The notes under the pieces were generated by a model, which was given only the letters and a program-made list of their open reading frames with translations, was not told the origin of the DNA and did no database searches. The translations under genes and the position numbers were made by a program. Positions 1 through 64,000 of a stretch of DNA of 64,000 nucleotides are shown here, piece by piece. Every line of letters starts with the position of its first letter. Positions within the stretch are counted from its first letter, which is position 1. Location of the stretch: assembly GCA_000182565.2 (NCBI GenBank), contig KQ257451.1; one strand, given 5' to 3'. The stretch is from Spizellomyces punctatus DAOM BR117 (taxonomy: Eukaryota).

Positions 1-239
1 AATGTTGCAGACTAGTTTGAATAGGAGGAGAGCATTGTTGGGATTCACTGTAGTCTCTAGTTTGACATATTAGCACTTTTTTTACCATTACCTACGTACG
101 ATTTATGCCATTAAACATTGAAAAAAAATAAAGAATTCATGACAGCGATGGTTTTGAACGCACAATATGCAACCATGTCTTTTGGCAAACAAAATGCAGA
201 AATGGACAAAATGCGTCACCGAGGGAACAACTGCATGTG

Positions 240-1232
240 TCACTCCTCCTTCTTTTGCAAATACTGCTTCAAGTACCCAGCAGCAAGTTCTGCGACCTTC
301 TCCAACGTACCTAGGTCAGAATAATAAGTGTTCTACAGAGCAACGTCCGAAAAAAAGGAGAACCAATGCGCATACCAGGTTCCTCAAACAAGTGCGTAGC
401 GCCAGGGACAATGTCCAATTTTTTGACAGTGGTAGATGGAATGGCTTCAAAAGCTTCCCTAAACAAAACACATCAATATCCGGATGTCATTGTCAAAGAA
501 ACGTAGATGACAACTTGTTCATCTCAATAACATCATAATCCAATCCTCCCACTATCAAAAACGTGGGAGTGGTGATATGGCTCAAGACTTCCTTGGGCAC
601 CAAGTCTGGACGACCTCCTCGGGATATGGCGCATTTGACCCGATCAGGGCGATGGTAAGCTGCCCAGAGTGCCGCTATGGTAGTTGTGCTGAGATGTGAG
701 AAACGAGGTATCATCGTGTGTAAAGTGGCTATTCCTGCAGTCGCACCTGCTCCGCCTGTGGATGCTCCAAAGGTCCCGACAGGATAGTCCTTGGTGGATT
801 CGTCTTGAGCGAGATGATCGATAGCTGCTACAACCCGCCGGGTGAGCATGGCTGAATGTACAATGAGGTCAATCTTGCTACCATGGCGGTGGAAATGAAA
901 AGATGGAGACTAACGGATATCAAATCGTAAATGCCTTGTGTAATTGTCAACTCTCTCCTCATCTTTTGTCAACAGATCCATCAAAAGCGTCCCAATCCCA
1001 TTTTTGTGAAGAACACTGGCAACGTACTGCATGCTGTGTGAGGACAATGCGATAGCGCATACAACGTAGCATCTCATAGGCAACACACTTGGTTCCTGGA
1101 GCTGAATCTGCTTGATCCGCTTCCATGAGCGAACACACAAATCCCGCGTTGTGGATCAGGAGGGAGGTGCAAGTCTCCTTCCAGTTGCTTTCCGTCGGCA
1201 TTGATTGAAATGGTGTGCCCGACTGTAGTCAT
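240..1232 (-). CDS. Dienelactone hydrolase-like alpha/beta hydrolase (prokaryote-type family), multi-exon
   Basis: Spliced translation from ATG 1232: MTTVGHTISINADGKQLEGDLHLPPDPQRGICVFAHGSGSSRFSSRNQ / YVASVLHKNGIGTLLMDLLT..LRFDI / ..VGTFGASTGG (nucleophile elbow) ..AISRGGRPDL..TPTFLIVGGLD / IVPGATHLFEEPG / TLEKVAELAAGYLKQYLQKKEE*, stop at 240-242. Confidence 0.85.
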
Positions 1233-1471
1233 GATACAGTGCTTGGTTGATATTAGATCGAGTGCAGTGGACTGGCAGACTTAACACACTTGCTATGACG
1301 TAAAATGTGGACAATGCACGTGCTCAGTCCAAAAAAGTTAACCCCCTACTTTGCACACTTGCTTGCACCCATTGTGTATTCATTATAATCAACAACTTTC
1401 CATATTTCTTCCTTTAATAGAAATATTACAGGAGCGGACCGCGCGAACGCAATCCCTCCCACCACCAAAAA

Positions 1472-4400
1472 ATGTCCACTCACGCTGACTCCGAAGAGCC
1501 AGGTGACCCCGGGCCTTCGAACTGTTGTGCAATGTCGAGAACCCGAGATAGCCACCGCCTTGTTGATCACGGTAAGCTCGTAGCAGGTAAGTATGCAGGA
1601 ACAGGGAGGGGCGTGGGGACGCGCTGCTTTTATAGACGAGAGCAACTGCGCCACAACTGCGCTTGAAAAATGAAAAAACGCGTTGATTGGCTGAATTTGG
1701 CATCGGAATATTTATCACTGTTGACATGGTGATAGTATTACGACACTCACCCGCTCAAAATAGTTTAATGACGTTGTCGCAGTTTTACCTAAGGATTGGC
1801 CTAGTAATTGTCCCAGTAGATCTCTTCATTCCTTGACGCTCGTTTCTTGCGCTTGAGGGTTGAATTTGCCACCTGGGCAATATAGGGCACGGCACTCTTG
1901 GCTAGCATAGTCACCTACTTGCCCCCTGCAACCGATAGAGTATCAAGCCCGACATAGTTCAATATGACGATGCAAGAAACATTGCGAGAGCAAGTTGGCG
2001 CAGAGCTTGCCCAAGAGCGCTACGAGTGTGCAGTCTGCTATGTTATTATGTACCGTCCTGTTTGGTTTTTAGCCGCTTGCTGGTAGTTCCTATCTGGAAA
2101 TGCGTCTTGCCCTTCATAGCAAAAGATCTGCTCAAATATGGTCTTGCAAGACGTGCTGGAGAGTGCTGCATTTGCACTGCGTTAAGAAATGGGCAAAAGC
2201 ATCTTCCGCGAATTGTTCAGGTCAGAAGCAATTCCCATTTCAGCAACGTTGCCATATCTCAACTCCAAGACATACAGGTCGACAACCAGATCTAGATGTC
2301 CTGTGGCGATGTCCCAGTTGCCAGATGTCCCAGAATACGAGTGCGTTGCAATACCGATGCTTCTGTGGTACGGAGTCTAGGTGTCTGGCCTTAGGCCTGA
2401 TGTGCTCTTCAAAAGCTTTGTACTCATTACGCTTACAGAGAAGAAAGTTTCTCCTGAAGTAAACAATTATCTCATTCCGCACAGGTAAAATCTACTTCTT
2501 GAATTTTACCTGGTCGTACCTTATTTTGCTTGCTCTAGTTGCGGTGATACATGTTCACGGACTCGTCTCCATTGTCCGCATCCCTGCACATCGTAAGAGA
2601 CCTGGCGTCCATCACAACCCATTGTCATACTGATGTAGTTATATTCTGTCGTTCAGTCCTTGTCATCCAGGTGATTGTCCCTTCTTATCTATGATGTAAT
2701 AGCCAGCTACACAGCCAGTAGCTAATGTGTCTGTTGCAGGACCTTGTCCACCTTGTGATCGTCTGGGCTCGCCAGTTTCCTGTTATTGCGGAAAAGCAAA
2801 GTACGTCTCTGGAAAGGACCAGTATTTCTTTTCACAAACTTACGAGAACCTTCAGATACTCTGTGCGCTGCAATGACCTTCGTAACCAGAGCTCTTGTGG
2901 TCAACAATGCGGTGGCTCTTTGCTATGTGGGGCTCACAAGTGCCGTTTGACGTGCCATGAAGGTACGGCGGACAAATACCTCACGATGATAAAAGCAATA
3001 TAAGTTGACTCGTTTGTCAGGCCCATGTCCACCGTGCGAATCTGTTGAGATTCAAAGATGTTATTGCGGGTCCGAAATACGGGAGACGTTGTGCGGTGAA
3101 GGGATTCCATTTGTTTATGCAGATCGCGATACCGGGGTTGAGGATATCCGGCACTTCTCATGTGGTCGTCCCTGCCATTTGTACGTAGTGTTATGCTGTA
3201 TTTCATGCTTTGTTGCCAAAAGGTCCTCATCTCTGGGTATATACAGCACGTTCTCATGTGGAATTCATCGGTGTGAGCAAAATTGTCATCCATTCTCCGA
3301 ACATCCATCGCCGTGCCCGCTAGATCCCACTGTTATGTTTGCGTGTGCTTGTGGAAAGATAAAACGGAATGCACTGTCGATACAGAGCAGGACACATTGC
3401 TCAGATCCACCACTAACTTGCGAGTGAGTAGTATGTGACTAGTGTTGATAACGGCTGATGAATTCATTTCCATGGTGCCTGTCTCGTCATAAAGATCAGC
3501 ATGCCAAAAATTGCTGACATGCGGCCATGTGTGTAATCGACGTTGCCATGCGGATCCATGTGAATCAGTTTTGTGCCCCAAGACAGTGAGTTCATAGCTG
3601 CCTACGGCACGCGTACTTTGCTTGATTCATTACTATCATTTCAGACCATACTCAAATGCCGATGTGGGTCGACAACGCACTGTGTGCCTTGCTGGAAGGT
3701 TAAGCATATGACCACTGGTATGTGTCCCCATTTGATGTAGAGGGGAAGGGTGCTGTGCCAACGTTCTCGTTCTCTTTTGGAAGAGATCCGGTGCGATAAG
3801 CCATGTCACCAACGACTTTCCTGCAAACGACATGAATGCACTATGCGATGTTGTCCAGCGTCCGATGCGGCAGATTCAAATGGCGACCATGTGTGCCTAA
3901 AAGCTTGCGGTCGACCTTTGAAGTGCGGAATTCACAAATGCCAGGTATTGACGGTCTTGTTCATAACGGAACGTACCAGCATTGCTGATCTTCTGATCTT
4001 AGGCGCTCTGTCATCGAGGAAAGTGCCCACCTTGCCCAGAAGCATCGTTTAATGACGTGGCATGCCATTGTGGACGGACAGTCCTGGTGAGCATCTGTAA
4101 GATCTCTATTATCACTTTCCACGGCTATAGTAACGGGGAGCGATTGGTTCAGCGCGCACCAATACCATGTAATACAAAGCCCCCGGAATGTTCACATCCA
4201 TGCATTAGGTACATGATGGACCCGTCGCATGCTTTGTGTGCACATTGCTTATTAGTAAATCGAACATTCAATTTAGGCAGCCAGCATGTGGACATGCAGC
4301 CATTCCTCACCCTTGCCATCTTGATGACGTTCCGTGTCCTCCATGCCCTGTACGTTGGTATCATGGCACGGCATAACACATTGGGGCTGATGACGGTACC

Positions 4401-5931
4401 TTTTAGCACCTTGTTTCCCGCCCATGCAAGTGCGGCAAATCTTTAATGCGACACACGCCATGCCACCGCACCGCACCCCAAGCATGTGCTGAACTCTGTG
4501 GGAAGGTGCTGCGAACGTGTGAACATCAATGTGCAAGGACCTGCCACGATGACGATTGTTTGGCTGAGGGTGGTAAGGCAGTCTACCTTCTTGCATTTAA
4601 CATTTGAAACGGATCGTAAAAAAACTCTACGTCCTTAGAGGTGTGTCGACAGCGGTGCAAACTTCAAAGAAAGTGTGGACATGTATGTGATTTGCCTTGC
4701 AATGGGACGCCATGCGATCATGGAACTGGTTGTGGCATTAAGGTAGGTATAAAGTGAATGTTTACGCTTTGCACTTGCGTGGACAATGATTTACTTGTCC
4801 TTCAAGGTCCGCCGTGTATGCTCATGTGGTTGCCGAAGCGAAGAGATGAGCTGTGACCTACTCCCAGTAGCAACGGCCGCGCCAGGTTGTGCTGATGGTT
4901 TACACGAACCTACGCACGGCTTCCTTCCCTGTAATGACACCTGTGCCCAGAGTGCTTCAATTGAGCCAGAGAGCATGTAGGTGCCGGACAATGTTAAACA
5001 GGAGTGCCACCGAGTCTTAATCCTTCAGTTACTCCATTGCAGCACTCCGTATCCCCTCACTCTACTCGATTTTGCCGATTCTAATCTGGCATTCGTAAAA
5101 AGCGTGGAAAGAGCCCTGGAGAGACTCTTTAAGGAAGGGTCAGTTCTTGAAACGTATATCTCTCTGATTCTATGTCTCTTGTGTGACCTTACCTGGTTGG
5201 AACTGACAGGAAACGATCGCATTACTTTTCTCCTATGCGACGTGATGCCCGAGCATTTGTGCATGAGCTTTGTCAGAATTTCTACGGCCTCTCCACTCAG
5301 AGCGTAGATAGAGAGCCATTCAGGAGTGTCCGTGTGCAAATGTTGGATGTGGCTGTTGTGTAAGCGTGGTCGCTTATCGTTCTGAACTTCAAAAAGCCAT
5401 CGAACTCATGCATCACGGTAGACCAAGAATCCCAATATCCGAGGTCGTCACGAGGAGGCAGCAAGGGGATCCCCTTACCTCTCAATTGTACGTAGCCGTA
5501 TGCAATGATACGTCCTCATCAGTACTTATCCACTCTTATTGTATCGCTCAGGATTGCCGTTCGACAAAGTGGGCCCCTAATACCAGTGAGTGACTCGGAC
5601 GACGATTGCACGACCATTATTTCCAAATCAGCGGGCGTGATTTTGAGGAGAGCCGTAGATAGCGGTACAGAGCAGCAGGTCTCCGAGCTGGCCTCGGGTA
5701 CAGTGATACAGGACGGATCTCCATTACCTGGTAAGCGAATTTCGCAGAATCGTGCGAGGCGATGTCTTACCTATGGACACCCGAATAGATGCGCCATTGA
5801 ATAGCACACCCAAACAAAAACGTAAAGCACGTAAGCGAGCGCCATCCCGAGCTCGTATTTCTAGAGATGCTAATGTATCGACCTCAAATGGGTTCGGTCT
5901 ACTTGACTTGTTGGGTGAGGAGGATGGGTGA
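1472..5931 (+). CDS. NFX1: NF-X1-type zinc finger protein (NFX1/FAP1-like) with N-terminal RING/PHD and C-terminal R3H domain; many short exons
   Basis: Exon fragments YECAVC, IWSCKTCWRVLHLHCVKKWA, WRCPSCQ..YRCFCG, repeated CG.H.C...CH.GPCPPC units, and R3H-like FSPMRRDARAFVHELCQNFYGLSTQSVDREPFRSV; start and end approximate. Confidence 0.85.
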
Positions 5932-6891
5932 GGTGGCACTTTTATTGTTGAGATTGCACGTATTCTATATATTTAATTGCACCCACTTGATCTGTTATTA
6001 TGTGAACGATAATGATTACATGTAGCATGTAAATATCTGTCGTATATTGTATCTGGAGCCATGTCCACATAATCCATTGTCATGCAGAGTCAGACCTGCT
6101 CAGAGCCACCCAAGTTCAATGGTGGCAGCGGCATGAAACGTTTGGGTTTCTTTTTGACTGTAGACATAGTTGGCATTATTGATAATACGGCTTGCTCGTG
6201 CTCTTTTGTCACCAACCGTCGACAACAGAACTGTGCTCAAACATATATTCATGGCGAGGTGCCTGGTTCTCTTCAAACGAGCTGTCTCATCGACAACCAA
6301 GTCTCATATGCATGTCCAAAGTCCCACGATTCAACATAGGAATCAAGTCGCCAAGCTGCAATAACAAACGCAGGGTTTTGGTTTTTTTCTGGCCAAGTTG
6401 CGAAAACTAAACTAACGTGGTCAGACCGGTATGGCCCTTGCATCAGTTCAGCCGATAAAATGGCGGTGTTTATTTCTTCAAGCATATAGATGGACTGTTG
6501 AACAATGACTGGGCATTTGGCTGCGTTCCGTCATGGTCAGCCCCATGGCCAGCGTATGGCTCTTTCGTTCCAACAATGCTCGTCACCAAAAACTCATCTG
6601 CGAGACTCTCAACTAGAAGTGTTTTTCACACTTTCTACTCACGTGACATGACAAGCCATTTTTATTTTTGTCCAAACGCGCGCATTGCTAATCGAATCAG
6701 CGACTGCTCACCACAACCCTTCCGCTAAGGAAAAACGACGACGATTTATCTTTTCTGCTGCTTGGGGGGTTTCTAATTTGCAAGCAAAAGGGTCGTCGGT
6801 TTTTGTAAACTGGATCTTGTTCTGCTCCATCAAATCTCAGTAGACGATCCACTATTGTATCTTCCCTAAACACAGCGTGCGACGAGCTTTC

Positions 6892-8669
6892 ATGACGACA
6901 ATGATGCACGACGGCGTAGAATATGACCCTGCTCGGACAGAGCAACGCATGTACGCTTACTTGCTGGTTGCGCATTGTCACTCAATCTGTTAACCTCCCT
7001 ATCTTTACAGTCTTTGTGCGTCCTGTGGAACAGTCATTGCACCGAACCCCGCAAACATGTGCGTTAACTGCATCCGGTCTGACGTTGACATCACAGAGGG
7101 TATTCCCAAGCAAGCCACCATACATTTTTGTCGGGGTTGTGAGCGATACCTTCAACCGCCAAATATTTGGGTCAAGGCGGAGTTGGAGAGCAGGGAATTA
7201 CTTGCGTTATGTTTAAAGAAATTGAGAGGCTTGAACAAAGTGCGATTGGTCGATGCGGGTTTTATCTGGACTGAACCACATTCCAAGAGAGTAAAGGTCA
7301 AGCTAACAATTCAGAAAGAGGTGGGTACCCCACATAATAGCTCATGAGCGAATGTTGTATGTATTGACTCTTGCGGATCTGCCGATCTGTTTTTTACATA
7401 GGTCTTCGCCGCAACTATCCTTCAACAAGTCTTTGTGGTAGAATACATTGTAGCCAATCAGCACTGTGAAGAATGTCAGCGGGTCGACGCGCAACTGACA
7501 TGGAAGGCGGTTGTCCAGGTCCGACAGAAAGTGGCGCACAAGAGAACGTTCCTTTGGCTTGAGCAGCTCATTCTCAAACACAATGCCCATCGTGACACAA
7601 CAAATATAAAGGAATACCGGGATGGATTAGATTTCTATTACGTACATCGAGCACATGCGGCAAAGATGGTAGAATTTCTTCAGGCGGTTATTCCGATGCG
7701 ACTGAAAACATCGGAACAGTTGATCTCGCAAGATATACATAGTGGTACGAAAAATTACAAGTTTACATATTCTGTGGAACTGGTGCCGATCTGTAGGGTA
7801 GGTATTGTGGACCAATGTGCAGAAAACAGTCAGAAACTCAGATATCCTTTTTTTTGTAGGATGATTTGGTATGCTTGTCACCAAAGCTCGCACGGCAACT
7901 TTCCAACACCAATCCCCTAGTCATCTGTAACCGCGTGAGCAACACCATCAACTTCCTTGATCCAAATACCCTCAAAATTGCAGAAATGCGACCTGACGTG
8001 TATTGGCAAGCACCCTTCTCCGCACTTTGCGAAGCCAAGGACCTTGTAGAGTTCTACGTCATCGATGTTCAACTAGAAGGACCACATGCCGGTCGTCATG
8101 CACTCGCAATGGTAGAGGTGTGTCGCTCGAACGACATGTCTAAAACCTTCATCGCCCGATCACATCTTGGACGCATCCTCAACCCCGGTGATCACGTTCT
8201 CGGCTATGACCTGACTCACACCAACTTCAACTCGGACAATTGGGAGGCTTTAAACAATGCTGCCCGTCTTCGAGGGACGATTCCGGACGTCGTACTGGTA
8301 AAGAAGAGTTATCCCAATGCACGAAAGAAGGGCAAGGCACGTGGCTGGAAGCTAAAGACTATGGCCAAGGAGGAGGAGTTGGAATATGTCAACCGAGGCA
8401 AGTCGGAAAAGTCACGACAGGAGGTTGATTACGAGTTGTTCTTGCGGGATATTGAGGAGGATGAAGAGTTGCGTGGAATGATAAATTTGTACAAGGACCC
8501 GAAAGGATTGGCTACACGACAGCCACCAGTGGTGGATCAGAATGCGATGGAGGAGGATGAAGAAGAGCCTGAGGTCGATTTCCCAGAGATTAATGTAGAT
8601 GAGCTCTTGGAGGATATGGAGGCAATGCATTTGAACGATGACGAAGAAGATGGGGAAGCCATGCAATAG
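6892..8669 (+). CDS. NMD3: 60S ribosomal export adaptor NMD3 (4 exons)
   Basis: ILCASCGTVIAPNPANMCVNCIRSDVDITEGIPKQ..FIWTEPHSKRVKVKLTIQKEV..WKAVVQVRQKVAHKRTFLWLEQLILKH..DYELFLRDIEEDEELR, acidic tail. Confidence 0.97.
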
Positions 8670-8996
8670 ATTTGGGCCTAGGATAGTGTTATTCACAAAG
8701 CTGGCAGAATAGTGAGGTTTAGATAGCGTATCAGTTAAACTATCTGATAGGCGGATGTGCCACTGGTACGATTTGTGAATATCCGACTTCCTGGGTACCT
8801 ATTGATGCCATAGCCGCACTATACATGTACATCACCGCACAATGTAGGTCTCAATAATAGCATTTATTTACTGTGTAGCGTCTCAACGTTCCACAAGAAA
8901 CAATAACGCACCTAGCGACCCATCGACGACTTTCACGTTAAACTGCACACACACGACACTGGAAGGGTTCGCGTTCTATTGGGTACAAATACAAAG

Positions 8997-9877
8997 CTAT
9001 CCATAAGTTTGCTTTGCTAGCCGAATGTGGTTCTCCAGCGATTGAACCCAATTGGGGAGATTGTGTTCTCGACAAAAGGACTGGGCAAGTTGGGTGGGAG
9101 TATCCGTCTGTGTTATGCGACCGGTGAGAATAAAGTCACCCAAAAAGCGTATATTTGAGAAACAATAAAGACACAAAGCATACGTACATCATGCACAGTC
9201 AGCATTTCGTATTTCCCTTTTGCAATTTCAATCTTTAAGCAACAGATGATTTTCGATCCAGAATGCGGATGCTGTAATCTTGGTACTGCTTTGCCCGTAA
9301 GTTGATGCTGCCGATGTTGCTGTCGATGTACAGCACCATCCCCCATATCTTCACCCGCCAAAGTTGGCATGCTCTTATATAGGTTGTTCCTTTGATTTCC
9401 TTTCTGTACATTAGCAGGACTTGTTCTTTCATGCCCACCTCTATCCGCGTCGATCAAATCCGGATGTGATTTTGTTATTGCCTGCTTCTGTTTTGGTGGG
9501 AGGTTTTGTATGGCTTTCGATAGAGGGTAAGGCGATAATTCGAGGTTCCTGAGGAGAGCGGGAAGATCTGTTATTGCATCTTCCTGTGAATAGGATAGCT
9601 GTTCATCTTGCGACTCATGGTCAGGACTATCTGGTGAAGAAAGGCTGACGTTTGAGGCCCATAATCGAATGCGATCATGGAATTGTTTGGGTGTATGCTG
9701 GGAGGCGAGGTATTGGGTGTGTTCGCGAAGGTTTTCTTCACTCAGGCTGCTTGGTGTGCGAGGTGCTGTTAGCAGTGTCCATTGTTATTTCTTTCAGAAG
9801 AATAATTACACTCTCTGTTCGAGGTCAATGGATGGAGGGAGAGCGTCAGCCTCTCGGGCAATAGCTTCGTTGCTCAT
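8997..9877 (-). CDS. Hypothetical protein (4 exons) with a small C-terminal alpha/beta module
   Basis: GT..ctaac..AG introns join MSNEAIAREAD.. / ..SEENLREHTQYL.. / ..ICCLKIEIAKGKYEMLTVHD / TDTPTQLAQSFCREHNLPNWVQSLENHIRLAKQTYG*. Confidence 0.6.
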
Positions 9878-10495
9878 TTGTTGGAATAACAAAGCAAAAG
9901 AATATCCCTTGTGCTGCTGGAGAATATAGGTGGAATGCTGACGTACTATGGCTCTCGAAATATCCAGAAACCCAACAAACCAGTGTTCCGAATATTGCCC
10001 TTGTTTTCTCATAATCCGCTCTTCTGGTCATTACTGCTCCCTCAGCATGATCCCTATAAATCTCGCGAACCGCGCTAAATCAGACATCAAATATTTGTTA
10101 TACTTGATTTGCAACCTTCAGCATGAGATATCGCCGTTTTTTAAGCCAGATCTGCTGGTCACTTTTACCAAAGCTCGTTGATGAGCGTGGGCGCAGATTT
10201 GCTGACGTTATGAGAGTCTGCGCGTCACTAAGCACCACCAAACCGTTCTGAAACTCCAAGCGGCCTTTGGGGGATTTAAGTTGGTCCAATTTATGTTTTA
10301 CTGTTGCTTGGCGCTGACCCCGATCACGGTCGGGGAGGCTCCCAAAAGTCCATTTATTGGTATTTTAACGATTTGGTAACGGGGAAAACTATGTGGAAAT
10401 GAAGGACGAGGAATGTTAAAAGGACGTTAGCGGCGGTTGTCGCAGTGTCCTTCTTATATACTCTGATATCCTGTTAAAGCTGTCAAAAAGATCAA

Positions 10496-12112
10496 ATGCT
10501 TCGTGTTTTCAAACTGCTTGTCCTTGGAACGCTAGCGCTAAGTACTCATGCTGTTCCTACGCCGATCCGGCGTGCAATCGAGTTTGGAGTCAACTTGCCA
10601 GCTGACGACCTGAATTACGATGTCAACCTGTCCAACGGCCTTCGTCTGATCCAATTCTCTCCTAATGAGCCACCGCGATGGGTCCCCGAGACCACACTGG
10701 CCGGAATGACTATCGAAGAAAATGGGTTCATGGACGTAACCTACGTATGGGAGACAAACTACAGGGCCAGCTTTGAGCAATCCTTTGGCCCAGTACAGAG
10801 TGCAGAGAGTGGGTACACCTTTATACCCGGAGCTGCCAAGAGTTTTGCTGGAAATGATACCACGACCACACCGCCGGGATCTGCCGCAGCACCTGGAGAT
10901 CTGCCCACCATTAGCCAACAAACATTGGTGAAATCCCTCTTTGGAAAGATTGACATTCAAGGCATGAAGAGCAATGTAAACGCCTTCGTTGCCTTGCCGA
11001 ACAGAAATTTCAAATCCAAAGACGGTACCAAATCAGCAACATGGCTATTTGATCGTGCCACGGAACTTTTAGGAAAAGCAGGCACGACTCAAAAAGTCAC
11101 TCACCCCTTCTCGCAGTTCTCGGTCATCGCGACAATCCCTGGTACAAGCAAGGAAAAAGTCATTCTTGGCTCACACCAGGACAGCATTAGCAAAGATGCC
11201 ACGGCACCGGGTGCAGATGACGATGCGAGCGGGAGTATGACCATCATGGAGGTCATGCGCATTGTGGGTGGTGAAGTGCAAAATGGCTTCCAGCCGGCGA
11301 GGACATTGGAGTTTCATTGGTATGCGGGCGAGGAAGGGGGATTGCTAGGAAGTCAACTGATTGCCTTGGACTATAAGAAGAGATCTGAGAATGTAATCGG
11401 AATGATGCAGGTGAGTACATTCTGTTGCAAAGGATACCATTCGTTCAGGATTCTTATGTGACTATTCTCGCTTTCATAGTTCGACATGACCGGTTTCGCA
11501 AAGGACCCAGCAAACCGCCGTCTTGCTGTCATGACTGACTTCACCGACCCTGGTCTGGTCGCATTTACCAAAAATTTGATGAAAGAATACAGCACGACGC
11601 CGATTGTTGAAAGCAAATGCGGATTCGGTTGCTCTGATCACGCATCTTGGACACGAGCTGGGTTCAAAGCTGTTCTCCCTGCGGAGGGAATTTTCGAAGA
11701 AATTACCCCGTTCATCCATACGAGTCAAGATACCGTGGATAAGTTGAACTGGGATCACATACAAGACTTTACAAAACTAGGGCTGAGTTTTATGGTTGAG
11801 ATGGCTGGGGGTAGTCCTGCAGCTGCTGGCAACGGCACTGCAGCGACGGAAGAACCTACAGCAGCGCCCACGGCTCCAACGCCACCACAGGCGCCCAAGG
11901 AGAATGGCGGCGCAACCACGCCCAGTGCTACGACTACCGAAACTGAAAACCGTGGTACGCCGACAGCGACGCCTAATGGAGGGACTGCGCAAATACCTCG
12001 CACGGGTACGGCACCTCCCACAGACGCCGGCCAAATCGCTGGAGCGCTGTTGGACATGTTTAAACAGATACAGACTCGTATAGGGACTGTAGTTTCCAAG
12101 TTTGGGCTATGA
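10496..12112 (+). CDS. Secreted M28 family (leucyl) aminopeptidase, intron about 11411-11479
   Basis: Signal peptide; Zn-ligand motifs GSHQDS, APGADDDASG, YAGEEGGLLGS, MQFDMTG, CGFGCSDHASW, IHTSQD; Pro/Thr-rich C-terminal extension. Confidence 0.93.
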
Positions 12113-12303
12113 ACTTGTATAGAGCGCTGACTCGATGGAAAACAATGTAGAATATGTCAGAGTAGTGCCATTATATGTAGAAAGTATTCCGCTCACACCG
12201 TATGTTAGGTTGTCCTTTGTAAAGAAAACGAGAAAGCGTGTGTATGTAAATAAAAATGGATCAATCAATAAAAAGATACAAGCCGGGACTTGTGTGTATT
12301 TTC

Positions 12304-14400
12304 AGTATACATTTGACCGAGGGACTGAAGGCATCTGCGAAGTTACTTGACTTGCGACACGCTGCTGAGCTTTTTTACGTTGCTGCGCTTCTCGAAGATC
12401 TACGTCAAGAGTGGTCATCTCTTATTAGGGTGCATCGCCACCTCACTAAAGCAATGGTCAGACATTAACGGAATACCCACAATAGATATTGTTTGTCAAA
12501 ATGTATTGTGCAGGTTTCGCAACTGCTTGCTGAGATTTGGCCTTCTCTTCGGGCTGTGCCTCTGGTGGCGCTTGAGGAGTGGCAGGCGGTGCAGATGACA
12601 ATCCAAGTGTTTGTCCCAGCGTTTGTGTTATTGTAGACAGCAGCCCGCCGCTTTCAGCGGGCTGACTTACATCAGTGTCCTTGCTCGGCTTTTGTTGTTG
12701 TCCTTGCGACGGAGTCGACGGCCGAGATGCTACAGAGATTTGGGAGGAGGGGGAAGTGACGGAGCGCGGAGGTTTTGGCGAACTTGACGGTGCGGATGCT
12801 GGTTTGCAGAAGCTATTGCTCTGCGTTACCCCTCAGTTGCAGTGATTGAGACCCACCCACAGTCTACGCACCCTGCATCGCTAATGTGGCTGGGACAAAC
12901 ATAAAACCAGTCTACAGAATTTGTCTAGCATGCATCAGACTGTTAGTGCATGATAAAGACAGAAGCAGCCAACGTGAATCCATACCAATACAGTTATGCA
13001 GAATTTTGAACACACGAAACACGGTGCTTCACTGGTCGCTGGATAACAGTAGCAGTACGGCGCATGAGTTTGGTGAATATGCAACAGTGTGCTGCTGTAC
13101 ATTCAGGTATACCTGTTCTTTGCGTGTAGAGGTTTGACATTAACGGTACTTGGGCGGTCATCTTGTCTGGAGCATCGTTTGCCAATCCCACCGACCTTTC
13201 CAGGTCATATCACTCCCCACGGCACGTGAATCCTCCAAGCCACTAGTACTGTAGTTCAATCAACGCTACCTAGTCAAGCTTGGCATTTGTTTTTTCCTTG
13301 TTCAGCCTCTGGCGCTACCGAATGGATAGTGCGATTCTGCTGGTCCCGCCTATGTTTAGTTAAAGCAGTATCAACTCATTAATCCCTAAAGCAAACGAAC
13401 TACTGAGCATTTGTGTTCAAGAGGGTCAATCTTTCAAGGTTTTTGAAGCATATTGAAAGGACATTAGAGCAAATAGGGAACCAGTGCACTGCAGGGAACA
13501 AGCGCGCAAGTCATCTCCTCGTACCCTTGGCTCACCCTCAATACCATCATGATGGCTGTGACATACAAAACATCCATTTTCACCTTTTTAGTTTAGGCAT
13601 CTGTAGGAGTAGCATCGTCTTTGTGACGTATGCCTGGAACCCGCATGGAAAGGTTCTCCTGACTTTGCTGGATCTGACCATGCATCTTTATGCGCCTGAG
13701 ATGGCAAGACTTGTCGCTTTTTGAAGAAATGCAGAAACGCACAAAAAGTGACATTCTCGTCAGAGAGCACCTTGTTCTGGAATGAGGTTATCACACTATG
13801 TTCCTATTTCTGTCTAACGTAGCGGCTCATTTGGGAACGGTTGCTCAGCAATACCTGTAATGAAAAGAACAAATAGCAATTCTGTAGGTCACACACAAGC
13901 TAAGGAAATGGAAGACCCAAACGCTGTCGCCAGCCAATATCGAACAACCAAGGGGCCATGCGGCGGCCACACGCAAGCCGTGTCTAATCAACAGTGGATA
14001 GTCGGTATTCGAAACTCGAAAAAGAATGGATCGCTGTCATTCGTTTGTGGGTTACAGTGCGTTCCTATCGCCTGCTTCCCCAATGTCCCCAGATACAATG
14101 ATGGACATTCTTTTCATCCGATGATCAGGGCAGATTACAAATTGAGCAGTCACCCCAGGAAGGGGGCATGGCAGTGTCCCGCGGACGAATTGTTGATTGG
14201 GGGGAGGATCAGAACAGTTGTTTTGATCATCACTAGAACACTGTGCGCAGAAGGAAGAAACTTGTATATCCAAAACAGGAAATTGGAAAACAAGCTCCTT
14301 GTCTGCGCATTGAATCGCACACTGCACACAAATGGTACGCGCATAGCAAAAGAGATTTTTACACTCCCCAAAGGCCGTGATCAAAAAGGTTGATCTTTAT
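12304..14400 (-). CDS. Probable multi-exon hypothetical protein (boundaries uncertain)
   Basis: Series of short GT..AG-bounded segments on the minus strand ending DLREAQQRKKAQQRVASQVTSQMPSVPRSNVY*, with a Ser/Pro-rich exon near 12670-12800; no recognisable domain. Confidence 0.35.
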
Positions 14401-14948
14401 CGCTTTTAGTGTGCGTTTGTGTGTTGCTTGCCGTCAGATGACTACTTTTGTCTCTAGATGGTTCACCCAAAACACTTTTTGCACAAGAGATTCCAAACGA
14501 TAAACGACAAGGATTTTTTTACTGTTCAATTTGTGAGCAAGATCTTTTTCACGCTTGTCGCAGTGTTTGATCGTGGTGACCAGTAAGACATGCCGATCAA
14601 ATCATGATGGCCAGCAAGAAACAGCAAAAATACTTGCTTTTGGTTCTTCATGTACGAGGATTGCGCAATGCAGATGGCGGTCTCGTTGCTACAATCTCTT
14701 AAACTCCCCATGCTTTGTTGGCTTTTGCTCCTTCTTGCTCATCCATGAATGCAAATACCCTTATCGCTAATGGAAAGTGGCAGTGGTACAGATGGGAAGA
14801 AAGAGCGCAATTCCAACAATGACCAAATCGCTGTGCATGCACTGTGGGGAAGGACATAAAAGGGCAGGATGTACAGTCCTTCCCCACAGTCCCAAATCCC
14901 AGTCGCCCAACCTCATATCCCACAAACACTCTCTCTCAAAGCAACACA

Positions 14949-16815
14949 ATGGTCAAGTTTGCCACCTCCACTGCGCTGGTCGCAGCTGCCCTTGCCTCTT
15001 CTGCTCTCACTGTCCTTGCCGCACCCGCTCCTACTACCCAGAGCGTGGACATTCCTTCCTTCCAGCGTGATCCCGCTTACGCTGTCTATGGCAAGGGTAC
15101 TGCAGCTCCACCTTCCTTTGGCCCGGTTGATGACAAGACCGCGGCTTTGTCGCACATTAGCGAACAGACTGGCGTCCCTGTGGGCGAGCTCGAGGTGACA
15201 GATGACTACTCTAGTGCCAACGGCGTTAGGCACATCTACGTTAAGAGGGTCTTGAACGGATACCGGGTAAGTGCGACTTTCGAAGCGGTAGATGCCTTGT
15301 GTGATGAAAGCGCGCTGACTTTTATATTTGCAAACCCAGATTGGTAACCAAGTCGGCAACATTTCAGTCAAGGACGGCAAGATCCTTTCCTTTGGAAACT
15401 CTTTTGCGCCTGCCAACAACTTCGCCCCACCAACCATTGACGAGCCCACCGCCAAGGTGAACGCCCAGCAAGCCATCCAGACCGCTGAGAAGGCATTGGG
15501 TCTCAAGGCAAACAGCATCAAGCCCTTCAACCGCTACGTTGAAAGCTCTGACAGTAAATACGAATTCGCTTGGACCTTCCAGGTCCAGTCTGCACCTGGT
15601 GCCAAAGACCTCAAGTGGTACGAAGTTGATGTGTCCGCCAAGACCGGAAAGATCATCAGTGTCACCAACTGGGTGAAAGACGCTTCTTACACTGTCGCCG
15701 ACTTCCGCGGGGCCGACCCCACCAAACAAATCATCACCGTGAAGGACCCCGCCAACGCTGTTGCCTCACCTAAAGGCTGGCACAACGATGGGACTACGGC
15801 CTTCACCGAGACCCGTGGTAACAACGCATTTGCGTACAACTCCTCTGGCGGTTCAAAGGTTACTGCCAAGGGCGGTGCTCAGAACAACTACAACACCAAA
15901 TACGACGTGAATGCCAATGCCAACACGGCCAGCAACAAGCAAGCCGCGATCGCGAACGTATTCTACGTTGCAAACAGCATGCACGATCTTTTCTACCAAT
16001 ACGGTTTCAACGAAGCTGCTGGAAACTTCCAAGTAAGCAACAATGGAAAGGGCGGACGGGGCAATGATGCCGTATCGATCAGCGCGCAGGATCCCAACGG
16101 TACAAACAACGCCAACTTTGCCACTCCACCTGACGGCCAAACACCTCAGATGAACATGTACGTCTTCACCAGTACCAAACCCACCAGGGATGGTGATTTG
16201 GAGAACGATATTCCCATTCATGAATACACTCACGGTATCAGTAACCGCCTGACGGGTGGACCCGCCAACTCCAACTGTCTCCGTACCACTGAGGCCGGTG
16301 GTATGGGTGAAGGTTGGTCTGACACCGCTGCTCTCTTCGTTCAGCGTCGTGCTACCCACACCCGCGACACCGACCTGGTCATGGGTGATTGGGTAACCGG
16401 AAACCCACGCGGTATCAGAACTCAACCCTACTCCACCAGCCTTCAGCGCAACACTCTCAAGTACTCCACCGTCGGCAGACTTAACGAGGTTCACGCCATT
16501 GGTGAAGTCTGGGCCACCATCTGGAACGAAGTCTACTGGAACTTGGTGGACCAGTCTGGCTTCTCTGACGATATTTTCAACGCTAACCAAGAGAAGGGTA
16601 ACATTGTCGCCTTCCAGCTCTTTGTTGACTCACTTGCCCTTCAACCTTGCAACCCAACCATGATTGCCGCCCGTGATGCCATTCTCCAAGCCGATGAGAA
16701 CCGTTACGACGGTAAATACAAGTGCGCCATCTGGAAAGGATTCGCCAAGAGGGGTATGGGTGCCAACGCTACCACTTCCAAGGTTGACGACTTTACCCTT
16801 CCTGCTGGATGTTAA
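14949..16815 (+). CDS. Fungalysin (M36) secreted metallopeptidase, intron 15267-15339
   Basis: Signal peptide MVKFATSTALVAAALAS; FTP-like propeptide; ASPKGWH, FYQYGFNEAAGNFQ, NNANFATPPDG, HEYTHGISNRLTGG (HExxH), GMGEGWSD, LQPCNPT, IWKGFAKRGMG. Confidence 0.96.
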
Positions 16816-17011
16816 TAGAGATGAATTTGGGTAGATGGGATTAGAATACCCTTCCATGACGTCTATGATACATATATACCTAGTGTAGATGCCTTTGTTA
16901 TATGGTAGATACTTTTTGTTTAGCACTGCGGGTTCGGTGTGCAGCACTCTATGATAAACTGAAAATAATACGGTTTTGTTGATCACATTTGAGACATCGA
17001 GACATTTCTTG

Positions 17012-17146
17012 TTATGTGGGCAATGACAAAAGACAAAACACCAGCGTCCAATGGGTCTGGCGAGTGCCAGCCCGGATAAAGCTAACTAGCTGCTAGACCC
17101 TAATTATGCTTATGCGATATAGAACGGTTGGTCTAACCGGGTAACT
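17012..17146 (-). ncRNA. Diverged omegaRNA-like remnant homologous to the right end of the 40753-41477 element
   Basis: Reverse complement shares AGTTACCCGGTTAGA(c/a)CAACCGT..TAT.GCAT..CTAG..TAGT with 41319-41376, then GCTTTATCC, hairpin GGGCTGGC/GCCAGACCC, ATT..TGGTGT..TTTGTCATTGCC, CACATAA, in the same order as 41405-41479. Confidence 0.55.
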
Positions 17147-17376
17147 TTGTTTATGCTCGTCCAACCATCGGATCACGTGATCCACCAGCCGCTTCATGTC
17201 CCGTCATTCTCGTGTACGTGAATGTCGAATGAGAGTTCCATTTTACTCGTGATAGGGCCCAAGGAAGATCTTCCATTCAGACGCTTGAATAAGGGTGGAT
17301 TTGCCTCCTCTAAGTGCTGCTTATGCTAGACAGCATAGTGATCTACGAGAATACACGAGTTCTCTGACCGCCAGAT

Positions 17377-20300
17377 ATGGGGGACGCGGACAAAGAGCGC
17401 GAGGAAAAACTGAAATTGGCGAGGAAGAAGGTGGGTCTCTAAACAGGAACTGTGGGCGTTATGTTGGGAACTATCTTTTGCCAAGTTGATTAAACCGCTT
17501 TGCTTTGCTGCAGTTGAACAAGTTTCGGCAAAAGAAGGTAACAACTTCCGGTGACGCTGGAGATGCAAAGGTAGCTACATGGGTGGACCGTTCTCTCTAT
17601 CTGTAAAATTGAATGCTGAGAACGACTTGTAATTCAGGACTACTCGACGGAGCGTCTGATGCCTTCAAACAAGCTCAATGGCTCAACGACGTCCCTAGAA
17701 TCTGTTGAGATTGGAGGCGAAGAAAACACGCTGGGCTCTGGGCCAGTGCCAGCACAGAAAGCAAATACTGGGGTCGTTTCGGCTGGACTGCCTCCTCCAC
17801 CACCATCCTCAGCACTGCCACCGCAAGCATATACTGCTGCTCCACGGGGAAGAGTATACGATCCTGAGGTCCTGAAACCGGACATATCACAAGGTGAACT
17901 TGAAAAACCAGCGACAGAGGGAAATACCAATGATGGAGGGTCTTTTTTGGGTGGGTGGATGGGGAGAATTATTGGCCGAACGCCCTCATCGCCGTCAGCA
18001 CCATCCATACATCCAGATCACCATACGAGTGTGGAGGCTCATACCGTTGGCGTGCCAAGGAATAATGCAACAGATGGTCAAGATCAGTCACCACTATCCA
18101 TTACACCGCAATCAACCTCACCTGTCCATGCTCCTCCAAAGTCGCCTTATGCTTACACCCAATCACCTTCCGTCTCACATCCAACCCCGACTTTGCAATC
18201 TGGTGCGTATTCGACATCAGATAATTTGCACAAAATAAATGAGCTGCAAGCCGCTTTGGAAGTCGCTCGACTGGAAACGAAACAAGAGCACGACGCTCGC
18301 ATGGCGGTCGAGCAGCGAGTTACCATCTTGACAGCGCAGATTAACGGTGCTCTGGAGCGAATGGTAAAGGAGAAACAAAGTTTGGTGGAGAAGCTTGCGT
18401 CTGCCGAACAGGAAAGAGATGCGGCAATTCAGGAAACAGAGAGATTGAAGGTTGACAAAGAGGGAACTTCATCAAGCAATGCACAACTGCAAGAACGAGA
18501 GGAGGGTGTTCTTGTCTTGGAAGAAGAAATTAGGGCGAGGCTGAAGGAAGTTGAACGATGGAGCAATGAGGTTTCGGAAAGGGAAAGGGAATTTTCAAGG
18601 GAAAAGGAACGGGTGGAAAATATGCTCCGACAAGTCGAAGAGGCGAAGGCAGCGGTTGAGACCGAGCGCATAGAGCTGGAACGTTTGCGAGACTTGGGGG
18701 GCATGAAGGCGACAGAGGGTGGCGATGGGTCACCACACGACGAGATGCTGGCTGAAATCCAGCGAGCAGGGGAGGAGCTAGAAGATGAAAAGCGTGCAGT
18801 GGAGGAAATGAGGCAGCGTGCTGAGAACTTACTTGTTCAACATGAACGCTTCAAGGTTGATATGGAAAAGGAGCGTCACGCAATTCACGAGGAAAGAGCG
18901 ACGCTGATGGAGGAACAAGCCCAGTTGCAAGCGGCAAAGGTTGCAGTTGCCACCCAATATCAACAAATTGAGGAAGCTAGGCAGGCAGTGGAAGACGAGC
19001 AACAAAACCTTTATGAGGCTCGACGAAGACTAGAGGCGGATACGGCTGCCCTGGAAGCTAGAGAATCGGTTTCCGCGAACATTACTGGGCATCAAGACCA
19101 ACCGGGGAGCTTGGAGCTTGAAGCTGAGCGTGCAGCTCTTGGTGCTCGTGAGTCAGAACTGCAGAAACAATTTGATGCGCTGAATGAGAGGGCGTCAAGT
19201 ATCGACCGGAGCGCTAGGGAAGTAAGCGAAGCGCAGCGGTTGCTCGAGGCAGATAAACGATCATTGGAAGCCCAACGGACGCAACTATCAGAAAGAGAAG
19301 ATAAGTTTCGCAAAATATCCGAAGAGTTTCTGGCTCGGCAAGAGCAATCCAATATCGAAGCGGATCAAGTGGCCCGTGACAGGGTGGCTGCCGAGACGCT
19401 TCGTAGACAGGTTGAGATGGAACGAGCAAAGCTTAGTGTTGAGCGCGCGGCTGTTGAGGCGGCCGAGGCCAAAGTGGCCGCTGATCGCGCAGCTCTTGCA
19501 GACAGAGAGGGAAAATTACAACGGTGGGCTGAAGAGATCGGCCATAAGCAGAGTTCTGTGAACGAGGAGAGGCGCCGATTGGAGGACCAAAGAAACCGTA
19601 TTGAGGAATCAAGAAAGGTGGTGGAGACGGAGCGCAGAACTTTGGATGCAGATCGCGCTGCCTTTGCCGAGAGAGAGGTCAAGTATCGCGAATTAATGGA
19701 CGAACTATTGGCTAAGCAGGCCACAGTACGCGAGGAAGGAATCAGAGTAGAGCAATTGAGAATACAGTATGAGAAAGACCGTAGCCAACTGGAGCAAGAC
19801 CGTCGATTGCTTTTGGAGCGGGAAGGGCAATTGCGTCAGCGAACGCAAGAGTTACTGGCCGGACAAGATGCCGCAACAGAAGAAGCTCAGCGAGCGGCAG
19901 ACCTGAGACGGCAATGCGACATAGATAGGGCCCAGCTTGAAACCGAACGAACGGCACTTTTGGAGAGGGAAGCCAAGCACAAGCAGGCCGTCGAGGAGTT
20001 TTTGAAGCAGCGCCAGGCTGCCAATGAAGCAGCCGCCCGAACTTCAGAGAAGCAACGTCAGTTGGAAATTGATCGGGTCACACTTTCAGAGAGGGAAGCT
20101 CTGGCTAACCGAGCGCTGGAAGATCACGCTGCCAAGCAGCGAGAGTTGGATGGTGCTATTCGAACCTTCAACGAATTCAAGGCACAGCTAGATTCCGCCA
20201 TGCAGCAGCGGGAGGCTAGTTTACAGGACGAAAAGCGAGAGCTCGAGGCAGAGCGAGCGGCTATCAAACAACACGCCGCCAAGGAACGCGCAGAGATGGA

Positions 20301-22302
20301 AGCCCAGATGAGAGTGGAACGAGCCAAGTTGGAGGAATCCTTGAGGATGGTGGAAGCTGACCGAGCTGCCGTCAGCAAGAGGGAAGAAACAGTGCGAAAG
20401 TCGATGGAAGATATTGACAAAAAGAAAGTTGTGTTAGCCGAAGAGTTGGGCAAAATCGATGTGGAGCGGAGTCGAGTGGCCGTTTTGAGAGCACAGGTTG
20501 AACAGGAACGTGTGGAGACGGAAGCAAAACTCAGGACTATAACTGCAAAAGAAGCGGAACTTGCTCGTGCTCTGTCAAATGCACCTGGCTCATTGAAGAG
20601 TTTGGGTGGCGAATCTCCAGAGCGTGTCAAGACTCTTGAGACACAGATCGCACAACTGTCGCTGGAAAGGGACACATTGCGCGAGCGTCTCTCTACTGCA
20701 CTTACGACACACGAAGCGGCCGCAAGGCAGATGAGCTTGCATGGCACTGATGTGCAATCATTACGGGATCGAATTGCGGAGTTGGAAAGGGAGAACCGAA
20801 GCTTTCAAAGTAATGTTTTGCGGCTAACCGACATGCTCGAAAATGAGAGGCGGAAAGATATTGGCGGTGTGGGCATAGGCAAAGGGCCGTCCATCCTGAC
20901 CTCTCCAGTCCCATCTGTCCATACCCATGTAGATGACCGCGTGCATGCATTGGAACTGGAGCTTGCCCGATTACGAACCGCAGTGGGGCAAAATGGCCAT
21001 CCACTCGGGAATGCGGAGCAACAGGGCCTTGCCAACGACAACCGAGGAAGCGACGTTGTGAAACCGTCAATTCAAGCGTGGACTGGCCCCGACAAACTTT
21101 TGTCAGAAGCTGGTGCTGGTGAAAGAGAAGGAAAAACCACGCATGACCTACTTAATGTGATAGTGGCACTGACAAGGTACGTGCGCTACATGTGGGCGGG
21201 AGAGCTGACAACATGAACTAACGTGTGCTCTGTCGATAGTACGAACCAAAGTCTTAGCAACAAGCTGGAAGAGTTGGGATCTCAGCATCGACCACCAGGA
21301 ACGTTACCAATGCCAGTACCCTCTCCCATCCCACCCAGTTCTATGGCACCGCAGGCCCGTACACCTCGTATTCCTGATGTGCGTCCACAGCAAGATCAGC
21401 ATAGCCGGTATTACGACGGGTATGATCGACCTCCATTTCCAGAAGCAGGGGGATCATTTTACGGTGCAGCCGGTAGAGACACGCACCAGGCTGACTATCC
21501 TCGACGACCCACCAGTCCGTATGTTGGCAAAGGTCGTCAGGAGGAAGGGTACGCGACCGACTATGATTATGAAACTGGGCGCGGACTGAGGAGAGGACGG
21601 CCTGTCGTACCTGCTCCTGTGTATTCAAATGGGGATCGTAAAGTGTCTGTCGCGTCCGTGCGCTCTGAGTACAAGGATGCTGATGGAAGTAGAGGGCAAG
21701 CCACACGGAAAGTGGGCGGGGTCTCCGTGCCAGATGCCGCCGGAAACAGCAGTAGAAGAGAATCGGAAGCACACAGGGGGTCAAGGGGACCATCGACTAC
21801 TCGTCCTGGCCCTTACCAGACTACGCGAAGAATGAGTATCACCTCGGATCGCTCAGATGCTGCTAGCCATACATCCACGTATTCCACCGCAACAGCTGCT
21901 GCTGCCGCTGCAGCTGCCCGAACAGCTGCATTGAGAGCAAAATTAGAGGCTGCAAGAGCACGAGTTGGTGGCGAAAGCACTGCAGCCCCTAATCTTACAA
22001 GTGCCAGCGTTCCTGCTCCGGTTCCGTTGCCCGAAGCGGTTCGACCACCGCAACCCACTAGGTATCGCAACCCTCCACAAGGAGCACCACGATCATCTTC
22101 CGCAGATCGCGACAAGGACCGCGAAGAAAGGCCGAGAAGACCCAGTGGACGACACCCACCATCTGAGGCTACCACGGGTATGCAATTGTACTTTAGTAAT
22201 GAGGATTTAGCCGGATTCAGCGAAACTACCAAGAGAATCTTGTTTGGGGAGGGAGAAGGTGGTAGTAGTAGAAGTGGACATGGGTCAACCAGAGGGGCAT
22301 GA
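17377..22302 (+). CDS. Large coiled-coil protein (golgin/pericentrin-like N-terminus), about 1600 aa, 4 exons
   Basis: Exons 1-2 read MGDADKEREEKLKLARKK/LNKFRQKK; long E/R/Q/A heptad region in the 17659-21216 ORF; intron near 21177-21239; low-complexity C-terminus. Confidence 0.8.
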
Positions 22303-22688
22303 GCTTGTGCAGTTGTATGGAAACAATGCGGAGCGTGTATTTTCTTGACACGAGCTGTCATGTGGGGATGGGTGATTGTAAAGACCTCTTTCTTTTGCTT
22401 TTATGTTGATTTTAATTGATGATTTTTTTCTACATGGTATTGGATGTATGTTGCCATCTGATGGACATTGCTCATATATACGGAATTTCCAAATCGGCGG
22501 CTGCTGTAAAAAGCTTCTTGTCAAGTGAACGGCAGTGGTATTATAGTGGGCAACTACGTGGATGTATTCTACCGTTTTTTGTGGGACTTGCATTGGGGTT
22601 TTGCCGCTGTTTAATGTCAACGTGGATCCGCAGCTCATCCAGTGGTCGTAATAGCTATGAAGGAAAACACTTTTAGTGAATGTAACCT

Positions 22689-22759
22689 GCATTGGTGGTT
22701 TAGTGGCATAATTACCGCCTGCCACGCGGTAGACCCGAGTTCGATTCTCGGCCAATGCA
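22689..22759 (+). tRNA. tRNA-Gly (GCC)
   Basis: GCATTGG/CCAATGC acceptor stem, anticodon arm ACCGC-CT-GCC-AC-GCGGT, GTTCGATTC T-loop, downstream T-run Pol III terminator near 22778. Confidence 0.95.
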
Positions 22760-24810
22760 TTAGTGTAACACAGGATCTTTTTTTTGTCCAACGGTTGCTG
22801 AAGGGAAAGCCTCTCCGCCCTGTAATGAGCTGCACATGACAAATGAGCTAGTTCCATTTAAAGTCATGAAAGGTTGCCAGCTGGCGATAGTTAGTGGCAG
22901 GGGCAGGGAATAAGCCGAATGCAAACGTTTCTGATGTTCGGGCAAAAGGCGATATGCCCAGAGGTAAACCCTAGCCGTTGAGCAAGAGCTCAGGCGCTGC
23001 AAGAGTGAGATAACTCTATCTGATGACTGCAAATGCCAAAGGCCTAGAGCAGACTCATTGTGGAAGAACATTTGTTGTATTTTTCACTTGATGTAACATG
23101 CATATGTCGACATGGCTTCCAGAATTTGTGAGAATCCCAATTGTGGCATGGAATTGTGTAAAAGGATGGAAAGGGTAAAATTGGTCGGAGGAATGCCGCT
23201 AATCGTGTCTACTGCATCACTTGTCCGTTAAAATGGGTGATTTTCTACCAGTGTGCAGGGGACGCTGCATCTATCCCAGTCCAGATCTGCTTAGGAGAGG
23301 AACGTAGACGAGGAAAGTCTGTAGTAGGAGTCTGACCTAGAGCAAGGACAATGCGATGTGGCCATCCTGACGAGTCCAATAATTCTCATCTGATGGATGG
23401 AAGGTAGGGAGGGTCATCCGGCCTCGCTAGATCTGTCGGTGTATTGATGCAACTTTTGGAGCGGGAGTATACCATGACTCGGAATGGGTATTGTATTGGA
23501 ATAGGCTTTGTGTATATACGCTGTCTTTGTTATTGCAACAGACGTTATGTGTATACGCTTGTGTTTGTTATCTTGGATGATCCTTTGATGAGTTTGGCCC
23601 TCGTTGAACCTGACGATCTGGGGATGTTGGAATATCGTTGACGGGGTTATGAGATACGGAAAAAGCATAGTTGCAAAATGCCCCACGCATCAACGTTTCT
23701 CTTGTATGGTGAATTCGACCATCTTTACTACACCAGCATCCTCACAAAATATGCGCAGCTCATCCCGATGCTCCGCTTTCTCGCCCCCCGCTCCGTTGTC
23801 ATCCGCCGACCTTGACAGGATTTGGCACGATAACTCATTGCAAATTCGTGCTGGCCCAAAATAAGATGCAGATTTTACTGACCAACGGGCGGTAAGCTTG
23901 AGTAAACTTAACCCAAAAGAGCCTGTTGCGTTCATACTGTAAAAGGTGCGCCAGCATACTATTAGAATAAAATGAATGAGGAACGGACTGTCTCTCCCTC
24001 TCTCAAAACTAAGGATCACTATCAAGTAAAACGCATATCATGCATATGGCACCTTATTCTACTCAGGGCCTTTCATGAAATGCTGGTCGATATCATGATG
24101 GACAGGTATGATCCATTTTGCAAAGCCTTGTACTATTTCCCAAGCCCAAAAGTTTTGGGTTCACAAGATACTTAGTTCATAACGTCAAATTTCACAGATG
24201 CCGAACAGAATGGGGAAACCATCGCTCTGTGACTATGAGGCGCTTCATGGAGACGTTTTCAACGTCACTTGATCTCATACTTGGACACGAATGGCATTCT
24301 TACAGAAGTGATAGAGTCCAAGAACAAGGGAATAGAACTGGAAAGAACGTATTGCAGCTCTCAGCATGATCAATCGGGAACATCAAACCTTTTACATCGA
24401 ACTCTCTGGGTATGGCGAAACAGTCTGCAAAGCACATACATTTGTGCATCAGCACCCTGCCTAAACTGTCCAGTTGGATATCAAAGTTTGGTCTCTGCGA
24501 TCTATTTACATGAAGCGACTATCACACGATGATTTTGGTACACAAGAATGGCAGATAGACCATGTCATCCCCGCATCACATATTTCCAAAATTTAACTAT
24601 GTGCACGACTATTCTCCCCCATCAAATGAGGGATGTCGGCAATTACAACTGTCCCCTCCATCAAATGATGGATATCAAGTGCTTTTTGCCGCACGTTTCC
24701 TTGTATCTGCAATATGCGACGCTGCGCAGTAGAAGTTTGTCCGCCACTCCGGACGCGCGTCAATTTCCGAAAGTTAATTAAGAGTATTACTAGGCAACCC
24801 GCATGTCAGC

Positions 24811-24818
24811 TATATAAA
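24811..24818 (+). promoter_or_regulatory. TATA box upstream of the structured repeat array
   Basis: TATATAAA about 30 nt before a C-rich tract and a 12-bp perfect hairpin. Confidence 0.45.
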
Positions 24819-24892
24819 CGGGTAGAACGCGCCCCTCCTCGCTCCCCCTGCAGCGATTGCATCGCTGCAGGGTCCTCAGAGGTATCCAGTTC

Positions 24893-25441
24893 TTGGCGGG
24901 TTCGGTTTATCCGAGCACAACTCTCCGTTGGGTTCGCCTGATGGAGGTTAGGACGTGTGTGTTTTCACTCTGTCCGACGCCAAAGGGTGGATATCTCCCA
25001 AGTTGCTTTGGGTACCTGCTCTGCAATGATGCGGGGTGGGTGTTGGCGGGTTCGGTTTATCCGAGCACATCTCTCCAATGGGTTCTTCTCATGGAGGTTA
25101 GGACATGTGTGTTGTCACTCTGTCCGACGCCAAAGGGTGGATATTCTCCCAAGTTGCCTCGGGTACCGTGCCCTGTATCGTGCGGAGTCCAGTTCTTGGC
25201 GGGTTCGGTTTATCCGAGCACATCTCTCCAATGGGTTCTTCTCATGGAGGTTAGGACATGTGTGTTGTCACTCTGTCCGACGCCAAAGGGTGGATATTCT
25301 CCCAAGTTGCCTCGGGTACCGTGCCCTGTATCGTGCGGAGTCCAGTTCTAAGGGCGGGTTCGGTTTATTCGAGCACATCTCTCCATTGGGTTCGCCTGAT
25401 GGAGGTTAGGACGTGTGTGAACTTTCACTCTGTCCGACGCC
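24893..25441 (+). repeat. Tandem array of about 3.6 copies of a 150-155 bp unit with conserved predicted RNA structure
   Basis: GGCGGGTTCGGTTTAT recurs at 24895, 25045, 25198 and 25353; copies 2 and 3 are near-identical; followed by a 21-nt poly(C) at 25452-25472. Confidence 0.95.
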
Positions 25442-25840
25442 AGGCTGGATTCCCCCCCCCCCCCCCCCCCCCAGAGGTGGGCTTGTTGGTTTTTCCATTT
25501 GAACTCCGTTGTATACTGCTAACGGATATCTTCATGTAGGAACTATTAACATTTCTTATCTTCATATAGGACCAAAATGCTGCGGGATATATGACCGGTC
25601 AGTGATTAAGAAGAATCGAGCTGGTAAGGTTTTGTGAGCACATTGTCTTCGTATCTCTCAGAAATTTAAGGCGTTCATACAATATAGATTCGGACACGTA
25701 CGCTTTCCTCAAACCTCCGCCGCCTGTTCTCCCCCTTTTCGGTTCCGGACGATGCTCGCCAAAGTAACATCAAGACCGAGATTCAGAAGACGTACGGTTC
25801 CTTTCAAGAAACACAAGAATCGTTTATGACTGGACAAGTC

Positions 25841-26010
25841 GAATGGGAATGGGAATAAATGTGAATATGGATGGGAATGGGAAGAACTGTGAATGGGAAT
25901 GGGAATCATGTATAAATCTCGATGTAAATGGGAATGCAATGATGGGATGGGCGCTGTGGATGTCGAATGGGAATGGGAATAAATGGATATGCAATGATGG
26001 GGATGGGCGG
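25841..26010 (+). repeat. Degenerate (GGGAAT)n / GAATGG hexamer repeat tract
   Basis: Repeated GAATGGGAATGGGAAT blocks near 25841, 25891 and 25965. Confidence 0.7.
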
Positions 26011-26298
26011 AAGGTTGCTGGGTAATAAACTATCTTATATCACATTCTTCATTGCTATTTCAAAATGCTCGTTATGCCTTTTGCATTTGGATTCACTGCA
26101 AGTTCAATGCCATGCAAATATCACTATCTCTTCGTTCCCCATTTTTGTCCGAAATTTTTGTACCACTGGATGAGTCAGCTCTGATGTACGAGATCATGGG
26201 GGATATGACCTCTGAATTTTTTGTTTACTGATGTTTACTACTCGAACTTGTGCATAAGAATACTAGAAGAGAGCGCTTGGATTGGACGTTTACCCATC

Positions 26299-29007
26299 AT
26301 GTCTTTGCGAAATCGGCAGCAGAAAGCTGAAACCAATATGCTGGACGAGAGGTCTAGCTTGTTGGATGGAAAGGTCAATGACAGAAGGCGAGGAGCTCAG
26401 GTTCGTACTCTTATCAATGAACAAATGCATGTCTATTTAGTTTTGGGGTGCTAACGTTCGTGATATTCTTTTCTGCGCCTAGTGGTTTGGATGGCAGCAT
26501 TTTATCGTCTTTCCGCTCCTGATTGGAGCGCTGTACGTTTTATCTGGTTCTCGTCGAAGTCTGATCAATGAGTACAGGTACATGATGGCATATTCCAACG
26601 ATTGCAAACTAGACCTATTGACAAGTCCTTCACAGTCTCCCATCATATTACATCATTCACAATGCCCGAGTCTACACGGTCGATGATGTACAACCGTTTG
26701 CTGAGGCGTTCGTTGTCCGCGACGGGCACTTTGTAGATGTTGGAAGCGGGACAGAGTTACGGCAAGCCTATCCGGATGCAAAAGCGGTGGATGCTGGTGG
26801 GCGGATGATTGTTCCCGGGTTGATTGACGCGCATGCGGTGCGTGTCTGTAGCGCCTATCTATGTGGAAAGAATGAGCATTCGCTAACAAACCGGCAAATA
26901 GCATCTCATTGAACAGGGCCTGGCCCTCCTGCAGGCAGACGTAACAGGAGCCATGACCCTAAGTCAAGTACGATCTCGCCTCGTGTCCTACCTTGATGCC
27001 CACCCTGATATTGAAAGTAACAAAGAATGGATTATCGGCAAAGGATGGGACCAAACTAAATGGCCGGAAACAAATCACCAATTCCCGAACGCCTCCGATT
27101 TGGATCACCCCCGTCTTAGGCATATTCCCATTTGTTTGTTCAGAATTGACTACCATGCGTTTTGGGTCAACGAAGCAGCTTTGGAAAAGATTGGAAAAGT
27201 CCCGAAAAAGGTGGATGGCGGGGAGATTGTGCGTGATTCGAATGGACGTCTGACGGGTGTATTTTTGGATAATGCGATGGATATTGTTGACAATGCGATG
27301 GAGAGACCTGGCGAAAAGAGGCTGGCGGAGGCTATCGAAGCCGTCACCCAGAGAATGGTATCGTATGGTTTAACCGGCTTGCATGATGCGGGTGTGCTAC
27401 CGTGGCAGCTGGACTTTCTGAAGAGGTACGCGTTGAAGTTCAGACCAGACTCATATTAGTGCGATGAGCTGATTGCTACCCCAGCATAGTAGATGCTGGG
27501 CGTCTCCCGATTCGTAACTGTACGTTGGGGCTGCTTTCGCGCGTTACTACCTGATTATCCACTCTAATAACCGACGCAGACGCAATGATCAAATGTCCGG
27601 ATCCCGCACATTACTGTGGCGATATCGTGCCCCAGCTATTCAATTATGGTGATCGGCTGACAGTTCGCTCTGTAAAGTTGTTTCTTGATGGTGCTGTTGG
27701 ATCATGGGGAGCTGCCATGATTGAGGTACATCGCATATTTTACAAATATCCATATCATTACTCATCCGTGTGGTGGGATTGCTGGCACTTTTCTACTTTA
27801 GCCTTACTCTGACGATCCTACCAAGAGCGGATTCTTGCGCATGAATGAGACCGATCTGCCGGATCTGGTGTGGAAAGTATGTGAAACATGTCTTGTGTCA
27901 ACGTATGCACTCTCCACCGTATCTGACGATGGTATCGTTTCCCACAGTGGATTAGACATGTATGTCCAGCATTATTGCCGGAAAGCTTGACTTGCACCCT
28001 CATAGAGCATACAGGGATATCAAGTGAACACCCATTGCATAGGCGATCTGGCCAACAAGATCACTCTGGACGCCTACGAAGAGGCTTTTGAGCGTCTGGG
28101 AGAGCAAGGGAAAGACCTGCGGTTGAGAATTGAGCACGCGCAGATGGTGGTATGTTGTTCTTGCTGTTCTTGTTGGGATCATTTCTTTGTCTTTACGTAG
28201 TCCCCATTGGTGACAGAGATTGGAAGATATACCGCGATTTGCACGGTTGGGTGTCGTGCCGTCCATGCAGCCTACACATGGTTTGTAGTTTAGCCAATAC
28301 TTTGGTTACCACGTCGTACTTGGTGTTAACTATCAGATTATGCAAAGCGACGAGTGATATGTCGTATGTCGGACGTCGGATAGGCCCAGACAGGGTGCGC
28401 GGGGCTTATGCCTGGCAGTCGCTATTAAACGCTGGGTAGGTCGGAGTGTTTTTGCATCATATTGAATGTTCCAGTGTTGTGTGCTCAATTTCTCGCGGTA
28501 CAGTGTTTCCCACATTCCCCTTGGATCAGATTTCCCAATCGAAGGCATAAACCCGTTGCTCGGGATCTATGCTGCTGTGACGCGAACTGATGTTGACGGA
28601 TCATCGGTATGTTCTTGGCCCGGATTTTAGGATAAGCGCTTTATGGAGCTCTAAACCTTGATACTTGTGTTTTTAGCCGCATGGACCAACCGGATGGTAT
28701 CCTTCTCAGAAACTCAACAGAACACAAGCTCTTAAAGGATTCACGTTGGATGCAGCGTGGGCCGCGTTTCAAGACAGTGAGGTATAGTAGATTCAGTCAG
28801 CTAAATCCAATTGAGCAAAACAGAAGCCAATCATTCCCGTTCCAGCTTGGTTCGATCACACCTTCCAAAAAGGCCGATTTCGTCATATTTGATACTGAAT
28901 TCATGAAAGACGATTTGCCTCCATCAAAAATATTGGAGACACAGGTGGTGACGACAGTTGTAGGTGGAAATGTTGTCTACGGGACGCTGGGTGGATTCAC
29001 AACATAG
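26299..29007 (+). CDS. YtcJ-like amidohydrolase (Amidohydro_3) with N-terminal membrane anchor; many introns
   Basis: [122 protein letters not shown]. Confidence 0.93.
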
Positions 29008-30000
29008 ATTAGGCGTCCTTCATTGATGTAAAGATAGATAAGGTTAGATGCGAAGTCTGCGATGTGTCTAGAGCATATATTACTGCCTTGGAGATATTTT
29101 ACTTTCAATATTTGTCTAGTTTTCAAGAGAGACAAGCAGATCGATTTCACGGCGTGAAAACACACCTAGAGCAAGCAGCTAGACGGTCTCGTAAGCCTCT
29201 CCGATTGCTTACGCGATTCCTGATTGGTTGCGACCGTCGTCGACCAAGACAAGCTATTTGACAGCCCCTCAAAAAGATATGACGAGACCAAAACGTCCAT
29301 CGCATTTGGCTGTAAGGAGTTTCGTCTCTGCGCTTTGTGTGCAGGAGTTTTGAGAATGGTTTGTCCCTTGCAACGGCATCTGTGCGCTTGCAGGGAGTAA
29401 TGCGCTAGCACACAAGCGTGGCCTACAGTGTGCATTTCTTTTATTTTTTTCACAGCTCTCCACACTTGCTTTGCCAAGTTGGGGAATTCGACTGCCTAAC
29501 TCAAAATTAGCCTTCAGGGCTTTGATTGGCATGTCGACTGTGCCTTGCGTAGAGTGGAGCCGCTGCTTGGAATTTGTTCTCCATTTTCACATGGGCTTTT
29601 TGTCTCCACTGCAAATGACGCAGAGTAAAAGCCTCTGGTTCCCATTTGCTTTTCAACAGTAATTAGTGGTCTGATTCTCGCCAACAAGCTTGGTAAGGAT
29701 CTCCAGTTGAGCAATTCTAATATGGAGTACCTGACTGTGCAACAGCCAACAGGAAGGCTTTGTGTGTGTTTTTCTCACCTTCATCCGTTTTGCGATCGAC
29801 GTTCTGCCCTTTCTGTCTAAGCAGAGACACCTCATCGTACAGAAGGGGTATACAAGCTGTTTGGTACACTCCATTCCATGCAATTCCACCCTACGAACTG
29901 AGCACGGTAATTTGAAGGTACCCGGCATGCCATGCCTCTGGGTGTGGGAAACCAACAGTCAATTCCAATGCATCATACGTTTCTTATCCCTATCTAAATT

Positions 30001-32646
30001 ATGACGGAGGGCGGAAAGTCTTGTGAGCAGGGCTTTGGAAAAGGTGGCATAAGCGGTATTAGCACCCGCCATGGCATTGTTCATCTGTCACTTCAAGAAG
30101 ATGGGAACACATGTCAAAGTGCTTTTAGCCGTCCCCGTCCGGGGGTTTTGACAACGGCCACTTTCCAAAACTGTGGGAATATCCATGAACCAGACAGCAA
30201 GTTTGCTCCTGTCACAGGCTTTGTAACCTCCAATAGTAACCGTTCGCTCCGCGCTCAATCGTCGCAGCTGTCGACACAGCTGGCACAAGGGAAGGAGGAA
30301 TATGGTCAGGGTCACTTTGAGGAGAACGTTAGTAGCACCTCGAGGTTGCAGGACGATGAATTGCCGACCTCGGTACCTACTGGCTCCTCTCTAGGAAAGG
30401 GGGACGACGTGGTCCAGGCAGTAGGGGAAGGCGACCACGTAAAGCAAGGGCCCAAAGCCTGCGAGTCAACCCGCAATCGAGACTCCAATGAGCTTTCTCA
30501 AAACGCAGCTCAGTGCAGCCATTCCTCGTCTTTGCGCTCTTCTCCTTCGCCTGCCCCTGTATGCCAAGATCAAACAACCGTAGGTGCCCCCTTTCCACAG
30601 AGTCGCTTTTATTCCCGCATTGGTTCTTCCCCCCGCTTGCGTCCGGTAACAAATTGTCCGCCGCAACCAATACCAGTAAAAAACTCTCAATCTTCTCATC
30701 CTACCTCGACTCAGCATTCCGACAGCTGCGTCCCCGCATCGTCAAGCAACACCAACTTCTCGGCTACACACTCGATGTACTCTGGCCCTTTATCAATTGC
30801 TCCTAGTGCCGAGACTTTCCTCCTGGACCGTGCCCGACAACGAGGGCTAATGGTAGTATCTCCATTCGACTCCATTTCAACTTTCACGTCATCCGCACAG
30901 TCGCCAGGTTCAGAGCGGGGAATACCGAGCTATCCCGAATCTGGTCTTCATTCTGGATTTGAATCAAGCTCTTCTGTACCTCCAAAGGTATCTGGTGGGT
31001 GGACGTTCGCCTCCATTGCAGCTGGTCCAGTCCGACCGTTGCATACACACGGGTTCATTGAATACTCACCAGAGGACGATATCGAGGAGCGGATCTCACC
31101 AGATAGAGTTCAAGCGGGACGGACCCTGATGAGCATGGGCGGCTACTCCTCCGACTTTTCTGTAGCGTCTACCCCCATATCTACACATCGCACCTGTGAA
31201 GTTGCTTCATCAAATCATCTTAACACCCCGGAGCCGATACGACATGGATGTCTTTTCAAGACAGTTCATCATCCGTATATGGAATGGGGATGCGTTTGTA
31301 GGAGGTAGTGGGTTGGTCGGGAGCTACGGGATATACGACAAAGATATCGAAGAGCGGAAAAGTAAAGGCAAGGAGGCTATCGAAGGAGCTGTAAGTTCTT
31401 TTGAAGTTGAATTTTTTTGCTGTGGTTCATTAATTAACTGCTGTATTCATTCTACGACTAGTCTGGATATAATCCAACGGCAAAGCTGCCAATGCCTGTC
31501 CCGTCGTCAGTAATCCATGAGATTACTTCCAATTCAATGACATATTTTGCGAGGACCGGTATCTTACAACCAAATACAGAGGAGTTGGTAGTAGACGTGG
31601 ATCAACGACTTGAAAATTCGTTCCACCAAACACTAGTGGATATACATCATCTGGGCTTGAAGAGTGAACCAGGACAGGATGAGGTGGACATCAAAGTGGA
31701 AGATTCAGTTCTAAGTTCTGGAGTGCTTATACTCAACAGAAATGCCGGTACGAGGGAAGCAAGGGTGCGAGATCGGTCAATGAACAGGACGCCACAGCTT
31801 AGCGACATTTTAGCGTCCGGCGTCACTTCAATCTCACCTGGAGATAGCCAACTCGGAGCTGCGAGCGCGCACATGCTCGTCTGCGATGAGAACGAGACAA
31901 AGAGCCTAGACGAAGACGACAGAGTCTGCAAGGCTGGCGATGTGACACAGGCCTTTCAAAACCCCGAAGACGATTCTGAAATCCTTTTAATATCCCTTCT
32001 CGAACCCGACCATGTCTTCCAAACCGTTACCAAAGTTGCAGAGTGCCAGCCGGCTAAAGCCACCGCGATAATTGATGCCGAGCTGGACCATCTCCTCACC
32101 ATCATGCATTCCTTGGGGATGAAGGAGGCAGAAATCGCACTATACACGTCAGAGTCAATTCGCGATAGCAAAAGTCGGGAGCAGGATACCGACAGTGAGC
32201 AATATCAAGAGGAGGAAGATTCCGATTATTCGGAACCCAAAGTACGGCGGCAACAGCCCAAATCTCGCAAAAAGCGCAAAACAGACCTAGTTCTCAAAAG
32301 AAACAAAAAAGCGACCGCAATGCCCGCCAAACACAGGTCCATTCGCCGCGATCAGCGTGAATCCTCCGAATCGTCCTTTGCATTCACTACTTCCGAGAGC
32401 GAATCCGAGCCAGAGCCACCCCCAGTAGAGTTCAAAATTCCCCGGTCGCTTAGGGGAAAGGGATATATATGGCAAACACTGTTGCAGGAGCAGGCAGCAG
32501 GATCCAAAAGCCATGTAAATTCGCGTTCGGCAACTTCATCGGCCTCTTCCGGTTCATCTTCTGTCCGCGCTACAAAGCACAGTAAGGGACAAGGAAAACC
32601 TTCTAGGGGAAGGCCCAAAAAGAACAGAGGCAGAGGTCAGCGGTGA
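30001..32646 (+). CDS. Hypothetical low-complexity protein, probably nuclear (ORFs 30001-31308 and 31492-32646 probably joined by splicing)
   Basis: Two long adjacent same-strand ORFs; Ser/acidic-rich with basic NLS-like runs and a terminal RGRPKK AT-hook-like motif. Confidence 0.55.
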
Positions 32647-33103
32647 AGGCGTATTTACTCGCCATATTGCGCGAGTAGGATGTTGCTTGAGAGTATATGA
32701 GAATATTATTTTTGTCTTTGAACATTAGCAGAGTCTTTTAATATACTGCCGCTGTTATCTGCCTGGATCAATGAAAGAATGATGCGTTTTGTTCAAGCGG
32801 TTGGACGATATGCCCCAATAGTTAATACGCTACTTGCAGAGCCAATGTATCTCTTTGTATCTGGTTAAAGAGCATCTCATTAGAATGCTACTTTATTTTT
32901 TGCAAGTTGACAGCCTGCGATCGGCGTTGCTTATGGCAGCGGTGGTCACGTGTACTTTGGATGAGTGTGGGCAATAGCTCGCCATTTTCTGAAAGTCGCC
33001 CTTTGCCTGCTGACGGGTAGGTAGCAAGTTGTGAAGACGAGGGTAATGTTGTAGAATGCTGTCGAGCCACAGACCAAGGAAGGCAGTACAATAACGCAGA
33101 GTC

Positions 33104-36100
33104 ATGCTGCCCACACCTCAGAGTCTTACCCAATCCGATTCTGCACTCTCGTCACCTACCACGATACCCAGCGACTGGCTCCGTTTGAACAATGATGAGC
33201 TCAAGTCACTCATTCGTGAAGAGCTGGTGCACCGCCTGGATGCAGCAATGGCTAAGATGGCAAAGTGGCGCTCAACCATTTCGGCTGCCCTTCACCCAGA
33301 CCATTCGACACCGACTCCCGAAACCATTCGGGCGTACGATATTGACCAGCTAGAAGAGTATGTTGAGAAAGTAGAGATGGAAGAGCAGGAATTGGAGAAA
33401 GCGTTTCTAGTCAAGAAGTTGGGCGCTATGGTGGCTAGAAGGAGTGGCTCGGTGAAACCTCTTGAAGCAACACCGAGCCCAAGAGGAGAGTATCTGGGGC
33501 ATGTAGCTAGAGGGAGCAGTAATGATAATGCGTCGACTGTTGGGAGAGTAGCGATTTTGTCTCTGCCACGTACACAGATGGCAACGACGATAGGTGCCGA
33601 GGGTATCCATGTAGATGAACAGGTAAGGGACCTGTGTCCGCCGCCGGCACCGAGTTCCCAAACACCCAGCGAAAAGCGTTCCAGGAAGCGGTTCGTTATC
33701 ACGTCGAGGGATGAGGAGGACGACGACAGCCAGATAACCGCCGAACCGTCGCTACCTGTTAAGACCGTGGATGTGAAGGTGGAGGAAGCGACGGAGGAAT
33801 TCGATATTGATATCTCATCTGCGTCACCGGGCCTGAGTTTGGCTGAACCTCAACAGCACCCCAGTTCTATGGATGCAGTTGTCGTAGATATAGCCATTGA
33901 CGCGGCCGATGATGATCCTATCATGTCAAAAATACAGAGATTACAAGCGAAATGTCGCACGCCAAAGGTTGAACGCGCTACGACGGATCCCGAGGTGATC
34001 GTCATAGAGGATACTGATGACAAAATGGAAACCATTGGAACTGGTCAGGAGAACGAGCTACCTGCTAGTCAAGAGCCGGATACGCCACCATCAGGAGAGG
34101 CAGCCGAGGAGGACATGAACACACGTGATGATGATATTGCTGTCAAGTCGGAAAGAGAATCCAACTCACCTAAACGCGTTGAGAATGCTAACTTGAAACC
34201 ACATGACGGACACCCCGCGTACGTTCCTTGGAGTGTTCCCAACGGACTGGAAATCAATTCTCTCAGTTTATCTCAAGTCGTGAGAGGGTTATTGTGGCGA
34301 CATTTCCGGCACGGCAATGGTGGATTAAGTGCCAAAAGGATCACCGGTAACTATCATGTTTCATTGGAGCTATTTACATAGATTTCCTTTTGATGATTTT
34401 TGTGATAACAAGGGCTGTGCGTTGAGTATTTTCCCGAGCACATGCAAAGTAAGCAGACAAAGAAAGCCAGAGATAAAGGTATCCGGAAAGCGGTGCGCCG
34501 GTACATCCGAGCATGTGGATTCTGGGACAAGGCTGGGGTTTTCCCACCGAGTTCACATGGTTTGGAGACTCCCATCGTCCAGGCAAAACCCGTAATGTAC
34601 CTCAGTCCGCAATATTACAAGTATTTGAATTCGGATCATGATTTCAATGCGCAAAAGCATCTTTTCGAGCATGTTGACACCCTGACCTGTGCTCGTACAC
34701 CAAAGAACCCTTCGTCTTTGCCCTCTGACCATCCTGAAAGCAATGTGTCTGTTCCAATTGAGCCGGGAACCAGTTGTTCACATCGAAGTCTCGGGCTTGG
34801 GCACAGCTCTAATTTTGATCATACTACCCTACCGGGAGCAGTGCCAATTGAGGTACGACAAGAGCGTGCTTTACCGCAGCCGAAGCGTACTGGTAAGCGA
34901 CCGAATGGCCAAGCCGGGAATTCCCATGGGGACTTGAATGAGATTCCATCTACTCTCGCATCGTCGAATCGATCGAAGAAAAGAAGAAAATCAAAAAAAC
35001 GTCGCGCATCCTCACATGAATCGGACAGTGAAGATGATGATCTTTACACAGAAGAATCGAACGATGATGATCTTTACATAGAAGAATCGAGTGACGCGGA
35101 CACTTGGTTGCCTACGCCTCGCAGAAAACGTGTCAAAGTGGATACCGAAACGTCTGCTAAGCTGCCTCAAACAACTCAGATACCGACTGTGCTCAAACGT
35201 CCATGGTCAGAAAAGTGGACATCGACCAAGCCAATGATTGCCTATACGTACTGGCAGATGTGGAACAAACTCGGTGGAGACAATATTAATACCTACCGCA
35301 ATACAAGCTTTCGTGCTCACCAGAGAAATCTGGTTCCATATGCAGCGCTTGTCAAAGACAAGTGGAACCCCGGCCGCCTTCCGCAATCCGCTCTATTTGC
35401 CAAGGACCCAGGTCAGTCGCTCCCGGAAGCCCTCCAAAAGTGTAAAGAGTGGTGGAAGAGAACTCTTGGGTGGCGATTCAAAACGGGTGCTGTACCAGTG
35501 TTTTGCAACTTGCCGAAAAAGATTGCTGGACTGCAGCTTCCCGCATCTTATTGGCTGTATCTCGGCCCTTGTTATTTGGGTGACGTTCTTGCGAAAACAC
35601 CGTTTGAAGAACTATCGACAGCCAGTCGTGCCGTATGGGAGAAATATTGCGAGCAGGAGGATGTGATGGTGGAGGTGGAGATCTTGCCAAGCTCGGACCC
35701 AGATGACCTTACAATGGAGCAACTGGTTTGTGACGGGGACTGCGTGCGCCGGGCAATAGAAGTATTTGGTGACGAGAGCGTGGGACCTGATAAGGTGGTC
35801 CTCTGCGATTGTACTCCTGGTTTATTCCATCAACGCCATGGGGCCCAAAGTCGGCAGTGTTGTAGTTGGGATTACAAGAATACCAGGTGTGAGTGTTACT
35901 GGCGGACTCGAGAGCAAATTGAGGCAGCCTTTTATCAAGAGTACGGACGGTTCATGAAAAAGGATGCGATTCCTGAATTGGGAGCTAGTGCGACGAATTG
36001 CCTTGGAGGTGGTCCGCAGCCAAATGGGGCCGTCACGCGTGACGGGACACCGGGAGACATTGCTGACGAATGTAAAGAAGAAGAGGACGCAGACGTTTTG

Positions 36101-36394
36101 GTCAAGGACGAGGCGAATGAGGAGGATAGCCAGGATAAGGATCATCAGCCTAATGAGGAGACTCACAACTCGCGGCCTTTGTTTAGCGAAACGCAGCCTA
36201 TTTCCGAGGACGAGTTATTTGTAATTGACAAAATGCCAGCACGGGAGGTAGAACTCTCTGAGCGTCGTGAGGAGATAAACACGTCTACAGAAATAACAGT
36301 CAATGGAGATGAAGCTCCCAAACAGATACCCACCAACGAGAGTCCAAGTTGTCAGGATGAACAAGGGCTGATGCAAGTGGATAAAGTGTCATGA
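33104..36394 (+). CDS. Hypothetical protein of about 1070 aa (intron about 34347-34412)
   Basis: ORFs 33104-34381 and 34442-36394 are in the same frame and are joined by a 66-nt GT..AG intron; NLS-like KKRRKSKKRR; globular segment VPVFC..YWLYLGPCYL..FEELSTASRAVWEKY. Confidence 0.65.
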
Positions 36395-36825
36395 GCATGA
36401 TTCCCTGGGTACAGAGAAGACGTAATAAATCGGACTTGCCGACTGAAGCAACATGGGCCATATGCGGTGGAGGAACCTGATGAGACAAACGGGTCAGGTC
36501 CAATCTACGACCTGCAAAGACTGTTTATCGACTGTGTCCATGCTAGGTGGGTTGCGGAGCCTGGAATTTATAGTGCAATCGGAGATGATATCCAGATCGC
36601 AGAGTCCATCGCCATTTATGTGAGGTTCATAGCATATATATATATTGTATATAGTATTTCATCATGGTTGTCGCTTGATTCGTCATATTGCCTAAATACA
36701 TGGATTTTTGCATATTCAATAAAGCTCAAGATCAAATGTTTCGGACACGTCGCGTGTCCGAATCGGCCAGCAGTGTATGGCCCACTCAAAACAGCTAGAC
36801 GGAACTCTACGTTTGTTGAAGCACC

Positions 36826-37824
36826 ATGGTCACCGACATACCCACTAGCGACCTCTTTGCGGACGATGACACCTCCCGCGCCGGCAGCGTCCCACTCATA
36901 TCCTCCCCAATCACCCCCCGACACACTCGTTCCGTCTCCCTCGTTCCTTTTTCGTCGCCGACGGTTGGACCATCTCGACTTGGTTTGAACTTGGAAGAGG
37001 AAAGTGAAGGTGTAGAGGAAGAGAGTATAAATGGGGATGAGCGTGAACAAGTGGAACAGATGAAAAAAGATGAAGGCGAACAACGTGAACAAACTGTACA
37101 AGATGAAAAACGGGAATGGGTCAAACGCATGCGAATCATGTTTTGTGTGCGTGAGGAATTCGAGGTTACAAAGAGTATTATTCATGAAGATGGGACACTT
37201 AACCAAGAGTGCGTAAACAAACACATTACAAAAAAAAATCCCAATTCGAAAAAGATTTGACAATTGTCCCATGTAGTTACTTTCGACCTCCAAAAGGCAC
37301 CCAACTCTCGAACGAACCCGTCAAAAAATGGACCGACAAGGAACGTACACTCCTTATTCAAGGGATCCAAACATATGGAATTGGACATTTTAGAGAGATT
37401 TCAGAGGCGTTGTTACCAGATTGGGTAACGTCCATCCTTTGTTTTTACTGCCATGTAAAAACGCAAAATGTTGAAGCGAAAATGATCATTATAGCCTCCC
37501 AATGACCTACGCGTAAAATCCATGCGACTCATTGGTCGACAAAACCTACAAGAGTACAAGGATTGGAGGGGGAGCGAACAAGATATCCGAGACGAGTATG
37601 AACGGAATAAAGAGATTGGGATGCGACTTGGGTGTTGGAAGAGTGGGGTATTGGTTTTTGATGATGCGGGACGGGTGAATGAGGAGGTTAAAAAGTATCC
37701 GGTTGTATTCAAGGAAGAGGTGAGTGGATGTGAGATGTGTGTTCTTGTGAGGTGGTGGTTTTAATGGGTTTTTTTTGTGGTATCTTAGGTGGTGAATGGG
37801 GCAAACAAGAAGCGACGGAGATGA
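36826..37824 (+). CDS. Myb/SANT-like domain protein (4 exons)
   Basis: KKWTDKERTLLIQGIQTYGIGHFREISEALLPDW/..NDLRVKSMRLIGRQNLQEYKDWRG..CWKSGVLV; canonical introns; stop 37822-37824. Confidence 0.8.
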
Positions 37825-37949
37825 AAGGGGATTTTTATTTATTTGTCTTTTGTTTTTATTGTCCAGTGGGTTCCATTTCTTGTAGTACATCCTCTATTTT
37901 TGATAAAAGATTGTAAATACCAAGCGCTGCCCCCCTTGTCGTAAATCAT

Positions 37950-39233
37950 GTTCATAAACTCTTACCCATTTTCTCGCAATATGTATTGTAAAGCGTGATG
38001 AGGTGTAAAATCTTTTCCCGTAACCTATTCAGAAATGATCAACAATGACAGCCTTTTCAAGTAACCAAGATATGTTTCTTGAAATTTATTTCGGGATTTT
38101 ACCTTGACCCAAACATGACGCATTCCTCTCTTTGTTCTCTACTTAAACCGCCTTGGGATTGTTTGGATTCGAGGAATCGGGATGTGACGCTAGATGCCGC
38201 GTCAATGTTTTCTAGGAATGTACGAATTTGAGCGTACACGAGGGACGGCTATATATTGCATGTGTTAATGTACGTCATTGTTAAAGGAAGTTATGTTAGA
38301 TTACATTACATTTGCGGATGGGGTTGTCGTATCGGGTGTGACGTCTACATGTGAGGACGCGGCTGAAGATGATGACGGTTTGGGAGGATCAGGGGGAGGT
38401 TTTGGCGGTGTATCCGTTGAAGTTTGAGTATCGCGTGTTGCGATCAAGTCCGTTGAGTCTGTTTGGGTTTGGTTGTCCTTTGCGGCGGGTGTGGAATGGC
38501 GGGGTGGAGTTTGTGTGGGTAAATGAAGGGGAGAAGCGATGGATTCTGTTGGGTTGTGTAGTATATCCAATTCTGTACTATGGTCCTGTTCTTCCACTCT
38601 GTAATCTGGGAGTACACTTTCCACGACGGGTGGACCTGGTTCAAATGTCGTCACCTCCAACTCTTCTCCAAGTCCATTCTCCTTTTCATTGGGCTCCTTT
38701 CCTCGTTTCTTTTTCCTACTTTTTCTTTTTTCTCCAAGGACCCCCGCAAAAAGCCTTGTATGCTCTCTCAACAACGTCTCCAACATTTGCTGTTTACTCA
38801 CTACTTGATCTCTAGCAGCTTTAGAGCGCTCTTGTGCGTTCGCAACGTCCCGTGCCTGAAGTGTCCGAAGAGATTGGGTTTTTTGTTTGAGTTTGGTGGC
38901 TTCGGTAGAGAGTTTTGTAGTGCTGGACCAAGGGTTGATGTGAAGAGGTGGTTTAACGGGTTTCTTTTGTAGCTTTTTGGGGGATTTGGTGGTGTTGAGG
39001 GCATCCTGTAAAACCCTCATGTCTTCTACTACGTCATGTCCAGCGTATTTGGAATGATGGTTGGAGGTTTTCGTGGGTTTTGACGAGGGGAGACCTAATC
39101 GGTCGACAAAGTCGTAGGCCCATGCGTCTGGTTGCGAGGGTTTTGGAAGGTGGATTTTGATGGGTTTGCTTGTAGTTGAGGATTTGGAGGGGCGGGACTT
39201 GGTCTGGGTAGGATGTTTTCGGGTTGATTGCAT
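37950..39233 (-). CDS. Hypothetical protein with coiled-coil and Pro/Thr-rich regions (3' exons uncertain)
   Basis: 310-aa ORF 38301-39233 ending at a GT donor, continued by exon PSLVYAQIRTFLENIDAASSVTSRFLESKQ. Confidence 0.55.
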
Positions 39234-39509
39234 TCCTTTTAAAAAAGGTATGTGTGTATCGGGTTGGAGGTGTGCGTAGGTGAAGGAAATCCCACTCTCC
39301 TTGCTTTGTTCAAAGAGACGGGGATTGTGCGTTTAAACGCGAAAAGCAACGAAAGTTACTGCGCGTCGTTGAACATTGCGCGTATTTCGTCCGAAAGACG
39401 TGACCAGCTTACCTCATCTCATGACACATCAAAACTCGATCAAAATGCCATTTTCATTTCTACTGAACCAACTTTTACTTTTGAACCACGTTCAAAAACA
39501 CACAAAACC

Positions 39510-40046
39510 ATGGCCATACGAGCTCTTTCGGCTATCGTCAAGGCTATTACACCTCCCGTTGAGGTTCCCGTTCCCGTGTACCGCAAGGACTTGCCCCCTA
39601 TTGAAGAATGCATGTTACCCGAGAGTTTAATGGCAAGAAAACATGCAGCACGTATGTAGTTGAGCAAGTATTCACAACATGAATAAGCTATACCAAAAAA
39701 GTAACCACACACATAGACGCAGTCCAAACATGGAAAAAATTCAACCTCTATTTTACGGCCCCTGTTCTCCTTCTCGTAACGTTTTTCACGATTCCCAAAG
39801 AAATAGCTCATATTCGGCACTTGCAAGAGCATCCGAAAGAATGGCAAAACTTTGTTTATATGCGTAAGAGGAAGAATGCCTATCCCTGGGGAAATAGTAA
39901 TCTGTTTTATTATCCGAATGCCAATCCTGTGAGTTTGTTGTTCTTGTCTTGGGTGGTGATGGTCTGGATGTGCAGGGTTCATTTGTGCGCCTTGTTCCTT
40001 TATTTTGCAGAAACCGCCGGAAGAAGAAGATGAAGGGAATGAGTAA
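39510..40046 (+). CDS. COX13: Cytochrome c oxidase subunit VIa (3 exons)
   Basis: Spliced: ..RKHAAHAVQTWKKFNLYFTAPVLLLVTFFTIPKEIAHIRHL..FVYMRKRKNAYPWGNSNLFYYPNANP/KPPEEEDEGNE*; TW..TM..YPWG..LF..N pattern of COX6A. Confidence 0.85.
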
Positions 40047-40565
40047 AACGACAACACATTACGCTCCTCATTTACTGCTACCCAAACGGAGATGCAGTCC
40101 GATGCTGAGAGATGACAGTCATGTAATGGGGCATGTTGACAAAAGATACCTTGATTTTGATACACACTAATATCGAGTTTGAGTTGTGTATATTTGGTTG
40201 TATTTCTGGGCACACGATCGAGATAAACAATGACGGCACCAAAAGAAAAGACTTCCCCTCTAACCATTTTTCAGCACCCAACTCCCATAGAGACTGCCAG
40301 GACTGCACGAACTAATCACTAGTACAAGAAGCTCGAGTGTCTGCGTTCAAACTAACCTCCTTCAATTTGAAATGCTCCGATTGGCATTCCTATTGCATGA
40401 AACATGAGAAACCAAAAACATAAAGAAACGATAGCTTACAAAAAAAGGTTCGGAATTTACTATTACCCAAAATGACGAAGATATTAAGAAACTCGAAAAT
40501 AAAGAAAAGAACTTGCTTCAACTAACTCCTTTCGAGGAAAAGAAAGGGTTATGCCAGATTTATAG

Positions 40566-40650
40566 CGCTCCCGGCCAGGGTCGAACTGGCAACCTCTCGG
40601 TAGCTAGATATCTAACAGCCGAACGCGCTAACCAATTGCGCCACGGAAGC
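40566..40650 (-). tRNA. tRNA-Asn (GTT) with 11-nt intron
   Basis: Reverse complement GCTTCCGTGGCGCAATTGGTTAGCGCG-TTCGG-CT-GTT-A[gatatctagct]A-CCGAG-AGGTTGCCAGTTCGACCCTGGCCGGGAGCG. Confidence 0.93.
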
Positions 40651-40752
40651 TTGCGAATATAGGACTTGCTATGTATATTATCTATGTAATATGGAATCTA
40701 ATTCATACAAGCAAAATGATTTCCACGAGCATTGTGCAGTGGCCATCGCATA

Positions 40753-41477
40753 GTGTGTGGGCAAAAAGGATTGTCAGTCTGCAGATAGATGCAGCCACTG
40801 GATCGAATGAGATGAAATGCAAAATGCCTTCCTCGATTTAGGCAAATGAAACTATGGGTCGATGCACAAAAGATGCTCCATCATGAGAAAACGGGTCCAA
40901 TATGCGGCCATGAATGACTGCAATTACTATCCCTTGCGGCCATCTGCTTCAGTTGCCACATGCATATCATCAGTTATGACTCAATGTATCCCCTCTTTTT
41001 TCTATATAAACCCCCCCTTGTCTGCCCCCTATCTTGTTCTTTACCCTCGACTCTCAAAGCATCTGCCCAACGTTCAAGTCCATCATGAGAATGCCGCTCT
41101 GGTGCCGAGGACCTCGCCCACCCGACAACAACAACAACATAACCCCTTGCAAACGCTGCTACTACTATACTGCTACGATCGCAGGTATGCATTATCTTTG
41201 TATTTTCCTATGCGTATTCCGAGTCTAATTCCCGTTACCTTAGTATCTGAAAACATCCTCCGACTAAAGAATTTCGGAATCAAGGGCTTAGTAGGATTTC
41301 TCTCGTGGTGGTGGGCTTAGTTACCCGGTTAGAACAACCGTAATGTATTGCATGTGTCATTGGGCCTAGTGGTAGTCGGTTGGTTGTAAGGAGGGAATTA
41401 CTTGGCTTTTCCGAACCGGTTGCCGCCGGTTTATTCCCTGGTGTATTGTGTTGTGACATTTGTTATTGCCAATACAC
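40753..41477 (+). mobile_element. Non-autonomous TIR element (Fanzor1 'ghost'-like MITE) with TA target duplication
   Basis: Left CATA|GTGTGTGGGCAAAAA versus reverse complement of right end CATA|GTGTATTGGCAATAA (16/19 including flanks); TA at 40751-52 and 41478-79; no transposase or RuvC ORF inside. Confidence 0.75.
41085..41320 (+). CDS. Putative 58-aa spliced micro-protein inside the element
   Basis: TATATAAA near 41003, ATG 41085, intron 41185-41243 (GTATGC..CTAAT..TAG); spliced frame stays open to TAG 41318-20. Confidence 0.4.
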
Positions 41478-41495
41478 TATGAACATTAAAAACAA
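41405..41495 (+). ncRNA. Fanzor1 omegaRNA-like guide RNA (about 75-nt scaffold ending CACTA plus about 15-nt flank-derived guide)
   Basis: TTTTCCGAACCGGTTGCCGCCGGTTTATTCCCTGGTG...CACTA resembles the SpuFz1 scaffold as I recall it; stems GAACCGG/CCGGTTT and TGGTGTATTG/CAATACACTA. Confidence 0.75.
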
Positions 41496-41579
41496 ACCGT
41501 AATGTACATGAAAGAGGTTTTCTCATTTCTCTAAAAAATTGTGTACATGATTCTATTTACACACACAAAGTCGATCCAT

Positions 41580-43370
41580 TTACGGTAACACTTTTCTCAT
41601 CCACGGATGCTGCAAAACCTGTTCAGCACTGGGACGCCTATCAGGTGTCTTTTCCAGCATCCAGTCCACCAATTGGAGACATTCTGCGCTCGTCTGCATC
41701 TTTGGTGGCTTGTATCCACTGGCCATGGCTTCCTCGCTGCTGGAAAAGGGACATTCGCCGTGTAACATGGTGTACAGGAGGACGCCCATGGCCCAAATAT
41801 CAGAAGGTCGGCCCTTGTATCGTTCTCCTCTGAGGATTTCGGGTGAAGCGTATTGGAGAGTTCCTTGGAAGCGGTCAAAGAGCTGCGACTTTTTGTGAGA
41901 GGGTTCAAAGGCAGCTGACCCGAAATCGATGATTTTAACGTGGAGGTTCGAGTCAATGACAATATTTTCGTCCTTCAAGTCGCGGTGAACGATGCCACGA
42001 GAGTGAAGGTATGCTACAGCTTCGGCGATTTGACGAAAGACGTGCCTAGCATGGCGTTCTGGAAGGTGAGCGTTTTGCTCAATGCACTCAAAGAGGTCCA
42101 TGGAAGGTTTGCGAGCAAGTTTGGGAGGTAGCGGGACGGATTGGGTGCGAGCCATGGGTGGCGGTGAAGGGAGGGAGCGAGGGGCCGGTGTGGAAGAAAG
42201 TGTTGGGTTGGAGAGTTGTCGTACCCGGTGAGGAGGAGAAGGCGATACTTGCTCGGCGCCACCGGTTTCTTCACATATTACCCTTGCGATGGCTGGATGA
42301 CGACAAGTCGCAGTCGCAGCTGTAGGGGAACTAGGTGGAGAATGGTGTCCATTAGAGATGAACTCGTTTTCCTTCTTTTCTGGCGGATCGATTTCTTCCG
42401 GGATCGTGTCCACTTGAGCACGTGCTGCTTCAGCAGCCTTGGCAAGGTGCATGGCATCTTTGCGGTCCTTTTCATCTATAAAAGCATTGTCCGTAGCACT
42501 CCACTGGGTTCCATGCATCTCCATCACCAAATAGCCAAACCGCTCGTCTTCGAAAAAATCTTCAAATGCAATCACATTTGGATGGTTGCAACGCCGGACC
42601 AGATACACTTCCATTGGCATGACGCCAAGTTCTCGATCTCGTGCCCACGCAGATACGGGGATTCTCCGCTTTAGGATCAATTTTACGGCCACTTCCTTCC
42701 GGTCCTTTATACGAGTAGCCGCTAGAACATGGCCGAATCCGCCCGAACCCAGCTCAGCGGTGACTTGGTAGCGAGCCAAAAAAGCAGCATTGAGAGGGTA
42801 CTTGTTCAACAGACGTTGAAGAGGAGATGTATCGTCATTTGAAAGGGAAGATCTCGACTTTTGTTGTTGTTTAGGAGGCGGTGTTGCTGGTGAGCGAGCG
42901 ATGCGTGCGGTAGGACTGGAGGGACGAGATACGGATTGCGGTGTAACGGGCATGGAGGATGGAGGTTTTTTAACGAAGGGCAAAGTGGCAGTAGTCGCAG
43001 CAGTAGCAGTCGAAGGAGGAAGAGGATTTGGAGTCGATACAGGCGATGAGGGTGCGGTTGAGCCTTTAATGTCTTGCGCGCTCTGTGCACGCTGTGGACC
43101 CTCGGCAGTAACCGGCCCGTGAGCAGCAGCAGCAGAAGAAAGAGGCTGCCCTTGTCCCCCGGTTGCCTTGAGCTGTGGCCGCGAGTTGAAGAATTGTCGG
43201 ATTAAACCCTTTTTCGTCAGTTGAGGGCTAGTGTACGGAGACGTTGTCGTTGCCGTGTTCAGCATGGATGGCTGTGATCCACCATAACATCCTCTAGTGT
43301 ACTGATTCGAAGGTTGATGCGGTAACGGGCTCAGGGAAGTTGGGTGATGAAGGGAAGTGCTGGGCGGCAT
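41580..43370 (-). CDS. Ser/Thr protein kinase (PASK/PIM-like, CAMK group), intronless, with a large insert in the kinase domain
   Basis: LGSGGFG, VAVK, MDLFECIE, HRDLKDEN, IIDFGSA, FQGTLQYASPE, DIWAMGV. Confidence 0.93.
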   Translation of the reverse strand: MPPSTSLHHPTSLSPLPHQPSNQYTRGCYGGSQPSMLNTATTTSPYTSPQLTKKGLIRQFFNSRPQLKATGGQGQPLSSAAAAHGPVTAEGPQRAQSAQDIKGSTAPSSPVSTPNPLPPSTATAATTATLPFVKKPPSSMPVTPQSVSRPSSPTARIARSPATPPPKQQQKSRSSLSNDDTSPLQRLLNKYPLNAAFLARYQVTAELGSGGFGHVLAATRIKDRKEVAVKLILKRRIPVSAWARDRELGVMPMEVYLVRRCNHPNVIAFEDFFEDERFGYLVMEMHGTQWSATDNAFIDEKDRKDAMHLAKAAEAARAQVDTIPEEIDPPEKKENEFISNGHHSPPSSPTAATATCRHPAIARVICEETGGAEQVSPSPPHRVRQLSNPTLSSTPAPRSLPSPPPMARTQSVPLPPKLARKPSMDLFECIEQNAHLPERHARHVFRQIAEAVAYLHSRGIVHRDLKDENIVIDSNLHVKIIDFGSAAFEPSHKKSQLFDRFQGTLQYASPEILRGERYKGRPSDIWAMGVLLYTMLHGECPFSSSEEAMASGYKPPKMQTSAECLQLVDWMLEKTPDRRPSAEQVLQHPWMRKVLP

Positions 43371-45118
43371 AGTTAATAACAGAGTGTGTGTAATCGATGA
43401 TTAATCTTGATGCGATGGAAAAAAAAAAAAAGGGCTGTCGTGAGGTGAATCAAGACGAATGGATAAGATGGCCGATAACGGAAAAAATAAATGGCCCTCC
43501 GCCCTTCACTCGCGCGTCGGATTTTGACAGGTTGATATAGTCGTTTGTTGGGATTCTCCGTTGGGGCAGAATGGAAACAAAGAAAACAGAAAGGGGGCAG
43601 AAAGAAAACCTTACGTCTTTTTATACTCCCGTTGTTTTCATTTAAAAATACAAAACAATTTGGGGAATATCGATGGATGTCTTTTCCATATGACACCTAC
43701 TTGTGTATCTCCCTTGATTTTTAGTTGGGATTTGGGGGGGGGGAGTTTTTTGAATACAAATCACCCGATACCCTCCGCACACACACACAAAACTCTTTGC
43801 AGTCGCTTTCGGAAAAGGCTGTGGTTTTGAAAGGCGTTGTGTGTGTGTGCGGTGGTGGATGGGTGGAAAAAAACGCGTCAGTGATTCAAAATGTTTAGTT
43901 TTGTAGTTTAAAGAAAACCCATGGGGCCTACAAGTAGTTGCTATCAAAAACAAGCGGGCAATTTCGGGATGAAACTTGAAGAATGATAAAGGGTGTAAGA
44001 AGCATATTGGAATTAGGGTATTACTGATATTTTACAATATATTTGGGCAAACTTATGGATTTCATTTAGAATGAACAAAAGATGCAAAAAATGGATATGC
44101 CACCATAAAAGAGTTTGAGAGGGTTTTAGCCACCCTTTTAAAAGTTGGCTCTGGAACTCGATTTCTTCTCCCACCACCCCGTTCTGTTTGTTACAATGCA
44201 CAACGGTCATTCTCGTACCCAAAAGATCTACTTTATCGGATAACCGCAACTACAAGTACAGACATGAGATACACTCGCGTTATTCTCAAGATGGGCTTGA
44301 TTTCTGTTCAGGTAAATAAAATCGTACCTAAAAAAAAAGGGCCTAGACAGATATTGTGTGTGTGTGTGGGTCGATCGAATCAACGAACAGATCTCGGCCA
44401 TGGCTATCTCACGCACAAGACACACTCATGAAGGCGCGCGTTCAAGCCTCCTCGGCTGTGGATTTCTATCTGATTGAAATGACATGTGAAAGTAAAGAGA
44501 TGGAAATCTCCCCCCTTCATTGCAATGCGTGACAAAACACGCGCAGATTGAGATGCAAAGAGATGACTCTAATGTCACTCTTCCATGACACACACATATG
44601 CAAAAGTAAACACACACACATGTGCCATAAAAAAACCTTAAAATTCCCCCCCAGCAATTGCCCCTCCGCCATGGTAACAAAACACAACCGTTATCCCATT
44701 GTTTGTGAGTTCCGCACATGTACAAAAAGCGCAGTGGTCCCTTGAACCAGGTATTAGTTACTGATTGATTACGGTCATCCCCAGGGACTCGGTTCGGCTC
44801 CTCCCGGGAACAAGAGTTTTTTTCATTTCTGAAGTTACAGGGATATAGGATAAATCTATGGAGGTATCCGAAATGCGTACTACATTGTTAGGGTCATTGA
44901 TTTTTGTGACCCTTTTTTACGGCTGCCAAATTGTTTACAGGCGCCTCCGTGCCGCAAAGATTGTGTTGTTATTCTAACTTGTTACAAGGCCAGATAATTC
45001 TGGGAATGGAACCTGACGTTCGTCAAGGCTGTGGAGACCTCTGCTTCAGGAACAAAACCATGGGTCTTTCCTTATCAGAATATGAATGTGTAATATCCAC
45101 CTCTATGTGCTTTTGAGA

Positions 45119-45203
45119 GCTTCCGTGGCGCAATTGGTTAGCGCGTTCGGCTGTTAGATATCTAGCTACCGAGAGGTTGCCAGTTCGACCCTGGCCGGGA
45201 GCG
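45119..45203 (+). tRNA. tRNA-Asn (GTT) with 11-nt intron
   Basis: Identical to the 40566-40650 copy; T-run terminator near 45222. Confidence 0.93.
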
Positions 45204-45528
45204 TTATTGTCGCGACACCACTTTTTTTCCCATATCTGTTGTGCTGTAAAGCTCGCCAACGTACTTCGAACAATTGATGTTTCATTTGCTTCTTCTCAAT
45301 ATGCCATTGCAGACGTACGATGTGAAACAAGACGAGCATCGTATCGCTTATAATATGCGCATAATCAGGCATTGGGTAGGCCAACTTAGCAAACATCGCG
45401 CGTCGCGACCAGAAACTGCTTATCAAAGCGCGCTTCTCTCTTGTATATTTCTCCAGTTAAAGTGTTGAAAGGCGACAGACACAGCTCGCATCGAGTTTCA
45501 AAGGTAACCCCCAGAGGAATACTTTGGC

Positions 45529-48500
45529 ATGAGCGCCGACGACCCCCTGATCGATCCAGATACACTCCTTCCCGTTAATGGCACCCTTCCAATAGATGAA
45601 GAGGCTATCGTAAAAGATGCCCGTTGGTACAATGTCATCCTCTGGGCGCCATTTGTGCTAATACCCTTCACGATTATTCTGTCGCGGGTGCTAAGGTACC
45701 TGTGGAGACTCTATCAAGCTCGAGTATACGGTTACGGTAATATCCTATCTATGCCTTGAAACAGTCTAAAATGCCAACCTTCATGTACATTTTCGTTTTA
45801 CTAGATGAGGACTTGTTTAGTGATCCACTTGCCGAGCTGGGGTTATCCATCACAAGACACTACCGCAACACGACCGACATTCGCAAAATCCGCAAAGAAC
45901 AGCGTAAAATTCATTCCAAACAACAACGCGCCGAACGTGCTGCAGCTGCTCGCGAAACGGGACCTGCTCGCCGGTTTATTGCCGGATTTGCTCCCCTGAA
46001 TGCCGCTGAATCCTACTTTCAAGATCTCCGGAAACGAACGAAACGGACTTGGTCTGAACGTCTTAGTCCAGAGGCTGTCCGACGTTGGATTGATACGAGC
46101 CGTTATGCACGCATTTGGATGGTCTTTCAGGTCGTTTGTACCCTCCTGGCCATTGTCAACTATGTGTTGCTGACGTACTCGATTCACCGAACGGATCGAC
46201 GACACATTAAATACCTGGATCTCTTTCTTGCGAGCATGTTTCTTATCGACTATAGCATCTCACTCTACACCTCGGAAGATCGGTTACGATTCTACTTTAA
46301 TCCCGGATCATTGGTAGACCTCTTGTCCATCGTGCCTCCCTTTGTCTATGTCCTCATCTCTGAAACAAGCCAATACGTCTGGTTCTTGGGTCTACTACGA
46401 ATTCTTCGTGCAAGCAGGATATTGCGGACGTATCGGTTATTGAGTTTTAGTGAGACTGAGGAAAAGCGCGAATTGACCATTCTTGCACTTAGTTTTATGA
46501 ACTTTGTGTTTTTGAGTGCGAGTATCATCAATGCCTTGGAGAGCATCCATAATCAGCAGATTAATACTGCGAGCTTGAGTAATTGGCATGATAGTTTGTA
46601 CTATATCATGGTAACCTTCAGGTGAGTATTATCGTTTTGCAAGCGTATCATGATAAAACACCTTTATAACGTCCCCGTTTTACCCACAAAAACAGTACAA
46701 TAGGTTTTGGTGACCTGACACCCTCCTCCGTCCCCTCGCGAGTAGTCGTCATGCTCCTCATCATTGTCGTCGTTGTCTTTGTCCCCATCCAAACCGGGAA
46801 AATCGCTGAAATATACAACTCGACCTCAGCCTACCAAAGAGCCAAATACTCACCCGAGAGCGAACACGCTCATGTTATCCTCGGTGGAACGGTGTCCTAC
46901 ACGGCCGTTATTGATTTCTGTCGCGAGTACTTTGTAGCCGATCCCGAGGGGCATGTCGTTATTCTCAATGAAGAAGAACCTAGCTTGGACGTTCGCAAAC
47001 TTCTTCGCCACCCTTTTTATCGTAATCGAGTTATTTACCTCCGAGGTACTGCATTGAGTATACCAGACCTTCGTCGCGCCCAAGCAACCTTTGCAACTGC
47101 CTTATTCTTATTGAACCTCGATAGCCCGTCGGACGAAAACAGCGGAGGAGGGAATGAAGACGAGCAATTGCGCGTAACTCGTGGTGTGGATGCTCAGATT
47201 CTCATGCAGGCATTGGTGGCCAAGAATGCATTCCCCGGTCTCCCCATCTTTGGTGAAGTACAGGATATTAGAAGTCAAGATTTATCTCAAACCTGTGGAT
47301 GCGACAGAGTGCTCTGCATTGATGAAGTTAAAATGTCCATTTTGGCCCGAAATTGTCTCGTACCCGGGATCCTGACTCTCATCCTCAACCTGGTCCATAC
47401 GTATAAAGACGCACGGATGACATATCTCTCTGATGCCTGGACGACAGAGTATCAGCACGGCGCGGGACACCAAGTCTATTCTTTCAAAGTCCCTACTGGC
47501 CTCGTCGGTGTCCGATTCCCCCACGTTGTGCGGGAAGTCTATCATACCTTTGGTGCCATTGTCTTTGCCGTCATGTCAAGCAATGCGGGGTTCAATGTCA
47601 ACCCCATTCGACTCAACCCAGGCAAAGACTATCGGTTGCGGGATGATGATATTGCCTTTTGTGCCGCGGATGGAGGTGATGAATTAATGTTGAGAATCAT
47701 GTTACAGTACAAGGATACAGCCATCAGAGATGAGCTCAATTTGTTTGAACTGGGAAAAGAGATGGATAAAGTGGTTGTGGGAGAGGGACCCAGTGATATT
47801 CTCAAGACTGCTTCAGAAAACTTTAACACCTCGGCAGCATCTCTTCAACCTGACCCAACGCCCTCCCCGCTTACCTCGTCACCTACTACCGTCCTCGCAG
47901 ATCCAGGTCTCCTCTCTACCCTTCATTCCCATATTATCCTTTGCGGCTCCATGACATCCCGCGGAATCCGACACTTTGTCCGCTCCATTCGCACAAGCTC
48001 CATCTCTACGCCTTCCCGCGCTCTCTCTGCAAGCGAATCAACGCCCATCATCTGCCTCCTCGAAACCATACCCGCTTTTTCAGAGGATGGGATTTGGTCA
48101 GATATTTTGCAGTATCCGCATGTTTTCATTGTCCGTGGTACACCGTTAAAAAGGACAAGCTTGTTGCAGGCGGGTGTGGAAAGGTGTGCAAAGGTTGTTG
48201 TTTTTGCAAAGAATCAAAAAGGCGGTGCTGGGAATGCCCAGGATTTACCGGATGCAAATTCAGTGTTTATTGTTAAGATGTTGCAAAGGGTACAGTTCCT
48301 TTGCAGTTTCTGTATTTCCAATCATGTTTAACCCCATCTAACGTCACTTGCCTCATTCACAGGAATGGCCGCAAACATCCTTTATCGTCGAACTCTCCAA
48401 CGGCTCCAACGTCAAATTCTTTTCCTCCAAAAACTCGGAATGGAACTCTGACAACCTCCGCATGCAATCCATTCTCAACAACTATGCATTGAGCATCAAC

Positions 48501-49298
48501 GATCGTGTCGCATTATACAAAAAAGTCCGAGCAGAGGGTGCAGAGCGCGCTACAAATTTCTTGTATCGGTTGATTCAATTCACTGCGAGTGAACCTACCC
48601 CAGGTGCTGGAATCCCAACTGGGAATCCATCGTCCAAAAGTGAACCCAAACGCTCGAAACGCAAACGTCCTGACACGACAGGCCAAGTGGACGAAGTTTT
48701 GTTTGCTGGGGAGGGAGCGGAAATGGGTATGGCGGATCTCTCACCCAAAAACTACAAAAACCTTCCAACCAACCTCTCCGAACTGGAATCAGACGAAAAC
48801 TCTGACCAAGACGAACCCGTCTCAGAAACCCAACAACAACAACCCCCCTCAAATACCTCCCCCGTCTCAACAGCTTACCTCCAACGCCTCGTAGACGAAG
48901 CCGAACTCAACGAAACAGGCCTCTCCCCATTCCCAGCTTACCACTTTGACCGCCACTTTGCAGCGGGCATGGTTACAACATCCTGTTTCATGCACTCCCT
49001 CCTCGCTCAATCCTATTTCCGCCCATACGTCGTCGACATTGTCCGCGCCCTCTCCACATCCGCCATTCATATTCGTGTTCCCCCCGAATGCGTCGGAAAG
49101 AAATACATGGACCTTGTTGGATGGTGTTTGGAACGGGGGATAGTCCCGTTGGGGTTGTACCGTGGTGCTCTTTCTCGAAGTGAAAGACCTGCCTGGGGTG
49201 GAGAGACCGACGGTTTACCCTATGTTTATACAAACTGTAGGTCGTTTGATGTGGTGCGCAAAGATGATTTGGTGTTTGTTGTTCGGGAGGGGTCATGA
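45529..49298 (+). CDS. Slo/BK-family potassium channel with RCK domains (4 exons)
   Basis: N-terminal S0-like helix, S1-S3, S4 LRILRASRILR, pore YYIMVTF/STIGFGDLTP across an intron, S6, RCK1 HVILGG..LCIDEVKMSILARNCLVPG, RCK2 HIILCG..FAAG..PLGLYR. Confidence 0.92.
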
Positions 49299-50282
49299 AC
49301 GGAAATGCTTGTAAAAGTTCACTTTTATATATCGTTATCATACAATGTGTCCATCACTTTCACACATTTGCCCATACTGTAGAATGTGCATAAAGCAGTG
49401 TGCAACGACAAGATGCAAAAAAATACCAAATATATCTCCTTAGGGCCATGTCATGTATCGGATTCTGTGCATTGACGAGATACCAGAGTCTCCACATTGA
49501 AATATCTGCATGCCCGAGCTCAAATACCACACATTTACTTTACAAGACATCTCGTTTTTTTTGCATCTATAATTCGCGATCCCCATCAAAAACGCTAGAC
49601 TTGTATCCCAATCATACTCTAGTCGTAACTCTGTTTAGAGTTAAAGGTCAACTTGAGTAATTAATCAATACAATGTTCGAACCGAGGATCTTCCTAGGAA
49701 TATAATATACTGTCTAATTGAGCCAATCTCGTTGATACACATCATTAGTTTTTGTTTACACTTACTAAAAAGGTGCTTGATTAATCATAATGTCCAGAAA
49801 GTTCAGACTAAATTTCCTGGACCATTTCAATAAATGGCGAATGTGAACACTAGCAAACGTTTATCTCTTTCATCACAGATCACACTTAACATCTAAACCA
49901 ATACTAAAAACAAAAAAAAAGTTCCACTACACCAAGAAGTAACAAAACAATGTACAACTTTACCCACACACCCGACTTACGCATTCATCTCATGGATACA
50001 CGTTCCGTACGCGAGCATATCTCGCTCATCTCAACCAAGTCCAGTACATCAGAAACAATAAAAAGTCAAAAGTATTCGCCAAACCCCAGAAAAAAAAGGG
50101 ACCCCAAAAGCACCCATTATATCATTCAGCGTAAAAAAAGAAAAATATGCATTATCGCAAAAAGCCAAAATAAATGATCCACGAACATGGTGTAAAAAAA
50201 AAAAAAGAAAACACATCCGGCCAAAAGTCTTACGTGCAAAACCACATAAAAGACTTTCTTTATGCCAAACCCTCCCAAACTA

Positions 50283-53200
50283 TCATCGCCAGATACTAGC
50301 ACCACCAGGTACATCCGCCGTCCACCCATTCAAACCCATCGTAGCTTTCAATCCCGAGACTGGCGCAGATGTCCCTCCCACGCTAGAAGGCACTGATACA
50401 GGCGCAGAGGGTATCACGGTAGGTGTCCCACCAACACTATCAAATCCATGTCGGCTTTGTTGGGTATCTGATCCGCTTTCCCATAAATCGCGAGCAGCAT
50501 TCAAGGCACCCACCGAACTCCGTCGGCGAGCGCCAGTGGCAATGAAAGTGTCGATAAGTCCCTTGAGGTGCATGTCGGGAGTGTGGAGACAACGGTGCCA
50601 TGCTTCCACCGGGTAGTACATCATGGTGATAGGGGATCGCCAAGTATTTTCGGCGATTAAACGAGCCCGCAACTGAGCATGATCATAATAATAGCCTGCA
50701 TATACAGAAAAGAATAGCGCATGATGAGATATACAAAAAACAATAGAAACAATATATGCCCTTGATTGCATACATACCATCAGGGCCCTGTACAGGGACA
50801 TTCATGATCCGCCGAGTTAACGCGCACACAAACTCTGGAGGCACTCTTCCCCCAACCGTCGATGTATTGTATCCAGCCCCACGGGTTCCAGAAGACATGA
50901 CAGACGACCCACCACCCACTCCTCCCCCAAACTTGATTGGATTCACACCATGTGGTTGCTGATGTCGCTGCGGAGGAAAAGACGAAATTTGCTGGCGGTA
51001 CACATTTGCGCCATGCAGACCATATCCGTTTGATAAAGGCGCCTCACGCTCATACGTAGCCCGACGACTGTCCGTTCTTCCAGGGTATGTTCCATATGTA
51101 GGCCCACTGGGCATCACAAAAGATTCATAGTTTGCTCCAAAGGCAGCATCAAAAGAAGCTCGAGATTGAGGCCACATCCGACTTGAGTTGTTTGCAGGGT
51201 GCGTGGTTGACTGATTTGGATCACCCCATGCAAGGCCCACCGTTCCTGGTCCGGATGCGTGGTCAGGAAAAGACACTGGTAAGGACGCCGGACGACTTCC
51301 GAGCTGATCATGGGTATACGAATGAACATCATTGACTTGAGGTACCAGAGAATTATCTATAGAGGACTCTTTAACGGCTTGCGCGTACGGGCCAGGAGGA
51401 TGACCACCATTCAGCATTTGTGGCAACCCTTGTTGCGGGAATGGAACATGAGATGCCGGCAACTTTTGAGGAACACCCTGTTGTCGTTCGGGCTGCCCCA
51501 AAGTCTCCTGCACGTCAGTCTCGTGGCTTGATTTCTGCTCATCTCTCGCATTTTCATTGCAAGATGTGTCGAGAGACTCAAATCCAATCCCTGTTTCAAC
51601 TGTTTGAGCCGCAGAGGCCGTCGAATCGGCGTTGGCGTCCAAAACATTCGTCAAAGGTTTGGATTTGAGATCCTCAACCGGAGCACCTTCGTTGACCGGG
51701 ACGACAGGTATCTTCTTATTGCGAGTTTTGAGTCCTTCAATAGACGCCATGGCTTTTCTTAGATGCCCAATTTTGTGCATTTCAAAGGTATTCACTAAAT
51801 CATCCTCAGCTAATGCAGGTAAATCTTCAAAAGCGACTTCTTCTCGAAAGAATCCCTCGGCATAAACACTCAGTCCAAGATTTTCCAACCATTCCGCCAC
51901 GGTAGTAGCAGTGGTATCAGGCAACTGCACTTCCTCTCGCTTCTTGGCATCGTCAATAAAGTGCATAATTCGCTTCCTGGGCCCGACTTTGGTAATTCCT
52001 AATTGAACCAGGTCGGATTCACGAAGGAGGGGCAAAAGAGACCACGATGCGTCATGTGCAAGGAAAGCAGGCAAATACTGTTCAAGGTTTAGTGAGGCCA
52101 GAAACCCAAAGAGCTTGGGATCATCCCCAATGTCTACCATCGGTGAAACCTCGCTGGTCTTTTCCATTGGTATTTCCGCTGGTTCACTGGTCCCTGTAGA
52201 TTTGTTATGATGGCTTTCTAGTTCGATATCGTTAAACTGCACCTGCGGTACTGACGGCCGATGCAAGCATTTTGTCGTCGTAGATGTGTCGTCCGCGTTG
52301 GTTTCCACTGCATTTTCCAAAAGACTTACAGGCCCGCTGCCCTTCTTCGCGTCTTCATAATACTCGGCAGACTCGGCTGCCACTGCAACGCCATTGACTA
52401 GCGACCTCGGTCGAACACGGGCACGACTGCCACGTCTTGATTGCCGCGGACTGACAACGGACGCCTGTGCCTGACCTTGCGTCTCGGAATTTTTTCGTCG
52501 TCGGACACCGCCTCGCGTTCCGCGTCGTCTGAGGCGGGGTGTCGTAGAATTCTCAGGATTTTCTCGATCGTTGTTGGAAGGATCACTCGCATCATTCCAT
52601 CCTCCATTATCTTCTTCCGTCTGCGGACGAACGCCAACCTCTCGTGGGGTATAGGGTGGTGGTGGCTCATCAATATGCTCGTGATGGCCAACATCGACTC
52701 TAAAAGTCTTGATATTCGCCTCTGATATCGGTTTATCATACTCGTGCGTGTTTTGTTGTGCAGCAGCCGCAGTCCCCGTATCGTCTTGTGTTTCGGTGCG
52801 GGCTTGCAGTGCACCATGTCCTCGTAATGGTTCCCCTACACAATCGGATTCTGCTCTTGCTTTCATTGACCTCTCTCTTTCCTTCAAGAACGATTCAATT
52901 TGTTGTCGCTTTTTGTCCATGCTACGGTTCGCATCATCGATTTCCCGAGCTAGAACGCCTAGAGCAGTATGAATTCCTTTGAATCCAGCTTGTCCTCCCA
53001 GATACTCTTTATGAGTGAGGGCAGCCCGAGCAATGGCTAAAATGCGCTGGTAAATGTCCAAGCAGCTTACAGACAATGATATATCAGAAGGATTGTTCTT
53101 CTGTGGAACAATTGATGTGACGCGTAGAGGCGGTCGGTTACGTATCAATGCTTGAACGGTTTGTACAATTTGGTTTCTAATGGTTGCGGGTAGGGTATAC

Positions 53201-55365
53201 GGCGTATCTGGGGGGTACATGTCTGGCAAGGACACCAGGAACTCTTCAAAATCTGAAAGGGTAGCTCGGTGTCCTTCCTTTGTTGGGGAAGGTGGTCGCA
53301 CGGAGCTGTCGGCGGAAACGCCAGCGCCGCTACTGCTAGTACCTTTTCCATCATCTTCCGCTTCATCAGTATCAGGATCTTCTGCACCTTCGTCCTCTGC
53401 GTCTTGTTCGACCATCTGTTGTCCATCACTGTCTTTATCAACACGTCCATCACCGCCCTCCTTCAAAACCGCTTTCACATATTCATGCAACTTGCTACGC
53501 CACAAATGTTGCTCTTCATTTTTAGCCACTCGAGCTTCCAATCCCATGACGATTTCCTCCGTTTCTTCAACGACTTCATCCATTTTACTACGTCGAGCTT
53601 GGTCTAAGAGTGTTCGCAACTTGGAGAGTTTTTCAGTTGTGGGGACATTGCCGGTTTGGTTGAGAACCACAGAGATTTGCCAGCGCAAACGTTTAGCCAA
53701 CTTGCTGCGGCGCTCTTCCTTATTCCGCTCCAATTCTTCCCGTCGCTGTTGCCGTACTGCTTGGATATCCTCAATATAATAATCTAAAAATGTTGACCAT
53801 TCTCCCAATCCGAGGTTGTTCTCAGCCTATTTGTAGAAGAGGTGCAACATGTTGGCCAAGGCAGGAGATAGGGAGTCGAAATCAAATGATATACAGACCC
53901 GCACGCGAAAAGAGTAGTGACCAGGAGGAAGCACGTCCGTCCACCACTCTGTACTCCAGCCCATATATATCCGAATCCACTCACTTGCGTCATCCATGAT
54001 CCATTAGTCATTGTCTTCGTGTGACACACAATACATAGGGGTTTGCAAGTCCATACCTTGCCTCCGGCCCAGTACTCCGCTGTTTGACCTGTACTTCGTA
54101 ACGCGAGATTTGCAATTCCTCCGCGGACGCACAGTTCCAAGTCAACATGACGCGTGTATGGCCTCGTTTGGGATCGGTGACGATACTGTCGATAATACGT
54201 GGCCTAGTACATTGATGGGGAAATCCACCAGTCAATCGCCGATGATCGTTTGGAAGCACCGTTCGCGTCGGTTGCACTTTAGGACCAGACATGGTTAGGT
54301 CGGGTCAACTACTACGTTGCATCGTTTACAAAATGTAAAAGTACCTCCGTCTTTGTCCCGTTTTATCACTGGCCGGTGCCCTTCCTGATCCGCATCCTTC
54401 GATACCTTTGGCAAAGTTGCTAGAAACGCATTGTGATCCATCATTTGAATATACCGACGTCGAAGGTCCGTATCTGACAGCACCTGATGCGCCGTTTGAA
54501 GCTCTCGGAATCGTTCTGTTCGATAGAAGAGCATCGATGAGTGGCCATGCCAGATAAACGTGGAAAATGACATCCAAACATACGGTAATCTTCTTCTGTT
54601 GGTGGGCGCTGTAATTTATCTGGATGCATCCGCACCGCAAGCACCTTATACCGTCTCCGTACCGAATCCATTAATCCCTGGTGTCCCTTTTCCGCCTGTT
54701 GATCTAATTCTTTGGCCCGCTGTTCCAAGGCGGCAACTTTTTCGCGTGCTTCTGCAACTTCACGAAACGCCAGTCCGCAGAGGAGCTGGAATGTTGTTTC
54801 GTTTCGTATCGGCCCGGTATGAAAGTGTCGTCCAGTGTCCGAGACTAAAGTCCCCTCTTCTTTAATGACATCTACAACGCGGCATATATCCTTGGGTAGA
54901 AAATGCTCGTCAGTTCCGAGATTCGTATAGTGCCAGATTGCCGATCCACAGGCTCACCTTTGGTCCGGCAACGGATGCCAAGGACGCTTGGGCTTCCATA
55001 AATGTCAACACATTCGTGCTTGTGACGGTCAGCCCCCCTGCTATCGGAAAGCCCCTCTTCCGTGCGGCTCGTTCTGCGTTCTTCTTCTCCTTCTTCAGCG
55101 CTTGCCTGGTCTTTTCATCCAACCTTTTCTCGTCCCGTTTCCTCTCTTGTGCAAACTCTTTCCGGCCCTGCTCGACTTTAGCCAGTGCTTCCTCGGCCTC
55201 CGTAAGAGCCTCTCTGCATTTGACGATTTCCTCTGCAAGTGCAATCTGCTCGGTGAAAATCATCACGAGGGCACGGGCGTGTTCGTCATGCTCCAAGTTC
55301 AAAACTTGGAAGAAATGCGGAAGGGGCCCGCTGAATCGAGGCGAGGATGGTGGTGCGGTTGTCAT
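50283..55365 (-). CDS. Multidomain protein: J-domain, coiled coil, two SAM domains, U-box-like C-terminus
   Basis: VRRRYKVLAVRMHPDK..ERFRELQTAHQVLSD..RRRY; FLASLNLEQYLPAF..LVQLGITKVGPRKRI and VAEWLENLGLSVYAEGF..KIGHLRK; VPPEFVCALTRRIMNVPVQGPD/GYYYDH..SPIT. Confidence 0.8.
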
Positions 55366-56778
55366 CTTCTTCTTTGGCTGTCTTCTAATTGGGTATACTT
55401 GTTTTCTGGGCTATGCAGCAATGGACACGTCAGTCTTGCGCAGCAAGACAATGAAGCACAAGCGGAGTACATACCTAATAGAATAGAGCAAAAATAACGT
55501 CCCAACCCACTCCACGTCGTAGCGGTCGTGCCCTTCGGACCACCTTCACGTCACTTATTTCCCCGTCCAACTCCACAACCCAACGAATGCCGTCTCAGAT
55601 ATCCAACGTGTCTAATGGTAGGGGATACAAAAGGAAGGGGAAGCCAAATATCGCGAGATCTCGCTCCACCAAAGGCTTTGCCAGATCTAGATCAATATAT
55701 AGATATTATCGTGGCACGTCAAAGGCCAAGCAAGGACGACGTAGGTTTCGTTGCTTTGGCAGTGCGAGCTCTTTTGCCCACCTAGGTGAAGATGCCGCTC
55801 AGGAAACGCGGCTGGATACAATCTGGATCAAACACTGGTATGCCCCGGGGTATAATGCAGCGCCCAGCAAGACTCGTCTTGGCCTAATTCCAACGACCTA
55901 GCCCTGTTCTGCGCGACAGAAAGGTCGGTCAACCAGATAAAGTCCAAAAGCGCGACTTGGCCAGGTTGTTCACAGTCCGCTACGAGAAGGCAGGGTGCTC
56001 ACGGGTGACTGCCAAAGGGATTGCACGCGTAAAAGGACCTGTTGCAAAGTAGGAAGATTCCGACAGTTGGAAAGTGATAAGTGCCCGGCCTTGCTGCGAT
56101 GCGGGGGGAGCTGGATCCTAGTCACATGACTTGAGCATTTGGTGCTTATTGTGCTTTCAGCATGGCGCTCAGTATTTGACAAACACAGCAAGCAGACATG
56201 ACAACAAAATATCAGCAAAGCAAACCCAAAACTTTGTACGTTGGGCGAGCTGTTTGGAAGCATATTTGCAATCAATAGTAGTATTAGGATACCGTACTCT
56301 AAGTATATTGATGTCGTTTGTTTACAAGTCAAAGATTTCTCTACAACCATCAGCAATTTGACGACGTAAACCACTGCATAAGATGTCCAATAATCCGGGG
56401 CAATCGGAGAGCTAAAACACAGCTAAACGTTGATATCATGATGAGTACCAAATACATTAGTCAACAAGTCTTTAGAGACGTTAGCATCAACATCACAGGG
56501 ACATCCAATTGAGGAGTTGGCTCGGTTATTGTCTGCTTTTATTATTTGTGAGGCAGCGACGGACCAACAAATCGACTACATCATCTCTGGCGCCCAGTTT
56601 TGCTGCCATGGAAGAACTGAACGACAGGTCGATGTCAATGATTGATGATAATCACTCCAGCCAAATGGTCGTCTACAAACTACACAAAGGCGGCTTTTAT
56701 TGTTATATTTTTGTAAAAGACAAACTCGCAATCATCACTCCTTCAACCACCTCATCCGTCTTTAGTAAATCCCGCAGC

Positions 56779-59700
56779 TCAACTGCTTCGGCCACCTCCA
56801 CTCAAACTCTGGGCTGATCTAGACAGTGCGGCACCTTTTGTAGGCAATGCATCAACATCCTTCCTAAATCTAATCCAATTATCCATGAATCTCTGATCGG
56901 GTCCCTCCCGTCTAAAATCTTCCCGCCTCACTTCTTCTAAAGCACCCATGAGCACCACGGCAGACCGAACGGTCCGCCATCTCTGTCCAGCGCGATGCAT
57001 TCGTCGGTAGGGTTGTCGCGCCGAGGCATCGTGGAGAGATGTTTGCGATTGGTGCACAGGAGATGCGACTCCGCTCGTTAGACTACTTCCACGGGATGTC
57101 CTTGTGGTCGTGAGACGATTGCTAGGTGGTTCTTCTAGGTCAGGGTTCGACACGATGCTAGACCGATCAACCTGAATTGCAGTATGCGGTCCAATAGCTT
57201 TCTGAGCAGGGGGGCCCCAATGGCACTTTGGTGATAGGATATGATTATGCGTCCAATTTCGGTGCAAGTTCAGTGCGCATCGTATGACGAACACAAAGGG
57301 AAAGTTCAATAACGCCAGAACGATGCAAACGATCCATTCTTTCCAGTCCAGTGGGCAAGTGTTGACAAAATCGCCTCCGAAAATGATGACAAGCACTTGG
57401 ACCCCCACAATGACTGTGATGATTAGGATAAACAGCCGGTTTCGGAAGAAATGCTTAAAGTAGTTGATTTCGCCGTTCAATTGCCGAGCCATCACAATGT
57501 TGGATATCTGCATGAGAATAAAGGTCAAAAATACCATCGTCACTGCACGACGGGAAGGGTTGCCCTCTGTATCTGCCGTGGAGTGGAATGAAGGGTCCAT
57601 CGGTACCCAATCGTCTGCACCACCCAAGAAAAGACAGAGGAGAACAGTGATTTGGTATACCACTTGCATTCCAATGTATTCTCTCATGGGTCTCGACAGC
57701 AGGGATTCAGTTCGGGCGTGGGGTGGATGGTCCAGGATATCGTCTTCAGGTTCATCTGATGCCAAAGCCAGCGCTCCAAGTGAATCCATAATTAAATTGA
57801 CCCAGAGAAGTTGAACGGTACTCAGAGGAGAGGTCCCCACAGTTAAGGACCCCACAAATGTGAGAATAATGGCCACCAAGTTAACTCCCAACTGGAATTG
57901 AAGGAACTTTCGGACACAGTTGAGTACGTTTCTGCCCCATCGAATCGACTGAACCAAGGACACAAAGTTATCATCCAACAAAACAATATCGGATGCATTC
58001 ATGGCAATTTGTGTGCCGCTGATTCCCATTGCAAATCCCACATCTGCTTCCTTGAGAGCTGGCGCATCGTTGGTACCATCTCCGGTGACCGCCACGACTT
58101 CCCCGAGGCGCTTGAGGAGATTAACAAGAGTATGTTTGTCCGCTGGAGACGAGCGAGCCAAGACTTGGAGTCGGGGTATGACAGCAATTTTTTCCTCTTC
58201 AGTCATTGCTCGGAAGACAGGACCTTCCAAAGCGATACCGTCCCCAAACATGATGTTGCATTCTCTGGCAATCTTGCAGGCCGTGAGGATATTATCACCA
58301 GTTACCATGCGGATAGTGAGACCAGCTCTTTGGCAGGTTGCCACGGCACCTGGGACTTCTTTACGAAGTGGATCCTTAATGCCGACGAGACCGACAAAGA
58401 TGAGGTCATGTTCTGGATCGTCCTTTTTGCCTTGCCCCTCAAAGGTTGTCAAAGATTGATCTGTGTCTCGGTAGGCAAGGGCGAGGGTACGAAGCCCTTG
58501 TGAGGCCCATCGCTTGATAGTCCTTTGAATTCGTGAAATATCTGTAGCGGAGATTGGCGCTACAGTCGTTCCTTTGGCGTCAAGGATGTGCGTGCAAAGC
58601 GATAACACAATTTCAGAAGCACCCTTGGTATACAATCTAAACTTTGTTTTCCTAGCCGCAACGAGTCCGCCTGGGGTGGCGACAGGCACGGCCTCGGCAA
58701 TCGGATGCACTAACGTTGACATACGTTTGCGATCCGATGAGAATGACCACGTCCCATTCTCAACTTTTGTCACTTCTTTCCGAACCGCGTCGTACTGTAC
58801 ACCCAACTTGTCGGCAAAGACCAGCAGAGCGCCTTCTGTAGCTGATCCGACAAAAATGGGTTGGTTCGAGCGTTCGTTGTACTTTACAAAACAATTTGAA
58901 TTGATGCAAATGCCTTCGGCAAGAAGATTCCTGAGTTTTGGGTCAAATGTCGTTGCCGAAAACGGTTGGAATTGTTCTTCGCCTGATCCTTCGCCGTAAT
59001 GCACTTGATCGCCCACCAGAGCCTTGACGACGGTCATTCGGTTTTCTGTTAATGTTCCGGTCTTATCGGTACAGATACAGGTCGCTTCGCCCATTGTCTC
59101 AGAGGCATCCAGGTGTCGAACGAAACAGTTGTCTTTGATCATTTTAAACATGGAAAAGGCCAACGAGATTGTCACTGCAAGTGGAAGACCCTCTGGAACA
59201 GCAACGACAACCACCGTAATTCCAATCACAAAATCTTCAGCAATGGCTTGAATTCTTGCTAATGTTTCAGAGTCGCCGGTACTCAAGCAGGCATGCCTAC
59301 CAGCGGGAGGCTGGTGCTGAGCCCACGCAATAGCCCACCGAATCAGTAAACCGAGAAAAGTGAGAATACCGGACGCAACGCCAATTTTGCCAATAAGGAC
59401 TGCGACTTGCTTCAACTTTACTTGAAGCACCGTTTCCTCGCTCTGTGCCTCGTTCAACAGTTCCTGAATCTGCCCACCGCTCGATCGAGGTCCGACGCCC
59501 GTGACAAGCATTACTCCAGATCCTTCACTGACTTGACAGCCAGAAAACATGTACGGTGCCGCCGGGGATTTTTTAACCGGAACGGATTCACCTGTCAAGG
59601 GACTTTCATCGACTACCAGGCGATTCCCTCGAACGTATAAGCCATCAGCGGGAATCTCATCGCCAACCACCACCTCTACCAAGTCACCGACAAGCACATC

Positions 59701-60672
59701 CCACGATGAAATCTGATCTTTCATTCCGCCGCGAATCACCTTGGTCCGCTTGTCAGATTGGAGGAGAAGCAGTTTCTTGAATTTTCTGTCTTTGGACCAA
59801 TCATTTCCGGCCGTGACTGAGAGGACAATAACAACGGCCACTAGAATGGCTAATCCCTCGATCCATCCATCCTTTGGACAGATAGCGGTTCCCAGGGATA
59901 AAACCACGATGGCACCAACGATGAGGACCTTGATGATTGGGTCGTCCTTGATAGTTTCCCAAACGATTTCCAGAATGGTGTCCGATCGGGGTGGAGGAAT
60001 AAGGTTTTGTCCAAAAATCTCTGTACGGATTTCTTTTTCGGCTGCTGTCATGTCTTTTTTAGGTACAGTTGGTTCTCCAGTAGTTTGAATGTCTGCGTCG
60101 GGAGCTACTTTACGATGAGCTTTACTGTGCCTCTTATTCTTTGCAACGTCTGCTTCAACTGCGCCAGTATCTCCAGCTAATGATAACCCATTTTCCAAAT
60201 CTGTTTTCAAAAGATGCCCAACTCCGTCCACGCCGCCGTATTCAGAGTTCAACATCAACAGTTGCGACGGGGAGTTTCTGTCATCAAAGTTACAAATGCG
60301 GCCTAGATCCTCTGGAGTGAGCCCAAACTGATTTGGTGCAAATGTTGGATATTTGGATTTAATATTGGAAAGCGTCTTGCGTTTCTCAGGATGCGCATCG
60401 CCGGGTGGACCTTCATCGTCAATGTCAGGACTTGGATGTGCACGCTCTGTCAACATTGCCTCGCCTGTCCCAGCTCCCACTGCTGCAACTTCACCACCAT
60501 CCGACGGTCGGACGATAGGTGGAAGGTGTCGTGGTTGAGCGACCAGTGGTTCCCTATCATGTGGGTCTGGGTAATGCGGGCTGGCAGGCGAATCGGGTGA
60601 TGCAAGGGATTCTTCGCTGCTGTCCACTGCATTGGGGAGGGCACTGCCAGGACGCTTAGGGCGGCTGGACAT
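56779..60672 (-). CDS. PMC1: P2B-type (PMCA/PMC1) Ca2+-transporting ATPase, intronless
   Basis: DESPLTGES, VAVPEGLPLAVT, DKTGTLT, KGASE, MVTGDN, GDGTNDAPAL, VQLLWVNLIMD. Confidence 0.95.
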   Translation of the reverse strand: MSSRPKRPGSALPNAVDSSEESLASPDSPASPHYPDPHDREPLVAQPRHLPPIVRPSDGGEVAAVGAGTGEAMLTERAHPSPDIDDEGPPGDAHPEKRKTLSNIKSKYPTFAPNQFGLTPEDLGRICNFDDRNSPSQLLMLNSEYGGVDGVGHLLKTDLENGLSLAGDTGAVEADVAKNKRHSKAHRKVAPDADIQTTGEPTVPKKDMTAAEKEIRTEIFGQNLIPPPRSDTILEIVWETIKDDPIIKVLIVGAIVVLSLGTAICPKDGWIEGLAILVAVVIVLSVTAGNDWSKDRKFKKLLLLQSDKRTKVIRGGMKDQISSWDVLVGDLVEVVVGDEIPADGLYVRGNRLVVDESPLTGESVPVKKSPAAPYMFSGCQVSEGSGVMLVTGVGPRSSGGQIQELLNEAQSEETVLQVKLKQVAVLIGKIGVASGILTFLGLLIRWAIAWAQHQPPAGRHACLSTGDSETLARIQAIAEDFVIGITVVVVAVPEGLPLAVTISLAFSMFKMIKDNCFVRHLDASETMGEATCICTDKTGTLTENRMTVVKALVGDQVHYGEGSGEEQFQPFSATTFDPKLRNLLAEGICINSNCFVKYNERSNQPIFVGSATEGALLVFADKLGVQYDAVRKEVTKVENGTWSFSSDRKRMSTLVHPIAEAVPVATPGGLVAARKTKFRLYTKGASEIVLSLCTHILDAKGTTVAPISATDISRIQRTIKRWASQGLRTLALAYRDTDQSLTTFEGQGKKDDPEHDLIFVGLVGIKDPLRKEVPGAVATCQRAGLTIRMVTGDNILTACKIARECNIMFGDGIALEGPVFRAMTEEEKIAVIPRLQVLARSSPADKHTLVNLLKRLGEVVAVTGDGTNDAPALKEADVGFAMGISGTQIAMNASDIVLLDDNFVSLVQSIRWGRNVLNCVRKFLQFQLGVNLVAIILTFVGSLTVGTSPLSTVQLLWVNLIMDSLGALALASDEPEDDILDHPPHARTESLLSRPMREYIGMQVVYQITVLLCLFLGGADDWVPMDPSFHSTADTEGNPSRRAVTMVFLTFILMQISNIVMARQLNGEINYFKHFFRNRLFILIITVIVGVQVLVIIFGGDFVNTCPLDWKEWIVCIVLALLNFPFVFVIRCALNLHRNWTHNHILSPKCHWGPPAQKAIGPHTAIQVDRSSIVSNPDLEEPPSNRLTTTRTSRGSSLTSGVASPVHQSQTSLHDASARQPYRRMHRAGQRWRTVRSAVVLMGALEEVRREDFRREGPDQRFMDNWIRFRKDVDALPTKGAALSRSAQSLSGGGRSS

Positions 60673-61089
60673 GGTACGTCTGGGCTTGAAAGGAAAACGT
60701 TAGATGAAAGGCGGAACTAGGAATGTTCTTTTGAAAACAAGGGAATACCACGAGATTTCACAAAGGGGCCGCTTTATTCAGCGGGTTTGGAAGTACAGAT
60801 GGTCCGCAGAAAAATGGATGGACAGATAACGTCTTATTTAGCGTCCCTTTTGGTGACCAAAGAGTGCACCTTGGATCCAGTCAGGCAAAATCCAAGACTT
60901 GAGATGGTCGTTTCTACGTTAAACTCTGACCAACGCGGACAAGAGCCATCTAGGTTTGGCCCATGGTCAATTCTATTTTGAAAATACTCCGATTGGGTTA
61001 CAAATCGTATTCTTGGTCACATTTGCATTGATTTTCGAATGGGGTAAACCTTAAAGATGATTAAGGCTTACATCTCCGCTCTGGCTGAG

Positions 61090-61103
61090 TGCTGACGTCA
61101 GCA
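61090..61103. promoter_or_regulatory. Perfect 14-bp palindrome with a CRE/ATF core upstream of the Ca2+-ATPase
   Basis: TGCTGACGTCAGCA about 420 bp upstream of ATG 60672. Confidence 0.4.
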
Positions 61104-61448
61104 TTGGAGACACGCGACTTACAAGAACAAGAGGCAATACAGAAGTTGGGCCATCGACCAAAAGAATCTATATACATAAACTTTGACAGGTCCGCATAAA
61201 AAACTTTACAGCATCGACATCTCTGGTGTCTACAGATGCAGAAAGAACGAGATTGGGTATCCTACATGCAGCCAACTCGCCACTTTGACTGCATTATAGG
61301 GTTCTCGTCGCATTCCAGCTCCATCACTCTAATGTACCCTAAAAGCGAAAATAAACTGTACACACTCAAATAGCATACTGCATACATTTGCGTTCAATCA
61401 AAATCCAAAAAAGAAAGCAACCATTCCCTTTTTATTTTCACTTTCCAT

Positions 61449-63095
61449 TTATTGAAGGGGAGGTTGTTGAGGATATCCAAGCCCAATTGTCCCCGCGGCA
61501 CCGGTTACTGGTGCTGGCAGCAAGATTGGCAACATCAATCCAGCATTGGCAGGTACAGAGCTTACTCCAACCGGCGAAGTGGGCGATATGGGCGTCGTGT
61601 GCGGGACCATTGGACTAGGTAGGTATTGGGTGAACGTAGGCCCTTGGTTTTGGGACTGGTGATTTACGGCGATTAACATGTTTCTATTCGCTCCTCCGCG
61701 TCCACGGCCTCGACCTGGTTTATTGCACCGCCCTGCCCGGATATGACGCATCATCGCGTCTTGGCGAGTGAAGGTTACACCACAGGGGCAGGAATAGGGC
61801 TTTGCGCCGTTGAGGTGCGTCGTTGCATGGCGGGTAAGGTCATGTTTCCGAAGGAAGCCCTTCAAGTTGGCATTAGGTATAGTCAACTGGCAAACGTCCA
61901 TTTGTACAAAATGACATACCTTGTGACACTTGTCGCAAATAAAGTTTCGTTCCCGACCATGTAACCTCGCATGCGAGCGTAGGGACGAAAGTTTCTTGAA
62001 TCCCTTTCCACATGCACACTTAAAGTACCCGCCGTCTTTCGTAGCTGCCTCTCCGAGATCCTGATCCGAGCGTAAAGTACTGTCCGACGATGATGTTGAG
62101 GTTCGTTGGGAGGATGACGGTGTAGATGGAGGCTCTGATGAGGAAGTTGTACCATCCGGTGCGGAAACAATAAGGTTGGGAACGACTTGCGATATTGCAC
62201 CAGATTCTCGTACTGGCTCAGAGACCAATGCTCCCAAGTGACCATACTGCCCATCGTTCGAGCCGTTGCCGTCCGTACGAGTGGGCAATGTGAAATCATC
62301 AAATAATCGCTCGAGTCCATCGTCATCACTCTCGAACGAGCTTTCCGACAATGTTATCGGTGATACGCCGATCGCGAGTTGAGAGTTCAGCGAGTGAGAA
62401 GGGTCCGTGCTTGGTCCTTTCAAGAGATTACCATCGTTTCCGAGAGTATCCAGCGATGCAAACAAATCAAGATTTTCTGTCGAAGCCGTCGTACCGATAC
62501 CTTCATACGAGGTTGCCCCAAGATATGGCGATACCGAACTTGCCACGCTCATCGGTGAAGCAAAGGCATTGAAAGGTTGTACTGGCGACATTGCCGGACT
62601 GTGTCCACCGTGCGCGTCATCTATCTTGATGCTGCCGAGACTACTAGAGTTGCGATTGTGCGTCTTTCTTGGAATGTTGTTGCTCATGGTCGGACTCGCC
62701 GCGCTCATTCTTCTTGGTTGTGGAGCGTTGAGCATGTCGTGCCGACTGGGACCGTCGCGCGCGAGGGCGATAGGTGCAATAACCTCGGGCGGACCTCCAG
62801 TGTTTGGTTGCTGATGCGTGGGAAAGGCCGATCCGGGCGCGTTTGGTGGGTAGGCGTACGGTGAGATGGCGTAAGGAGGATAGCCGGGATAGGGATTGAA
62901 CAGCAAGTGAGGAGGGACCTGTTGTGGTTGTTGTTGAGGGCGGTGATGGTGCTGCGGCGGTTGCTGCTGCTGCTGCTGCTGCTGCTGCGGTTGTGGATGT
63001 TGATGTGGATAGTGTAGTGGTGGCGGCAAAGAAGCATATACTGGCGGATTCTGCTTCCATGTTTGCGGGTTGAACGTGGACATGTCAACGTTCAT
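61449..63095 (-). CDS. C2H2 zinc finger transcription factor, Crz1-like (in-frame 60-nt intron 61860-61919), polyQ N-terminus
   Basis: FKCACGKGFKKLSSLRSHARLHGRERNFICDKCHK/GFLRKHDLTRHATTHLNGAKPYSCPCGVTFTRQDAMMRHIRAGRC; CAG tract near 62962-62988. Confidence 0.85.
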   Translation of the reverse strand: MNVDMSTFNPQTWKQNPPVYASLPPPLHYPHQHPQPQQQQQQQQQPPQHHHRPQQQPQQVPPHLLFNPYPGYPPYAISPYAYPPNAPGSAFPTHQQPNTGGPPEVIAPIALARDGPSRHDMLNAPQPRRMSAASPTMSNNIPRKTHNRNSSSLGSIKIDDAHGGHSPAMSPVQPFNAFASPMSVASSVSPYLGATSYEGIGTTASTENLDLFASLDTLGNDGNLLKGPSTDPSHSLNSQLAIGVSPITLSESSFESDDDGLERLFDDFTLPTRTDGNGSNDGQYGHLGALVSEPVRESGAISQVVPNLIVSAPDGTTSSSEPPSTPSSSQRTSTSSSDSTLRSDQDLGEAATKDGGYFKCACGKGFKKLSSLRSHARLHGRERNFICDKCHKVCHFVQMDVCQLTIPNANLKGFLRKHDLTRHATTHLNGAKPYSCPCGVTFTRQDAMMRHIRAGRCNKPGRGRGRGGANRNMLIAVNHQSQNQGPTFTQYLPSPMVPHTTPISPTSPVGVSSVPANAGLMLPILLPAPVTGAAGTIGLGYPQQPPLQ

Positions 63096-64000
63096 CGTTC
63101 CAAGGCTCCAAATCGCTTGATAGACGGTGCAGCGCACTAGAAAGGGACTTTTTGAACTGCGCAATAAAAATCGTGGTGAGTGAGCAAGAACCCGCGAAAG
63201 ATGCAAAACATTGAAGTCGGAAACACTGACCTCTGGAGAACTGCGTGTGGAGATAGGGTCGTTTTTCTACTTTAAAGATTACCTCGCGATCAATGTCTGA
63301 AATTTTAAACTACGCAACAAGCCTTCAAGGGAATACGGCAATAAAAAGAAACGATTTCTAAAACGATTGAAAGTGAGAACAATAAGTCAATGTGGAAATG
63401 TTTAAAAAAAAAGAAGACACAATAGGTTTTGAAATTTGGGAGGAGAGAAAGCAATGAGGGCAAGAAGCCTTTATCACTTGACTCCAAACTGACGGTAGAA
63501 TTAGCGATAAAAACACTCACCCGGAATGACAACGTATGGGGGACTTTTTGCAGAGGCGTTTTCGATTGCAAACAAAAAGCACAAGAAAGGGCAATGAACG
63601 TAAAACAGCAAGGAAAAAACATTAGCGGGAGGTTACAAGGAGAGGACTGATGTCATGGATCATCATCACATCGACATCACACGGGCCTCCTCGGTGGGCT
63701 GTAACGCTCTATTTTTTGTGTGTGTGATGTTATGGGCGTTCAAACTACTACGTACGCTCTAATGATGATGGTGATGAGCAAAAAAGCAAGGATTTCGTTT
63801 CGTATGGTTTTATGGTTTTTCGTTCGTTCGTTCTCGTCGGACGTTCACGGTAGGGGGCGGCGGAGGAAAGGAGGAAAAAAATAACGCCAAGCAGTGTTTT
63901 TCGTCGTCGTGCTCGTTGCGATTAGCTTTTCGTTGTCGATCCCTTCCAACATCTCGCGCATGGGCTCCGATGGTGTCATGATGATGATCGGCAAGTCGCG

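Follow-up and report, generated by a model that had tools for sequence, protein, structure and literature searches.

A probable 5'-truncated and decayed ghost Spu-1 copy beside a fungalysin gene of Spizellomyces punctatus DAOM BR117

Introduction

The window analysed here is the whole 64,000-nt stretch of Spizellomyces punctatus DAOM BR117 DNA. A minus-strand segment of 134 nt within it, at 17013-17146 (locus A), lies between a fungalysin (M36) gene and the 5' exons of a long coiled-coil gene. A first-pass annotation made from the letters of the window described this segment as a second, diverged omegaRNA-like locus, akin to plus-strand sequence at 41319-41479, which is the part of locus B (40751-41479) homologous to locus A, and took it for either an older member of the same family or a stand-alone, possibly domesticated guide-like RNA. 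The question raised by locus A is whether it is a guide RNA gene that still works or the remains of one.

The family concerned was described in S. punctatus by Saito 2023 (Nature 620:660, PMC10432273), whose text counts 42 loci that carry a full or a partial Fanzor1 (SpuFz1) gene, 19 full-length Fz genes, and 134 'ghost Spu-1' loci in which two 30-nt inverted repeats enclose a conserved stretch of about 550 nt but no Fz ORF. According to the same text, an intact ghost element measures about 600-730 bp between its 30-nt inverted repeats, and a conserved CA upstream of the left repeat is a feature of the family (PMC10432273). The omegaRNA is made up of a 75-nt scaffold ending at the right inverted repeat and a 14-15-nt guide from the flank, and is expressed as a small RNA of 88-90 nt; in the scaffold a linker joins stem-loop 1 to stem 2, and the right inverted repeat forms the 3' strand of the latter (PMC10432273). 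The target-adjacent motif of SpuFz1 is given as 5'-CATA, and ghost scaffolds without a local Fz gene are reported to support SpuFz1 editing, with a trans-acting guide repertoire proposed (PMC10432273). Published S. punctatus scaffolds start with CTTATCC or CTTTTCC, that is, CUU(A/U)UCC in the canonical SpuFz1 omegaRNA; U5, C6 and C7 of the scaffold make protein and RNA contacts in the SpuFz1 structure, and the stem-loop-1 bases U16, G17, U18, C19, G20 and G22 contact SpuFz1 (PMC10432273). The CACTA end, which lies at the right inverted repeat, is present in five of the five tabled S. punctatus scaffolds and in three ghost scaffolds (PMC10432273), and also in locus B.

These RNAs resemble the TnpB omegaRNAs of IS200/IS605 elements in that the guide RNA sits at the right end of the element, the guide comes from the flank and the nuclease may act in trans, whereas the pseudoknot of TnpB omegaRNAs and Cas12 is absent from the SpuFz1 scaffold (PMC10432273). 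Unlike IS200/IS605 elements, Spu-1-type elements have terminal inverted repeats. We know of no transposase for Spu-1-type elements.

Homology between the two loci

The homology of locus A to locus B is far above chance. A 23-mer with one free position occurs at exactly two sites in the window, 17124-17146 on the minus strand and 41319-41341 on the plus strand, with a chance expectation of 0.00 in 100 shuffles; the 22 of 23 identical letters counted in the first-pass annotation were thus recovered, and at no third site. Local alignment of the two loci gave a score of 26.5, well above the 9.2 +/- 1.5 obtained from 1000 dinucleotide shuffles, the best of which reached 17.5 (z 11.4), and above the 15.0 of the best of 2935 control windows of real sequence. 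When the first 45 nt were left out, the remaining 3' part (the 3' 100 nt) scored 17.0 against 8.8 +/- 1.5 (z 5.4), a value reached by one shuffle in 1000. Identity by segment was 30/35 in a block at the 5' end, 25 of 43 columns in the 5' half of the scaffold and 21 of 36 columns in its 3' half, the last comparing the stem 2/right-repeat remnant of locus A with 41444-41479 of locus B.

This homology is bounded at 17146 and at about 17013. The flanks of locus A on both sides, compared with the flanks and interior of locus B, scored at chance level (177, 247 and 248 of 300 shuffles reached the score); for the sequence upstream of locus A against the interior of locus B, 247 of 300 shuffles were as good, and BLAST of this upstream sequence against locus B gave a best E of 0.26. 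Two collinear BLAST matches to the interior of locus B, 17930-17949 (E 0.26) and 17866-17904 (E 1.9), fall in the coiled-coil coding region and were set aside as chance-level. Neither a left repeat nor a CA-TAGTG was found upstream of locus A as far as 18300.

Rfam gave no match to locus A or locus B at E values up to 10, and its matches lay only beside them: bxd_6 (E 9) by locus A, and a tRNA and mir-374 by locus B. The 23-mer was found at 0 loci in metagenome scans. An 18-mer common to locus B and the ghost scaffolds occurred at 16 metagenome loci (L001-L016), which were rejected as chance; their scores of 18-22 to the 3' part of locus B are barely above that of the 18-mer itself.

Locus B as a ghost-type element

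Judged by its sequence, locus B is a complete ghost-type Spu-1 element. All matches of locus A and locus B to published scaffolds and ghost records, here and below, are by-eye alignments to printed text. Locus B opens with a CA (40749-40750) followed by a 30-nt left inverted repeat (40749-40780 together with the CA, plus strand) that begins TAGTGTGTGGGCAA..., and its two ends are complementary at 22 of 28 positions, the left end being compared with 41454-41481. The ghost-type interior (40781-41318, plus strand) contains a Spu-1 5' UTR-like region, a TATA box (41003-41010, plus strand), and a small ORF with the GT of an intron start. This ORF, MRMPLWCRGPRPPD..CYYYTAT, has its exon 1 at 41085-41184 and the intron GT at 41185 (plus strand). 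The interior is homologous by eye to ghost record 1, to a ghost record near part 69 of supplementary file 6 and to the 5' UTR of canonical ID16, and its canonical Spu-1 5' UTR-like motifs read ..CTCGATTTAGGCAAATGAA..GATGCTCCA..AACGGGTCCAATATG.. by eye.

Downstream lie a 35-nt block and a spacer (41319-41405, plus strand), with no significant fold of their own (z -0.27), and then a putative omegaRNA scaffold of 74 nt (41406-41479, plus strand) that ends in CACTA, the right inverted repeat being 41450-41479. Following the published 14-15-nt rule, the 15 nt of flanking DNA at 41480-41494 (plus strand) would be the guide. Over its first 38 nt this scaffold agrees by eye with the published ID20 scaffold at 34 positions, and the linker 18-mer GGTTTATTCCCTGGTGTA is identical to that of ghost scaffolds 1-3. 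The scaffold folds into two stems, stem 1 and a long stem 2 joined by the linker, at -27.2 kcal/mol (z -5.66), and 0 of 200 shuffles were as good. Locus B is thus like the published ghost Spu-1 elements in its architecture, its 18-nt linker stretch, its CA and inverted repeats, its TATA-bearing interior and its small MRM..CRGPRPPD ORF.

Stem 2 and the inverted repeats of locus B, GUGUAUUG...CAAUACAC, differ from the GUGUAG...CUACAC of the published ghosts and the GUGCGG...CCGCAC of canonical elements, and are still paired. All three types of stem 2 and inverted repeat (canonical, ghost and B-type) stay paired, an observation of modest value: it exemplifies how a change in either repeat or in the 5' strand of stem 2 has to be matched in the other two. 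The alternative reading of locus B as an LTR or a Tc1-type MITE, for which there is no target-site duplication beyond TA, was superseded by the Spu-1 match.

The small ORF behind the TATA box of locus B reads MRMPLWCRGPRPPDNNNNITPCKRCYYYTATIA. Its CRGPRPPD and CYYTAT cores are conserved in published ghost records, and the available portion of the paper's text mentions no ghost ORF (PMC10432273).

Text searches of the Saito 2023 supplement have limited reach, for its sequences are wrapped in 10-letter groups and this layout hides most true matches. With that limit, 0 matches were obtained for the C-terminal peptides of the flanking genes, 0 for two B-type end motifs and none for four motifs; product names (for example, metalloproteinase) likewise gave 0, the 'protein kinase' in the supplement being a different kinase. 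A 9-mer occurred at 7 places in supplementary file 6, at least one of which is a tRNA gene.

What locus A has kept and lost

On the minus strand from 17146 to 17013 the parts of locus A follow in the order block, spacer, scaffold start, stem-loop 1, linker and T-rich end. The 35-nt pre-scaffold block of ghost Spu-1 type (17112-17146, minus strand) reads AGTTACCCGGTTAGA...GCAT, in full AGTTACCCGGTTAGACCAACCGTTCTATATCGCAT, and corresponds to 41319-41353 of locus B. In two published ghost records this block stands directly 5' of the scaffold, outside the published 75-nt scaffold, and it folds no better than shuffles in locus A (z -0.57) or locus B (z -0.27). At the canonical ID16 locus, in contrast, the scaffold begins 21 nt past the Fz stop codon, and the printed sequence has no such block there (PMC10432273). 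More generally, the canonical scaffolds shown lie within about 21 nt of the Fz stop and are without the ghost block, whereas loci A and B are without an Fz ORF.

The 30-nt spacer between block and scaffold (17082-17111, minus strand) ends ..TAATTAGGGTCTAGCAGCTAGTTAG (..CTAGTTAG) and matches by eye, in both sequence and length, the spacer ..TAATTGCCTAGTAGTAGCTTAGTTAG of a ghost record near part 19 of supplementary file 6; the spacer of locus B is about 20 nt longer. This record, which agrees by eye with the block, the spacer and the scaffold start, has both the spacing of locus A and the CCAACCGTT letters, and it therefore bridges loci A and B. By these by-eye comparisons, published ghost records thus include family members that link the two sequences, as the first-pass annotation had required of its reading. 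The scaffold start CTTTATCC (17074-17081, minus strand) contains U-C-C (17074-17076), and as CTTTATCCGGGCTGG it is close to the CTTATCCGAGCTGG of canonical ID14.

Stem-loop 1 (17053-17073, minus strand) is intact. It reads GGGCUGGC-ACUC-GCCAG-A-CCC (GGGCTGGC-ACTC-GCCAG-A-CCC in DNA letters) and is present both in the single fold and in the A/B consensus fold. Its helix has eight pairs, of which, relative to locus B, three are changed on both sides and one on one side only, in agreement with the earlier description of a different but still paired hairpin. From this comparison of two sequences only, the compensated stem 1 suggests that the lineage was once under selection, and we infer that the pairing has been kept in locus A because that lineage was once active. 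The loop region reads C-A-C-U-C-G in locus A and U-U-G-U-C-G in the published scaffold; if the two are numbered alike, U18, C19 and G20 are kept, with a loop of 4 nt and G20 paired.

Beyond the hairpin, locus A has decayed. The next stretch is ATTGGACGCTGGTG, followed by a T-rich run ending TTTTGTCATTGCCCACATA. The linker (17039-17052, minus strand) is lengthened and diverged, AUUGGACGCUGGUG as against UUUAUUCCCUGGUG in locus B and the published ghosts. What is left of stem 2 and of the right inverted repeat (17013-17038, minus strand; ..TTTTGTCATTGCCCACATA) has neither a partner strand nor a CACTA end; the 3' end is TTTGTCATTGCCCACA, and the terminus is ..CCCACATAAC in place of ..CACTA. The 3' strand that survives, TTGTCATTGCCCACA, shows homology to the right inverted repeat of locus B and is closer still to the complement of the left one, so that the double likeness noted in the first-pass annotation is real. 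Folded by itself, the 72-nt scaffold of locus A has stem 1 but no predicted stem 2, and its stability (z -1.59) was matched by 13 of 200 shuffles. Of the ghost interior, locus A has the last 65 nt only, namely the block and the spacer. Fold, BLAST and alignment together thus bear out three further statements of that annotation, that the CACTA terminus is degraded, that the second stem is degraded and that the left end is missing.

In sum, locus A is like ghost Spu-1 in its pre-scaffold block, spacer, scaffold start and stem-loop 1. It is unlike it in comprising the last 134 nt only, without the left repeat and the rest of the interior, and in its unpaired stem 2, lost CACTA, 4-nt stem-1 loop and longer linker. 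We consider it likely that locus A is what remains of a ghost Spu-1 copy, truncated at its 5' end, decayed and now inert. Ghost Spu-1 elements are gene-less relatives of the transposon-like elements that carry Fanzor1 (SpuFz1), and locus A would be a relic of one of them. An intact ghost is transcribed, the last 75 nt of the element folding into stem-loop 1, linker and stem 2, and its transcript runs 14-15 nt into the flank to provide the guide (PMC10432273). Such an omegaRNA is loaded onto SpuFz1 that full-length copies elsewhere supply, and it directs the cutting of double-stranded DNA beside 5'-CATA (PMC10432273). Locus A has kept the ghost-specific pre-scaffold block, the UCC of the scaffold start and a paired stem-loop 1. 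It has lost the promoter-bearing 5' three quarters with the left inverted repeat; stem 2 no longer pairs, and the CACTA junction, which fixes the first position of the guide, is gone. What remains would be a fossil, separated by 26 nt from the poly(A) site of the fungalysin gene. The fully paired stem-loop 1 with its three compensatory pairs and the intact UCC speak against this reading, as a random fossil need not keep them.

Reads over locus A

Reads were aligned to 16500-17700 at 85% likeness. Run X21 is stranded raw RNA with 60-nt reads, of which about 6 in 100 of the run were used. The depth of 800 against 2 over the fungalysin mRNA and the poly(A) tail behind 16987 indicate that the first mate of X21 is sense and that the library is of poly(A) type and 3'-biased. 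Libraries of this type do not capture small RNAs, and an 88-90-nt non-adenylated omegaRNA from locus A would go unseen in them.

The body of locus A is nearly bare in X21, with depths of 1.9/0 over 16992-17032 and 0/0 over 17033-17073. A minus-sense peak of 487x covers 17112-17146 only, that is, the block. The reads in this peak diverge from both flanks, 360 of them before 17112 (0.98 agreement) and 529 behind 17146, and nearly all show G>T at two positions, 17122 (624 of 625) and 17131 (624 of 626), where the letter is that of B-like copies and not that of locus A. Further differences occur in subsets of the same reads: 316 have T>C at 17120, 328 have A>T at 17123 and 125 have C>T at 17125. 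Both the letters and the unlike flanks indicate that the block reads are transcripts of other, B-like copies, of which there are at least two or three. Of the 625 block reads, no more than one could be locus A's own, and no poly(A)-type RNA of its own was seen in X21.

The block is also multi-copy in DNA, as follows from the ChIP-DNA run X22 (38-nt reads), in which about 20 of 42 reads at 17122 show one of two letters belonging to other copies. In contig set X5, two contigs match the block only, with 5 and 4 differences and B-like flanks, and contig set X9 matches the 3' part of the fungalysin gene only. With 134 ghost and 42 Fz loci reported in the published text (PMC10432273), and with other copies accounting for about 20 of 42 ChIP-DNA reads and 624 of 625 RNA reads, the high-copy family that had been proposed from two copies in 64 kb is well borne out.

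Set X5, recorded as 'DNA?', behaves like cDNA: it contains a spliced GT..AG joint, and the fungalysin 3' end stands at 678x against about 5x for neighbouring exons.

Ghost-type copies give rise to abundant poly(A)-type sense transcripts through the pre-scaffold block, at 487x against 800x for the fungalysin 3' end. These block reads suggest that ghost omegaRNAs are perhaps cut out of a longer Pol II transcript. The transcripts bear on how ghost omegaRNAs are made and are of modest value in this respect.

Alternative explanations

One alternative, which we regard as unlikely, would derive locus A not from a ghost but from the 3' end of a full-length Spu-1-like element that encoded Fz and belonged to a diverged lineage, and the block from the last Fanzor codons. 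One reading frame in both loci does read ..SYPVR(P/T)TV.. and stops at the same aligned TAG, the two A/B gaps before this shared stop sum to 3 nt, and the 36-codon frame of locus A ends by eye somewhat like the SpuFz1 C-terminus (..LDGHGRPEVF..), with 11 residues from RP to the stop in each. Against this stand the occurrence of the block in ghost records and the canonical ID16 scaffold, which begins 21 nt past the stop with no block in the printed sequence. There is also no Fanzor-like domain or open frame upstream of locus A. A phmmer search of the 36-aa frame against all PDB chains, among which the cryo-EM structure of SpuFz1 is presumably deposited, returned five sequences at E values up to 10 and no Fanzor; the five were four designed repeat proteins and the unrelated bacterial yffB.

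Quite unlikely, in our view, is a working stand-alone gene for an orphan or domesticated guide RNA. A promoter of its own, or one nearby, would then drive a small RNA that joins SpuFz1 in trans and enlarges the guide repertoire of the cell by one. The three compensatory pairs that keep stem-loop 1 and the retained UCC would fit such a gene, as would the published editing with ghost scaffolds that have no Fz gene beside them and the proposed trans repertoire (PMC10432273). The ChIP-DNA signal, moreover, climbs just upstream of locus A from 17100, which places the locus at the edge of an active promoter region. Against this reading, stem 2 is absent and the fold is no better than shuffles, the linker is altered by insertions, a 4-nt ACUC loop stands in place of the 6-nt UUGUCG-type loop with its protein-contacting bases, and the CACTA that precedes the guide in every published scaffold shown and in locus B is lost. 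The ghost promoter is absent as well, and no more than one of 625 block reads can be attributed to locus A.

The first-pass interpretation stands in part. Locus A does belong to a family of omegaRNA-bearing elements, this family is high-copy, and the reading of a diverged, older-looking member is supported. The stand-alone, possibly domesticated guide-like RNA is not supported, given that the 5' part with the promoter, the CACTA junction and stem 2 are all lost and that X21 has no poly(A)-type RNA from the locus. With no promoter part, no stem 2, no scaffold/guide junction and no poly(A)-type RNA of its own, the ghost Spu-1 copy at locus A is most likely inert, and it is probably non-functional.

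Very unlikely is a variant in which loci A and B represent a third Spu-1 lineage of scaffold and inverted repeats, missed by a catalogue built on inverted-repeat homology, with locus A still made as an orphan guide and used in trans by SpuFz1 or a diverged Fanzor. The least credible reading makes loci A and B an unrelated structured small RNA (snoRNA, snRNA or similar), a common cis-regulatory element or a chance likeness; both loci are intergenic and tail-to-tail with the 3' end of a neighbouring gene, and one hairpin covaries, but Rfam is empty for both at E up to 10, the 23-mer and alignment tests exclude chance, and locus B agrees with the published Fanzor ghost family in its inverted repeats, CA, interior and scaffold. 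Readings as snRNA, snoRNA, SINE or a tRNA-like sequence had been weighed by eye and were dropped on the Fanzor family match.

The decayed ghost Spu-1 reading adds little to what is known. The family was already described in 2023 (PMC10432273), to which the window contributes one decayed copy and one complete variant copy, locus B. Neither the co-change of stem 2 nor the ghost transcripts are new in kind, and overall the result matters little.

Genomic surroundings

The fungalysin (M36) ORF ends at 16815, and its mRNA has a sharp poly(A) site at 16987 (plus strand), giving a 3' UTR of about 172 nt. In X21, 65 reads with an A-run loose end mark this site, and depth drops there from 245 to about 2. 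The site lies 26 nt from the end of locus A, the two being tail-to-tail. Locus B is flanked by an intron-bearing tRNA gene on one side and by the stop of a protein-kinase gene on the other. None of the 76 ORFs of at least 130 aa in the window has a transposase or TnpB/Fanzor domain, which is consistent with locus A being a relic able to depend only on copies elsewhere.

Several other features of the window were recorded. The coiled-coil gene has spliced 5' exons, with a GT..AG joint at 17568/17636 (17410-17700), and between 17100 and 17650 the ChIP-DNA depth increases 5- to 10-fold. The intron-bearing tRNA gene at 40566-40650 (minus strand; Rfam 52.6 bits) has a 12-nt insert after the anticodon loop and was missed by ARAGORN; an inverted twin, 99% alike over 90 nt, lies 4.5 kb away at 45118-45207 (plus strand). 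A U1 spliceosomal snRNA gene is found at 1431-1594 (minus strand; 85.1 bits). At 24893-25442, a tandem array of 3-4 copies of units of about 150-153 nt, with 71-100% identity, overlaps two ORFs of more than 150 aa.

Follow-up and report, generated by a model that had tools for sequence, protein, structure and literature searches.

Long non-coding RNAs built from repeated modules, such as NORAD and the fission-yeast meiRNA, recruit several copies of RNA-binding proteins, while hammerhead satellites and retrozymes are tandem satellite transcripts that carry self-cleaving ribozymes in monomers of about 150 nt. To our knowledge, few non-coding RNAs of filamentous fungi have a defined higher-order fold, and no fungal transcript is known to us that contains autonomous four-way junctions in tandem. 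Tandem modules that recruit several copies of RNA-binding proteins are also described for the lncRNA Xist (PMC8786293). In the literature we found no description of such a tandem four-way-junction array, though the supplementary motif alignments of PMC5640933 could include a related motif. Because non-coding transcripts of repeated modules and minisatellites are both already known, the kind of feature described below is not in itself new.

The locus lies within a 64-kb stretch of DNA from the fungus Spizellomyces punctatus (the window, i.e. the whole stretch that was analysed). It shares with Xist, NORAD and meiRNA a putative Pol II-type transcript context, a tandem module of ~150 nt, a predicted fold for each module and a lack of coding potential, but it differs from them in having only four copies, two of which are identical, and in a module that is predicted to form a compact four-way junction as opposed to a short motif or simple hairpin. 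The array is real and matches no known RNA family. Our preferred reading, which we hold tentatively and at somewhat less than even confidence, is that it forms the 5' portion of a non-coding transcript that Pol II reads from the + strand, that is restricted to this lineage and that is built of repeated structured modules. We are more doubtful of the further-reaching proposal that the modules make up a new family of ~90-nt four-way-junction RNAs. In this case, a non-coding Pol II transcript of a fungus would carry four of them in a row, with a clamp hairpin on the 5' side and poly(C) on the 3' side, and they would serve either as a multivalent scaffold or sponge for an RNA-binding protein or as the polycistronic precursor of small RNAs that form a new class.

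The elements of the layout that the earlier note had laid out, namely TATATAAA, a 12-bp hairpin, four copies of a junction and a C21 tract, are all present at the locus (Table 1). Tandem Repeats Finder (TRF) delimits the array at 24885-25442, with a period of 153, 3.6 copies, 89% matches and a score of 854. Within it, the four core units measure 88-94 nt (~90 nt) and follow each other at start-to-start spacings of 150, 153 and 155 nt, and a 24-nt core motif occurs four times against an expectation of 0 in a pattern search. Conservation is uneven along the repeat: a 67-nt core block is 90-96% identical among copies, while copies 1 and 2 share only 71% identity over the full 153-nt period, the distal part of spacer 1 being the most diverged part of the repeat. 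Copies 2 and 3, on the other hand, are 100% identical over 153 nt, spacer included, so that the array holds only three distinct unit sequences. Identical copies of this kind are the behaviour of a young, unstable minisatellite, an observation that runs against the preferred reading. In each spacer, a small hairpin of the CCCAAG..TTTGGG type stands between the 3' strand of one outer helix and the 5' strand of the following one. Contigs from a DNA sequencing run end at 24961 and restart at 26025; they do not span the C21 tract and are neutral as to both this tract and the array, and two further runs yielded 0 contigs on the locus, which is no sign that the array is absent.

Table 1. Positions of the array and of the features on either side of it, in window coordinates (native-window ranks are out of 12,782).
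Feature	Position	Strand	Remarks
Candidate Pol II TATA box, TATATAAA	24811-24818	+	Read in the sequence; putative promoter element
Perfect 12-bp hairpin, 3-nt loop	24846-24872	+	Inverted repeat, 100% complementary; at or near the presumed 5' end of the transcript
Unit 1	24879-24997; core four-way junction 24893-24984	+	Core -41.6 kcal/mol, z -4.63; native-window rank 12
Spacer 1	24985-25042	+	From alignment and whole-array fold
Unit 2	Core 25043-25134	+	Core -37.5 kcal/mol, z -4.49; native-window rank 45
Spacer 2	25135-25195	+	From alignment and whole-array fold
Unit 3	25184-25302; core 25196-25287	+	Identical to unit 2, with spacer; core -37.5 kcal/mol, z -4.49
Spacer 3	25288-25350	+	From alignment and whole-array fold
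Unit 4	25337-25453; core 25351-25444	+	Core -37.9 kcal/mol, z -2.95; native-window rank 22
Poly(C), C21	25452-25472	+	Starts where the other spacers have CTCCC
Downstream transcription unit	25473-26044	+	Imperfect (GAATGG)n (25841-25906 and 25965-25980), AATAAA (26024-26029), poly(A) site after CA at 26043-26044; putatively continuous with the array

The + strand MFE fold is the same four-way junction in all four units, and consists of a closing helix around three hairpins, as the earlier note had drawn it. Among 200 shuffles of each core, 0, 0, 0 and 1 were as stable as units 1 to 4, respectively, and G-U pairs account for 3-6 of the 31-34 pairs in each unit. The reverse complements of the units fold much less well (-26.3 to -27.0 kcal/mol, z -2.24 to -3.07), which agrees with the + strand preference that had been proposed. 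The junction is kept despite a divergence of ~4-10% in the 67-nt core, indels in the loop of hairpin 3 and a re-registered hairpin 2, which in unit 2 carries a 5-nt loop; in unit 4, the closing helix is cut to 4 bp and hairpin 3 is one pair longer.

Sequences flanking the junction had also been proposed to pair (GGAGTCCAG/CTGGATTCC type), and this pairing is real: units 1, 3 and 4 have an outer helix, which is absent from unit 2. In unit 1, the outer helix is a perfect 10 bp (24879-24888 with 24988-24997, GAGGTATCCA with TGGATATCTC), and the extended unit folds at -59.0 kcal/mol on the + strand versus -37.3 kcal/mol on the - strand. The helix of unit 4 likewise has 10 bp, two of them G-U, and enters the C tract (extended unit, -53.5 kcal/mol), while that of unit 3 is interrupted (extended unit, -49.1 kcal/mol). 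In the first and last units, every position of the outer helix is paired, and the indels that distinguish the two helices match, TA being present on both strands in unit 1 and on neither in unit 4.

To place these energies against the local background, we took 92-nt windows from both strands of the 64 kb at a step of 10 (n=12,782), predicted the fold of each and corrected its energy for dinucleotide content by regression. The in-register + strand windows of units 1, 2 and 4 have z-scores of -3.61, -2.93 and -3.27 and fall in the top 0.1-0.4% of native windows, whereas the matching - strand windows are ordinary (z -0.86, -1.45 and -1.46), and the fold is therefore a true outlier and strand-specific. 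A palindrome that acts as DNA would be strand-symmetric, as is the 12-bp hairpin upstream, which is equally stable and equally extreme on both strands in the same scan (as DNA, its fold has -15.2 kcal/mol and z -5.28) and may for that reason be a DNA-level palindrome. The asymmetry of the units thus counts in favour of an RNA.

These comparisons bear equally on a second explanation, according to which the array is a neutral minisatellite in a long, ORF-free intergenic region that is weakly transcribed, its short inverted repeats favouring slippage and duplication and its fold being a functionless by-product. We consider this explanation possible and nearly as likely as the preferred one, and a working RNA and a transcribed minisatellite are not yet distinguishable. 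Stable folds are not rare in this region: 15 distinct loci in the window reach z <= -3.2, i.e. are as stable for their composition, and the region is rich in long perfect inverted repeats. Single-stranded DNA parameters yield this junction as well (+ strand z -3.23 and -3.64), which likewise speaks for this second explanation, and, the array having been picked from a very large scan, its extreme fold would in part be a selection effect. The locus further resembles a minisatellite (VNTR) in its head-to-tail arrangement, its period of 150-155 bp, its identical neighbouring copies, which point to a very recent duplication, and the simple repeats next to it (C21 and (GAATGG)n). It differs from one, however, in a strand-specific, composition-corrected fold together with transcription of that same strand. 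The multibranch fold is moreover kept in all four copies despite their divergence, unlike at the other stable loci that we looked at, which are long simple inverted repeats, and the full pairing of the terminal outer helices, matching indels included, is likewise not readily expected of a neutral repeat. It is in any case unusual for all copies to share a strand-specific multibranch fold and for the strand in question to be the one transcribed.

The differences between copies had been put forward as pairing-preserving variation, and a covariation analysis had been suggested to follow this up. RNAalifold on the array's own four copies, as extended units, gave 37 pairs, of which 0 had changed on both sides, and a covariation term of 0. 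Similarly, 0/32 pairs had changed on both sides in the core alignment under the structure named in the earlier note, and the covariation score observed for that structure was reached by all 500 of 500 shuffles. Standard pairs fill 95.8% of the 96 pair cells, compared with 37.6-52.1% when the partners are slid. The changes that keep pairing come down to four single transitions (G-U to A-U twice and G-C to G-U twice); by our own count, ~57% of random transitions in these stems would keep the pair, so that four out of four corresponds to p ~0.1. The supposedly remodelled stem of hairpin 2 in copies 2 and 3 proved to be a one-base register shift with a bulged A and no clean compensatory swap. What had been taken for pairing-preserving variation thus consists of one-sided transitions that do not stand out from chance, and the covariation argument for structure is statistically empty. 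The three distinct sequences give such an analysis very low power, however, and its outcome is therefore neither for nor against structure. The lack of compensatory changes is also a point in favour of the minisatellite explanation.

Stranded RNA reads provide a different line of evidence. We mapped raw reads from one run with the same species label, of which ~6% was read, on positions 24000-27600. Over the array, reads are found on the + strand only, as had been anticipated, and at low depth: five bins over 24847-25451 have + depths of 0.62, 1.12, 0.63, 0 and 1.36 (0.6-1.4 where covered) and a - depth of 0. A depth of only ~1 is in keeping with a weakly transcribed minisatellite. To the left of the candidate TATA box, RNA is found only on the - strand (depth 3.85 in 24605-24725), and the signal thus switches across this box from - only to + only, the latter from the bin 24847-24967 onwards; TATATA is palindromic, so the candidate box could act in both directions. 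Further downstream, + depth is 0.98 in 25573-25693 and then 33.7, 107.7 and 71.6 over 25694-26056, so that expression of the array amounts to ~1% of the depth at 25815-25935.

The 3' end of this downstream signal is polyadenylated. In 7 reads, an untemplated A12 loose end follows position 26044, 15 nt after AATAAA, and nearly all depth there comes from first mates on the + strand; it follows that the first mates have the orientation of the RNA and that this site is the end of a Pol II transcript of the + strand. First mates outnumber second mates by 581 to 21, and this ratio, together with the depth peak within 350 nt upstream of the poly(A) site, suggests a 3'-end-biased library, which also appears to have been poly(A)-primed and could as such not reveal small RNAs. 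The reads appear cut at 25443-25482, around the C tract. Within the array they carry three variants: 25086 T>G, in the loop of hairpin 2, and 25411 A>G and 25413 G>A, in the stem of hairpin 3, where pairing is kept (A-U to G-U and G-U to A-U). The RNA reads therefore come from another strain or from another copy.

The depth profile fits a single ~1.2-kb transcript seen through a 3'-biased library, and is explained just as well by two RNAs, one a weak upstream transcript and the other abundant, separate and ~350 nt long; the steep rise from 0.98 to 33.7 at ~25694 could just as well mark a start site of its own. Under our preferred reading of a repeat-module transcript, RNA synthesis would begin a short way past the TATA box, near the 12-bp hairpin, and would continue through the four modules and the C21 tract to the poly(A) site after 26044. 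Each module would then fold by itself into the closing helix and its three hairpins, with the outer helix enclosing the junction in three of the four units. The most likely action of such an RNA would be that of a multivalent platform, presenting four copies of one folded surface and a C-rich tract to one or more RNA-binding proteins. That the array encodes a multivalent structured RNA, as the earlier note had suggested, is a reasonable but unproven proposal.

Comparison with known RNA families offers no simpler identity for the unit. Rfam 15 (4227 models) was searched at gathering threshold, and also at E<=10 on 24600-25700; no model matched within the array at E<=10. The sole match in that interval, to SNORD44 at 25513-25570 (15.6 bits versus a gathering threshold of 40, E 3.7), is junk and lies outside the array. 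ARAGORN reported one tRNA gene over the window, likewise outside the array. Taken together, these searches uphold the view that the unit is unlike a tRNA, 5S RNA, snRNA or known small ribozyme. The unit does recall a tRNA in its length of ~90 nt, in having a closing helix around three hairpins, and in a first hairpin with a 6-bp stem and a 5-nt loop. In contrast to a tRNA, however, its middle hairpin has 10-11 bp and a loop of 4-5 nt, there is no 7-nt anticodon loop and no T-loop motif, and 2 nt lie between hairpin 3 and the closing helix.

A Pol III gene or tRNA-derived SINE does not fit: no T run follows any unit, which makes Pol III genes unlikely, unit 1 contains an internal TTTT, and no dispersed copy is found in the window. 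GGTTCG words are present, but by eye they do not fit the B box consensus. Also by eye, none of the features of C/D or H/ACA snoRNAs, HDV-type ribozymes or hammerheads fits the unit. The motif CCUAACC on the - strand of each unit was considered as a telomerase template and rejected, since it is a 7-mer that is repeated only because the unit is, and no - strand reads are found there.

The array might alternatively be a polycistronic precursor of stable small RNAs of ~90-150 nt, which would form a new class and would be released at the outer helices or spacers, either through self-cleavage or through an enzyme of the RNase III type. Units 1, 3 and 4 stand on extended stems of ~18 paired positions (10 + 2 + 6 in unit 1), which could be substrates for an RNase III-type enzyme, and transcribed tandem monomers of ~150 nt, each with a multi-helix junction, recall the transcripts of self-cleaving satellites. 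Unlike in hammerhead satellites and HDV-type ribozymes, however, words that resemble a catalytic core are not kept between the copies: the hammerhead-like CUGAUG, found in hairpin 2 of units 1 and 4, is replaced by CUCAUG in units 2 and 3. No self-cleaving ribozyme family (hammerhead, HDV-type, twister, twister-sister, hairpin, pistol or hatchet) matched the array at E<=10, which leaves the ribozyme multimer proposed in the earlier note without a candidate among these families. Fungal variants of HDV-type ribozymes, which may not all be in Rfam, are described in PMC5640933, and by inspection against the description given there, the helices of the unit are not in the order of the HDV-type nested pseudoknot. 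Unit 2 moreover has no outer helix. On balance, we regard a precursor of this kind as quite unlikely.

A further set of explanations places the function of the array, or its origin, at the level of DNA, either as a tandem cis-regulatory array serving a bidirectional promoter or the abundant 25694-26044 transcript, or as a relic of transposon subterminal repeats. The location of the array, between the - strand RNA signal at 24605-24725 and the strong + strand transcript at 25694-26044, would suit such a role, as would the symmetry of the 12-bp palindrome on both strands. Just upstream there are two occurrences (24613-24637 and 24652-24676) of a 25-nt palindromic motif similar to the spacer motif GGGTGGATATC, and the 150-155 bp period is close to nucleosome size. 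On the other hand, no other copy or fragment of the unit was found in the 64-kb window, either by a pattern search allowing 3 mismatches and self-blastn or, for diverged copies, by a covariance model of the unit run with filters off (next match 10.8 bits, E 1.4). By eye, neither terminal inverted repeats nor a target-site duplication surrounds the block, and an array of binding sites would leave the strand-specific, G-U-rich fold unexplained. A DNA-level element is thus improbable in our view, though less so than a small-RNA precursor. Scans of metagenome, viral and prokaryotic-genome contigs gave 0 matches, as did blastn at distant settings against plasmids. The preferred reading thus draws no support from conservation, but all of these collections are without eukaryotic genomes, so the lack of homologues in them counts for little. 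The viral or mobile 5' leader suggested in the earlier note found no support in these blank collections or in the window, where the array has no second copy.

Protein-coding potential was assessed for the array and for the sequence downstream of it. With 150 and 153 nt, two of the spacings are divisible by three, and over three units the + strand has two uninterrupted frames, of 164 and 150 codons, as might be expected of a protein-coding tandem repeat or a pseudogene derived from one; the 155-nt spacing, however, breaks both frames at unit 4. Among 231 candidate homologues for the protein of frame 1, none reached E<=0.01. Frame 2 had just three matches among 1.84 billion representatives, all of them tandem-repeat ORFs, two being single-member clusters from ENA contigs of 73,474 and 46,686 bases. 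These were rejected as homologues on the basis of a shuffled-unit control, and one of the matches is an unrelated bacterial repeat protein. Scores in this control have a heavy tail, 90 being reached once in 12,000 shuffles versus the observed 115; by our own extrapolation, the frame-2 score stands at ~1e-5 to 1e-6 per target and so lacks significance in a library of that size. No ATG-led ORF with a signal peptide or processing sites was found, and a 60-codon ORF at 25843-26025 had no candidate homologue. That the array encodes a protein, or once did, is in our estimation very improbable.

The significance of the locus depends on which of the two leading explanations applies. If the fold is functional, the array would provide a compact and tractable model of how multivalency arises from RNA repeat modules, as well as a new structured RNA family that could seed searches in other fungi. 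If the array is only a transcribed minisatellite, it would serve as a caution that a strong, strand-specific predicted fold and one-sided, seemingly pair-preserving transitions can arise without selection.

At gathering level, Rfam matches in the whole window are limited to a U1 spliceosomal RNA (1431-1594, - strand) and a tRNA (22689-22759), the latter identified by ARAGORN as tRNA-Gly(GCC) at 22688-22760. The long ORFs of the window encode proteins of eukaryotic type, namely a protein kinase, a P-type ATPase, SAM-domain and BK-channel-like proteins and an amidohydrolase. In a pattern typical of filamentous ascomycetes, and taken here as a sign of nuclear fungal DNA, the amidohydrolase gene, which lies downstream of the array, has short introns of the GTRNGT...CTAAC...YAG type.

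The array of predicted four-way junctions sits in a stretch of about 3.4 kb without a long ORF (22860-26290), while the rest of the window is gene-dense. Reads from run X5, a partially sampled RNA data set carrying the same species label, reveal an abundant polyadenylated RNA on the + strand downstream of the array (25694-26044, depth 34-108). This RNA holds ORFs of only 25 and 60 codons, and a search for homologues of the 60-codon ORF found none. Features of this RNA, and of the window as a whole, are collected in the table.

Mapped features of the window
Feature	Position	Strand	Remarks
U1 spliceosomal RNA gene, full-length	1431-1594	-	Rfam match, 85.1 bits, E 1.2e-19
Long near-perfect inverted repeats	14799-14890, 21909-22000, 43769-43860		15-19 bp stems
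tRNA-Gly(GCC)	22688-22760		T run after gene; left border of ORF-poor region
25-nt partly palindromic motif, two copies	24613-24637, 24652-24676		Both under - strand signal at 24605-24725
Imperfect (GAATGG)n	25841-25906, 25965-25980		Inside 25694-26044 RNA
AATAAA	26024-26029		Within 25694-26044 + strand RNA; from sequence
Poly(A) site	after 26044	+	3' end of 25694-26044 RNA
Amidohydrolase gene	start near 26299		Right border of ORF-poor region

Transcription was also detected on the other side of the array, where a - strand signal in run X5 (24605-24725, depth 3.85) lies immediately left of the candidate TATA box. The promoter may be bidirectional and give rise to this signal as a short, divergently transcribed RNA. 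The 25-nt motif that it covers twice is similar to the array spacer motif GGGTGGATATC, and the - strand fold of the interval is nothing unusual (z -1.52). In the same run, all five - strand reads over 26326 (G>C) and 26332 (A>G) differ from the window at these positions, consistent with RNA from a strain other than that of the assembly.

Two further resemblances were considered. A sub-threshold SNORD44-like Rfam match beside the array (25513-25570, - strand, 15.6 bits, E 3.7) arises from a pair of direct repeats, each of 15 nt (TATCTTCATGTAGGA, TATCTTCATATAGGA); it has no D box, and no - strand reads from run X5 cover it. When the frame-2 (+ strand) translation of the array was used as bait, it recovered P0001 and P0002, predicted "proteins" of 55-residue tandem repeats on ENA contigs of 73,474 and 46,686 bases, which are probably translated satellite DNA. 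Both align periodically with the array translation at 29% identity, a similarity put down to chance on the strength of a shuffle control.

Elsewhere, the three inverted repeats are the stablest 92-nt windows of the 64 kb relative to composition, and the arms of one of them consist of a CA/TG microsatellite.

Follow-up and report, generated by a model that had tools for sequence, protein, structure and literature searches.

A very probable member of the ghost Spu-1 family in Spizellomyces punctatus: element ends, right-end omegaRNA scaffold and family transcription

The window analysed here, that is, the whole stretch of 64,000 nt taken from contig KQ257451.1 of Spizellomyces punctatus DAOM BR117 (GCA_000182565.2), contains at positions 40749-41481 a short element that carries no nuclease gene and whose right end resembles the scaffold of a nuclease guide RNA. 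This raises the question of what kind of element it is and whether it can still supply a guide. An initial annotation, made without database searches, had read it as a trans-acting ghost guide locus and, unless this genome had already been examined, as a new Fanzor1/omegaRNA variant. The kind of element proposed there stands, as regards the lack of a nuclease, the ends, the TA flanks and the two-stem architecture of SpuFz1 type. The novelty does not stand: the genome has been examined, the family was described in S. punctatus DAOM BR117 in 2023, its scaffolds have since been re-catalogued (PMC13434818), and the element is not new.

The published account puts the number of Fz loci in S. punctatus at 42 and that of 'ghost Spu-1' loci at 134 (Saito et al., 2023; PMC10432273). 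Ghost loci have no ORF and are bounded by 30-nt inverted repeats which differ from the repeats of Fz loci at seven positions; they keep (i) CA upstream of the 5' inverted repeat; (ii) a conserved interior of ~550 nt; and (iii) a 75-nt right-end region similar to that of the Fz loci (PMC10432273). [quoted passage not shown] Ghost Spu-1 is a non-autonomous, inverted-repeat, TA-flanked transposon in which the Fanzor gene is absent and the right-end omegaRNA gene has been kept, and the element at 40749-41481 is, with high confidence, a member of this family.

The S. punctatus element measures 733 bp, and its imperfect inverted ends can be read directly from the sequence. Both direct reading and a repeat search place these ends, with TA on both sides, where the initial annotation had put them: the left end, CATAGTGTGTGGGCAAAAA, begins at 40749 and the right end, TTATTGCCAATACACTATG, finishes at 41481. 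The flanks are CA-TA at the left and TA-TG at the right, the two TA lying at 40751-40752 and 41478-41479, and the general layout is CA-TA-GTGTGTGGGCAAAAAGG ... TTATTGCCAATACAC-TA-TG, with CA/TG outside the TA at both ends (CA-TA-GTGTG ... CACAC-TA-TG). The features of the element are listed below.

40749-40776, plus strand: left inverted end, including CA (40749-40750) and TA (40751-40752), which together form CATA, the SpuFz1 TAM.
40777-41404, plus strand: element interior, without a nuclease remnant.
41003-41010, plus strand: TATA-like box TATATAAA, upstream of the onset of plus RNA coverage; putative promoter element.
41185-41243, plus strand: 59-nt GT..AG intron, spliced from the plus RNA of the family.
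41405-41479, plus strand: omegaRNA scaffold, placed by its fold and by the published description; overlaps the right inverted end.
41454-41481, plus strand: right inverted end, ...CAATACAC-TA-TG, placed by repeat search; the family boundary at 41479 comes from diverging reads.
41480-41494, plus strand: predicted 15-nt guide TGAACATTAAAAACA, derived from the flank and placed by analogy with the published 14-15-nt extension.

In the repeat search, the inverted repeat extends to 28 nt with 79% complementarity (40749-40776 against 41454-41481), leaving 677 nt between the arms; the second-longest inverted pair within the same 1,051-nt region reaches 16 nt. As a control, a 7-kb region in which the arms could be as much as 4 kb apart was searched and contained a 25-nt inverted pair at 76%; the 28-nt repeat is, by itself, not beyond chance. 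When the 17-nt end was searched for at up to 3 mismatches, three matches were obtained in the window against 0.23 expected: the two ends of the element, and a match within a coiled-coil ORF, attributed to chance. The right boundary is independently confirmed, since RNA reads of other copies diverge exactly behind 41479 (these reads are described below). As to the interior, its length exceeds the published ~550 nt, which would suit a new Fanzor1/omegaRNA family variant in an unexamined genome. That reading is highly improbable: the host genome is that of S. punctatus DAOM BR117, where ghost loci have been published, and every testable defining feature of the published ghost loci is present in the element.

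The element had been proposed to be nuclease-free, and the searches agree: it overlaps six stop-to-stop ORFs of 60 aa or longer, and at E<=1 Pfam returned no family for any of them. In a comparison with solved structures, a collection that should contain SpuFz1 according to PMC10432273, neither the 156-aa ORF nor the 33-aa first-exon peptide (ATG at 41085) had a relative, apart from one match at chance level (E 1.6). As for the rest of the window, no TnpB or Fanzor family was detected by Pfam in the set of 10 of the 15 ORFs of at least 300 aa; the five ORFs outside this set are a fungalysin-like ORF, a coiled-coil ORF, a kinase, a 1,047-aa ORF and a 1,306-aa ORF. Two ORFs have a Fanzor-like size: the 661-aa ORF found no match among the solved structures, and the 605-aa ORF corresponds to a C2H2 zinc-finger protein in the same comparison. 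Since a Fanzor-like match is absent from the window ORFs tested, the nuclease, if any, would be encoded elsewhere. Four long stop-to-stop ORFs (436, 394, 428 and 661 aa) without a Pfam family occur at 29998-36394 on the plus strand.

The scaffold published for SpuFz1 comprises 75 nt arranged in two stems and a 6-nt linker (A29-C34); its last base is A75, and a 15-nt guide then starts at U76 (PMC10432273). The distal stem 2 (C40-G70) is dispensable for SpuFz1 activity, and the stem 2 of ghost loci has a 3-nt bulge (PMC10432273). In the element, the minimum-energy fold of 41405-41479 on the plus strand reaches -27.2 kcal/mol (z -5.89), with none of 200 shuffles as good; for the opposite strand the z value is -1.96 and 9 of 200 shuffles are as good. 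The fold consists of (i) stem 1, in which 41413-41420 pairs with 41425-41432 (8 bp, 4-nt loop); (ii) a single-stranded linker of 6 nt, AUUCCC, at 41433-41438; and (iii) a long stem 2 occupying 41439-41479 and closed by UGGUGUAUUG/CAAUACACUA, for which a 1-nt bulge, a 1x1 internal loop and a 4-nt hairpin loop are predicted. Two right-end stems singled out earlier, GAACCGG/CCGGTTT and the 10-bp stem TGGTGTATTG/CAATACACTA, are both contained in this structure, which remains unchanged in the centroid structure when 15 nt of flank are added. Furthermore, the 6-nt linker runs from A to C and the scaffold ends in A followed by U, in agreement with the published A29-C34, A75 and U76. The complementarity that had been pointed out between AGGGAAT (41392-41398) and ATTCCCT (41433-41439) is also real, and the corresponding AGGGAAU and AUUCCCU pair in the predicted precursor fold (41380-41494). 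Because the linker is protein-bound in the mature particle (PMC10432273), this pairing could be a structure of the precursor only.

A search with 41380-41520 returned 12 RNA runs, four of which (X10, X4, X12 and X1) were compared with positions 40650-41600 at 97% similarity; two soil metatranscriptome runs, X2 and X3, contained 0.25 of 8 sampled words and were left out of the comparison. Run X10 consists of raw reads of up to 60 letters, of which approximately 6 in every 100 were read; it placed 62,201 reads, almost all in the plus direction. As many as 61,458 of these fit only partly, which implies that most of them come from other copies. Plus depth is 0 in the bins covering 40906-41033, rises to 27.9 at 41034-41065 and to 1,389.5 at 41066-41097, peaks at 17,767.7 (41290-41321) and 17,903.5 (41450-41481), and beyond the element drops to 134.2 in 41482-41513, with no plus coverage from 41514 onwards. 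The value of 134.2 is close to what chance extension of reads from other copies would give, according to an estimate, and is not assignable to the element copy. Minus-direction depth within 41066-41481 does not exceed 116.9. That the plus direction of X10 corresponds to the sense of the RNA follows from two observations: the 3' end of the neighbouring kinase gene, which lies on the minus strand (41514-41600), has minus coverage only (26-43 vs 0), and the splice joints described below have their GT..AG ends on the plus strand. Reads of other copies span 41066-41481 at no less than 97%, and transcription of the family is strong on the strand of the omegaRNA. In X10, neither a start nor an end of a ~90-nt RNA molecule is resolved. 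Runs X12 and X1 had no reads matching 40650-41600, a result that is no proof of absence. A low antisense coverage was also observed over the left half of the element (40842-41033), with a minus depth of 9-28 and a plus depth of 0-3.

The same data bear on where the similarity between copies stops. Directly behind 41479, 6,203 X10 reads continue with letters unlike those of the window, and a 481-letter contig from run X4 matches 41433-41479 and then goes on for 255 unlike letters. The last base of the predicted scaffold is therefore where copies cease to resemble one another, in agreement with the published account of the family, and the expectation of the initial annotation that conservation would end at CACTA, with variable 3' flanks, is borne out.

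The resemblance to the canonical RNA was assessed through the 19 nucleotides that PMC10432273 names by position, a comparison that stood in for a full alignment to the canonical RNA sequence. If a single 1-nt gap is allowed, located between positions 22 and 29, 15 of the 19 fit, whereas U18, G22, C40 and G70 do not. Of the 383,460 placements over the window and both strands, no other fits as well, and the comparison discriminates weakly: three chance placements reach 14, and 32 reach at least 13. The element has U at position 40 and A at position 70, and the fold pairs these two bases, which would represent a compensated change if the canonical C40 and G70 pair.

At this point, another possibility has to be weighed: a miniature inverted-repeat transposon that has nothing to do with Fanzor and whose right end simply happens to fold well. 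No Fanzor gene appears in the window among the ORFs tested, and Rfam gives the element no family, either at the gathering score (whole window) or at E<=10 (40700-41550), both of which would be compatible with such a transposon. It is, however, extremely improbable. The SpuFz1 system was defined in the species that hosts the element; the published description agrees with the element in architecture, linker, terminal bases, CA/TA flanks and the logic of the TAM; and the family is transcribed on the expected strand, its similarity ending at the expected base.

Membership of the ghost Spu-1 family leaves aside whether this particular copy is active. Position 41423 is C in the element copy, while family RNA reads have T in 1,879 of 1,911 cases and C in the other 32. 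It corresponds to U18, a loop base that contacts the protein in PMC10432273, and this may make the element copy a weakened or inactive variant. A ghost-family member that has become a dead relic would be transcribed, or co-mapped with its relatives, and its RNA would not be loaded or would not guide cleavage. This possibility is held with somewhat less than even confidence. Apart from the minority C at the protein-contacting position, it gains from a stem-loop 1 that appears one nucleotide shorter than the canonical one, from the lack of any X10 read assignable to the element copy, and from the report that ghost scaffolds farther from the canonical one edit less well (PMC13434818). Against it, both stems and the linker are intact within a strong fold, as are the CA-TA that forms the TAM and the terminal ...CACTA. 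Besides, the length is normal for the family: the 2026 catalogue comprises 126 unique ghost scaffolds of 74-76 nt, of which representatives were tested (PMC13434818). Four ghost-locus scaffolds, used with SpuFz1 in human cells, gave editing comparable to that of the best canonical designs (PMC10432273).

With regard to how the family RNA is made, plus coverage sets in ~30-60 nt downstream of the TATA-like box, and X10 reads reveal three splice forms within the interior: (i) 12 reads join 41182/41184 to 41242/41244 with GT..AG ends, which is the form of the element copy; (ii) 98 reads join 41184 to 41252; and (iii) 3 reads join 41184 to 41257. The second form derives from copies that are two A's shorter directly after the intron, since 95 of its 98 reads carry the six letters that come after the intron. 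Depth in the intron bin 41194-41225 falls to 1.84, compared with 345.7 before it and 526.2 after it. In consonance with these data, transcription of the family seems to begin within the element itself and to give a spliced RNA with the omegaRNA as its 3' end. Transcription would start ~30-60 nt past the TATA-like box, the 59-nt intron would then be removed, and the omegaRNA would finally be cut from the 3' end of a precursor of ~400 nt. On this basis, ghost Spu-1 elements may be self-contained guide-RNA genes and not passive leftovers, their conserved interior representing a promoter and a spliced leader; this interpretation is proposed tentatively, at a little under even confidence.

A short ORF across the intron (~58 codons, with the ATG of exon 1 at 41085) was also considered and is unlikely to be a gene: no relatives of its first exon were found and, in the copies 2 nt shorter just after the splice site, which account for 98 of the 113 splice-joint reads, its frame would shift.

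Regarding the published record, native small RNAs have been reported for four Fz loci (PMC10432273), and the word 'intron' is not mentioned in the main text of that paper, whose supplements may say more. Native, spliced expression of ghost loci would add to the record in print, unless those supplements cover it. An interior start combined with splicing, if confirmed, would indicate how a eukaryote makes guide RNAs without the promoter of the nuclease gene.

What such a guide might do can be outlined from the literature on SpuFz1. This nuclease, encoded at other loci, is described as binding 75-nt scaffolds of this type, the 14-15 nt that follow acting as the guide; the complex cuts double-stranded DNA in which a sequence matching this guide comes directly after CATA (PMC10432273). 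The TAM is 5'-CATA, and any change in it abolishes cleavage (PMC10432273). In the case of the element copy, an RNA from 41405-41494 would carry the predicted guide TGAACATTAAAAACA. While the site is occupied, the guide target is directly preceded by ACTA, and these four bases do not constitute a TAM. When the left CA-TA is placed against the right flank, CATA comes to stand before the target, and removal of the element would therefore leave a TAM beside the flank-derived guide target, just as the initial annotation had deduced. In a search for the joined CATA-target motif, only the occupied site matched, with 2 mismatches. It can be envisaged that, where the element is absent or has been excised, CATA would be re-formed beside the target by the joint CA-TA-TG...; that a nuclease supplied in trans would cut the empty allele only; and that repair from the occupied copy would restore the element. 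Such nuclease-driven restoration would amount to the homing-type retention proposed for TnpB. Mobilisation, for its part, would need a transposase in trans, and PMC10432273 states that no transposase was found within Spu-1 elements. The chance that the element copy still yields a working guide RNA is judged to fall just short of even.

From a practical point of view, ghost loci broaden the set of guides usable by a Fanzor nuclease and are a source of compact scaffolds that have been engineered for genome editing. One further copy in the genome that defined the family adds nothing to that guide repertoire or to those scaffolds.

Elsewhere in the window, no other copy of the end or the scaffold was found at up to 3 mismatches. 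With a single element copy in the window, the multi-copy status of the family is drawn from the RNA reads and the literature. Low-stringency blastn returned only one match, a decayed relative of the right part of the element at 16995-17146 (minus strand), located between the fungalysin-like ORF (named by eye) and the coiled-coil ORF. It shares with 41322-41344 a 23-nt block in which 22 positions are identical, and has a hairpin resembling stem 1 made of different letters; stem 2 and the ...CACTA end are gone, and its fold has a z of -0.54. Neither an inverted partner nor a Fanzor ORF was found near this relative. Among metagenome contigs, no matches were obtained for a pattern of the 5' part of the scaffold with four free positions, or for the two halves of stem 2 separated by a variable gap.

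On its right side, the element adjoins a minus-strand ORF (41583-43367) that encodes a protein kinase, with a 596-aa match 100% identical over the full query; the match from Spizellomyces sp. 'palustris' is 87% identical, and a paralogue is annotated as CAMK/CAMKL/PASK protein kinase [Spizellomyces punctatus DAOM BR117]. On its left side lies a tRNA-Asn(GTT) gene with an 11-nt intron (40565-40650, minus strand), whose 5' end is 99 bp from the left end of the element; it was found by ARAGORN with introns allowed and was missed both by the default tRNA scan and by Rfam at the gathering score. A U1 spliceosomal RNA gene (1431-1594, minus strand) and a tRNA-Gly(GCC) gene (22688-22760, plus strand) are also present in the window.

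Finally, the element can be compared with three known systems. It resembles the bacterial IS200/IS605 TnpB-omegaRNA arrangement in that a right-end guide RNA reads into the flank and the TAM lies beside the left end, only the empty site being targetable. It differs from it in its eukaryotic host, its inverted ends with TA flanks, the lack of a known TnpA and the nuclease acting in trans; in addition, the SpuFz1 omegaRNA is described as having no pseudoknot, unlike that of IS200/IS605 TnpB (PMC10432273). With canonical SPu-1 it shares the terminal inverted repeats, the putative TA target-site duplications and the right-end omegaRNA architecture, together with the 15 of 19 named nucleotides that fit. 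Canonical Spu-1 is ~2.1 kb long and has one ORF, given as 633 aa by Bao and Jurka (2013; PMC3627910) and as residues 1-638 by Saito et al. (2023; PMC10432273), whereas the element has 733 bp and no nuclease remnant. The closest system is ghost Spu-1 itself, with which the element has in common (i) the S. punctatus host; (ii) inverted ends of ~30 nt; (iii) CA upstream of the left end; (iv) the absence of a Fanzor ORF; (v) a 75-nt two-stem scaffold over the right end; (vi) a flank-derived guide; and (vii) the logic of the CATA TAM. The differences consist of an interior of ~677 nt versus the published ~550 nt, the minority C at the position of U18, and a predicted 1-nt bulge in the distal stem 2 versus the published 3-nt bulge. 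None of them is essential, and the element has the make-up of a ghost Spu-1 locus.
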